NCBI GenBank assembly: GCA_964016885.1
Contig: OZ024743.1
Span: 22,258,001 to 22,322,000 of the forward strand
Direction of reading: 5' to 3'
Length of the DNA stretch: 64,000 nucleotides
DNA from: Eledone cirrhosa
Lineage: Eukaryota
Shown here: positions 1 to 64,000 of the stretch, piece by piece
Position numbering within the stretch: the stretch's first letter is position 1
Layout: every line of letters starts with the position of its first letter
Made by a program: the position numbers and the translations under genes
The notes under the pieces: model-generated
What the model was told of the DNA's origin: nothing
What the model saw: the letters and a program-made list of their open reading frames with translations, nothing else
Database searches by the model: none

Positions 1-803
1 GGAGCACAGGAAATGTCGAAAACGTGTAACTAGAATCCTAGTTATTTAGAACATTTAGGGTACGTAGTTGTTATTAGTGTCAAAGGCATCATGTGGAGAT
101 TCAGGAGTTAAAAAGATGTTCCGCTTGAAATAACACAATTACAGGCAGAACTGGTTGGAAGTGTAATAGGTATAAGTAAAAGCAAAAAGCACAAGCAAAA
201 GAAATACAGGGAAAGAAGTTATAAGCAAGGACAATTGGTGTACAATGAAGGAGGAGTCAATACAGTCAATAATGCATGTATGAAATAAACATATTTTGTG
301 GGGGGTGTTAAAGCATGTTATATTTGTTATAAACATTTAAGATGGCATGCAATTTGTTAGAGAGGCATGTGGTGATAATGTAGGTATTTTTTATGTAAGG
401 TGTAATGTAAAGCACTTGATAGAGTTGGGTATGTGATTTTCATTTAAGTGTTTTTGTGTTGTAGTTCGTATTTATGTGCATGTGTTGTTTGTTACTCACA
501 GCTATTAACCATGGGATTATTTTAAGTCGTTTATAGTCAATAGGTGTTTGTTTGTTAAATGTAAATTCCTCCGAATTACTGGCCATGTAGTTATTGGCCA
601 TGTTGTTATTGTATTTTTTATCTGTAAATTATCTTTTCTAAGGTTTGTATTAACCGTTATTAAGCTGTTGGTAAACCGTTAGGTTACTTAATTTTATAAG
701 CAAACATAAATATAAATATTACTATACATTTCACATCGGGCCAAAACGTAACATCCTCAAAATAGAAATGGACATACATACGGACATATATGATTTTCAC
801 ACA

Positions 804-916
<113 letters not shown>

Positions 917-1174
917 TTACACATATACATTTACATACTCACACCAACAGACACACACATATGTATATTATTAAACGAGAAGAGAAAAAAGAGTATTCAA
1001 TAACAATGGTAGATTGATATAATTCATTGGAAGCTGAAGCTATACAAATGGTTGCACTGACATCCTTAATGACAATTTTTGGACTGTTGTGTAAAAATGG
1101 AAGATGTGTAGACATACATAACATACATACATAGATATGTACAGAGAAACACACATAACACACACATACACACT

Positions 1175-1211
<37 letters not shown>

Positions 1212-1596
1212 GTATGTATGTGTGTGAGTATCTGTACATATGTATATATATGTATGTATATATATGTATACGCAAATGTATATGTATATTTGTATGAGTG
1301 TGTGTGTGTGTGTGTGTGTAATGAACGCATGCTTTGGTGAATGTTGTACGAAACTACGGCATATTTTCATATCACATTCGTTATTTCCGACGCCACCTCG
1401 CCATGGTGTCATTCTAAACTAGGGAATGACAAATCCGACAACAGTAATCCTCTTTCCTTCTGCCTCGACGAAGTGATGGTCACCTAGCAACTGTAACTGC
1501 TAACATGTGTCTGGTTATTTCTGACCAGCCAGAGACAACAAATGCTTTTCATGGATGTCTTCACTTACTTTTCATACACATTTTTAACCTATCACT

Positions 1597-2055
1597 CTCT
1601 TTTTCTTATTCTTCTTCGTGCTCTTGCTCGACGAGACCTGGGTCATCCTAAGCTAGCGTTTCGAAAGCAGCGTCGTGCGTAGAGCCGACCCGGTCCACCA
1701 GTGCTGTCCATCCCTGGTGGTCATGTGGCAATTCCTCTGCATCCTCCAAAGTTATGTCAAGTTTCCGGAGATCTTCCCTAATAATTGTTTCTACTTTTGG
1801 CACAAGGCCAGCAATTCCACCAGTGTATTACTGGTACTTTATTTTATCGACCCCGTAAGGATGAAAAGCAAAGTTAACCTCGGCGGGATTTGAACTCAGA
1901 TCATAAAGAACCATAACTCTATGCTGCAAAGAATGGCGTCCGACACTCTACCGATACTGCCAATCCACCGCTTCCCTAATAATATACAGCCATCTGGTGT
2001 GCGGCCTGACCTGGGGCCTCTTCCAGCCTACAGCCACTCCGTCGAACGAGAGTAA
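1597..2055 (-). mobile_element. RTE-clade LINE 3' fragment, interrupted by a SINE
   Basis: With the SINE removed, the minus strand reads GWKRPQVRPHTRWLYIIREDLRKLDITLEDAEELPHDHQGWTALVDRV, a typical RTE C-terminus (KRPxGRPxxRW...W). An AAG-like tail lies near 1600-1616. Confidence 0.7.
1786..1970 (-). mobile_element. tRNA-derived Nin-domain SINE, full length, with 13-bp target-site duplication (TSD)
   Basis: Minus strand has A box TGGCAGTATCGG, B box GTTCAAATCC, the Nin-like TTTCATCCTTACGGGGTCGATAAAATAAAGTACCAG and an ATT tail. TSD CTTCCCTAATAAT at 1773-1785 and 1971-1983. Confidence 0.85.
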
Positions 2056-2724
2056 GGCTCTCTCTTAGTCATCACAATTTACACAAACACCTTATATTTC
2101 CGTATATTGTTGATTCTTCTTTTGATTACTTTTTCTGTAACAAAAATCACTCAAAGGTTTAAACGGCAGTTAAAATCTCAGATTGTTGAATGTATTAGTT
2201 TATTTTTACTCAACAGATGCCTTCATATTTCTCTGTTCACTTTTCGCCAGTATCAATAATATAATGAATATACCTATACGGGGCGGCGGAACTGGGGGGG
2301 GGGGGGGGGGGGGCATGCTACCCCCGAAAAAAAAAACATTTTTCTCCCCCAAATACCAAAGAACACATTTATTTGTATATGCGCTACAATTTATGTAAAT
2401 GTTATGTAGTGTTATGTAGTGACAGATGGGAAAGATTGATATAGATATAGAGAGGGGGAGAGTTTGGTGCTAATTGATATATATTTCTATTTATTTGCCA
2501 CCAGGGCATCAAAGATTGGAACAAAGACAAAGGGGGGGGGGGAGTTTACATACATTTAAAAAGACGTGTAAAAAACATATAACAAATTAAATTTAACAAT
2601 CGATGTCCTCAATAGGGAGGGGCGTTGACATGGGTCGCACACACCCCCTAAAAAATGTGCAACCCTCCTCTTCAGGAGCACAAAGAGCGAGTGCTTCCTT
2701 CCTCTTCTCATTCTTCTCTTTCAC

Positions 2725-5700
2725 CTACAGGCTGATATAGAGAGATGGCCCATTCACTCGGGCCATTCTCGCTACTTTCACCCATCTTTCATAAAACTTG
2801 CTGGGGTAGAGCACCTCTCTCTCCATTCTGATCCTTCTTCTAAAGTGGTACTTGAAAAAAAAGACCAGTTGTTGGCCGGAGAGAAAGGTGTCTGACCTCA
2901 GCCATGTCAACCTTGTCCACCATACAACTTCTTTCGCCATGGCTATCACACAGAGGAAAACCGCCTCTCCTTCGTTTTTGAAAGGGGAGGCGGTTTGATC
3001 GTGACAATGTTCTCGGTGGTCAACCGGATTGGTCCCACCCGCGACAGTAGTCGTTCCACATAGCCCCACAGGTCAGCAACGCCCGGGCAGTGTACGAATG
3101 CGTGTGCGACGGTTTCCTCGCCACGCACGCATCTCGGACAGATCTTCTTCGAGGGGTCCCTACCCGGGCGCCCGTGTCTGTAGAGCTTGTCCCGAACGGG
3201 TAGAGCTCCTCGGTAACATTGCCAAGCCAGGGACTTTTGGAAGTTGTCCATCGGTCCCGGGCCAAACGTCCTACCGAACAGACTGGCCAGCTCGTCTTCC
3301 TCCATGCCCAGAGCCTCTCCGAGAGCGTCGTCGCACTTACTGCGCACCAACCCTCTATAGAATGTTGAGGTTGAGTCTCCACTGATTGCCGGATCCGCTT
3401 GCCAGAGGGCCGTGAGCGCCTGGGCACATTCAATGTGCCAGTCGCCCACTTTTCCCGGTCTTTGCTTGACCCAGGTTTGCAGCTCGGTGAGTGAGACGAG
3501 TCTCGGAAAGGCTCGCCTCACAAACAGGGCCCACACCGGCTGACCGGTGAGGAATACCTGGAGGTGCCGTAGCCTTAATGCGTGTCTATGCATCGTCAGC
3601 CACGGCATCCCCAGTCCTCCGTTCGAAGGGTGTTGACAGCAGATGGATCTTCTCACCAAAGGAGCCCGCTTCTTCCAAAGAAATCGGAAGAGCGCGCGCT
3701 CCATTTTGGCGAGTGTTTTCTCTGGGCAAGGCACGACGGTCAAGCGGTAGTAGATGACGGACGCTATATAAGCGTTCGCCACCTCCGCTCGACCTTTCAG
3801 GGATAGTTTGCACTCGGCTCACTTCTGGGCGAGTGCAAACACCTTGCCCGTTACCTCGTCCCAGTTTTTCTCCACCTGGAGGTCCGGTCCGAACCAGAAC
3901 CCGAGCAGCTTCACCGGTCCCTCCGTCCAGCGTCCGACGATGCCGTCGGAGGGCATCGTTTTTCACCTCCACGTCCCGAGTTGCAAACCGACGGACTTGT
4001 CCAGGTTCAGCTTGGCTCCTGTAAACCTTTCATATTCCACCAGTAAGGTGGCGATCTGCCCGATTTCCGAGGCGCACGACACCTTTACTGTCACGTCATC
4101 GGCGTAGGCCGACACCGCTTTCCGCAATCCCGGTTCCAAGGGGATGCCCTGCAACAGCTCCAGCTTCCGCAGTAGTGGCTCGAGAGGCAGCACATACAGG
4201 AGGGAGGAGAGAGGGCATCACTGTCGGATGGATCGCGTGATTTGGAACGGCTCCGAGAGGTAGCCGTTCACCTTGACCCTCGAGCAGTTGTTGCTGCTGT
4301 GCATTGCAGCAATCCAGCCCCTGAAAACGGGTCCGAAGCCTGCTGCCGCGAACACCGAATCCAGGTACCGATGGTCAACCCTATCGAACGCCTTAGATTG
4401 ATCCAAGTTGATCAGGGCCCCACCAAAGCCGGGTTCGTTCCCTACCCTCTCTACGATGTATCGCATGAGGTAGAGGTTGTCGTGTATGGACCTGGACGGG
4501 ATTGCGCATGTCTGCGCTTCTCCCACCAGGTTCCCGACGACAAGCGCCAATCTCTTCGCTAACACCTTGGCCAAAATCTTTAACTCTGTGTTTAGCAGAG
4601 TTATGGGCCTGAAGTTATCTATGTCATCCCCCTTGTTCTCGTCCTTCCTCACCAGCGTGACTACGCCCTTGGTCACAGAACTGGGAATTCTCCCGTTCTG
4701 TTGCCAGTTGCAGTAGACCGCCTCGAGGAGACCGGAGAACAAGCCCGGCATCGCTACATAAAGTTCGTATGGTAGACCATCGAGACCCGGAGATTTGCGT
4801 TTGCCGCATTGGCTCAGCGCTTCCCCTATTTCAGCGGCTGAAATCGGCCTCTCGCAGGACTTCGCCTCCCTGTCCGAGAGCCGCGCCAGACCGTCGAGGT
4901 ATTGATCGAAATCCATGGCTCCACCCGGCCCGCCGCCCCTCCCGAACAGTCGTGCAAAGCGCCGTTGAAAGGCCGCGCTCATCCACTCAGGTTCAAGGAT
5001 CACGCGTCCATCCTGGTCCTTCAAAGACCGAATCGTGGACTTGTTTCCACTTTTTGCCTCTGTCACTCAGGCCCAGCTAACAGCTTTGGCTCCCTCGTTA
5101 CCCAGAGCACGTATTTTACTCCTGAAAACGCAGCCCTCGTACTTCGCATCAAAGAACTGGTCTAGGGCCGTTCTTGACGCCAGCACGCCGGCCACGTTGC
5201 TACTCCTAATCGCCTCTTCTACTCTATTTGTTAATTCCCTTTCAGTTCTATTCCTATCTGATGCTAATTCCCGACTAAAACCTATCGATTCTATTCTAAT
5301 TTCTCTCTTGAGAGAGCCCCACCACCTGCTGTTGACAATTGCCCCCGTCAACGCTGCTTAACTAGTGTGCTAATCCGCTACTGTAAGCTTTGTTTGTCGG
5401 TAAAGACAAGTTTAGCTTCCAGTAACCGTGTCCCTGTCTATGAGTTCTATCAAGGTTGACCACTCCGGTCACCAACTTGTGATCCGAATAGTCAACCATG
5501 AACATTCGTGGACAGCTTAATATGTCCTTATCCTTTTTTCTAACTAGGAACCTATCTAGATACGACCTAGATGTTCCGCTGCGATTACTCCACGTCCACC
5601 GTGGCACAGTCGGAAAATCTAGTCGATAATTATCGGCCAGATCAAATCGGCCGATTAATCGTTTGAGGCTGTTACACCCCCCCCCCCCCCCTCTATCGGG

Positions 5701-6168
5701 AAATGCCCCTACATAGTCCCAACGTGCATCCAGGATACCATTCCAGTCCCTCACTAAAAGCAAGGAGCGAGACGTTCCCAGGAAATTCTCCAGGCGTCGG
5801 AAGATGTCTGGTCGCGGTGTCGCAGATGGGGCATACGCTGCCACCAGCCTGAAAGCTCCACCTTCACCACTGCCCACGTCTAAAACCACCAGTCGACCCT
5901 CCGGGTCCAGGTGTAGCTTCTGTGTGGCAAGACCCAGGTATTTTCGCAGCAGAACGATAACCCCTCCCCCACCCCTCGGCTGACAGTGAGATGCGTAGAT
6001 CTCAAAGTCGTCGAAGATGGGGGCCAGTTGGCGCTCGCTGCTGATCCTGGACTCGCAAATAACCATTACATCTACTCTGTGCGACCTGAGGTCATTTAAG
6101 AGTTTGCCTTGTTTCCAGGACATCCCCAAGCCGCGTGCATTCATACATCCAACTCTTATATTGGCCAT
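2725..6168 (-). pseudogene. L1/Tx1 ORF2 (APE endonuclease, reverse transcriptase, CCHC-type C-terminus) with several stops and frameshifts
   Basis: APE motifs NARG, YAPS, DWN, SYLDRF and SDH (5362-6168). RT motifs KSPGLDG, NFRPITLLNTELKILAKVLAKRL, LDQSKAFDRVDH, RQ*CPLS (G changed to stop at 4218) and YADD. C-terminal CPRC...ETVAHAFVHC. Confidence 0.93.
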
Positions 6169-6210
6169 GTTGGTGCTGAAGAATTAAAAAGGATGAGGAA
6201 AGGAAATTAC

Positions 6211-7983
6211 TTACCTCTTCGTCTCCTGGGGACCAGGCTGCACAATTTCCATGGGGGTGTTGGAAGGGTTGTTTGGTGGGGTTGTGGTTTGTGGTGGGGT
6301 GAGGACATCAGTGTGTGGTGGGATTAGGGTGTTTGGTGGGGTGTGGGGATGGGGAAACATCTCAATAGGACGCTGTTATGTGGTTTGGTGCAGTTGGTCC
6401 CCACATGCATTGGATGGTTCTTTTTCAAAGTTACATAGGTTTCCGTTGGGACCCTATTCATCATTAGGTGCGGTTTGTTCGCTGCGTAGGTGAAAGTGAT
6501 CCCTTCGGTTTCCACCGAAGGGTTATTTTCTATCGCTTTCATCAACGTTTTATTGTTCTTGTTAATGTATGTATAGAGTTTTTGTTGTGTTGTGTTTGTT
6601 TTTGTTTGTTGTTCTTGTGCGTGTTTTCGTTTTGTAGTACGTGTTATGTTTTGGGGAGGGGTGGGTTTTTTTATTTGTGATGTTTGTTCTGTTTGTGCTG
6701 GTGGTTGTGTGTTTGTGGCAGTGGCATTTTTGTTAATGTGGTGCCTTTTTTTTTTCCTTTTCACCTGTTGAAAGGGTTCTCCCTCGTCGTCACTGGGTGA
6801 CGTTGATACGTAGTCCTCTTCCGTGTTGTTGGGGAGGGGTATATTTTGGGGTTTTGTTGTGGTTGCTTTTGTATTTGTTTTAGGTGGGGAGGGGTTGGGT
6901 GGAACAGTGTTTTGTGCTGTTATTTTTCCGTGTTGTTGTGGTTGTTGTTGTTGTGGTGGTGGTGGTGGTTGTGTTGTTGTGTTCGGGGTTGGCAGAAGAG
7001 CCATTTTTTTTACTCGTTAATTGAGGACAGGCAGCCCTCAAGTGACCCCTGCTTAAGCAGTGGTAACATGACGACCGCCTTCCCTCCACTGAAATGTTTA
7101 TAGAAGTTAGCCCGTCCAGAGGCACGCGTTGTGGGATATTCGCTATTCATTCTGGGCTCATTTGCACCAGAACTTCTACGCTGGTCCCACCAAATACACC
7201 TCCGGAGGACTTTCCTATTGAAATTATCTTGTCTTCGTCAAAGTCAATGATTCCACATAGTATCCACCAAATGTTTACATTTGGTGTGATACTCATGATT
7301 TTTATTCTTTGTGTCCTTTTTCCCCTGTATGTGGGGAAAAAGGTGAAGCGTGGGGACACAATGGGTGATACCGAGTACTTTTGTGCTGTTGACTGGTTGT
7401 TTATTAGCACCGAAATGCTACCAAACAGTTTACCTTTTTGTATGAAGGTTAAGTCCTTCATTGCATCTTTTAGAACCAGCTCAATTTCATTTTGTGATAA
7501 TTGAGCTGGTTTTCTTGTTTCGTTCGATATTGTCCTGAAAACCACAGTCTACGTAATTCCTGTGGAGAATTGATGCTAAAAGCACCGTTTTCGCCAAAAG
7601 TCACGAATTGTTTTGCGTCTTGTAATAGTTGTTTAGCATTTGTTATGTCTATTGGCGTGTATAGTTCGTTTTTTTTTTACAGTCTGTGCGAATGTTGTTT
7701 TGGTGTTGTTGTCTTTTTTGTTGCTGTCACTGTTGGTAATATTGTTCATGTTTTCCTTGGTGTTGCTATTGTTGCAGTTGTTGGTTGTGGTGTTATTGTC
7801 ATTGTTCTTATTGTTGGTGCTCGTGTTATTTACTGGGTTTGGTTTCGTGGTTTCAATATTTTCAACCTTTTTCGATAATGCGAGGGGGGAAGGCTGCAAG
7901 CTTTGTACTCCTACCTTCCCTCCACCACTTTTCTTAGTGGGCGTGGCACTCACAACAGTGTGCGAGGTGGAAATGGCATCCAT
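6211..7983 (-). pseudogene. L1/Tx1 ORF1 (gag-like, zinc knuckle), frameshifted
   Basis: ORF pieces 7633-8079, 7147-7545, 6880-7125 (CYHCLSRGHLRAAC = CX2CX4HX4C) and 6324-7004 (P/T/Q-rich). Frameshifts fall at poly-T runs, and the pieces lie directly upstream of ORF2. Confidence 0.75.
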
Positions 7984-8185
7984 TGCCACCAAGTCTACAC
8001 AGTTTTGAAAATGAAAATGAAAATTTCGCCCCAGAAAGGGGCGAAAATTAGTTGACTCAACGTCTGACAGCCCAGGCAAGGAGTTAAACTAAACAATGTT
8101 ATTAAATTGAGCAATAAACTCACAGTTTTTTTGACAATAATCCGTAAAAATCCGGAGCAAAGTAATTCACGTCTATATCAAGTGT

Positions 8186-8640
8186 TAATTGATATAGAGA
8201 GGAAGCTTGGGAGAGTGTGTTGTATATTAGATATAGAAATGGGAGAGATTGATGTTTATTGATATAGAGAGGGGGATTGGGAGGGAATGTTGTATAGTAC
8301 ATATAGAGAGGGCGAGAGTTTAGTAGTGATAGATAGAATGAGAGAGAATGAGATTGTGTTGTATGGTAGATATAGAGAGGGAGAGAGTTTGGTGGTAATT
8401 GATATAGAGAGGGTTATTGGAAGAGAGTTCCGTGTAGTAGATATAGAGAGGAGGAGAAATTGGTGAAAAATAAGTGTAGATATTTATAGAGAGTGACAGA
8501 ATGTATTATTCTTAGATATAGAGAGTGGGATAAGAGAGGCGGTGTCGTGGTAGATATAATGAAGGGTAGAGTTTGGTTTTAGTAGATACAGAGAGGGGGA
8601 TTAAAAGAGCCAAATAATTGGAAATAATGGGGGTGAGGGT
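8186..8640. repeat. Degenerate GA-rich minisatellite (GATATAGAGAGGG...GTTTGGTG), continuing at 2420-2481 on the other side of the L1
   Basis: Recurrent GATATAGAGAG units on both sides of the L1 insertion. Confidence 0.7.
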
Positions 8641-8743
8641 GGGGTGACAGTAATTGTATAGTGTACGTTCGCAAATATAGGATTTCTTGTAATATTCTTT
8701 TGTCATATATAATGTTTTTTTTAATGTAATAAAATCATTATTA

Positions 8744-8884
8744 GATCCCCGTATGGATGAAACGCAAAGTACAAATCCCGCCGAGGTTAACTTTGCCTTT
8801 CATCCTTACGGGGTCGATAAAATAAAGTACCAGTAATGTACTGGGTAATTGCTGGCCTTGTGCCCAAAAGTAGAAACAATTATT
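8744..8884 (+). mobile_element. 5'-truncated Nin-SINE with an inverted 5' segment
   Basis: 8772-8884 is SINE body. 8744-8770 is the reverse complement of 8790-8815. TSD ATTATTAGAT at 8737-8746 and 8879-8888. Confidence 0.75.
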
Positions 8885-9147
8885 AGATTCTCTAGGTGCT
8901 GTATCAATATGAATCACAATAAAATTTCGTCGGTGATAGATTAGCAAAATTTAATAAGTAGATGGCTTGTAGGGTGGGGTGGGGTAGAGTTGGGAGAAAA
9001 TCTGGGGGCGGGATCTGACAAATTAATAAGCGGGTGTGTGGGGACGGTTATTCAAGATCCGGGAGTACGTGAATTATTGACGACGTAGGAATGAAAACTC
9101 AATACCTAAGTAGAGTTCACATATTCATTTATTATTGCTAAACCTTC

Positions 9148-9226
9148 TTACTGTGGAGTCTCACTGCGTACTCACCAGAGAAGACTGGTGATCCTGTGAG
9201 TGCGCAGGTGAAACTTTAGAGTAACA
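9148..9226 (+). ncRNA. Degenerate minimal type I HHR in a fold-back Penelope-like pseudo-LTR (pLTR) stub
   Basis: CTGGTGA (9185-9191, A6 changed to G), stem II CCTGT/GCAGG, GAAA 9210-9213, then CTTTAGAG-TA. An inverted partial copy lies at 9148-9178. Confidence 0.55.
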
Positions 9227-9275
9227 AAGCTCCCCAATAGCCATAAGAAATGAATATATATATATATATATATAA

Positions 9276-9331
<56 letters not shown>

Positions 9332-9732
9332 TCCAGAAATAGCCGTCGAAACGGCTTGAGCTCTGCCGTCGGGGTCTTGAACATTTTCCTATATACATAT
9401 ATATATATATATATATAGGAGATGAATAAATCGATATAATACGAGTTTCTTACCAAATGGAAAGAAGCTCGATATATTAACCCCCTAGGAAAGGGAACAG
9501 AGCATAATTTGTTTTGATTATAAAGTGGTGGTGGAACTGGATCGGGGGGGGGGGGAATTCCCCCTCCCAATAATTATATTTTCTCCCCAAACTACCAAAA
9601 CACACTTCTATTTGGATATGCGTTACAACGTATGTACATGTTATGTTTATCGCATATCGACGTTTTCTTACCATTTTAGAGTGAAAAGAGCCAAACTAAT
9701 CACTACAACTAAATTGTCCAAATTTATTGTTA

Positions 9733-9797
<65 letters not shown>

Positions 9798-9979
9798 TTA
9801 AGGGTACTATTTATGGTTATGTATGCAATAAAACCTTTAATGGTAATATATTATATATACAAACCCTAAATAGTGAGAGATAGTCATTAATTACTATCCT
9901 ATTACCAGTAAGATAAATAGCTCAATGTAATAACATCAGTTGTTTTACAGAGCAGTTATATATATATATATATATATAT

Positions 9980-11890
9980 ATTAATAACAATATATTAGTT
10001 AATGGGAATAACAATAATAATAGTTTAAACATGAATAATAGTAGAACACCTTTAAATAATAATGGAAATAGTATAACGTCTGTAAATAACACTGAGAAGA
10101 TATGTAATTGTAAAAAGAGGTCTGAATGTCCTTTACAAAATAATTGCCTTGACAAAAATCTAGTATATAAATGTACCATTAAGGCAACAAATTATATATA
10201 TAACTACATAGGTGCCACCTCATCTAAATTTAAGGAACGTTGGTATAACCATAGACATACTTTTAAAAGACCAGATAAGAAATTTTCAACTTCACTTTCG
10301 CAATTAGTGTGATCTTTAAAGGGCAATAATATTAAATACGCTATCTCTTGGAGGAAATTAAAGATGCTACTTCCTATCAGAAATTTGCAATCTTTGTAAC
10401 CAAGAGATTCTACAGATAATTACAAACTATGACAATTTAATCAACAACAAAAAAAATTAATTATTTAGCAGTTGTCACCATAAAATTGGTAAAACTTTCC
10501 AGGCAATGTACCAGTTTCGAAAAAATTATGACAATTAATAATTTAAATATATATAAATTTTGCCTTATTGAAGTAATAATTTATTGATATTTATATGTAT
10601 CGGAATAATTTCATTAAGAGTCTCTTTATCCTATGATTTGATTAGGACAGTTCAATATTCAATTAGACATCAATTATGATATATACAATTGATGATTTAT
10701 GACTTTTGAATTATCGCTGGACGTGAGAGTAGAGATGAGTTATAAATGCCTCTATATGGTGAATGAGTTATCTTCCTTTTGTTTGCATTATCCGTAAAAA
10801 TTTCTTTTTGACTAGCTTGTTAAAACATATTAAATATGAAATATGAAGATTAATAATATATAGACTATCATTAAAAGGAAACTATATATCAAAATAAGTA
10901 AATACAGAAGTAAATATAACCATTCATTAAATAAATGAAAAATTATAGAGAGTAAATATAACTACAGTTTGATTCTAGGAAATAAATGAAAATTAAGGAA
11001 TAGTAAAGCTTTTATAAAGCGAATCTCTAAATTAAAATAAATTAATTTGAGTATATGTATTGTTGATGATATATGCATGGTATTATATTTTAATAATTAT
11101 TTAAATACACTTGAAAGATTAATTCTTTTAAAGTTGTAACAAAATATTAATAGAATATCTTACCTTAAAATTAAAAATGATAATAATCTTTAATGAGCTA
11201 AATTAAATTATATAAATTTATAATTAACTTAAATATGTGATTGCTATAGAAAGTAATCTATACTGAATAATTTAGATATAATATAAAAGTATAATTAGCT
11301 AAAACATAATCAAATCCAAGCGATATTCATTGATATATGTGAATAGATTTGATTTCTTATTTTATCTAGCATTTGAAAACAATGGTTTTATTTATATTCC
11401 CCTCTATTTAGTTTTTTCTTCTTCCTTTTCTTTGTTTTTCTTTATCCCCCTTCGTTTCCTTTTACTCTCCTCACATCTTTCCTCTCTTTTGTCTTTATTC
11501 CTCTTTTCTTTTTATATATTTCTTTTCTTCTTTTATTCATTCATCCATTTATTTTTTTATTCATTTTATTCATTATTTATTTATGTATTTATTTATTTCT
11601 TGCCTTTTCCTCTTTTTTTGCACCCCCTCTTATATCTCTAATTTGCTCCACGTCCTTTTCTTCTTTAAGTTTATCATATTATTTGTGGTATAAAAATTTT
11701 GTGATTTGATGAAATAAATTACTGCCAATACTGGAATTGAATAATCAAGACTGTAGCGGTATGTCATATATCAAATCATATATTTTGTCTGATGAAAACA
11801 TACTTAAACAACATAGTACCTTTGAAATATATATAATAAAGTATATATTTTGATTATGTGAATATTTTTCATTTGTTAACATTTTGAATA
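9980..11890 (+). mobile_element. Penelope-like element 3' part: GIY-YIG endonuclease, long 3' UTR and pLTR with HHR
   Basis: ORF 10031-10312 reads CNCKKRSECP...CLDKNLVYKCTI...YIGAT...FKERWYNH...STSLS, the GIY-YIG domain with its Cys motif. It continues decayed to about 10490. HHR at 11778-11846. Confidence 0.8.
11778..11846 (+). ncRNA. Minimal type I hammerhead ribozyme
   Basis: Stem I ATATATTTTGT/ATAAAGTATAT (11 bp including G:U). CTGATGA 11789-11795. Stem II AAA..TACT/AGTA..TTT. GAAA 11824-11827. Palindromic stem III ATATATAT. AUA cleavage triplet. Confidence 0.75.
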
Positions 11891-11970
<80 letters not shown>

Positions 11971-11976
<6 letters not shown>

Positions 11977-12097
11977 GGAAGTCAAAAATTATCCGCACTT
12001 TTGCCATAACATATCTTTACGTTTATCACAGAGCCTTCTGCTCATGCGTGCTTATATTTGGTACTATGGCGGTCACGTGATCGAAGTTTGAGCTTGA
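11971..12097 (+). mobile_element. Possible mariner-like terminal fragment
   Basis: Begins CGAGGGGAAGTCAAAAATTATCCGCAC, which resembles mariner terminal inverted repeats (TIRs). No partner end was found. Confidence 0.35.
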
Positions 12098-13039
12098 TCA
12101 CGGCAGTTTTTTTGCTGCTGTTACAGTGTAAACATATCCCCGTGTCAACCTATTCCCTGTGAGTGAAACTGGATAGACGGAAACAGAAAGTCCGTCGAAT
12201 GGATTATACCACCAATTCAAAGGACTAACCAGGCCATGTACCGTGCCACGCTGAATCTCCACGAGAATTATGCTAAGGACACTCGTGTCTGTAGAATATT
12301 CAGCCATTTACAAGTTAATTCCATGAGCAGTTAACTGGAATACTCATCATCGAACAGACAGAAGTCCCCATTCCATTTTCACTACAATGTAGACATACCC
12401 TATCCGATGTGTTTGACCTTTTTAAGATTTAAGTTTAAGGAAATCTGGCAGTTTATTTTGAGCGCACGATGAAGCCTCTACGTGGACGTTCGATATGCTA
12501 GAAACAGCATGCAAATCTTGCTCAAATCGCGATCTAGAATTTTAAATAAAAACAGGGTATATCAGACATTGTAGTCTCTGATATACAAGAAGACGAGATG
12601 GTCATGGATTGAACTCTTTATCGTCGGCTTGCTTGATCTTGACTGATAAGGAGATAATCATTAACTATGTAATACCTACCTAAGTGTTCCCTCCTATGAA
12701 ATACCTGTTTATCCGGGATCAGATTTAATCGAGCAGACCTATGGTCAAAGGCATTGCAGCTATGACCATCTTGTCTTGCTTTCTTCCGTCAACATGATGT
12801 ACATAAAACTACAATAGCTAATGAGATACATGGTTATTTTTAAATTGTGAGTTAATTCCCGATAAGTGATAAAACGTCAAAAACGTAAAACAAAATAAAA
12901 GCAATATTAAAAATAAATAAAATAGATAAAAAGAATTAACCTAATTACATTTATATCCCTAAGTATATTTTTGGAAATGAACGCAAGTAATCATCTATTT
13001 TCATCATCTGTATTGTGTATATTTAATGTAAATGCAATC

Positions 13040-13270
13040 ATGATCATGTAACTATGCCGACGCGATGTGGCCTTGAGCAAGAATCCACGTTGCTCCTGAT
13101 CATTCGCGTGGCAAAAATGAGTTGTACCTCTAGTTAAAAGGGGCCAGGTTTGTCACACACGGTGTCACGCTGATTCTCCATGAAAACTACCTTATGGTTA
13201 CATCTGTCTGAAATACACGACCACTTGCACGTTAATTTCAGGAAGCTGTTTTCTTTCCAAAACATAAGGC
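13040..13270 (+). mobile_element. Degenerate CORE-like SINE fragment (related pieces at 12190-12340 and 40295-40386 minus)
   Basis: Contains CCTTGAGCAAG and shares the GTCACGCTGATTCTCC block with 12240-12330. The 40295-40386 piece has a B box GTTCGATTCC on the minus strand. Confidence 0.45.
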
Positions 13271-13708
13271 CTATATAATGATAGGGAAAGGAATCTGAAC
13301 TCAGGAGGCAAAGACTCAGAATTGACACCGCAAGACATCTCATCCGACATTCTAGCAATATCTCCAGCTTTGGGCTGGTACTTTATTTATCGACCTCAAA
13401 AAAGTTGAATGAAATAGTTGAACTCGGCACAATTTCAACTCAGCGCGCAGAGACTCCGAATAAATACTAAAAACCTTTCTATCCGACCGTTTAACGAACC
13501 TGCCAATTCGCAACCTTATGATACGAAAAACAAAAATGAAATTTATAGCTGACACCAATGTAGGTTTACCTGACCTCCGACGAATTTGCGTCATGATTAA
13601 AGAAACTAAAAAACTGAAAGCCCAAAGTAATGTGGAAGGTTTCACATTTCTTCTTCTGCCCTGATAAATTCATGTGGGTGTATAATATATATATATATAT
13701 AAGAGAGA

Positions 13709-13787
<79 letters not shown>

Positions 13788-13931
13788 GGCGGGAAGGGAT
13801 TGAGAATTACCAGGTTAGGCTAGAAATACCACTGTTCAGCATTAGCACTCGCTACTTAAGAAAGTAGTGTGATTACAATATATATATATATATATATAGT
13901 TAAAAGAATAGAGGTGTAACACACAAGTTAT

Positions 13932-14314
13932 TATATATTGGTAAACGGAATAGAAAATGCTGACAAATTGTTCACAGTTGAAAAATGGTTTAATTAGGAA
14001 TAAAAGAGTATTAGTAATTGTATGGGTTAGTATTCAGTTGTGGTTTTAAGTTTTTAAGTTTTTACCGGTTGCGCATTTCTAAATGCTTTTCAAAAATAAT
14101 TTTGAGATAGAGCGTCCGTGATGTTTGCTCAGATCAGAGCAAACATCACGGACGCTCTATCTCAAAATTATTTTTGAAAAGCATTAGAAATGCGCAACCG
14201 GTAAAATTTAAAACTAAAACTGAATACTAACCAATACTATTACTAATTCTCACTTATTCCTAATTAAACTATTTTTCACTGTGAACAATTTGTCAGCATT
14301 TTCTATTCCGTTTA

Positions 14315-14324
<10 letters not shown>
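13932..14324. repeat. About 390-bp fold-back palindrome (inverted Penelope-like pLTR) with an HHR-like motif in each arm
   Basis: Arms of about 200 bp centred at 14133/14134 (GCTC AGATCA GAGC). The right arm reads TTGAAAA-GCAT/ATGC-GCAA-CCGG-TA at 14174-14203. Confidence 0.85.
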
Positions 14325-14383
<59 letters not shown>

Positions 14384-14446
14384 ATGAGAAGAATTGAGTG
14401 CTGCGTGGTTGCACATGGGTTACATATGAAAAGAATAGTCCTTTAT

Positions 14447-14493
<47 letters not shown>

Positions 14494-14970
14494 TGTGTGT
14501 GTGTGTGTGTGTATGGATGTGTGTGTACGTAAGTAAGTATGTATGCCATATAAAATCACACAGAGGGAAAGAAAGTAAAATATTAATAGGTCGATCGTGG
14601 GTACACTTAACAAAACATTCACAATCTTATCAATAATACTATTGAAAACGATGTAAAACTTGAATATAGCTGATAGCAATGTTTACACAGCTCCATGGAC
14701 AATGCTGTCAGCAATCCTAGTATCTATCTATATATTTTTCACTACGATATAATATTGAAATGATCTTTTTATCATTAGGGTTTTTAGATATCAACGAAAC
14801 AACATAAAATGTACATGAAAAATAAATATTATATACGGCACACTTACTCAAAATCTAGATTTTACGCAAAGGGATTGTATTTTACTTTCCAGAATTTCTG
14901 TTGGTCCTGGGAGATTACAGCGTTTGTAAAAACTGTAATCCTATTATACTGGTTATGTATATAAGTATAT

Positions 14971-15031
<61 letters not shown>

Positions 15032-15364
15032 CCTTTATCTGTCTCGTTTTTATCACTATTACAACACCGAAATCGCAGGTGTAGTATTATTTCCACTGAA
15101 GACCACCTGATACAGATGTCACTGGGTTTCATGTTTCCCTTACAAATCCTTCATGAAAAACTTTGCTGAATCCTCTCTACCTAGCTACTTCTCACTAAAT
15201 ATCCCTCTCTGCTAATATTTACCCTTCAGATACACCGGAAGTGGAAGCATGTCTGAATGAGGAGAGGAGGGGGGGGGGGCAAATTTGGTCAATTTAGTTA
15301 TATTTAATAATTTTTTTAAAAATTATTATTAACTCAAAGAGTTTTATTTTCTGCAATAATAATA

Positions 15365-15688
15365 ATGATTTATAGTATAGGCACAAGGCCAGTAATTTGG
15401 GGGATGGGAAAGTCGATTAAATTGACCCCAGCACATTACTGATGCTTTATTTTATCGACCCCGTAAAGATGAAAGGCAAAGTTAACCTCGGTGAGATTTG
15501 AACTCAGGACGTAAAGGGCCATAACTCTATGCTATAAAGCACGGTGTCTAACGCTCTACTGATACTGCCAATTCACCAAATAATAATAATAATTGTTTCT
15601 ACGTTTGGCACAAGGCCAGCAATTACCCAGTGCATTACTGGTACTTTATTTTATCGACCCCGTAAGGATGAAAGGCAAAGTTAATCTC
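15365..15688 (-). mobile_element. Two tandem Nin-SINE copies (long variant 15365-15578; partial short variant 15580-15688)
   Basis: Same diagnostic blocks as the SINE at 1786-1970. Confidence 0.8.
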
Positions 15689-15689
15689 G

Positions 15690-17268
15690 AATGACAACTA
15701 TAATGACAGCAATAATAATAAAAAAAAAGGGAAACAAAAGGAAAGAAAGAATAGGGAATTATAGAGAAAATAGAGAGACAGAAAGAAGAAAAGAACAGGA
15801 ATGGAGGGGATGGCAAGAGCTTTGGTGTCGCAGAAGAGAGGGGAAGGGTGAAGGGGAAGGGTGATTGGGCTTTGGGCCTAGGGCAAGAGGGCAGAAGTGC
15901 TGCGCCCCGTGGACAAAACGGCAAAAACATTCCCCCGGACGATGGCCAGTAACACCCGCTTCAACGGCCACCCAAGATCGCGAAGCTCCCTTCTCAAACG
16001 GGCCGCCGACGATCCGATCTTGCGGAGGAGCTTGGCAGTACAGGGTCCAAGTACGCCTGAGGTTTCGACGGCGACCGGTGTGAAAAGTAAGCGGCCGAAC
16101 AAGCCCCGCTATTTTTTTTATTTTACGTTCTTCTGCGAGGCGGGCCGCGATGCCGGGGTTTGTGGTCGAAGCGAATAAGTTGGAGGCGGAGAACGTGTTG
16201 CAGCATTTGACATCTCTGATGAGGGATCTACCTCCTTCGAATGGGAAGAGGGTGATTCCATCGGGACTCTTGCCATCTCCGCGGTCTAGTCCTGCTGGCT
16301 CCAGACGAGATGGAAAGCCAGCTGCGTATAGGCTTCTTCTCAATATGTCGTTGAGAAAGGCGTCTGTGGGGAAACGGCCTGTGCTCTGGCGGCAAGACGG
16401 AGGGTGCAGGCCAAACTTGTCAACAGTGACATTTATGTGGCTCACACACGAGCCACGAGGAGAGCCACGAATTGATCGACGCGCCGGTGTTGGGCTGAGA
16501 AGCAGAGCAGGGGCAGGTGAGGCGGTGTTGGTATAAGCCAGACTCGATCCGCCTGACAGAAGATCTGCAATTGATGTTGTCCTAGTTACGTTAGACCGTA
16601 GTATACTGGGAGGTACAGAGGCTTTCACCTGTCAAGTAGGCCAGAGCCTGTTTCATCTCAGGGGCCAGGTCAGGCTCGGCTGTCTGGCTGAGAACTTCTC
16701 TGACGAGAGCGTGACAGGAGGAGGTAGAGGAGAGGGAGGCAGGTCCGAAGCTGATCGGAGGCCGAGGCCACCGAACCTCGCTGGGAGTGTCGCCTGTTGC
16801 TAGCCAGCGCTGTCGAAACTGACATTGCAGATGAGTTCCGCACAGCGTCGAATGGTGGCGTCAAGTTCCCTGAGAATATATGCACGGGGGCGGCTAGGTG
16901 CTCCGCGCAGCGTGGATGTGAGTTTGGGGAGGGTGAAACAATTCCTCAAGAGGAAGAGCGCAGGTAGAGCGTCAATGAGGCTCAGCCTTTCTTCTAATAT
17001 GGATAAATCCGCGTGGTTGGTCTCCAGGCATTCTCTTATGGCTTTCAGGAGAATGGGTGAGCCGAGAATGCATGCGGCATCCTTGGGTGTCAGCCGAGCC
17101 CCGGCCAGGAAGGAGTGGGAGCAGAGTACGGCGTTGCGGGATTCGGCCTCTCCGTAGGTGATGTTGGTCACCTCAGACTTGGTTGGGTTGATCTCAAGTC
17201 CAAGGAGATTTAGAGGTGGGATGATTTGTCGAAGGTCCTCAACTATTGTCTCAGCCCAGGGTCGCCCT
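15690..17268 (-). mobile_element. CRE-clade non-LTR retrotransposon 3' fragment (RT C-terminus and restriction-like endonuclease)
   Basis: LGLEINPTKSE, then ILGSPI...ALFLLRNCFTLPKLTSTLRGAP. RLE region RLEPAGLDRGDGKSPDGITLFPFEGGRSLIRDVKC, AEERKIKK, FTPVAVETSGVLGP and LAIVRGN. Pyrimidine-rich 3' UTR. Confidence 0.8.
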
Positions 17269-17279
17269 ATTTATACACA

Positions 17280-17410
<131 letters not shown>

Positions 17411-17439
17411 ATGTATATATATATATAAATATATATATA

Positions 17440-18741
17440 CAGGGTGGGGCATAATTCCTGTTACAAAGTTTTAAATCAATTTAAAAATACATTATGTTGC
17501 TAATATAACTAATATATATGTATCAAATCCACGCACTATAACCATATTAACTATTTTTCGAAAATTACTCCATTAACTATTTGCAATGTCCATAGAATTG
17601 AAAAGAAAGTTCATAAAGAGAAGCATGAAAAAGGCCTGACTCCACCCGAGATATTTAAACTGGAGAAAATTCTTAAGATCAATAGAATGTTGATCAAAAG
17701 GAGAATTAATCGATTTAAGGACACTTCCACACCCAAAGACAGACCTCAATCCGGACACCCTCGCACCTCAAGAACACCAAAACTTGTTAAAAGTGTGAGG
17801 GAAAAAATAAGGCGTAATCCAAGAAGGTCCATGAGAAAAATGGCAGAAGAAGCAGAAACATCGCCGAGAACTATACGGAGGATATGTCGAGATGATCTGG
17901 GTATGTCACCCTATAAGTTCCAAAAGAGGCAGCTTCTTTCTGCAGCCACAATTGAAAATAGGCTCTCGAGAAGTAAACTGTTATTGGACCGTATCAAGGA
18001 TGGCATGCTGCAAAACATGACCTTTACAGATGAGAAGTTATTCACTGTGCAGCAGTCTCACAACCATCAAAATGATCGAGTACTTGCAAAAAGTCTCAAA
18101 TCAATTCCTTCAAGTGTAGGAAAAGTGTTCAGAACAGGGAAACCAGCATCAGTAATGGCTTGGGCAGCCATTTCTGAAAGAAGGAAGTCTCCTCTGATTT
18201 TTGTTCCTCAAGAAGTTAAAATTAACAAAGAACTTTGCATAAAGGATATTTTGGAAGGAGCACTGATGCCATGGTGCATATCTCTTTATGGCGATGACAT
18301 TTGGACTCTCCAACAAGATGGAGCGACGAACCACACTGCTTGCGTAACACAACAATGGTGTAGAGACCATTGTCCTGCATGGATCAGTAAGGAAGAGTGG
18401 CCTCCGACATCACCAGATCTCAACCCTCTCGATTTTTCCTTATGGTCAATTCTTGAGAGTGAAGCCTGCTCTACTCCTAGCCAAAATATTGAAACTCTAA
18501 AATCAAAACTGAATAAAGTATGGGAGAAAATACCCATGGAAACTGTTCGTGCAGCCATCGAAGACTTTCCAACACGTCTTCGAGCAGTAGTGAGAGCTAG
18601 GTGAAAGCATTTCGAATACATTTTTGGGCAGTTGTTTAATAGTATATTACTTACTATTTGTTGAAGTCAGATCTTGAAATAAATGTTTTTTTCAAGAACT
18701 ATTTGCATTTTATTTTGTAACAGCTTTTGTGCCCCACCCTG
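17440..18741 (+). mobile_element. Tc1/mariner DNA transposon, DD37D (maT) family, 1302 bp
   Basis: 27-bp TIRs CAGGGTGGGGCATAATTCCTGTTACAA (17440-17466) and 18715-18741, with 4 mismatches. Flanked by TA inside (TA)n. Confidence 0.93.
17586..18604 (+). pseudogene. DD37D transposase, nearly intact
   Basis: Motifs SGHPR, FTDEK, QQDGA and WPPTSPDLNPLDF, with 37 residues between D2 and D3 by count. The likely ATG at 17586 is out of frame with 17687 (1-bp loss near 17617). TGA at 18602 replaces a G of the usual GGHFE end. Confidence 0.88.
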
Positions 18742-18809
<68 letters not shown>

Positions 18810-18835
18810 GCCACATATATATATATATATATAGC

Positions 18836-18911
<76 letters not shown>

Positions 18912-19079
18912 CATACGCACATATATATATATATATATAATTTAGATATTACTAATCATACAATTCTTTTATCTTTAGGTAGGTCTCTATTGCTCAGCTC
19001 TTGTTCTCTGATACATATAGCACGCTTACCACAATCATCTGACTGAATATATTTATTCATACATAGATATACATACATA

Positions 19080-19119
<40 letters not shown>

Positions 19120-19356
19120 TATTTAGAAACACACAGATACATGCGGACACACACATATATACATGAATGCATCCGCACCCAACTGTGAGTTAAGGGTGCC
19201 AACTTCACAGATGTTGCTCAATGAATGACTGGGACAGACCAATTCAGTTTGAACCAGACTGAACCAGTATCAGAGTTAAAAATACATTATGAAGAGAGAA
19301 GAAACATTTAGATATAATTAGTAATAAAATGTATCATACCTAAACTGTTCCTAAAT

Positions 19357-19444
19357 TCCTCGACTACGTAGTTTCGTGGCATAAACAAAAACAATATATC
19401 AAAGATATAGAGTCCTTGCGAGGTCTGCCGACTTATCAAGAGGA
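19357..19444 (-). ncRNA. Type I hammerhead ribozyme, U3-A8 core variant with branched stem II
   Basis: Minus strand reads TCCTC-TTGATAA-GT(C)GGCA...TGCCAC-GAAA-CTACGTAG-TC^GAGGA. Confidence 0.8.
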
Positions 19445-19670
19445 TACCTCATTTTACTAGTCTCAAGAACGCGTCTACACGACGTGAGAAAGAATCCCAA
19501 AAGGCGGAGGGGGAGATAGTCACGCGATATAACGGTCGAGAAACAGAGCTAAGCCTCTTATAACCACGAAGAAAATACCACGGAGGCGGAGGGGGTATTC
19601 ATATCGAGGCCGTAGAAGAGGTAGTGAAGAAGGCGAGAAGTATGAGTAATGGAAGCTTTCCAGTTGTCCC

Positions 19671-19706
<36 letters not shown>

Positions 19707-19732
19707 CATATTTCATCAACCATAATAATACA

Positions 19733-19796
<64 letters not shown>

Positions 19797-19800
<4 letters not shown>

Positions 19801-19892
19801 CAAAGGAATTGTGGTAAGGAACCAAATGGACCAGAGTACTCAATACTTAGGGTAGTAGAGTGGGAAATAGGAAAAAGGGTCATACTTTTTCC

Positions 19893-19959
<67 letters not shown>

Positions 19960-20103
19960 CAAAGCAAGAGTACTCGATACTTAGGGTAGCCGGCGGCTGA
20001 CCTCCAGCCGTGGCGACAGCTAGATCCGAACTGTTAGGATTGTTCGGATCTAACTGTCGAGATGGCCGGAGCTCAGCCGTTGGGGTCCTGATTCTTTTCC
20101 TAT
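19797..20103. repeat. TA-embedded fold-back repeat family (other copies at 9331-9392, 21761-21820, 22233-22385, 23558-23663, 25635-25690, 55735-55858)
   Basis: Shared GTGGTAAGGAACCAGATGGACCATAACGCACC...GGGTAGTAGAGTGGG and GAAACGGCT.GAGCTCAGCCGTCGGGGTC blocks. Hairpin at 19994-20079. Confidence 0.8.
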
Positions 20104-20153
20104 ATATATATATATATAATTATATATATATATATACATATATATTATAAGTA

Positions 20154-20281
<128 letters not shown>

Positions 20282-20373
20282 TATATATATATATATACAT
20301 ATATATTATAAGTATATATGTATATATATATATATATAATTATATATATATATATACATATATATTATATGTA

Positions 20374-20442
<69 letters not shown>

Positions 20443-20939
20443 ATGTATGTATTTATGTATGTATGAGAGATGAGCCCTTAGCCTTTGTCAAGGCAGAATT
20501 CTAGGAGAAGGAAAACTCTGATATAACACCTGCAACCCTGATGGTATCCATTGATGTTGACATGTTCTTCTTTTTTGGTAAATATCATCTTGGTTAAGAG
20601 AGTGGGACTGGCTTTGTGCAGTGCCTTTGCTCATTATAAAACGACACAGGCATTGCTTTATATCTGGAGATCTCTCTGTACTTGTCGTCACATGGTACCA
20701 TGGACCCAGCACTATGTGTCAATAATTGTCACAAGTGTAGTGTTTGTACCAGAGTTTTCATGTCACAGGCTGGACTAAAAAGTCACACTCGTTCAGCGCT
20801 TCGGTAGGGGTTCTCCTACATGGATATAAAGTAGTGGCCGTACTCGAAAACGAGTTGGCAGCCACCATGTATGTATGTATGTATATATATATATATATAT
20901 ACATACATACATATAATATATATATGTACATACATATAT

Positions 20940-20993
<54 letters not shown>

Positions 20994-21135
20994 GTAGAAC
21001 ACTGGAAGGTAATATCCGAAGTGGTAGAGCACTCAGTCCATGGGATGAGTTAGGTAGAAGTGGTTACACAACAGTTAGTTCACCATGCCGAGAACAATTG
21101 TTTCACCTTAGCGGATATATACACACACATATATA

Positions 21136-21311
<176 letters not shown>

Positions 21312-21349
21312 GTATGAATATATATATATATATATATATATATTCATAC

Positions 21350-21390
<41 letters not shown>

Positions 21391-21393
21391 TAC

Positions 21394-21469
<76 letters not shown>

Positions 21470-21472
21470 GTA

Positions 21473-21520
<48 letters not shown>

Positions 21521-21523
21521 TAC

Positions 21524-21555
<32 letters not shown>

Positions 21556-21557
<2 letters not shown>

Positions 21558-21657
21558 CGCCGAGGTTAGCTTTGTCTTTCATCCTTACGGGGTCGATAAA
21601 ATAAAAGTACATCTGGGATAATTGTTGGCCTTGTGCCAAAAGTAGAAATAATTATTA
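21556..21657 (+). mobile_element. Partial Nin-SINE
   Basis: CGCCGAGGTTAGCTTTGTCTTTCATCCTTACGGGGTCGATAAAATAAAAGTAC followed by the tail. Confidence 0.75.
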
Positions 21658-21697
21658 TATATATATATAGATATGGTGTATTATTATGGTTGATGAA

Positions 21698-21754
<57 letters not shown>

Positions 21755-22195
21755 AATATATATAGGAATTAGCCGTTGAAACGGCTTGAGCTCAGCTGTC
21801 GGGGTCTTACTGGTTCCTATATATATATATATGAATAAATTTAGTCCTTCATCAGTGATATTCCAACCTTCATTGGTATTTCATCGCTTTAAAGACCATA
21901 TACCTCCGGTTGGTGCGAGCAACGGCTAAAGAAAGTCGTTGGGACACGTAAATAAGGGGAACGAGCGAGACTGTAAACAAACAAAGATGGTAATGCAACG
22001 AAGAGTGAGGAAGAAGGAGTCAAGTCCCAGAAATCAATGAATATAAGTTCTGTGAAATCATGGACGAGAGAGAATAAAGACCATCAAACCTAGTCGAAAT
22101 GTGAGCAAGGAAAGAATTTCGCACAGGTCAAACGGGAGGAAGAAGGAGTCTAGTCCCTGAATTCGGTGAACATAAGTTCTGTGAAATCGTAGACG

Positions 22196-22235
<40 letters not shown>

Positions 22236-22742
22236 CGAAGGAGTTGTGGTAAGGAACCAGATGGACCATAACGCACCATAGTACTCAGTACTGAGGGTAG
22301 TAGAGTGGGAAATAGGAAAAAGTATGACCCCGACGGCAGAGCTCAACCCGTTTCGACGGCTATTTCTGGAGTCCAGAAATAGCCACTAAATTCATAAGAT
22401 TCAAACCTCCGTGAATCGAACCAACATAACATAGCTTTAAATTAGGATACCTACTACCCACAGAAATATATTCATTAAGTATACTATATCCTTCACAAGT
22501 CTATACCACACAATTGTCTGTAAGTACCTCATCTACCAACAATCTTACTCCTTCTCAGCTGCTGCCATCATTTGATCCTAAATCCTAGTTTTTCTCATAT
22601 CACTACTACAATGTTACTTTACCTTCTTTCTGCCATAATTACAATTAGCACGCTTATCTCTTTGCATGTATGTATATTTTTGTACGAGTGTATATTGATG
22701 TGTATGTATGTGTCTATGTACACATGCATGTGTATATATGTG

Positions 22743-22794
<52 letters not shown>

Positions 22795-23524
22795 TGTGTG
22801 TGTGCGTAAATATATGCGTATATTAATTCGTTAACCTCTGTATTAACTCAACAACTATTTAGCTTTAACAGTGGTCCCACTCATGTATACTGTTGAGGAT
22901 GAAGAGAAAGACTGTAAAAACTAGCTTATCTTTATAATTTAAAATTGATATACACTACGATACTTTGTACATGCCAACGCTTCATTTTGCCTTATGACAG
23001 CTAGTCTTACGCGCCGTAACATTAGATACATTATATACCCCCCACCTAAGTAATGTCAGGGTCTCCTTAAATAATTTATCGATAGCATTGTTGTAATTGT
23101 TGTTATTGTTCTTATTGAATGCCATTACTATTTCATATAGTAGCCTGTATTTTCTTTTCTTTTCTTGCCTGTGTATTTTCTTCATTCTCGCATGCTCCGA
23201 AGATCTGACTGGTTATAATTCTGTATTGGCGATCGAGTAACGCACAATTAAGCGAATAGCGATCTCTAGACATACCAGTTCAGTGAAACAAATGTAAGCT
23301 ATGTGATTAAAAACTTTTTTGTATAGCAAACCATGTAAACCTTCTTTCCTGATTTATTATTACTCCAAGTGTTTACAACATAGGAATTACGGCATACCCG
23401 CAGCATCACTATGAAAACGCCTTGTTGAGTCAAACCAAGCCAAGCGTTAATATCATCCACTACCTGGAATACCATAACTGGACTTCACCTAAGTGGACTG
23501 CATTTAACTATTATTTGTTAATCC

Positions 23525-23560
<36 letters not shown>

Positions 23561-24206
23561 CGAAGGAAATGTGGTAAGGAACCAGGTGGACCATAACGCA
23601 CCAAAGTACTCAATACTTAGGGTAGTAGAGTGGGTAATAGGAACGAGTAGGACCCCGTTCCTATATATATATATATATATGTATGAATAAATATATTCAG
23701 TCAGATGATTGTGGTAAGCGTGCTATATGTATCAGAGAACAAGAGCTGAGCAATCGAGACCTACCTAAAGATAAAAGAATTGTATGATTAGTAATATCTA
23801 AATTTGCTTCATGTTAAATCGGTCACCCATATTTGTCTACGGTAGGTGAGTAACGGTTGTGTGGGGAGACGGGGAAATTTTTATTTTTTACATTCAGTTT
23901 ACGTGTATTATGAAATCTATTGAACAGTAAACAGACAATTGATAAAGTCCTGTTACCCCCTGTTGCTTCACGCCCCCCCCCCCCACACACTTTTCACATA
24001 TCAGTGATATTAAACATGCCCTTAACCTTCTCACCTTCGTTTACTTCTTTATTTAGTTTCACCTGAAATATTGTAGGATTTCAATTGAATTCATCTATCT
24101 ATACTCAGTTTTATTTAAATTTTAAAACAATGCTTTCATTTTTTTAAAATTTTTGTCTTCATAACGTTTTTCAAAATCTAATATTCGAAAATAATTCGTA
24201 AACAAG

Positions 24207-24259
<53 letters not shown>

Positions 24260-24586
24260 AAATACAATACAGAATTAACCGAGATGTGCATATAAAATAT
24301 AAATATAAATATTGAGGATATAGTCTAGTAAAGATGTCATATTTTTCTTTGTAGATTGACAAAAAGATTATGAGCAGCCGCAATCGGATGTACATATAAC
24401 ATTGATTAATCATAAAAATACAGAAGTAATGTGGTCATAAAGTCTACGAAATGTCGTTAACAACTATGAAATGGAAGTACTAATTTACATATTATTAATG
24501 TTTATTCCAGTATATGATAAATCGAATTGTGCTCTAAATAAAAATTATATATATATACGCACACACATACACACACACACACACGC

Positions 24587-24649
<63 letters not shown>

Positions 24650-25120
24650 AAGATAGATAGATATAGATATAGATATATATGAGGAGGGTCCTATTGTTAT
24701 AACATTGCCAGAAATAATAATAAAACACACTCACTGTTTGATTTTGATTGGTTTTCGCTTCTGTATCTTTTATATCTCTATAGTTAATTTATCTAGCAAT
24801 CAATGTTTTTCATTGATTGACCAACGGTTAAATATATAGATATCAATATATATATATATATATAGTCTATCAAAGTTCTTTCATCACACACATGTAACAT
24901 CATCAGTGGTACTATTATGTTCCCTCCCGTTGTATTGTAATGTCAACCTATTATTGTATATAAATATATAATAGTAGGTTGATGAGACTAGCGTGGGTTT
25001 CACTGCTAGTACCGGCTACATCTCAGCGTACTAAATAGGTAATGTTAAATAAACTGCCAGAGTCGACACATATTTATTCGCTTTAACACAACACATGTAA
25101 ATGGGTAACTTCAAAACTAT

Positions 25121-25203
25121 ACCCGTACGCGGCCACATTTAATGCAGCAAACTGCTGTCTGCATTTATCATACAACAATATGAGTGTGGCTTCATCAGCG
25201 TGT
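25121..25203 (-). ncRNA. Degenerate type I HHR with branched stem II (GAAA box deleted)
   Basis: Minus strand reads ACACG-CTGATGA-AGCCACA...TGTGGCC-[GAAAC missing]-GCG-TA-CGGGT, with two internal hairpins in stem II. Confidence 0.5.
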
Positions 25204-25569
25204 TTGACCTAATCAATAATTAATCGAGCGACAGAATTCGATTCCAGTCCGTGTTGGCTATTACTGAGTGTGACGGCCAACACAGTAAAACATTAGTATC
25301 TGAAATCCCTACGCGTCATCACAATCCCGTCAGTTTATTGGCCATTGATTCAAAAAATTACGAGACGGCAGGAGGCGAAAATTCAAATTGTTCCGCTCCT
25401 GCCATAACATCTCAGCCAACGCGTCTCAAACACCAATTAACAAGAGAGTGAAAAACGGTTATTAAAATATCAATCTCTTATCGCTGTACAATAGAATGGT
25501 AGCATTCGGTTCTAGTCCCTAAGTCCCATGGCGAGAAATAGTGCGACAGTAACAATGGTAGTGCCTGAA

Positions 25570-25637
<68 letters not shown>

Positions 25638-25916
25638 CGAACGAAATGTGGTAAGGAACCAGATGGACCATAACGCACCAAAGTACTCAAAACATTTTCT
25701 TTTTATTTGAATTTGGCAAAGCCGGCCATTTATCGCTCGTATACAGGAAACTGACTGGCCAGCCTGCTGATATACAAATCTGGCTGATCAGGGGATCTGG
25801 TAATATGCAGATCTGACTGATCAGCCAGTCTGCTAATATGCAAATTAGGCCGATCAGTCACTGTGTATTTTTGAAAATAGCATATATTTTCACTAGCGCT
25901 GACAGTTTGGCAGGTG

Positions 25917-25964
25917 AGCTGTACTGATGAAGGGTGATACCGAGAAACATTAGTGTATGCAGTT
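25917..25964 (+). ncRNA. Minimal type I hammerhead ribozyme
   Basis: AGCTGTA-CTGATGA-AGGGTGATACCGA-GAAA-CATTAGTG-TA^TGCAGTT. Stem I is 7 bp, stem III is near-palindromic and stem II is weak. Confidence 0.65.
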
Positions 25965-26744
25965 GTGTTCACATGCCAACACAAGAGCAAGAATGAGGGG
26001 CTCATTCTACCGACATGGCTATAAAATTGAGGCATGTTTGCATATTTGCAAACGAATCAAATGTTATTATTAATATTCGAAAAATTCAGATTACATTTAT
26101 TGTATTCAGCCATGTAGAGCGAAAATTTTCTTTTTTACATACATAAATATATATATATATATATATGTGAGCGTGTATACAAGTGTGTGCGCTTACAATA
26201 TAAAAGTGTCAATTATTTCTAACATTGACACACAGCCAGCAATTTGGGGGAAGGAGTGATTTGATTATATTTGAGCAACTCCAGGAAGATGAAAGGCTAA
26301 GTTGACAATATGTTTTAAACTCAGAGCACAGTAAACCGGATAAAATGAGTCAATTATTATGCAATATCACTTTTATCTATTTCTTTTGAAAGGAAATCAG
26401 AAGAAATATTAACTCAGAAATATGACGTAACTAATGTCGTAACTAAATATTATAAAGCATTTTGTTGACGCGCTACCGATACCGTTCGTATACTATAATA
26501 AGAACGCTGTCTTTCAATCCGTCTGTCATGCTCTCTGTATATAGAGAGGGGGGGGGGGCGTCAAACGAGAGATATGTTCATAGATAGAGAAAGAAAAGGG
26601 AACGCCGTGTTTTTTCGAGATGACTGAGAGAGAGGTAGATGGGCAGAAAGCTACGATGTCATCCTTATCTATATAGAGAGGGGGCGCTTTAAGCGAAAGA
26701 GATGTACATGTTTAGAGAGAGAGAGAGAATGTGTGTGTGTGTGC

Positions 26745-27736
<992 letters not shown>

Positions 27737-27989
27737 ACATAAAGTGAGAGAAGACGTCGCCCTAGTCTAGTAGGAATAATAACGTCAATAGCAAAGTAGT
27801 AGTAATGCTGATGATCTTAATAACAAAGCAATTTTCAACAGAGGTACAAGACTCGAAATTGGTGGAAGTGGAACAGTTTATCATAACAACACCTATACAT
27901 AACTAGTATTTATTCAATCGGTCCTAGAAGAAGGAAAGGCAAACAACAACAGCAACAGCAGCAGCATCAGTAACAACAACAACAACAAT

Positions 27990-28420
27990 AATAATTGTTT
28001 TTATTTTTGGCACAAGGCCAACAATAACCCAGTAGATTACTGGTACTTTATTTTATCGACCCCGTAAGGATGAAAGGCAAAGTTAACCTCGGCGGGATTT
28101 GAACTCAGACCATAAAGGCAACAACAGCACCAACTGTAACAACAACATATAAACAGCATGTGAAACATGTAAACTAGAACAATAATGATGATGTACTGAT
28201 AACTATTTTAATGGTGATAAGGATAATAATTATTATTATTGGATTAGCAGTATCGGTAGAGAGTCGGACACCATGCCCTTTACGATCTGAGTTCAAATCC
28301 CACCAAGGTTAACTTTGCCTTTCATAAAATAAAGCTCCAGTAACATACTGAGGTCGATTTAATCAACTTTCCCCTCCCCAAAATTACTGGCCTTGTGCCT
28401 ATACTAGAAATCATCATTAT
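27990..28420. mobile_element. Two oppositely oriented Nin-SINE copies (27990-28118 minus, 28240-28420 plus)
   Basis: SINE diagnostic blocks are present on opposite strands. Confidence 0.75.
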
Positions 28421-28429
28421 GAAAACACT

Positions 28430-30065
28430 CCTTAGTCTGGCAAGGCCGGTTATATAGAGATGGTATTTCAATAAACATAGTCGTGGGAAGGAACACTCCA
28501 CAAACCACTCTCATGGGATCATGATGCAAAACAATAATTAAATTATTTTACAGCATATATGAAGCTGGAACCAATTACGGTGAAGCTCTCTCGTCTGGCA
28601 TATTTGGAGCCCTCCTTAACAGGGGAAGTGATCTGGTCCTGGGCGGTCGTTACCAAGCAGCATATCACACAAACATAAGTGGACGAAGAAAATGTACGCC
28701 TACACTCATTGAATGTCATAGAAGAGCCAAACCACAGATCTCCCGGACATCGATAAAACAGTTGTGTGGCATTGTAAAAAAAAAACAACATCCTACCAGC
28801 ATGTCTTTGGCCTGGATTCAATTTAAGAAAACATATGATATAGTGCCTCATTTTGGGATTCTTAATGCTTAATGATGTTTGGTATTGCTGACAACATTAC
28901 AAATTTTTTCCTGAATAGTCTGCTAGAGTGGAAAACTAAGTTGTACTCGAGCAAGGTATTCCTTGGAAAAGTAGAAATTAAAAGTGGCATCTTCCAAGGT
29001 GACACATGTTCACCGATTACAATTTGTCATTGTACTTATACTTATAACATTGATACTTAGGAAAGTTAGAATGAGTTACCAATGTGGAAAGAAAAAAACC
29101 ATTCATAAACCATCTTCTGTTTATGGATGACCTGAAACGGTTTGGGAATTCTTGCTCCCAATTCGGTGAAGTATAACATCTACAAAACTGCAGACTTTGA
29201 AAAGAATGTGCAAAATGTAACCTACTTGGTAAGTGGATGTTAGTTAGTCTTGTACAAAAAGAATACTAGTGCCACCATGATAAAGTCTGTTTCTACCTTC
29301 ATATGCTGTTTTGTCGTAAATACTAATACGAAGTAATAGAGAATTGGTATGAGTATGTAAAGTAATGCAAGAGGATGCGAAAGCAACGATATTCTGAGAT
29401 TATGACTGGTAACGTGATTGAGCATCACCAACCGGACATTGTCGTATGGAACAAGAAAGACAAATAATGTCATATCATAGGCGTAGCCATACTAAATGCC
29501 GTAAATGTTGAGAGTAAAGAGATTGTAAAAAATCACCACGTACTCCGAATTGAAAGTAGACATAGCAAGACTGTTTGGAATTCAAGAGGGTAATGTGAAA
29601 ATGATAGCAGTTGTGACCAAGAGACAATTCCATTGCAACTCAATACATACAGACAGACAAATAAATACTAACAGGCCAGACGTCATAATCAAAGACCTAA
29701 GATAAAAAAAACAACAACAACATATCAGTTAATTAATATGGCGGTGCCTACTGATAGAAACATTTCAGCAAAAGAATTTGAGAAACTATCTCAATACAAG
29801 GACATTGAAAATATCTAGGATGTGGCAAATAAAAACTAGTCATCCCTGCGAGTGCCCTAGGAATGATCAAAAAAGGTACTGACAAATTTTTCGACTAGAT
29901 CCCAGGGAAATCAACAATCTACAGGGTTCAAAAAGCAGTGTTGATATCAACCGCTCACCTTCTCAGAAAGTTCCTCTCCGTCTCATGTTGACGTGCCTTA
30001 AGTCTCCGGTTGAGACCTGACCGGAAGATGAAACAAAATGGAAATCAAGCAAAAAATAATAACAA
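28430..30065 (+). mobile_element. R4/Dong-clade non-LTR retrotransposon fragments (RT and two RLE-encoding ends)
   Basis: Decayed motifs W...KKxYD.VPH, GIFQGD and INHLLFMDDLK. RLE blocks PDIVVW...IIGVAI (about 29430) and NRPDVIIKD...INMAVPTDRNISAKEFEKLSQYKD (about 29670-29810). AAT-rich tail. Confidence 0.7.
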
Positions 30066-30070
30066 TAAAA

Positions 30071-30255
30071 AATAATTGTTTCTACTTTTGGCACAAGGCC
30101 AGCAATTACCCAGTGCATTACTGGTACTTATTTTATAGACCCCGTAAGGATGAAAGGCAAAGTTAACCTCGGCGGGATTTGAACTCAGATTGTAAAGAGA
30201 CATAACTATGGTGGAAAGCATGGCGTCCGACCCTCTACCGATACTGCCAATTCAC
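30071..30255 (-). mobile_element. Nin-SINE
   Basis: Full set of SINE blocks, including A and B boxes on the minus strand. Confidence 0.8.
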
Positions 30256-30441
30256 AATGGTGAAGGCTAATCAATTCTATGAAGAGTGAAATAGGCAGAT
30301 TTAGCAGAAGAACAATTTGCTCATGGATCATGTCAGCTATTGAACCTAAGACGATGGAATTACAACAGCTTCGCCATCAGTTATTTTAAAACCGTTGAAA
30401 GCAAAAGTTACTGTAGATTTGTCTAATTTGAGGTTGTAAAG

Positions 30442-30605
30442 AACTCATGGGCAAACTACGGCCCAAGAGTCGCATACGGCCTATTTGGCTTTCTGAATGG
30501 CACACCTAATTTCAAAATTGCTTTGAATTTTTTTGTAGTGCAGCCTAGCTTATAATGAGCCATATCTTATGCGGCCCAATTCTCATAAAAGGTTGCCCAT
30601 GCCTG
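30442..30605. mobile_element. hAT-like MITE
   Basis: TIR CATGGGCAAAC / GGTTGCCCATGCCTG. 8-bp TSD TTGTAAAG (30434-30441) and TTGTAGAG (30606-30613). Confidence 0.6.
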
Positions 30606-31759
30606 TTGTAGAGCTTTACCCTCCAGTCCCTAGAGATCTACTCCACAACGTCAGAGGATCTAGTAAAAGCTCGGTAACTATGTCAGCTTTATTCTGAATG
30701 AAATCGCAGCGATATTATGATGATTCATTTTAGATCAAAAAGCATGAAGTGAGTAATAAATTCATGAATCACTGAATCACCAGCTGTAACTGTATGTTAG
30801 ATTATTAAAATTGCATGAGAACTGCCGATGGCTGACACTCACAAGTAAAATTATAGACTTCAGACTCTAAAGTCGAACAGTCAATAAAAAGCTTCATTAT
30901 TGTTAGAAATTACTTGAACCGAAGATTATCAACCGTAGGATTTCACGAATTACATGAGCCGTATATCGCTGTATGAAAGACCATACCATCATGCTTGTAA
31001 AGGCTATTTTCTGGGATGACTTGAGTCGTTCTGGGGATGGGGTATATCTCGAATGTAAAGAAAAAACACAACTGTGACGCAGTAACTTAATAAGGGAGTG
31101 AGGAGGCGGTAAGTCCAGAGTGATACTTTTATGGGGACGGTAATTGTGGGTCTGTTGTATATATTTGTGTATGCGAGGAGCCAGAGTGTGTGTGTGGGGG
31201 GGGGGGGGGGGGGCGAGGGCTGTCCACATTCTAGACATGCAACGGCCATGGTGCAGCTAGAGGTCTGGAGTGAGTATTGTACAAATACCTCTCCCCAAAA
31301 CATGTCACGAGTGAAAGTTTCCAGTCTTACAAAACTACCAAACAGAGAATCCCATAGAAGAGACTTCATAGTCAGATCCTGATACAAGAAGCTTTACGTT
31401 TCATAAGGTTACTCTCGTCGGCTTGTTAAAATATCAATGGATGTGGAATTTGATAGCTGACCGTGACAGTATTTGTGTCTAAGAGCCTCTGCCAGACTTT
31501 CCATCGTGCTTAGGTCTGCTTAAGCACAAGGCCCCGTTGGCCAGGGGCGCCCATCTTCCTGCCAAAAAAATGTTTACCTCCTTCAGGGCCCAAGTAAGGG
31601 GCCACATAACTTAACCAGCACAGGATCTCATGTGTCCTAAATCCGGCACTGCTTCCACTCGTGGATACTAGAGTCACTGTGCCTTGCTAAAGTTCAACCT
31701 GCCACTGTTACAGCCATTATTGTTACATTGTTTACTCACTTGTCTCTAAAAACAACACA

Positions 31760-32225
31760 ACTATAATCAGACAGATTTCAATTGTTAACAGGAATATTCC
31801 TGGGCGATTACTTGTCAGCAATGTTGTTTGTGTTGGCTGTCAACTCCTTCTCGGTAGTGCTGACGAAATTCCATGCTAGGATAGTTAGAGCTGATCACAC
31901 CATTCTCATGGGACATAGAAGTGGAGCTTAGTCAGGACTAGTACTGATATTGGAAAATTGTCAACCAAACAAAAAATATGGACGTTAATGGCCTACTATC
32001 TCCTCTATCGCTAGTAGCGAATGCTACAAGTATATTGGAATTGAGGAAAATGTTGCATACATTGGTACGGTGAGTAAAGCTAGAGTGACCAAGGACTACC
32101 TCAATAGAGTCTTCGAAAAGTATGGAAATCAAACTGTCTGCATTAAATAAGACCACGGCCCATAATATATTTACAGTTCCTCTGATAGTACCAACAGGAA
32201 TGACAATATGAACACAACTACATGT
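31760..32225 (+). mobile_element. Decayed R4/Dong-like RT fragment
   Basis: GIFLGDYLSAMLFVLAVN (GIFQGD.LS motif) and YKYIGIEE. Confidence 0.5.
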
Positions 32226-32228
32226 GTA

Positions 32229-32436
32229 CATATGCAGACCTGTCATCTCTCCCTGTCCGACGGGGAGATCTGCCACCCACTTTGGGGTGGGTGAGAGATG
32301 TCTTCTCTTATGAAAATGGTTATAGCTTTTATTATGTAAAATCTCCCCATTTTGCCTGATTTCTCCCAGTTTTGAGGGTACTTTTTTTCATGGTTCTCCC
32401 CGTTTGGGTTTTTAGAGGTTGGTAAGTCTGCATATG
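32229..32436. mobile_element. MITE with terminal inverted repeats
   Basis: CATATGCAGACCTGTCA at the left end and TGGTAAGTCTGCATATG at the right end. Confidence 0.5.
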
Positions 32437-32957
32437 ATACACACTTGCATGCACAGAAGGACATACACATAACCCCCCCCCCCCACACACACACACAAGT
32501 ACTCGATTGATATATCCACTTATAACACGAGTGCAAATACATATATCTTCATACACACACACACACACTGGCTAACTACCTTATTTACAAATACCTGGAA
32601 CTTTCTTGACTTAAACAAAAGTCTTGGCACTTTGTCAGTGACTAACTTAAATTTTGCTAAGAACTCAAATAAATATCAAAGAAAAACATACATGCAAACT
32701 TTTAGAATGCAATCAATCACAGAACATTAGTTGAATAACATCAAAAAGAAATACATACACATATCTCTTCTTTTAACTTTCGTATTTTAAGCGTATGGTT
32801 AAGTATAAGATTTTTTCCCATTAGGTTTATAAATAGATAACGATAAATGGTGGGGCGAGACGATTTGTTTATAAAGAATAAGAAATGAATCCGCTTGATA
32901 GAAACCATAAAAGTGGGAAGTGTTTTCATATTAAAGAAACTGCTTATTTCTGTTCAC

Positions 32958-33326
32958 CGTAGATTGGCAGCATCGGTAGAGGGTCGGACGTCATGCTTTG
33001 CAGCAAAGAGTTACGGCCCTTTATGGTCTGAGTTCAAATCCTGCCGAGGTTAACTTTGCCGTTCATCCTTACGGGGTCGATAAAATAAAGTACCAGTAAT
33101 ACACTGGGATAATTGCTGGCCTAGTGCCAAAAGTAGAAACAATTATTATTTTTAGAGCGTCAGACACCATGCTTTGCTGCATAGAGTTATGGCTCTTTGC
33201 GTTCTGAGTTCAAATCCTGCCGAGGTTAACTTTGCCTTTCAGCCTTACGGGGTCGATAAAATAAAGTACCAGTAATGCACTGGAATAATTGCTAGCTTTG
33301 TGCCAAAAGTAGAAACAATTATTATT
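32958..33326 (+). mobile_element. Head-to-tail dimer of Nin-SINEs (32958-33150, 33153-33326)
   Basis: Two consecutive copies with B box GAGTTCAAATCC and ATT tails. Confidence 0.85.
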
Positions 33327-33379
33327 TTTTTACAAGAGTCGTTGTTAATCTATTCACCCAGTTTCATATTTATCATCCA

Positions 33380-34424
33380 CTAGCATTAAAGCCCGGCGTT
33401 GCTCGGGGTCATTAAGTTACCAAAGTTAGGTTGCACCACCCATTTTATGGCAGCACTTTTTTGTCTGCCAGGCACTGGGTGAATGAATTGCAGACCTGGA
33501 AGCAGGAGCTGCGCCAGCAGTGACAATTGTAGTTTCGCCTATGGATATTATCTCTGTGCAAAAAAGTGTTGAAATTTATTGTTTCACAGTACTTGCGCAA
33601 CACGCGCGTAGACGATGCCAGCCGAACAACAGAGCTGCGATGGAGTTGTTCTGCATGGTTGTCTGTGTGTTTTCTAAATTTAAGACAGTAGGGAGTGGTG
33701 TGATATGGGGGAGAGTTAGCTGCTGTTTCTAGCAGGTTTAGTAACCTCATAGAGGATATGTGTTTTCTAAATTTAAGACAGTAGGGAGTGGTGTGATATG
33801 GGGGAGAGTTAGCTGCTGTTTCTAGCAGGTTTAGTGACCTCATAGAAGATATGTTTTCTAAATTTAAGACATTAGGGGGGGGGTATGGGGGAGAGTTAGC
33901 TGCTGTTTCTAGCAGGTTTAGTGACCTCATAGTGGATATTATTGTTTATCATTATCTATAAAAGGCAGATTGTTGTTGTTGTTGTTGAAGTGAGTGTGTG
34001 TTTGTATGCGTTTGGAAAAGAGGTTTTAAAAAAGATTTATCGCTTGTTGTTGAATAAATGTATCTGTATAAAAGAGAAAGTAGCAAAATGTGTGGGTTGT
34101 AGTTAGAGATGAGCAGATGATATGAGAGAGTAAAACGGACAGTATCACCATCAAGCTTGGAAAGAGAAAGTAGCAGAAAGTATGAAGTTGTATAGATTTT
34201 GAATGGTAGTGGAAAGAGTTTAGCAGTTTAAATGACAGAGAAAAATCGTAAAATATTGAGTTTTATCTATTTTTTGCGTAATTGTGGGTGAAATTGAAAA
34301 TATTATCTGTGCCAAGACGCAATCGAAGCTATTTCGAATACTGAATTGTAAATTTCAATTGAAGAAATTCTATATCGTAGATTTCTATAAGAAAGGAGCA
34401 TGACCACACACTGAGCTTTATAGA
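33380..34424 (-). mobile_element. Non-autonomous Helitron with an internal tandem array
   Basis: The minus strand starts TCTATAAAG and ends with the GC hairpin CCCGAGCAACGCCGGG, 8 nt, then CTAG. It is inserted between A and T with no TSD. Confidence 0.7.
33668..33939. repeat. Tandem repeat, 3 x about 91-93 bp
   Basis: Units start at 33668, 33761 and 33852 (TGTTTTCTAAATTTAAGAC...). This explains the repetitive ORF 33445-33930. Confidence 0.9.
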
Positions 34425-34709
34425 TTATGATTTACAAAGGTACCGTAGTTATAGTCTTTGAAGTGAGAAGCATCCATTGCTTACTTTCAAAGTTAAACAA
34501 CTTGCCTCCGACTAGCTTGACAAATCAATGACGTTTTCTATCTCTCTCAATGCCATATAAACATTTACACATTCCTTTGGAATAAGACAGAGGTTGAGAG
34601 GGACAGAAAGAGGGCGAACGAGTCTGCTACTAGGAGAGAGAGAGAGAGAGAGAGAGGGGGGGAGATTAACGGGTATAGGTTTATAATATATAAAAATGAT
34701 ATACATACA

Positions 34710-36131
34710 TGTATGTATGTATGTATGTATGTTCTTCTGGTTTTATAATTTCACAAATTTTTGCCAATAGAGAGAGAGTCAGTTTCTAATATAGTTACAA
34801 GACTCTCTCATTGGAATTTACACAACATCAACTAGGTACATATGTATGCATGTCTGCATGCATGCATGTGTGTGCAGGTATGGATGTTATTGTATGTGTG
34901 GATGTGTATGTTTTGAGTTGTATGTGCGCTTTGTATCTGTACATGTGTATATGCAGTTATTAGATGCACAATTTTTGGAATTTTTACATATTTTTACTGT
35001 TCTATTAATGGATTGTACTTGTAATTTCCTAACTAGTTGTGTTCTCTCTGTTCTTGTGAAGCCCAGCTTCTCAAGATTTGTATTGAGGCAGTTACTAACA
35101 TATCCCAGTGCCCCAATAATCACAGGTATAAATCTGAAGGGATAATTAGGGTGGAGTATCTGCAGATTTCTCATCAGTTCTGCATAAATATTCTCCTTTT
35201 CGCTAATCTTTGATATTATATTGGCATCAGCTGGGCAGCTAACTTCCACTACTGTGTATGCCTTTCCCCCCTGTCCCATATCATTATATCTGGTCTGTTA
35301 TGCTGCATTTTATTGGGGTTTTTACTGGAACATTCCACCAGTACTCTTTCATATTATGTATATGTATGTCTTCCACATTGCTGTAGCCTTTAATGTGTTT
35401 GTCATCGGGGCTATCTTTTCTACGAACTGTATTGTACAGTGTTTTGGCCACTATATCATGCCTCATAGGTAGATAGTATCGTGATGACATCTTTGGACAG
35501 ATGTTTATGATATGGGTGACATCTTTGATGTTAATTCTGAAGAGTCTGCACTTGTCACATCTAGGTGTTTTGCCTGCATCCCTATCTCTTTTGTGAATCA
35601 GGCATTTCGTGTTGATTTCTTGTTCTTGGATTGCAAAAGCGTATCCTTCAAATGGGAGCCAATATAGCGGTTGTTGGTCCAAGATAGACTACTTTGTTTA
35701 TTATATTACTCTCACTCTGGAGCTTCCTGGCATCATATCCATGCATGATGTTTTGCTGATAAGCATGTAGTTTTCATCCATTGATTCACTGCGGTACTCC
35801 TGAGCAACTTCCCTGGGAGTGAGTTTTGATTATCATACAGGGAATATCTCTCAAGTAGTTCCTTCCCAACTCTCATGATCTTATCTGTCTCATGCAGATA
35901 GACTTGCTCGAGAGGCGGGCTCCTACGCTTCGAGGTTCGTATATGTTGTCGGATGGATATGATGCGACGTTCAAATGCAGCCTGGACTGATATTAGGCTT
36001 CTGCCTCCCTGCTTACGTTTCAAGTAGAGGCGGTCTATGTCACTGTTGATGTGGAAGTTTCCGGTGTTGCTTAGTATTTTTCGAGTCCCGACATCAACTG
36101 TTCGGATTTCGTCTATCGTCCAATTGAGCAA
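34710..36131 (-). mobile_element. R4/Dong-clade retrotransposon 3' fragment
   Basis: DIDRLYLKRKQGGR, FAIQEQEINTK, zinc-knuckle relic CRLF...HIINIC, YYLPMRHD, and RLE VEVSCPADANI...IPVIIGALG. (CATA)n tail near 34710-34735. Confidence 0.85.
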
Positions 36132-36375
36132 TATTATTGCTCCTACTTAAGGTCGACTTCTAAATCATTTGGGTGTTCCATAAATTACATCCTCATTTTG
36201 TTTCATATCTATCTAGACTATATTTTAACCTGCAATCCATGTTTCTGTTGCACCTCATTTCTCCACCCACCTCTCTCTTTCTCTTTGTGATATTTGAATC
36301 TATTATGATTTTGGCTTACTTTATTCATATATATATATGTTTTTGCATGTCAGATTCAAACTTACAATGATTGGC

Positions 36376-36417
<42 letters not shown>

Positions 36418-36843
36418 CTCAGTTTTTTTCTATTGGTTGTAAAATAAAAACTGACCAGGATTGAACCCAAGGCCAGTATTTCCACTGTCTCTAGTACCTA
36501 CCGCTAGGCCACAGAGACAACTAAAAATTCATACTTATAAACCTACTCTCAAAATTTTCAAAACAAAGGGTTGTGGTGTCGCTCATGTCTTTCTTAATGT
36601 TATTGTTCCTACTTAAGGTCGACTTCTAAAACATTTGTGAGTTCCATAAACTATATCCTCGTTTTGTTTCACATCTATATAGACTATATTTTAACCTGTA
36701 ATCCATGTTTCATACCTGTTCCACTTCACCCACCCCCTCTCTCTTTCTCTCTGTGATATTTGAATCTACTACATTTTGGGCTTACCTCATTCTTATATAT
36801 ATGTTTTTTCATATCAGTTAGATTCAAACTTACAATGATTGGC

Positions 36844-36850
<7 letters not shown>
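36132..36850. repeat. Direct duplication of about 250 bp (36132-36380 and 36597-36850), flanking a tRNA-like Pol III head
   Basis: Both copies run TCCTACTTAAGGTCGACTTCTAAA...GATTCAAACTTACAATGATTGGCATTATAT. The spacer 36454-36519 (minus) has A box TGGCCTAGCGG and B box GGTTCAATCC. Confidence 0.75.
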
Positions 36851-36906
<56 letters not shown>

Positions 36907-37078
36907 TATTTATATACAGTGGTGGACTAGGTCTAAAAAATTGGTTGGCAGATGATGGGGTCCCAAAACAGTGCAATGAAATTTTTGCGGAAAAATATCT
37001 TACCTTCTCCAATAAAAAACATGTATTTTGCGAAATCCAGAGACTTTCAATAATGACCTTTGGTCTTTCACACTCACT

Positions 37079-37137
<59 letters not shown>

Positions 37138-37149
37138 TTAGAAAGTGAG

Positions 37150-38790
37150 TTTTCTTTTACAAAATGAAAAATAACCGAGGTGGCCTACACGAGTGAAAGT
37201 ATAAAGAAAAAAGATGAAATCGAAAATACAACTGGAGTCTTATTTTTAAAAATATATATATATTTATATATTTGGTTCCTTTACCGGTTTCGCAGTTCTT
37301 CTGCTTTTCAAAAGTAGAGTTGAGATGGAGGGTCTGTGCTTTTTCTCACATCTGGTTGGTCTTTGAATGTTACTTGTTTTATATGGTAAAAAGTGGCTCG
37401 AAACGCCAGGTTTTTAGAGAAGTAATTTGATTGGTTGGTCAATAAGTATAATAAATTTCGAGCCAGTTCGCGTTACAAAGTTCTTCAAACAAGGAAGGGG
37501 GGCTCAGGTTGTTTTTTCATATATGAGTGTTTGAATTTCTTTTTACTTAAAAAAAAGGGGCTCACAAAGGCTTTTTTTTATAAATGTAATTTGATTGGTT
37601 ATAAATGAAATTATGGTTGTCACGTGAACAAGTTCATTAAATTTCGCGCCCGTATTTGGGAATTTATTTTGTAGCCTTTTAGAGAATTTTATGACAAACA
37701 AAAGAAAAGGGTCAAGAGAAATGGGATGGGATAATTGTTCTGATTCAGTGAAAATAGCAGGTTGTTTTTTCATATATGAGTGAAGTTTGGTTGGTTGATG
37801 TAGTCACGTGAATAAGTATATCAGCTTTCGCGTAAGTTTGTTTGAATTTCATTTTACTTTAAAAAAAGTGGCTCACGAGGGCTTTTTTTTAATAAATAAA
37901 ATTTGATTGGTTATAAATGAAATTATGATTGTCACGTGAACAAGTTCATTAAATTTCGCGCCCGTATTTGGGAATTTATTTTGTAGCCTTTTAGAGAATT
38001 TTATGACAAGCAAAAGATAATGGTCAAGAGAAATGGGATGAGTTCAGTGAATATGGTTAGTTCGCTGGGGTGTCAGAATTCAGATTTTCTATTGAAATAA
38101 AGAAAGTAAAGATATGCATGTTTATTTGTGTGCTTGTGTGTGTGTATAGGAAGATGATTCTATTAGTAGAAATGGGGGAGGGAGTTGTGTGTGTGTGTGT
38201 GTGTGTGTGTGTATGGGTGTTATGTGTGTGTGTGGGAGTATGTTAAGATGGAGAGAATATATATATTTTACGTGTGTATATGTGTGTAGGAAAGTGATTC
38301 TATTAGTAGAAATGGGGGAGGGAGTTGTGTGTGGGGGGAAGGGGGGTTATGTGTGTGTATGGGTGTTATGTGTGTGTGGGAGTATGGTTAGCATGTTAAG
38401 ATGAAGAGAATATATTATTGTGTGTGTGTGTGTGTGTGTAGGAAAATGATTCCGTTAGTAGGAATATTTTTGAATGAACATATTTTCCTTACTTATTCGT
38501 ATTTGTTCTGTTGTATTGTCAGCGCAAACGTATGTTAAGGTTTATTTAGTTCGGGTTTTTATTTTCTAAAGTAGAAGGAGTTATGTGTGTGTGTATGTGT
38601 CTGTTTGGATGGTTAGCATGTTATGGTGTTGACATAATGTATATTAAACCATATTTAATGCTGGTCTATATTTTTGAATAAACATATTTTACTTATTTAT
38701 TCGTATTTTTTCTGTTGTATTGTCAGCGCAAAGGCAAAATGGGAAGACTTGGAATTTGGGTGTCTTATTACTTGTCACACGAAAACAAGA
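37150..38790 (-). mobile_element. Penelope-like element 3' part (GIY-YIG C-terminus, duplicated 3' UTR, pLTR HHR)
   Basis: Minus 38790-38650 reads FQVFPF...KIRINK*NMFIQKYRPALN (the RxxxE..FI....P.LN motif). Internal duplications with a period of about 310 bp at 37500-38040. HHR at 37279-37314. Confidence 0.65.
37279..37314 (-). ncRNA. Minimal type I HHR, U3-A8 core variant
   Basis: Minus strand reads CTT-TTGAAAA-GCAG AAGAA CTGC-GAAA-CCGG-TA^AAG, with palindromic stem III ACCGGT. Confidence 0.7.
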
Positions 38791-39728
38791 TGGCGTAGCA
38801 CAGAACAAAGGAGAGGCACAAAAACTAAGAAAAGAATCCCCAGTCACTGAAGAGGTCACAGAATGTGTGACGAAAGAACTTTGACAATATATAAACAATC
38901 ATCTGGTTGTGGAACCAACCAACCAACCGGAAATTTATAAATTCCTAAATTTATAAATTTAATTTATAATAAATTGAAGTGAAAGCAACTAGTGCGTGTG
39001 TTTCTTATTGGCAACATGACCCTCCCAAAGTATAACAATATATATATATATACATATGCTTGTGTGTCTGTGTCTACATATGTATATTTGCCTGCATGAA
39101 TGAATACACTAAGCTTTAGATTTGTAGAATGTACAACTACTGATTCCAGCTATTTGCACTATCGTATATTTTGGTTTCTAGTAATTCCCTGGGGAATTGG
39201 TTGACCAAATGCTTTGCTTAATTGTTTTATTTATTTAAAAAAAAAATTTATTCTTTCCCTCAGATTTCAGGTATTTTTTAAAGCAAAGCATTGGCCCCTA
39301 AAATACTACAGTGGGCCCTGCAATGCTACTGTGGGCTCTTGTAACGCTACCGTGGGACCCCTGGAGCTCACTTGCCATTGGGCAACCTGGCCAGTCCGCC
39401 ACAGTATATATGCATACTGCATGCACATAAGCACACACATAAAATAATAAGGAGTTTTTAAAGGTTTTACATGAATAAATGCATGAATAAATAAATCAAT
39501 TAATAATTAATAATTTAACCCATGCTAGCGTGGAAAGTGGACGTTAAACGAGGATGATGATGATGATGATGATGAATATGTAAAGTAAAATAGAATTTAG
39601 AGAGTAAATAAACGAGAAGGTGGCGAGATGAGTGGATAAAATATGCAGACATACCTGTGTGCACATACACACTCTATCGTATATGCATACACACAGGCGC
39701 ATGCATATCCACACTTTTGGCATATGAA

Positions 39729-39831
<103 letters not shown>

Positions 39832-39897
39832 GGTGCCCCAGCATGGCCTCAGCCTCCCAGCCTGGAACACTGCGATAGAGTAATATATAAATATATA

Positions 39898-39938
39898 CAG
39901 GGTCCCCAAAAATGTATACATTTTTTGGGGACACCCTA
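39898..39938. mobile_element. TIR-only Tc1/mariner relic (41-bp hairpin)
   Basis: TA-CAGGGTCCCCAAAAATGTA|TACATTTTTTGGGGACACCCTA-TA. Confidence 0.5.
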
Positions 39939-40442
39939 TATATATATATAATGATAATATTAATAATTTCTTTATTGGCCAGTAGGTCCTACATGTAGGG
40001 GACAATACAAAAAGATAGGGATAGAGGGGGTTACAATAAAGTCGAGTAAAAACAAATTAACACTAAAAATCACAACAAGAAAATTCCCCAGGGTGAGAGG
40101 GGCGGGGCAGAACGACCCAGAGGTGACTCAGTTAACCCACCAATCCTGAACCACCCGAATAATAACAAGTGCTTAGATCGATATCCAGAAAAATATATAT
40201 ATAGTCGATCGACTTTCGTCAAATCGGACCGAGGAAACAATGTTTCCGTTGGTCTTTCCAATTGCTAATACTATCTATCAGTCGCAATTCCAGGTAGAAG
40301 GAACAACGTGAAATAAAGTGTCTTGCTCAACACCTGGTCCGGGAATCGAACTCACAATCTCACGATTGCGAATCCAATTCCCAAACACACACACACATAT
40401 ATATACACACACACATATGTGTGTGTGTGTGCATATGTTTGT

Positions 40443-40482
<40 letters not shown>

Positions 40483-40520
40483 TCATATCTTTGTAGTATG
40501 TATATACATATATATGTGTG

Positions 40521-40576
<56 letters not shown>

Positions 40577-40957
40577 TGTGTTTGTATATATACATATATT
40601 ATGTATATGTGTGTGTGTAAAAACATCGGTTTCTTTGACTTGTTTTGCCGACATGCCTATTAAGTCTATAAACGTCACGTGCCCGTTGGCAGCTAATCAC
40701 ATCCTTGCAATTTAGCTGGTTCAACAGTGATATAAGCGCACCAGTTGAAAGCAACTACTGTTCGAAATGGAATATTCGAATATCAAAGTGTCTGACTGTA
40801 GAATTTTAACCCCTAACCGAGTCTCCTTTGCTCTTTTGTTTTCTATAATATTGTATTTTTTCAAATTTGCACACTTGTGTAACCATGATCACTTCATAAT
40901 CTGTTAATACATACACATATACTTACACACTACCCATATATACTTACATACACATTC

Positions 40958-40993
<36 letters not shown>

Positions 40994-42506
40994 CTATTTA
41001 TATATATCTATTTATATATATATTATATATATATATATATATGTGTGTGTTATAAATATAGTGTTTATATATGTATAGTGTACACACACATGCATGATTG
41101 CGTGTGTATATATCTATATCATCGAAATTCAGTCAAGTTACGTGATCGTATGCAAGGCATTGCAAATAGAAGTTTAATGATGTACACATTTTTCGTTGGA
41201 GAAAACATATTTTTTCCTTTTCATCTGGATAAAAGCTACACAACTTTTACCTAAAAACTAACTGAATTGCTATCAAGGAAATGTATAAATGAGAGCAATA
41301 ACATTTAAAGTTTCTCATACATACTTCAGCTAACTAATTGTTTGTATGAACTATCTTTTACGTATTTATATATAGAGAGAGATAAATACACACGTACACA
41401 ATTTCTCTTGCCTTTTCTCCCTCTCTCTCTCTTTTTCTCTGTCTGTCTACATGTATATTTACTCTGTGTATATGAAATATTTTAGAATGTCTTATGAGTT
41501 AAACAAATTCCAAATTTCCTGTTTACTGAATGGAAGGAAATTTAACACAATGGCAAACGAAAATATTTACTATTTTAAGTTCAACATCAAAGCTGCCGGT
41601 ATCAATGTGTTTTTAAAATGCTTTTCAAAATCTGTTTTGTAATTATAATAGTAGCTATTATGTAATTTATTTACTATTTAAAATAACATCTTAAAACTAG
41701 ACAACAAACACGTTCTTACAACTTTTTTGTGTTGTCGACAGTAGTGACCGTGTTTAAAACGTTATGTGTATTTCAACAACTTGTGTATTTAATTAAATTG
41801 TTAATACTGACTTCTAAATTCGTTGAATTATGTAGACGTTTTCTTAAACTACAACCTACACATTTTATATTAGCTACGTGTATTGTACACATGTAGTCAT
41901 GGCATATCGATAAATACACATATTTTGAAATATTCTCCATACTTTCTTCACTATACTTACACATAAGACAATTTCTAAAAAAATCAACAAAAAAAAAACA
42001 GGCTGGTTAAAATACTTCGCGTAAGTTTTTATCACTATTTAAACCTTCTCATTAAATGTTCTTAATTTACTTATAAAAGCTGCAAGTTATCAAAGTTTTT
42101 TCATCGTGACATTTTTAGTTACCATTTCAAAGTTGTAAGTGCGCACCTGATAAAACAAATTCTTCCAAAAATTCCAACCAGACTTTCGTTCATAATTTTG
42201 GTTTTACGAAGTAAATGGAAACACATCCTGAAGCAACCATACTCTCCCTGTCTTTTCTTGGCGGTTTTAGCCTCACCTCTTCCGTAAAAATGTATTGATT
42301 TCCTCATGTATCGTTAGTTATTTACATTTTTCTCTTAGTGTTTTAAACTATTTCTAATCCACACGTACTCCCACCTTTCTCTCTCACTTTTTCTCCGACT
42401 GTTTTTCTTTTTTTCTTTCTCTCTGGTTGCTTTCTTTCCCAACTATTTCTATATCGCTTCAGACCCTTCCCGGTTTTACTGTCATTATACGAAGTTCTCT
42501 CACTCA

Positions 42507-42560
<54 letters not shown>

Positions 42561-43716
42561 CTCTCGCACACATACACACATAAACACGCACTCGTTCTTT
42601 CTAGATGTGAACTGTACTATTGCCATTTACACTCTACAGTCGACATAGTTTAAATATTACAGCTATGAACTGATCACTATTTCCAACACAAAATGTTTGT
42701 CACTCATTCCGTTAGTTCCGAAATATTCTTGTTTAAGAATCCTACAACACCACAGGTCTAGCTCAATAATATTTATTTATTTTATTTTTTAGAGTCCACC
42801 TATCAATTTACTCGTAACGTCAAATGTTGTCCTTGTTATTATTACTATTATCAGTAAGCTCCTCCAATCTTATCTATTCGTTCACTTCTATTGACGATGG
42901 ATTGTATACAGGTTTGCACGTGGCTTAATAACAACACCAACAACTCAAAAATAAAAGGAGAAAGTGCTCGGTGATTCTAGTATAAAGTTAATTTATTTCG
43001 TTCATCATCATCGACATTCTTCATGATTACTATTATGACTATTATATTTAATTATAATGTAGTATAGTTGTTCTTCTGTCGCTCATTTTTCTTACGTACG
43101 TTTTTATAACTTTATTATTATTTTTTTTCATTTTTGTTACTTTTTTAAGATAGGAAATGATAGTTCCATGTTCTCTGTATTTATGCGTTATCCATTCTTA
43201 GTAAACATAAATTCCATCTTATAAATAAATCCATCATTATTCCAGTTATGAAGGTCGTTAGATCCAAGCAATAACAGTTGTCGTTTCCACTATAAACTCA
43301 GTTATCAATGTTATTACATTCTACATATTATCACACCTACTGTTTACACTGTTCCACTTGTATTTCTCTCTACCTTTCTTTTTTTTTTTGCTGATTCGCT
43401 CCTAATTTTCTTCTGAAAGTATCAACATTAATTATTATTATTTCAAACCTCCACTTATTTCACCCCCCCCCCCCACATCCAACCTCCCTGCTTTTTATAC
43501 TGACCAAATTTAAAATTGACCAAATAATTTTTTTAAAAGTGCCAAAAACAAAAACAACAAACAAAAATGCTGCAAAAACAATAACAAATCTTACTGACCA
43601 AAGAAACAAAACTGCTACCGATTCAACTTCACCTAATTGTACCGCCGGAATTCCAGGCTGCTACTATATAAAACACTCGACTTTAGAACAGTGTACAAGG
43701 CTTCCATTGCATCGGT

Positions 43717-44499
43717 ATGTCAAACCTTCACTACCCCTATCGTTTCTCTGGACTTCAGTTGGTTGACTCTATACCAAACGAAGATGAGAAACTACTTCAC
43801 CAAAACGATGACGGTACGTCTGAAAAAGAGGAATATGAACGTATAGAAAAATGGCTCGATTCGCACCCACATTTTTGCCACAATTATTTTATACGGAAAG
43901 CTCAAAGACACACGGTTGATGAATGGCTTTATCAACAATCGGAGAGTTCTTGGAATGCTGGTCAGTCCGAAAACCCTTCAGGTTCCAGATCTAACTCAGG
44001 AGCTAACACACCGGTAAGAAAAATTTCTACGCAGGAATTGGATCGAGGTAATTTATTAAATCCCATGGTTTCTACAGTTGACGGAACTCCTACTTTTCTA
44101 GCTCCTCTCTGTAATACGAATCAATCTGTTTCTCAACCACAAAATAAACCAAAACTTCGGAGACGTTCTAGAAGTGAACTTCAGGCGTTAGACGAAAAAG
44201 AACTCATGTATGAATTAGTCAAAGACACATCTGAAGAACTCGATGTAACTTGTCTCTGTTTTAAGATTCTTCAGAACGTTTGTATTCTACTTAACGCGGA
44301 CTGTTGTTCTCTTTTCCTTGTTCAATATAACTATGCAGGTGAGAAAATGTTAGTTTCTAAACTCTTCGACGTCAGTTCAATCAGTAGCTATGAAGCTTGT
44401 CTAAACAACATGGAAGAGATTCACATAGAATGGGGAACAGGGATTATAGGATACGTTGCCAAGACCGGGGAACCTCTTAATATTCCGGATGCTTATCAG
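43717..44499 (+). CDS. First coding exon of a GAF-domain cyclic nucleotide phosphodiesterase (PDE5/PDE11-type)
   Basis: Non-repetitive 261-codon frame with EKWLDSHP.FCHNYFIRKA, SGANTPVRKIS and the GAF-A N-half (LNADCCSLFLV, LVSKLFDV, WGTGIIGYVAKTGEPLNIPDAYQ). Phase-0 donor CAG|GTATGT at 44499/44500. Orthology (PDE5 vs PDE11) cannot be resolved from this exon. Confidence 0.93.
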
Positions 44500-44779
44500 G
44501 TATGTTGTAATTTGTTTTTGTTATTTTGACGTTATTCTTTTTTCAAAATATGTTATGCTATTCAATACAAGTTTACAGATCCACATTAATAGTTTATGAT
44601 AACTGCTGTTATTTTACTAAAACTATATGTAACAGACGACAGTGATTTTGTAAAACTACACAAGAGACTAGTATTTAAAATATCATCCAGACGATCACTA
44701 AATATCAGACATCGGATGAGAAAGTTCACAACAAATCAAGTGAAGAAGTTCAACAGATACATGTTTATTGAGTGACACA

Positions 44780-44823
<44 letters not shown>

Positions 44824-45597
44824 TTGTATGTATAGTTATAATTCTATATGTATAATTATAATCGTATGTATTTGTATGTGTGTATGTATGCTTATAATTG
44901 TATGTATAATTATAATTGTATGTATAATTATAATTGTATGTATATGTATGATTATAATTGTATGTATATGTATATAAATATCTATATGTATGCATATATA
45001 TGTATATATACATATGTATATGTTTGTATATATGTATGTGTATATATATATGTATGTATACATAATATATATCGTATATGTGATTTGAATACATATCTCT
45101 ATATAAATTAATGTGACTTGTACAGGACTAGAACTGTTTCATTCGTATGAAATCATCAACAAAGTCATATTTATGTTGTTAGTGTTGGTGATCTACATGA
45201 TAAACACATCATGTACACTGTATAAAGATGGCGATAGGAAGAGCATCAAGACACAGCAAACCTACCAAACAAAGGGCTAGGTAGACTACTAAGTTACATG
45301 ATTGATAGTGTACGCTTCATGATAAAATACACTTAGAGTATGGCAAAATATGTTGGGGCCCTGGCCTATCTTGAAGTCAAAAGCTCTTCTTGATTACTCA
45401 CAGGTCTATAATATGTTGAATGTTTGTTTGCAGGGAAAACAGATTTTAAATGAGGATGATATATGCATGAATAAATCCCATTAAGTGTTAGGGACCTCAG
45501 ACACAACCATAACTCTTTTAGCCATTTGTTCTGTCATAGCTGAATCCCTTAGCCATCAGTTCTACACAGGCAGTGAATGTTTATGCATGGAGTATAT

Positions 45598-47150
45598 CAC
45601 CATCATTATTTTTCTATGTCCACTTTTCCATACTTGCATGGGTTAAATGTGTTTTATACAGCATCCTTTCATTCATTCTATTGCTTTATCATCTCCTGTG
45701 AGCTTCAGTGGTTTGAGATCAACTCTTACCACCTCTGTCCAGTTCTTCCTTGGCCTTCATCTGCTACAAGCTGACTTCCTCTGGGATTTCCTTACACAAC
45801 ACATGCTCATGGAACTGCAGTCTTCTCTTTTGCACACTAAATTTAATTTCTCTTAAACCCAGTTTTTCTCAAGCCTGTTCGTCATTCACGAACATTAATA
45901 TTGTACATCCATCGAAGTATACTTGCTTTATTTTTCTCCAACCTTTGCATATACTCTTTAGCCACTATCATGCGACATTGCATGCAAGCATCATACAGAT
46001 GGCCTGTCATTCATAGAGAGAAACCTTTTGTTAAACAAAGATAATAGGTCCCTGAACTTTTTCCATCATGTACTTATTCTAGCTATTCTGCTCTCAGAGC
46101 AACCTCTGCCAGTGCTAAATAGGTCTCCTAGGTTGTAGAAGCTACCCACAACTTTGATAAAGCCTCCCTGGGATTGTAAAAAGTTCATTTCACTGATATT
46201 CTTACTTCCAACTATCCCTGTACATCTGCTACATACGAAGTCTACCTTTTAGTCTTCTTGCTATCACACTGCTCCCAAGATTTACATTGTGCACATTGTA
46301 TTGAGTTTCTACCTACTCCTTTTCATCATATCAAGTAAGGCCACTTCACTGATGGGATCAGATTCCTGTTTTTTATCTTAATTACTAAAACTTTGGTTTT
46401 TGCCAAGTTCACTCTAAGCCAATTTGATTCTAAGTTCTGTATCCACAGCTGGAATTTGTTCTCAAGCTCATCCCCAGATTCAGTTATAAAGAGCAGGTTG
46501 TCAGTATACTTGAGTTTTCGTGGGCAGCCAATCATAAATTCCTGTTATGGCCTGGAGAATTATAATAAACAGGAGTGGGCCCTCATGAACACCTACTTGT
46601 GCATTGAATTCCTCACTAAACTCGTTGCCTACTCTCACCTCACTGACAGTTCCTCTCTATATGGCTTGCACTGCTCTCACAAGCCATTCCTCTACACATA
46701 GTTTCCATAAGTGCAACAGAATGATAGAACATGGCTCTTTGTCAAAGGCCTTCTCCAGATCAATGAATCTATATATTGTGGCTTACGTGTAGCTAGGAAA
46801 TTCTTATAGTTTTCTCACTTAGGAGAGGGTACCAGTGGAGTTCCTCTCTGTAACACAACCAAACTACATCTCATCTAATGTAACTATTTCCTTAAATGTG
46901 CTAAAACTCTTTCTGTCACTTTTATATCTTGCTCCTATCTAGTGCATCAACCTTTTCCATTGAAATGATGATAAGTATATTACTTATGTGAATGACTAAT
47001 TCAATTCCTACTTCCCCAGGCAATTTCAACATCTTAACGAAATGGTTTTTCCATTTGTTCACTTCCTTGATTACTTTCTTAACTCTATTACTGTCATTTT
47101 TTTTTTGAGCTCGTTGGATCAGATGGAGGTAATCTCTCTTTTTCCCACTC
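45598..47150 (-). mobile_element. Old RTE-clade LINE fragment in the intron (related scraps at 56040-56160 and 58510-58690)
   Basis: DLEKAFDK-like block at about 46740-46762, YTDNLLFI (YADD relic) and LESNWLRVNLAKTKVL. GAT-type tail near 45598. Confidence 0.65.
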
Positions 47151-48339
47151 CTCAGTCATTCATAATAGAATTTCCAGGCCTAATTCTTTCCCCAACAACA
47201 TACTGATTCATACTCACACACTACTTTAACCCTTTATCATTTAAATCAGCCATATCCAGCCAGAATTCTCTCGCATCTTTCTGTTCAAATAAGCTGTAGC
47301 TGGCCACTCATACTGATGTTAAGATATTGATCTCAAAATAAATATCAAAATCTCATAGATTCGATATTATGTGAGATAATTATGTGAGGCAGAGCCTTTA
47401 CTACACAAATATGATAGTAAATATTGAATAATGTAAATACTAAAGGGTTAATATGTGGAACACCTCACATCTCTGATCCTCATGTCGCAAGAAATTGGCA
47501 AATCTCCTGCTTTCAGCTTCTGTACATTCTATGTAAATCTGCCATCTAGCTTCTCTTATAGCCACCTAATATTGATCATCTCTGTCTCCATTTTTCAAGT
47601 CTTTTCACTTCTAACCCTTGACATTAATGGTTCTAGCCACAGTGCTGCTCCACCACCAGGATACCTTTTATCTGGCTGGTGATTTACTCCAGCCACAAGT
47701 CTCATGAGTAGCCTGCACAAGGTTGTAATAGGAACTTCCAATTGTCCTTTATGCCATAAGGCTTTTACTGATCTTCGTCTAACAAACAGCTGCTCCTGCT
47801 TCTATACGCTTCTGCAGATTTTCCTGTTTATTCGTCTGATATATATGCTGTGTGGTGCATTCTTCTCTGATGAAGGAATTCATATTCATAACCATCTATC
47901 CCTTTTTCTGACAAGTAATAACTTAATATGGTTTGTTTGTTTGCCTGATAGTTAGGTGATGAAGGGACTGGCTAGTTTCCTGAAGTTAGTGTTGCAAATA
48001 GTTAATTCAGAGAATATGTGAGGGCTGGAGAACGAAGTGAGTAGGATCCAATGTGATGCTAGTATGTTACTTTTTCCAAGGGAATCGGCTGTAGATTTCT
48101 CTTTTTAAGTCTTCTGCATATCAACTCTACTTTAAAACACTTTTTCAAATGTCAAGCGTCAAGCACTTCATGACATTTACATTTTCGTTTGTTGTTTGTT
48201 TACTAATGGTAGATTTACTGTGTAATGTAAATTTTCATTGAATCCCCGCACATAAATGTTATGTTATTTCTCCGTCAAATGTTTCGATCGTGTGTTATAG
48301 ATCACTACAGTTGTTAGTTCTCTCTGTTCTCTATATATG

Positions 48340-48485
48340 ATTTCTAGTATAGGCACAAGGCCAAAAATTTGGGGGCAGGGGAAAGTCGATTAAATCGACC
48401 CCGGTACGTTACTGGTTCTTTATTTTATCGACCCCGTAAGGATGAAAGGCAAAGTTAACCTCGGCGGGATTTGAACTCAGACCGT
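48340..48485 (-). mobile_element. Nin-SINE (long variant, partial)
   Basis: SINE blocks, including GGGAAAGTCGATTAAATCGACCCC. Confidence 0.8.
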
Positions 48486-48799
48486 AACTCACACACCACA
48501 CCTCTTGTTTCAGGGGGGTGCCAGGGGGCAAGTCTTTATCAAACGTCAGCTTTATTTTTTGTTTATTTGATATAATAAATTCTTTTCAAGCTTATTTTTT
48601 TTATATCCAAATTTATTTGAATATATAAAATTTAATTAGCGCAAAATTTTACTTGTGATAAGGTCCAGGAAAGGCACCATAATCAATACTAACATACTCC
48701 TTTAAGAAACAACAAATGTTAGTTTGTCCCCTTTACGTTTTTAAGGCAAACGAGGCACGCGTGTGTGTGGGTGTGAATATATATATATTGATTGATTCA

Positions 48800-48905
48800 T
48801 TTATTAAGTGGTGAGCGGTGTTCCTCTGGAGTTTCACCTGCACACTTACAGGATCATCTGACAAGACAAAACTCCAGAGTAACAAGACTCAACACTTAAC
48901 CATAA
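48800..48905 (-). ncRNA. Degenerate HHR in a collapsed fold-back (same family as 9148-9226)
   Basis: Minus 48819-48863 reads TGT-CAGATGA-TCCTGT AAGTGT GCAGGT-GAAA-CTCCAGAG-GA-ACA. The plus arm AAACTCCAGAGTAACA lies at 48868-48884. Confidence 0.55.
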
Positions 48906-49156
48906 TAAATAAATAAATAAATATTGAAATTAAAACTCTACTTCGGTATTGATTACTCATTCTCACGTCTGTCAATAATACAAATATATATATGTGAGTG
49001 TGTGTGTGTCATCGTTTTACGTCCATTCTTCCACGCTAGCATATATATATATGCACGCACAGGGGCAATATCAACATTGATCTAGCACACCTCTCTAATC
49101 TCAAGCAATCCAGCCGTGACGTTACCGTCTTTTAGTTGGTTTATTTGTTTTATAGC

Positions 49157-49345
49157 ATAATTGTTTCTACTTTTGGCACAAGGCCAGCAACTACCCAGTG
49201 CATTACTGGTACTTTATTTTATCGACCCCGTAAGGATGAAAGGCAAAGTTAACCTCGGCGGTTTTTGAACTCAGAATGGCAAGGGTCGTAACACTATGCG
49301 TCAAAGCATGGCGTCCGACCCTCTACCGATACTGCCAATCCACCT
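49157..49345 (-). mobile_element. Nin-SINE, full length
   Basis: All SINE blocks are present. Confidence 0.85.
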
Positions 49346-49439
49346 AATGCATCGTTTATTGACGTAGAAAAGACGTAAAAAGTTGACTACAGCGAGATTT
49401 GAAGGAATTATGTGAACTATATTTTACTGACAGAAGTTA

Positions 49440-50270
49440 TACAATGATGGAAATATTTAAAAAAGAAATATAAAAACAAAATTCAGTAATGGAAGGGGTA
49501 AAGAAGGGAAGATCTGGCTGTATGGGAAAGTAAAAGAAAGGACTATAAATGCCATAAATGAGGAGAAAAGAGCAAGGACTATTAGGCAACGGAAGAAAGA
49601 GAGGGGAAGAGGGTGAGGATGACACCCTTCACCTAGGTCGGGAAGGTGTTTCGGCTGCGCCTATCGCACGTTGGCCAGTGACATCCGCTGCAACAGCCAC
49701 CCCACCTCGCGGGCAACTTCCTCAAACAGGCTGCTGACTTCGATTTTGCGGAGGAGCTCGGCTGTCCGAGGACGTCTGGTGCCTCGACGGCGATCGTTGC
49801 AAAAAGGAAGCAGTCGGACAAGCCCTGGTATTTGCTTATCTTCCTGTCCTCTGCATTGCGGGCCGCGGTACCGGGGTTTTGGCAGAAGCGATTAAGCTGG
49901 CGGCAGAGAGCGTGTCACAGCATGTCGCGTCCCAGATGAATAGGAAGAGCGCAAAGGCCTTGTTTCAGGGAGGTACCAGAGTCCAAGTGTCCCCCCCCCC
50001 CTCCCCCCACACACACTTTTTCAAACGTCTTTATTCTAGTTTTTGTTTATTTGATATAATAAATTGTTTTTAACCTTATTTTTTTTTTTATATCTGAACT
50101 TCATTTGAATATATAAAATTTAATTAGCGTAAAATTTTACTTATGTGATAGGGCCCGGGAAAGGCAGCATAAGCAATTATTTATGCTCCTTTAAGAATCA
50201 ACAAATGTTGGTTTGTCCCCCCTCACATTTTTAAGGCAAACGAGGTCCCTGGGAAGAGGGTACTTCCGAC
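49440..50270 (-). mobile_element. CRE-clade RLE fragment interrupted by a MITE (49952-50251; second MITE copy at 48503-48755)
   Basis: WDATCCDTLSAASL and FLFATIAVEAPDVLG match the 15.7-17.3 kb CRE. GGAAGAG[C/G]G is duplicated at both MITE ends. The MITE copies share TTTTAAGGCAAACGAGG. Confidence 0.65.
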
Positions 50271-50713
50271 CTGAATCTTGTGTACGTCCTGTTTTTTGTT
50301 TTTATTTTTAACAGGTGGAAGCTGGGATAGAATTAACTGCAATATATTGCAGATCGAGCGACAACTTTGAGTTTGGTTCACATATAGTAACTCTAGCTAG
50401 AGCTATATTATCCAATATATCTTAGATTTTAAGACTAGTGCACCAGTACCATTAATAATTGTTTCTACTTTTGGCACAAGGCCAACAATTATTCCAGTAT
50501 ATTACTGGTACTTGATTTTATCGACCCCGTTAGGATGAAAGCGTATAGCGTTGAATCATTCATATATATAGACGCGCAAGGAAGAGGAAATTTAAAACAT
50601 TTTATTAGTCTTACCCGTATATATATATATATATATGCCAATTCAACTTTTCAAATACAAGTCGATGTTGTACGGTATGTCAAATCTATTTATCTATAAA
50701 ACTGTCTATATTG

Positions 50714-50779
50714 TATTTTGTCTGAGGAAGGCATAGCATATTGTTAATATGATATCCCTGAAATATATATAATGAAATA
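50714..50779 (+). ncRNA. Minimal type I hammerhead ribozyme
   Basis: TATTTTGT-CTGAGGA-stem II AGGCATAGCATATT GTT AATATGATATCCCT-GAAA-TATATA-TA^ATGAAATA. Confidence 0.75.
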
Positions 50780-51079
50780 AATATGGTTTTATAAATATAG
50801 TTTCCATTTATTTAATATCGTAAATATACTCCAAATACTTGTCGAGTGCTTTTATATCAGTTATAAATATTTACTAGTTGTAACCCAACAATTTAAATAT
50901 AACTTTCCATGTATATATATATATATATATATAAAGCAAAAGGGATATTTAATTTGTTGGTAATTCAACAAATATAAATGTTTATAACTAATTCAAGGCA
51001 CTTGATTTTCTATCCAGGAAAAACTTGAACCGTTAAGATCTTCTTCCTGGATATGTCAATATTTATAAAACAAACTTTG

Positions 51080-51140
51080 TATTTTATCTGATGAGTGCGT
51101 ACCAAATTTTTAGTACCCTTGAAATATATATAATAGAATA
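51080..51140 (+). ncRNA. Minimal type I hammerhead ribozyme (tandem partner of 50714-50779)
   Basis: TATTTTAT-CTGATGA-stem II (GTAC/GTAC core, eroded base)-GAAA-TATATA-TA^ATAGAATA. About 40 nt downstream are shared with the first copy. Confidence 0.7.
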
Positions 51141-51186
51141 AATATGGTTTTATAAATATAGTTTACATTTATTTAATATCATTGTA

Positions 51187-51260
<74 letters not shown>

Positions 51261-51614
51261 TGTAACTTTCAAATTTGCGTGTATATATAAGTATATATAT
51301 GTATATATGCGCGAATGAAAATTCATGGGGTAGAAACATCATTTTGGTATGCTTATATACATTTTTTTTCTTCCAACTTTGATTTTATACCTAATTGTGA
51401 ATGGTTGACAATATATTTTAATCGGTTTCCACGTGATATTAGAAATGCTGGGTAAATATTCTATAGCTGTTGATCTCGGATAGATAGCTGTCGTTTATTT
51501 ATCTATTGTTTCTTCAGAGGTGCCTTTTAATTGTTTTTTTTGTGTGGTTGATTATGTTGATTGGGAGAGGAAATGATGTATATATTTTATCAAATGATTC
51601 TATGGACATACTTT

Positions 51615-54828
<3,214 letters not shown>

Positions 54829-55028
54829 NNNNNNNNNNNNNNNNNNNNNNNNNNNNNNNNNNNNNNNNNNNNNNNNNNNNNNNNNNNNNNNNNNNNNNNN
54901 NNNNNNNNNNNNNNNNNNNNNNNNNNNNNNNNNNNNNNNNNNNNNNNNNNNNNNNNNNNNNNNNNNNNNNNNNNNNNNNNNNNNNNNNNNNNNNNNNNNN
55001 NNNNNNNNNNNNNNNNNNNNNNNNNNNN
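54829..55028. other. Assembly gap (200 N)
   Basis: Run of N. Confidence 1.
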
Positions 55029-55664
55029 GACAAGATGGCAGCAGTTCGAAGCAGTTCTTGATAAAGTAAACTATCGCATTCTACAGACCTCTTCAGTTTT
55101 ACAGACTCTTACTTCCTCTTAATCTCTCTATCTCTTTCACTCAATCTCTATCTCTTAGTCTCTTATCCAAGCCAGTGAAGTTCATGAAGTTTTCTTGGTA
55201 AATACGACTTGAATTCTACTTTTAACAAACAAATAACGTCCATAATGCCCCTGTACTTTTAGTATAGCTCCGGCGTGAGCTATTTTCAATAAATTAATAA
55301 TATAGTGGTTTAGTGTCATCGTGGTTCATTTATATATATTCATTTTCTGCGTGATCAAGGAACTATCACATCATCATCATCTTATTGAACACTTACCTAC
55401 TTGCCTGCACACATGCAACCTCTAGTCACACTGCATCGCACAACAGTGACCACACCACACAACCATCAAAACACCATCGCTATCATCATCATCATCATCA
55501 TATATATATATATATAGAATAGAAAACGAAAAAAAATCAGTGATGCATCTGAACTCTTGTGTGTTACAATTGTTTCCCCGCCGGACAGCTCGAGACACGA
55601 TCATTGTGTGGATCTGTCTGATTCTGGACCCGCATACCGCCTATGGAAGCATCTTAGCTACCAT

Positions 55665-55709
<45 letters not shown>

Positions 55710-56194
55710 TGGTATATATGTGTTGTGGAGTTGATTCGGTTGCTCGACGGCTGAGCTCCAGCTGTTTTGACAGCTAGATGCGAACTCTACTACCCTAAGT
55801 AACAAGTACTCTGGTGCGTTGTGGCACACCTGGTATCTTATCACACCTTCTTTGTTATACATATATATAATTATTTACACAGATTAGCCATACAGTGTAT
55901 AGCTAATCTGTGTAAATCTTTATCTATTTGTAACTACTCCATGGATTACTGATTACAGAACCCTCTAAGGATCACCTTATGATCAACCACCTGAAGTAAC
56001 CCTCTTGCTGAGTTAAAAGTCGCTGTATGCTGAGACAGTACTCTACTTATCAACACTTTTGTCTTAGCTATGTTCACTCTCAGTCTTCTTGATTCCAACT
56101 GCTGTTTCCATAGCCAGAATTTATTCTCTAGCTCCTCTACTGATTCTGCTATAAGAACTCTTAAACTAGAGTAACTGAAAATAATAACTCCCAA

Positions 56195-56275
<81 letters not shown>

Positions 56276-59200
56276 CAGCCCAAACCTACACTCATTCAAA
56301 GCAAGCATACCACTACATAGACCCCAATGCGGTACACTATAGCATCAATTCTTATGAACAAGAAGCCTTTAAAGAGGTATATATGTACATTATATGTGTG
56401 TATGTGTGAAAGTAAATAATGGTATGTCATGAAAAAAAAGTGTTGAGATTTATTATCATAAAGTCACTATAATGAGAGTGTTTATTCTCGTCAGGTCACA
56501 ATAAATATATTAACATTTAATATAAGTGTCACAATAAATAAACAGTTCATAGAAGGGCACAATAAATATATTAACAGTTCATAGAAGGGCATAATAATGA
56601 ATATTGGCACAATAAATCATGATACAAACAAACATTGTTTCTTTAATGAAAATGTATAAATAATGATAGTTTTAATCTAAATCATGGCAACAAATAACAG
56701 TGCTATGAAAGATATAATATGGACTGAGAATTTATAATAGCTAAGGAAAAGATAGATGTGGCTTTACAACATTTTCTCTACTTCAGCATACACTAGGACA
56801 ATGTAAGAGAGCCTCTATAAGGTCCACCAGCCTGCTAAAAATAACAGCCAAAAAGCCCTCAAAGCACACTTTACAATCCTCAAAGTTAGCCACCCTGGAT
56901 TGGTACTTTTATTTATCAATCTCAAAAGGATGAAAGGCAAAATTGACTTTCGCGGGATTTGAACTCGGAGTATAGAAGGACAGAGTTGCAAGGCATTCTA
57001 TCTGACATTTTAGTAACTGCCAAATTGTAACCTTATACAGCATATGTATGTGTGTGTGTGCGTGTATGTGTGCATGTACTTATAGTTAAATACTTGTTTA
57101 ACATTTTTTATACCAACCAACCACAAACTGCCTTGGTTTTATGATATAAAACTACCCTATATTAAAACCTCTCCTAATTATATTTAAACAATTTTTGCTA
57201 AGTAATGTTTCAAATATTAGCTTGCTAAGTAAAAGATTAATTTTCAAAATTAGTTAATACACATAGGCAGTATATTTCATTAGAAATATAGTAACAAAAT
57301 GATTAAATGGCAGGACTGTGTTCTGAGTGTTTGAAATGAAAGAGTATTGGGCAAGAAGTTTGTATGCTATCACTAACCTTGGATTGTATTATGACACAAA
57401 GATATGTTAATCTCAGCAGCTTCAATTAGTTCTATGATTATACTCCAGATGACATATTACCGAATCAACTGTAAATAGCAGCAACAATGTGAAGTGGATA
57501 CATGTTTTATTGTCTTGTAAGGTTAAATGAAGATTATCTCATCCTGAGGAATATTTATTTCTCATCTTCTAAAAACCATGAGAGCAGGAAGTAAAAGCCT
57601 ACAATTATGGATCTTTGAAATTCAGAAGGAATGTGTTTCAACTCAAGGGGTTCCATGAGTACTTGAGGTTCCATGATAAACTGAGTGAAAGAAGGAATTG
57701 AGGTGAAATATCAGCAAGCATATGTGGCTTTTTGAATATATTTTTAGCTGTTTTCAGTCATATACAAAAGAAAAGTTGAAGAGCTATTTGAAACATTCTT
57801 AAGTATCTTTTTTCCTTTATCTTCAATCCTTCTAAATTAGGAATTTGATAAATTCTTTCTATGATATTCCAATAATTATATACTATAAATGTACCATATC
57901 CATTTCTTTGACTGATCAGACTGAGTATATTACTGCTAACTTAACTTTAAGGCAGTTTGAATTCAGAACATTGGACGTCAGATCAAACAATTGTAAATCA
58001 TATTTAATTCAACTCTATATTATTTTTGTGACAATTCACAGACCTCATACACATAAACATAAAAATATATTGCAAGGAGCATAAGACATGTTTTCTTGTT
58101 ATTTAACTGTCACAAATGTTTTAAATCATAATCAAGTTTGAAAGAATGTTTTCTCAAATTCATATAAAATGTTTATATCCTGAAAAATTTTGGAAATTTG
58201 TAATCTAACTGATAGTTGATATATAATCACAGTTATGTATGGTTCTGAAATACATGGTCGATATTGAAGTAAGGAGTAGGCATAGTTGCTGTTTAGCTCC
58301 AGGTTGGCCTTCATTAAGGTAATGCACCATCAGAGTATCCCAACCAGGAATATTTCATCTTTCTCTATATCAGTAACTATGTTGTCCAGTGAAACCTTTA
58401 TTTAACACACCAGGTTGAAATCTGCAAAAGATTTGGCTATTATTTCTAGAAAAACAAACAACTGCATAGAAGCTCCCACCTTGACACAGCTTGTCCCAAT
58501 ATCCAATTATATATATCATCATCATAATGATTATTGTTTTACACCTGCTTTTTCATGGTTTGGTTGGACGCATCATTTTTAGCACAGAATCCCTCCATTC
58601 ATTGGAGTCTTTCATCATCTCTTCTGTGAGCTTCAGCAATTTGAGATTAGCTCTCATAACCTCTGCCTATGTTTTCTTTGGTCACCCTTTTTATTTCAAT
58701 GACCCAGAAGGATTAGGTATAGAGTTAAACCTGGAGGAACTGGAAGTTAGAATCAATAAAGTTGAAACTAAATTCCTGCCATAAATGATGATCAGTGAGT
58801 GGCTCAACAGTGATAGAGTGCCACAGCCACATGAACTTCTATGTGATATAGCTGATTTGAGCCATTCTAACAGATATGGTTCAAATCAGCTATATCACAT
58901 AATCTGTATCAAGGGTCAACATTAAAAATGCTACTAAACAGCTTTGGCATCACCTGGTTTCAAGCTAAGGACACCATTGTCCTCTCAAAAATATTTTGAA
59001 ATCTGACTAATTTTATAGATAATTTAAGGTTGTTAAAAATGGGCATGAGATCTGGCAAAAGAAAGACCATTACAAGTCAAAGCAAACAGCACTGGATTTC
59101 ATTAGATGAAGATTTGATGAAGGAAGAGGATAAGTGAATTAGAGCTTACTGCTAATACAATGATGCAAAAATATTTTCTAGGACTCAAAGCTGTATATGG

Positions 59201-60284
59201 TCCATTATCTGGAGACTAATTAAGACCTATGTATGTGTGTGTGTAAATGTAAACATAAAGACAGGATGATCCTGGTTGAAATGCCTTAGATCATGTGTTT
59301 ACTGAATCAGAGCTGGCATGGAAATCAACAACAAGTATCACAGTCTTATATTTAGGATATGCTACTCATGTTTTACTCAGTTACATCAATTTCCTATTTT
59401 CTGCATAGTTTATGCAGAAAATATACAGACATTTCAATAGATGGTGTTTATCTTATAAAACAACAGTGAAATTCCTAGCACCAGACATTTCTTTATATCT
59501 CTTTATGTTCTGAATTCAAATCTTCCTAGGATCAAATTCGCATTTCATTTCATCTTGCTGGTGTGAATATATTAAGTGCCAACTAACTACTGAGGTTGAT
59601 TAATTAAATCATTGACAAAATGTATGGATTTGTGCAAATGTTAAACAATGACCAGCATGTTACTGCTTTAGTACTCTCAATGATCAATTGATAAATAAAA
59701 CAAAACAGAATTGAAACAAAGGGAGGTCATTCACAGGTGTCAGCTCTGCCAATCACAAACAAAGCTATTGAGTGTATGTGGGATGTGGATAACAATAAAT
59801 ATGACATTCAAGCCTAAAAGTGTAAGTGATATACATAAAGGGAAATAATTTCTAACAGTAATCAAAGCAGCATTATTAGACATGTTCTTGAAGGAGTATA
59901 TCAATGGACTCCATGGTGCTCACTTGCTTTTATCTAATATTTAAAATGTTGTGTTTGTAAGTTGAATTATGAACTAGTAACATTTTTCAGAGAAAAGACA
60001 ATTGTTTTTTTCTTTTCTGTTTTTATAATTTTAACAAAAGAAAAAAGGGGTAGAAATTGATTTTCATGAGAAATTATTTTGAATGAATACTCAATGAATT
60101 TAAGTTCTCTACAAAAAATAATTTATCAAAATATTTTTTATATACATCATATGATGATATTCATGGAGTTTATCAAGATTCTTTTTTGTGGTTTTGTTTT
60201 ACTGTGACAAATATAATTAGGAAACAAGAATTTAGTTATTTAATTTCACACACACTTACATACACATATAACATGTGTTTGTAT

Positions 60285-60360
<76 letters not shown>

Positions 60361-61784
60361 CATACATACATATACTTCATCATACACACTATCTCATTTG
60401 TCTAAATTGGTTAAGGATTATCACTATCCCTTTTCACCTGACTGGACAAAGAAGGTCTTGTATTCGACCATTCTTTGGCCTAATATTATGGTTTATATAT
60501 TGAGCAGTAAATACTTTGCATTGTTTGAAAATTGCAAAGTATAATAAAGATTCTTTGACTTATGGTTTTATAATGTTTAATGACAATTAGAAATATTTTT
60601 AGAGCTAATAAGAAAATACATTATCTAATAAGGTATATTTTAGCTACAAATAATTCTAATTTTTCATTTTAAAATATTAATAATATATTGATGCATGCCA
60701 ATTTGGGGGTACATTAAGGGTATTTCACATGTATATTTGTAAATTGCTTCAAACTTTAATCACTTTTACTCCATTATTTCAAAACAGTGTATATTCTCAA
60801 GTTAAACAGAACATTTATGTTATAATGAAACGTTCAAATTTTACTTCATATATAATGTTCAATGTACTGTTTTCAGTACTCACAGTGCTGTAATGGTGTC
60901 AATGTGATAGACAGTAATGCATTCCTTGGCATGTATCAGTAGAGATCGTTGGTTGTTCTAGTGCCTAGGTCAATGTTTTGGCTTCACTAATACCATCATA
61001 GCAAGAGCAGTCATCAAGGCATCAGACACTAGTTAGATCACAAAATGTAAGCAAGATTAAGTGTCTTGCTTTTGCAATACTTTCAGTATGCTATGAACAC
61101 ACAGCCAATGACTCAAGAGACCGACCGTTATCTCATTCCCACAGTCTCACAGCTTCCTTGAATTGTAATTCACAATTTGTCAACATAAATTAGATAGTGT
61201 ATTTTTTACCAGACACCAGATAAATATATTACATCTGTTTGGTGAATGTAGATAAGACACTGTTTAAAAAGGAAATTACAAAACACTTCCCCCGACAAGA
61301 TGCTGTGGTCCAATATGTTTTCATATATAAATAACAGGATTTCAGAATAGTATTACATAAAATATAACACATTTAATCATCCTTTGTATATCTCCTTTCA
61401 TTTGACAATTTATCCCATTGCCGGCGGTTTTCTTCACAGCCTTCCAGAAGTGGCTTTAATTTTGTGGATATCTTACTTATTGCCTGAAATAGAAATACAG
61501 AAATATGAACAAAATGAAATAAATAAATAAATATCAACTACTATTTGTAAGATGTGCCCCCACTTAACGTTATCATGTATAAAATTGTTTCTTAATAGTT
61601 GTGTATATGTAGACATGTTTATGGTATGTATATAAAGGAATGTGTTTATGGTATGTTTATATATAATGATTTCTGGTATAGGCACAAGGCCAACAATGTT
61701 TTCACTTTATTCAATAACAAAAACAATTTTAGAAACAGACTGAACATAGATGCTGACCTATGGTAACACTTTTCCTACAATTGG

Positions 61785-61997
61785 TTTCTGGTTTAGGCAC
61801 AAGGCCAACCATTTTTGGAGGAGGGCAAAGTCGATTAAATCAACCCCAGTACTTACTGGTGCTTTATTTTATCAACCTCGTAAGGATGAAAGACAAAGCT
61901 AACCTTGATGGGATTTGAACTCAGGATGTAAAGGGTCATAACTAAATACTGCAAAGCATTTTGACCAACACTACCAATTCTGTCAATCCACTGCCCT
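61785..61997 (-). mobile_element. Older Nin-SINE (long variant); other intronic pieces at 50455-50541, 56895-57030, 62421-62510 and 63972-64000
   Basis: SINE blocks with CpG decay. Confidence 0.75.
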
Positions 61998-62851
61998 AGC
62001 AATTTGTATATAATAGATATTTATAAGTCTCACTATGACTGTTCTAAGCTGTGATTATGTAACAGTTATCCCAGTAACTGTGAAAGACCACCAGTGTTTC
62101 AAGATGTTTAATCCATCTTCAGCAGTGTTTACTCACTCAAGGCTATAACTAGAATAAGCTATAACTTATATAATATTTGCATATAAAGCATCTGTTAGAA
62201 AAGTTCATTTGCATATGATGTATGCTTGACTTAGCTGGGATTAATTAAACAGTAGCACTAACATAGCATGATTCATAATAGTGGTAATGTGTGTATATCA
62301 TGACTCATACACTGTTCACTTTCCTGACATTTGTACATTATTCTATGTATTATACATGCACCTTTGGTGAGTTGCAGTGCACCTCAGCACTATACACAAT
62401 AATTTTCATTACATTATTATATAATTGTTTCTATGTTTGGCACAAGGCCAGCAATTATCCAGTGCATTACTGGTACTTTATTTTATCGACCCCGTAAGAA
62501 TGAAAGGCAATAGTGATATATATGAAGGTGTATATATGTTTATGTATAATAAACATATATGCATTGCTATGACACTTTTAAGTAGAGATCATGTCACAGT
62601 TATCTCAATAGTTGTTAGGGTTACAATAGTTGTTAGATTCTTATGAAGCTATCATTTGTTTCAATTATTGTTTTTAAAAAAGGATGCACCTTCAAATGAC
62701 TAGCCATGAATTCTGAAGTCAGTCATAGGAACTGAAGCAAATGGGATGATGTACCTTCCCTAGTTTAAACATAGGACCATATAATCAGTATATGAGATTG
62801 CTACATTTCAATAAGCTTCGTGTTATGGAGAAGTTTAAGATGTTAATATTG

Positions 62852-63060
62852 GTTTCTTAATCTGGCACAAGGCCAGTGATTTTGGGGGAGGGGAAAGTTG
62901 ATTAAATCGACCCCAGTGGTACTTTATTTTATCGAGCCCATGAGGATGAAAGGCAAAGTTAACCTCGGTGGGATTTGAACTCAAATCATAAAGGGCCGTA
63001 ACTCTTTGCTGCAAAGCATGGCATCCGACTCTCTACCGATACTGCCAATCCACCGCCCTC
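62852..63060 (-). mobile_element. Nin-SINE, full length, with 17-bp TSD
   Basis: TSD TTAAGATGTTAATATTG at 62835-62851 and 63061-63077. Confidence 0.88.
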
Positions 63061-64000
63061 TTAAGATGTTAATATTGTGTGCATGTGTGTGTCTGTGAAA
63101 TACATATACACCAGATCCGAACACAAAGGAACCAAACTCCCACTGTCACTGCCTCCGTCTCTCCCGCTCTTCTCATCTCTCACTATTATTAGCAAGTGGG
63201 AGTCCATGCACTGGCTGCCCCATGGCCCCGACAGACAGAATACAGAAGGTGTCCTATGTCTCAACTCCTTGCTATTGTACATGTTAAGAGTATCATCTTT
63301 TGTGCCTCGTGATTCAAATTAGAAAAAAAAAAAAATCAAGCAAAAGATTTTTTTCAAATATTCAAACAAACAGAAGATTGAAAATAAATATTCAGTGAAT
63401 GAGTTGTGTATGGTGTGTAAACAAAGGAATAATGTTTATTTTGGTTCAGCAATTCTTAATTTTGTAGTGCTATTCACAATGAATATTTTTAAAGAATCTT
63501 TCCCAATGAACAGTATCAGTTGATTATGATATGCTTTATTCCCCATCTTGGTAATTTACAATAGCATTATCTGATAATTCTATAGAAGAAAATAAAGTTT
63601 GTGTAATATTCATGCTCAAAGGGTATTATCCTTTCATTACCATATTTCTATGGTAGTTAAATTAATTAATGAAAAATTTGGAGGAGTTTACTAAAGTTAT
63701 TAATTATTTCATTATTTGGATGATATTTGTATTATAACTTAACAATAATTTCTTATACCAGATTATATTGGAAAATTTTAATTGAAGTTGGAAACATTTA
63801 AAATGGTTGGCTATGTTTCATAGAACCATAAGTGATTTGGAGTGGGTTAGTATCAAAAGATTTAATGGTAGATGAGAATTGGTTTCAGGAATTAAAACTA
63901 GTTTTAGGATTCAGCATAGTAAAAACATATATCTTGTTAAACATTCCTCACAGTTAATCACTTGGTTTAAAAATAATTGTTTCTACATTTGGCACAAGGC

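Follow-up and report, generated by a model that had tools for sequence, protein, structure and literature searches.

The hammerhead motif at positions 19357-19444 of the window (by which we mean the whole 64,000-nt stretch of Eledone cirrhosa DNA analysed here) is, to judge from its genomic copies, one unit of a young, high-copy, non-coding, retrozyme-like element with a repeat unit of 591 nt. For its U3-A8 hammerhead, cleavage by a dimer of two strands is predicted, and a Neptune-type Penelope enzyme is likely to copy the element by reverse transcription into TA microsatellites. The copies, read as DNA, show most of the features that define non-LTR retrozymes, and we propose that they represent a new family of such elements, with a ribozyme of the type found in Penelope-like elements (PLEs) and a PLE insertion footprint. 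The ribozyme swap alone is already known, and the value of the observation lies in the element. No earlier description of the 591-nt family was found in the literature searched, a scope that left outside most subscription papers and Repbase; related families could still appear in the supplements of PMC4209133 or of a 2026 preprint (bioRxiv 10.64898/2026.07.22.740005), which were beyond that search.

A U3-A8 hammerhead of type I layout

The minus strand from 19444 to 19357, read from its letters, has the layout of a type I hammerhead with stem I open. Its features, and the evidence for each, are as follows.

19446-19450, minus strand: GAGGU just 5' of stem I, candidate pseudoknot strand that could alternatively form a hairpin with stem I (inferred)
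19440-19444, minus strand: stem I, 5' strand TCCTC (direct reading; one U-A to U-G to C-G series in older subfamilies)
19433-19439, minus strand: core UUGAUAA, with U3 at 19439 and A8 at 19434 (direct reading)
19426-19432, minus strand: stem II, 5' strand, with a bulged C at 19430 (93.0% of cells paired in a 27-row alignment)
19420-19424, minus strand: ACCUC within the internal loop of stem II, candidate for pseudoknot pairing with GAGGU (inferred)
19385-19419, minus strand: long interrupted hairpin extending stem II, with 8 bp, a 2x2 loop, 6 bp and a 3-nt loop (folding and alignment)
19376-19381, minus strand: stem II, 3' strand (direct reading and alignment)
19363-19372, minus strand: 10-nt palindrome ACTACGTAGT replacing helix III, predicted two-strand pairing site (duplex -12.9 kcal/mol, no hairpin alone)
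19361-19362, minus strand: predicted cleavage site, after C17 at 19362 (direct reading and genomic 5' ends)
19357-19361, minus strand: stem I, 3' strand GAGGA (direct reading)

The initial annotation had described stem I as TCCTC/GAGGA, the core as UUGAUAA and the cleavage triplet as GUC, and all of these were recovered in the same places, as was the predicted cut between 19362 and 19361. GAA occupies 19375-19373, and the palindrome at 19372-19363, perfect over its 10 nt, opens with the last A of GAAA. Stem II had been given six pairs enclosing about 44 nt. The enclosed length is exactly 44 nt and the six pairs are present, but they can be formed only with the one bulged C.

No hammerhead was found among the 150 listed of the 154 Rfam matches to the whole window, and a scan of the local 521 nt at E<=10 returned three matches, none of them a hammerhead. 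This miss is expected because of the U3-A8 core and the 44-nt insert. Searches for CUGANGA overlook the motif, as had been anticipated, and so do the standard Rfam models. Two other hammerheads in the window, at 11779-11845 (+) and 50714-50779 (+), are minimal, have a canonical core and belong to an older, abundant PLE family.

U3-A8 had been read as a compensatory double change of the 3-8 pair, to be taken as private decay if other copies carried CUGAUGA. The 3-8 pair of the hammerhead is present as U3-A8 in 26 of 27 aligned family rows, and the core is UUGAUAA in 99 of the first 100 genome matches listed. We looked at genome copies with an altered base in a fixed flanking context: where U3 was replaced (14 copies) A8 was kept in all 14, where A8 was replaced (another 14) U3 was kept in all, and CUGAUGA occurred in 0 of the 28. 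Private decay is refuted by these counts, and the compensatory pair is the state of the whole family.

The scarcity of core variants within the family was considered as a sign of selection and dropped, since position 7, which is free to vary, has 12 variants as against 14 and 14 at positions 3 and 8; low within-family counts reflect youth and not selection. Older subfamilies, 70-87% identical to the unit, were therefore of interest for the longer time scale. They were retrieved via a tail motif, and an old consensus was taken as the majority sequence of 12 of their loci. The ribozyme frame of the young unit departs from this consensus at 1 of 44 positions, compared with 116 of 498 in the rest of the unit (p=1e-4), and each of 453 windows of 44 nt taken from outside the frame had at least three differences. 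Over this longer time the ribozyme frame appears to have been conserved as if under selection.

Neither the U3-A8 swap nor the palindromic helix III is new, both being in print for PLEs. Natural U3-A8 covariation in hammerheads has been published (PMC3088659), and about 1,300 U3-A8 PLE hammerheads are reported from Schistosoma (PMC4209133). At least three further U3-A8 hammerheads occur elsewhere in the Eledone cirrhosa genome. Unrelated U3-A8 hammerheads lie at L149:2205 (+) and L155:500 (+); the latter belongs to a short tandem unit and has a stem I of 7 bp and a palindrome of 12 nt.

The 591-nt repeat family and its insertions

Genome copies were counted by sequence-pattern matching. A 16-nt piece of the motif matches the 3.0-Gb genome exactly at 8,023 places, and its reversed control at none; the whole core together with the palindrome is kept at 7,276 places. 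Neighbouring matches were either in tandem, 590-595 nt apart, or faced away from each other. The repeat unit is 591 nt long, with 42% GC and no long ORF in six frames, and as a circle it folds with z = -7.1 relative to 40 shuffles. A tandem arm can contain as many as four full units (L083, L084), with a complete hammerhead in each of them, and the head-to-tail junctions are identical in subfamilies about 25% apart. The unit was numbered such that q1 is the first base 3' of the predicted cut. The window copy itself is less than one unit long, and its ribozyme region is the commonest family variant. Its parts and flanks are listed below.

19116-19674, minus strand: window copy, 5'-truncated, about 559 nt, q279-591 followed by q1-246 (blastn of the unit against the window, 99-100% identity)
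19277-19287, minus strand: proximal fixed end, q80 (about 19282), internal in the window copy (58 of 111 arms end there)
19116-19281, minus strand: 166-nt tail between the fixed ends; the window copy stops at about q246, the distal fixed end (q243-253 is the end of 50 of 111 arms)
19047-19122, no strand: (TA)n target, 3' side (flank reading)
19674-19799, no strand: (TA)n target, 5' side (flank reading)

The (TA)n flanks obscure any target-site duplication. A second retrozyme-like family is seen at L165:8068-9553 (+), in tandem units of 480-510 nt that each carry a canonical-core hammerhead and a 6-nt palindrome.

For the anatomy of the insertions we scored 73 of them by hand, drawn from the first 53 Mb of C1 (by ribozyme or tail motif), the window and loci found in the searches for variants of bases 3, 8 and 7. 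Copies below about 85% identity, nested or complex loci, loci cut by an edge and duplicates were left out. The set comprised 38 inverted (head-to-head) and 35 single-armed insertions. All but three of the 111 arms end at q72-83 or q243-253, so that the two fixed ends lie 80 nt and about 246 nt 3' of the cut site. Among inverted insertions with two standard ends, 34 of 35 had one proximal and one distal end (p=1e-9), and the remaining one had two distal ends. Pairs that appear proximal-proximal were seen at a locus excluded from the set (L218, with arms 87% and 99% identical to the unit) and at three older loci (L056/57, L074 and L196); most of the remaining older loci again have one end of each kind. 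Standard 3' ends run into TA repeats in nearly every arm displayed, a tendency not counted against a null. A simple fold-back origin of the inverted pairs was considered and argued against, the lengths of the two arms being uncorrelated (rho 0.18, p=0.30).

Partial tandems with an inverted, 5'-truncated arm and a tail at one end only are the published layout of PLEs (PMC8557442), and the 591-nt insertions have this layout, as a non-autonomous PLE derivative should. The PLE tail has been described as the stretch that separates two internal sites at which reverse transcription starts, with both target strands extended in vitro by a protein predicted to be a dimer (PMC11167929). In those experiments start sites did not differ between the two strands, but the arms of the 591-nt family almost always use different ones; the rule of one end of each kind is therefore an added constraint.

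Penelope-like elements as the candidate driver

PLEs have been called candidate drivers of animal retrozymes (PMC7229834). A search for GIY-YIG domains led us to PLE loci in the genome, of which 80 were examined out of many thousands of candidates. A young family represented at L155:4809-7622 (-), and also at L156, L160, L163, L164 and L166, has a 938-codon frame with reverse transcriptase and GIY-YIG domains and a CxxC-type linker, in copies about 98% alike. We call it Neptune-type from the linker, without a tree; such linkers mark the Neptune and Nematis clades (PMC8557442). It carries a short U3-A8 hammerhead of its own with a 6-nt palindrome. Its two ends are about 67 nt apart, at 76 and about 143 nt past the cut, and both run into (TA)n. 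The distance from cut to proximal end is alike in the two elements (76 nt, and 80 nt in the 591-nt unit).

No sequence link between the unit and an autonomous element was found, the sole strong match in the 80 PLE loci being a copy of the 591-nt element itself. Likeness of the tail to that of the Neptune-type family was not significant, since 78-108 of 300 shuffles did as well. Two ends are also present in a second young PLE family, this one with a canonical core, so no single driver is established. The window contains, at 9917-10312 (+), a GIY-YIG fragment of the older, abundant PLE family with canonical minimal hammerheads; this family was considered as a relative of the unit and set aside, as no link to the unit was seen. 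A protein search with the fragment gave no matches, and Pfam gave none for a 413-residue frame of that family.

Possible traces of cutting and the nature of the template

We found 19 genome copies with a 5' junction exactly at the predicted bond and 4 at the control (p=0.001), which was a single site 58 nt upstream searched with a slightly looser pattern. In the hand-scored set, which was not selected for junctions, 3 of 111 arms start at q1-2 compared with 0.4 expected (p=0.007), and in one insertion (L231) both arms start at q1. These junctions suggest cutting at the predicted bond, with the resulting linear RNAs serving as some of the templates. Of 108 arms, 50 exceed 620 nt and run across an intact cut site, which means that their templates were either religated or uncut. 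Ten of the 108 arms, including the window copy, stop short of a full turn by no more than 40 nt, a weak excess (p=0.017 against an exponential null, p=0.20 against a uniform one) in an interval chosen post hoc.

Variants shared within an insertion bear on whether its units came from a single template. At L083 (G000:C1:50594800-50601200) six units in two arms are 0-2 nt apart from each other and 8-11 from other loci. At 25 of 102 loci rare variants were common to all overlapping units, giving 38 such variants compared with 138 in single units. On the ribozyme strand the shared ones include 13 A>G and 6 T>C changes (p=0.008 by composition), and the single-unit ones 11 A>G and 27 T>C. Seven of the 13 shared A>G changes come from two loci; counted per insertion, the figures are 8 and 6, and the excess weakens. 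On the ribozyme strand, the six full units of L083 have seven A>G differences from the reference unit in common, of which four are rare, and this locus resembles an A-to-I edited RNA that became fixed in DNA. The shared A>G changes could reflect editing of the RNA before it was copied or, alternatively, enzyme error. At two pairs of adjacent tandem units (G000:C5:39920689/39921286 and C19:18237720/18238311) both units have the same broken core position 8. These insertions needed no intact core in cis, which is consistent with cutting by a partner core or with copying of a mutated monomer.

The same element with the same PLE driver could also have been copied from an uncut or partly cut linear multimer, with no circle and with the ribozyme only trimming some 5' ends, an explanation that we regard as unlikely. 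The 50 long arms with an intact cut site would fit it, as would long arms that run from q1 past a second ribozyme (L223, L229 and L237), the expected product of a multimer whose only cut lies upstream. An array may also be homogeneous because its parent was, and the main in vitro substrate of the PLE was unprocessed RNA (PMC11167929); in that work ribozyme cleavage was dispensable and no reads ended at the cut. Among retrozyme dimers, cleavage is reported for 1 of 9 (bioRxiv 10.64898/2026.07.22.740005). A homogeneous parent, however, must itself derive from one monomer, and both the single A>G cluster in all six L083 units across both arms and the weak excess of arms stopping just before a full turn speak against a linear multimer.

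Far less probable is that an undetected autonomous PLE is the source, with its terminal repeat or 3' stub amplified locally into a minisatellite that does not move by itself. PLE copies are usually 5'-truncated, an origin of this kind has been proposed for retrozymes (bioRxiv 10.64898/2026.07.22.740005), and the PLE loci examined are few among the candidates. Against this, the head-to-tail junctions are unchanged across the divergent subfamilies and 0 arms of the 73-insertion set run into coding sequence. The arrays are moreover short, dispersed and fixed at their ends in (TA)n, which unequal crossover would not give.

Stem II and predicted pairing between two strands

The 44-nt insert had been drawn as a multibranched domain with two small hairpins, CCU/AGG and UAUAUC/GAUAUA. 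This structure was not recovered. The pair probability of CCU/AGG is 0.00 in the window copy, and only 48% of cells pair in an alignment of 27 family members picked by hand. A single long interrupted hairpin has pair probabilities of 0.97-0.99 in the window copy, and its 14 pairs are formed in 92.8% of cells over the 27 rows. In the window copy the branched fold lies 9.4 kcal/mol above the long hairpin, and it is the worse of the two in 27 of 27 rows. UAUAUC/GAUAUA is real, as the tip of the long hairpin, but CCU/AGG is unsupported. Changes in the hairpin comprise six one-sided (A-U/G-U or C-G/U-G) and one two-sided. Alignment of genomic copies for covariation, as the initial annotation had recommended, gave three pairs with a two-sided change over the 27 rows, but 71 of 500 shuffles reach that number; covariation support is overall modest.

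The insert is best modelled as one long hairpin, possibly with a pseudoknot between ACCUC in the stem II internal loop and GAGGU beside stem I. None of these 10 positions changed between the old and the young consensus (p=0.07), and a double change is present in one copy. Such a 5-bp pairing of the stem II loop with the flank of stem I would resemble pseudoknot-stabilised hammerheads, among which pseudoknots of this general kind are common (PMC3088659); here it is a candidate and not established.

In folding calculations the active monomer had a probability of 1%. The two-strand active fold, with a helix III of 10 bp, was the cofold minimum at -35.4 kcal/mol, and the palindromes paired at a probability of about 0.68 in a tandem dimer of whole units. 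The palindrome thus takes the place of a stable helix III, as in dimer hammerheads of the PLE type. Folding thus favours the predicted self-cleavage by two strands over that by a monomer. Since the window copy has one ribozyme, it could cut only with a partner strand. That the motif is instead a stand-alone, monomer-active ribozyme with a multibranched accessory domain on stem II is hardly credible: its core, stems and GUC site are intact and both small hairpins can be drawn in the window copy, but the active monomer fold is improbable, the branched fold is energetically worse, CCU/AGG is paired in 48% of the aligned cells, and the motif is one of thousands of repeat copies.

Proposed cycle and relation to known systems

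The element is thus best seen as a two-strand-cutting retrozyme carried by a PLE enzyme, and the following cycle would account for its copies. Tandem loci would be transcribed, and two palindromes in the RNA would pair so that one core cuts the neighbour's GUC. The released monomers would be ligated, at least in part, into circles. A PLE protein, probably a dimer, would nick both strands of a (TA)n target, and cDNA synthesis would start at two places within one RNA, 80 and about 246 nt past the cut. The cDNAs would run round or off the template, giving tandem arms joined head to head or a single arm as in the window. A fuller reading holds that the copies record a PLE/retrozyme cycle in vivo, in which the hammerhead cuts, a single circular and sometimes A-to-I edited monomer is copied by a PLE dimer from two fixed sites, and the ribozyme is a new pseudoknotted, dimer-only form with a long stem II; we put this combination forward tentatively, at somewhat less than even chance.

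Like metazoan non-LTR retrozymes (PMC7229834; bioRxiv 10.64898/2026.07.22.740005), the unit is non-coding and tandem, with one type I hammerhead per unit and GC below 50%, is strongly self-paired and has thousands of dispersed copies, and PLEs are the proposed driver. At 591 nt it exceeds the approximately 170-400 nt of the retrozymes in PMC7229834 and falls inside the 51-972 nt range of the 2026 preprint. Its hammerhead is of PLE type (U3-A8, palindrome, long stem II), whereas those in PMC7229834 have the canonical loop 1-loop 2 interaction; the preprint also admits minimal hammerheads as retrozymes. About half of the 591-nt insertions are head to head with two fixed ends, a feature absent from the retrozyme descriptions in the available parts of both sources. 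Circles have been shown for coral, mussel and axolotl retrozymes, whereas the 591-nt family is known from DNA copies.

The ribozyme shares U3-A8, a short stem I and a palindrome that predicts dimers with PLE hammerheads, among which are the U3-A8 variant of Schistosoma Cercyon elements and forms with a palindromic helix III, and the bulge in stem II is found in the Drosophila virilis PLE hammerhead (PMC4209133). It is unlike the forms in that paper in its 44-nt stem II extension, its 10-nt palindrome and the lack of an extra base between A9 and G10.1, and it lies in a non-coding repeat rather than in the terminal repeat of a coding element. With endonuclease-positive PLEs of Neptune type (PMC8557442, PMC11167929) the family has in common partial tandems, an inverted 5'-truncated arm, a one-sided tail, AT-rich or (TA)n targets and two internal starts. 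It differs from them in encoding no protein and in its tail of 166 nt, compared with 30-40 nt in published elements and about 67 nt in the Neptune-type family of this genome.

How animal retrozymes move and what the PLE hammerhead does are open questions in the papers cited (PMC7229834, PMC11167929). The 591-nt family is young, abundant and free of coding constraints, and its copies can be counted for evidence on three points: cutting of the RNA in vivo, copying from one monomer, and use of the two start sites by one target strand each. The genome also holds a near-intact Neptune-type frame, so that element and enzyme could be put together directly in the published in vitro assay (PMC11167929).

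Sequencing runs and other features of the window

An exon of a PDE11-like GAF-domain gene lies at 43687-44499 (+), with a GT donor at 44500; its best named relatives are molluscan (55-60% identity). None of the six sequencing runs listed is recorded as RNA. In run X6 a contig leaves the window at this donor and goes on in a frame that matches the next residues of a mussel homologue, so that this run is probably RNA. Depth in X6 was about 115-165 for the unit (main path) and 5-7 for the gene exon. We did not count this as dedicated expression, as DNA carry-over of about 0.02x or intronic read-through could explain it. Run X2 behaves as DNA of the same organism.

Runs X1 and X5, which are labelled as other organisms, each yielded one closed contig (621 or 620 nt) containing the whole unit (L005:1220-1810) at a depth of about 8, and neither run matched a single-copy segment of the window at length. 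These contigs were set aside as evidence of circles. Trace cross-contamination with variants collapsed by assembly fits them, and closed contigs cannot show circles because tandem DNA also gives a wrap-around joint.

The window further contains a broken LINE with endonuclease and reverse transcriptase frames at 2946-7548 (-), a Tc1/mariner-type transposase remnant at 17513-18604 (+) and, at 14084-14183, a near-perfect 100-nt inverted repeat that is probably a MITE-like palindrome.
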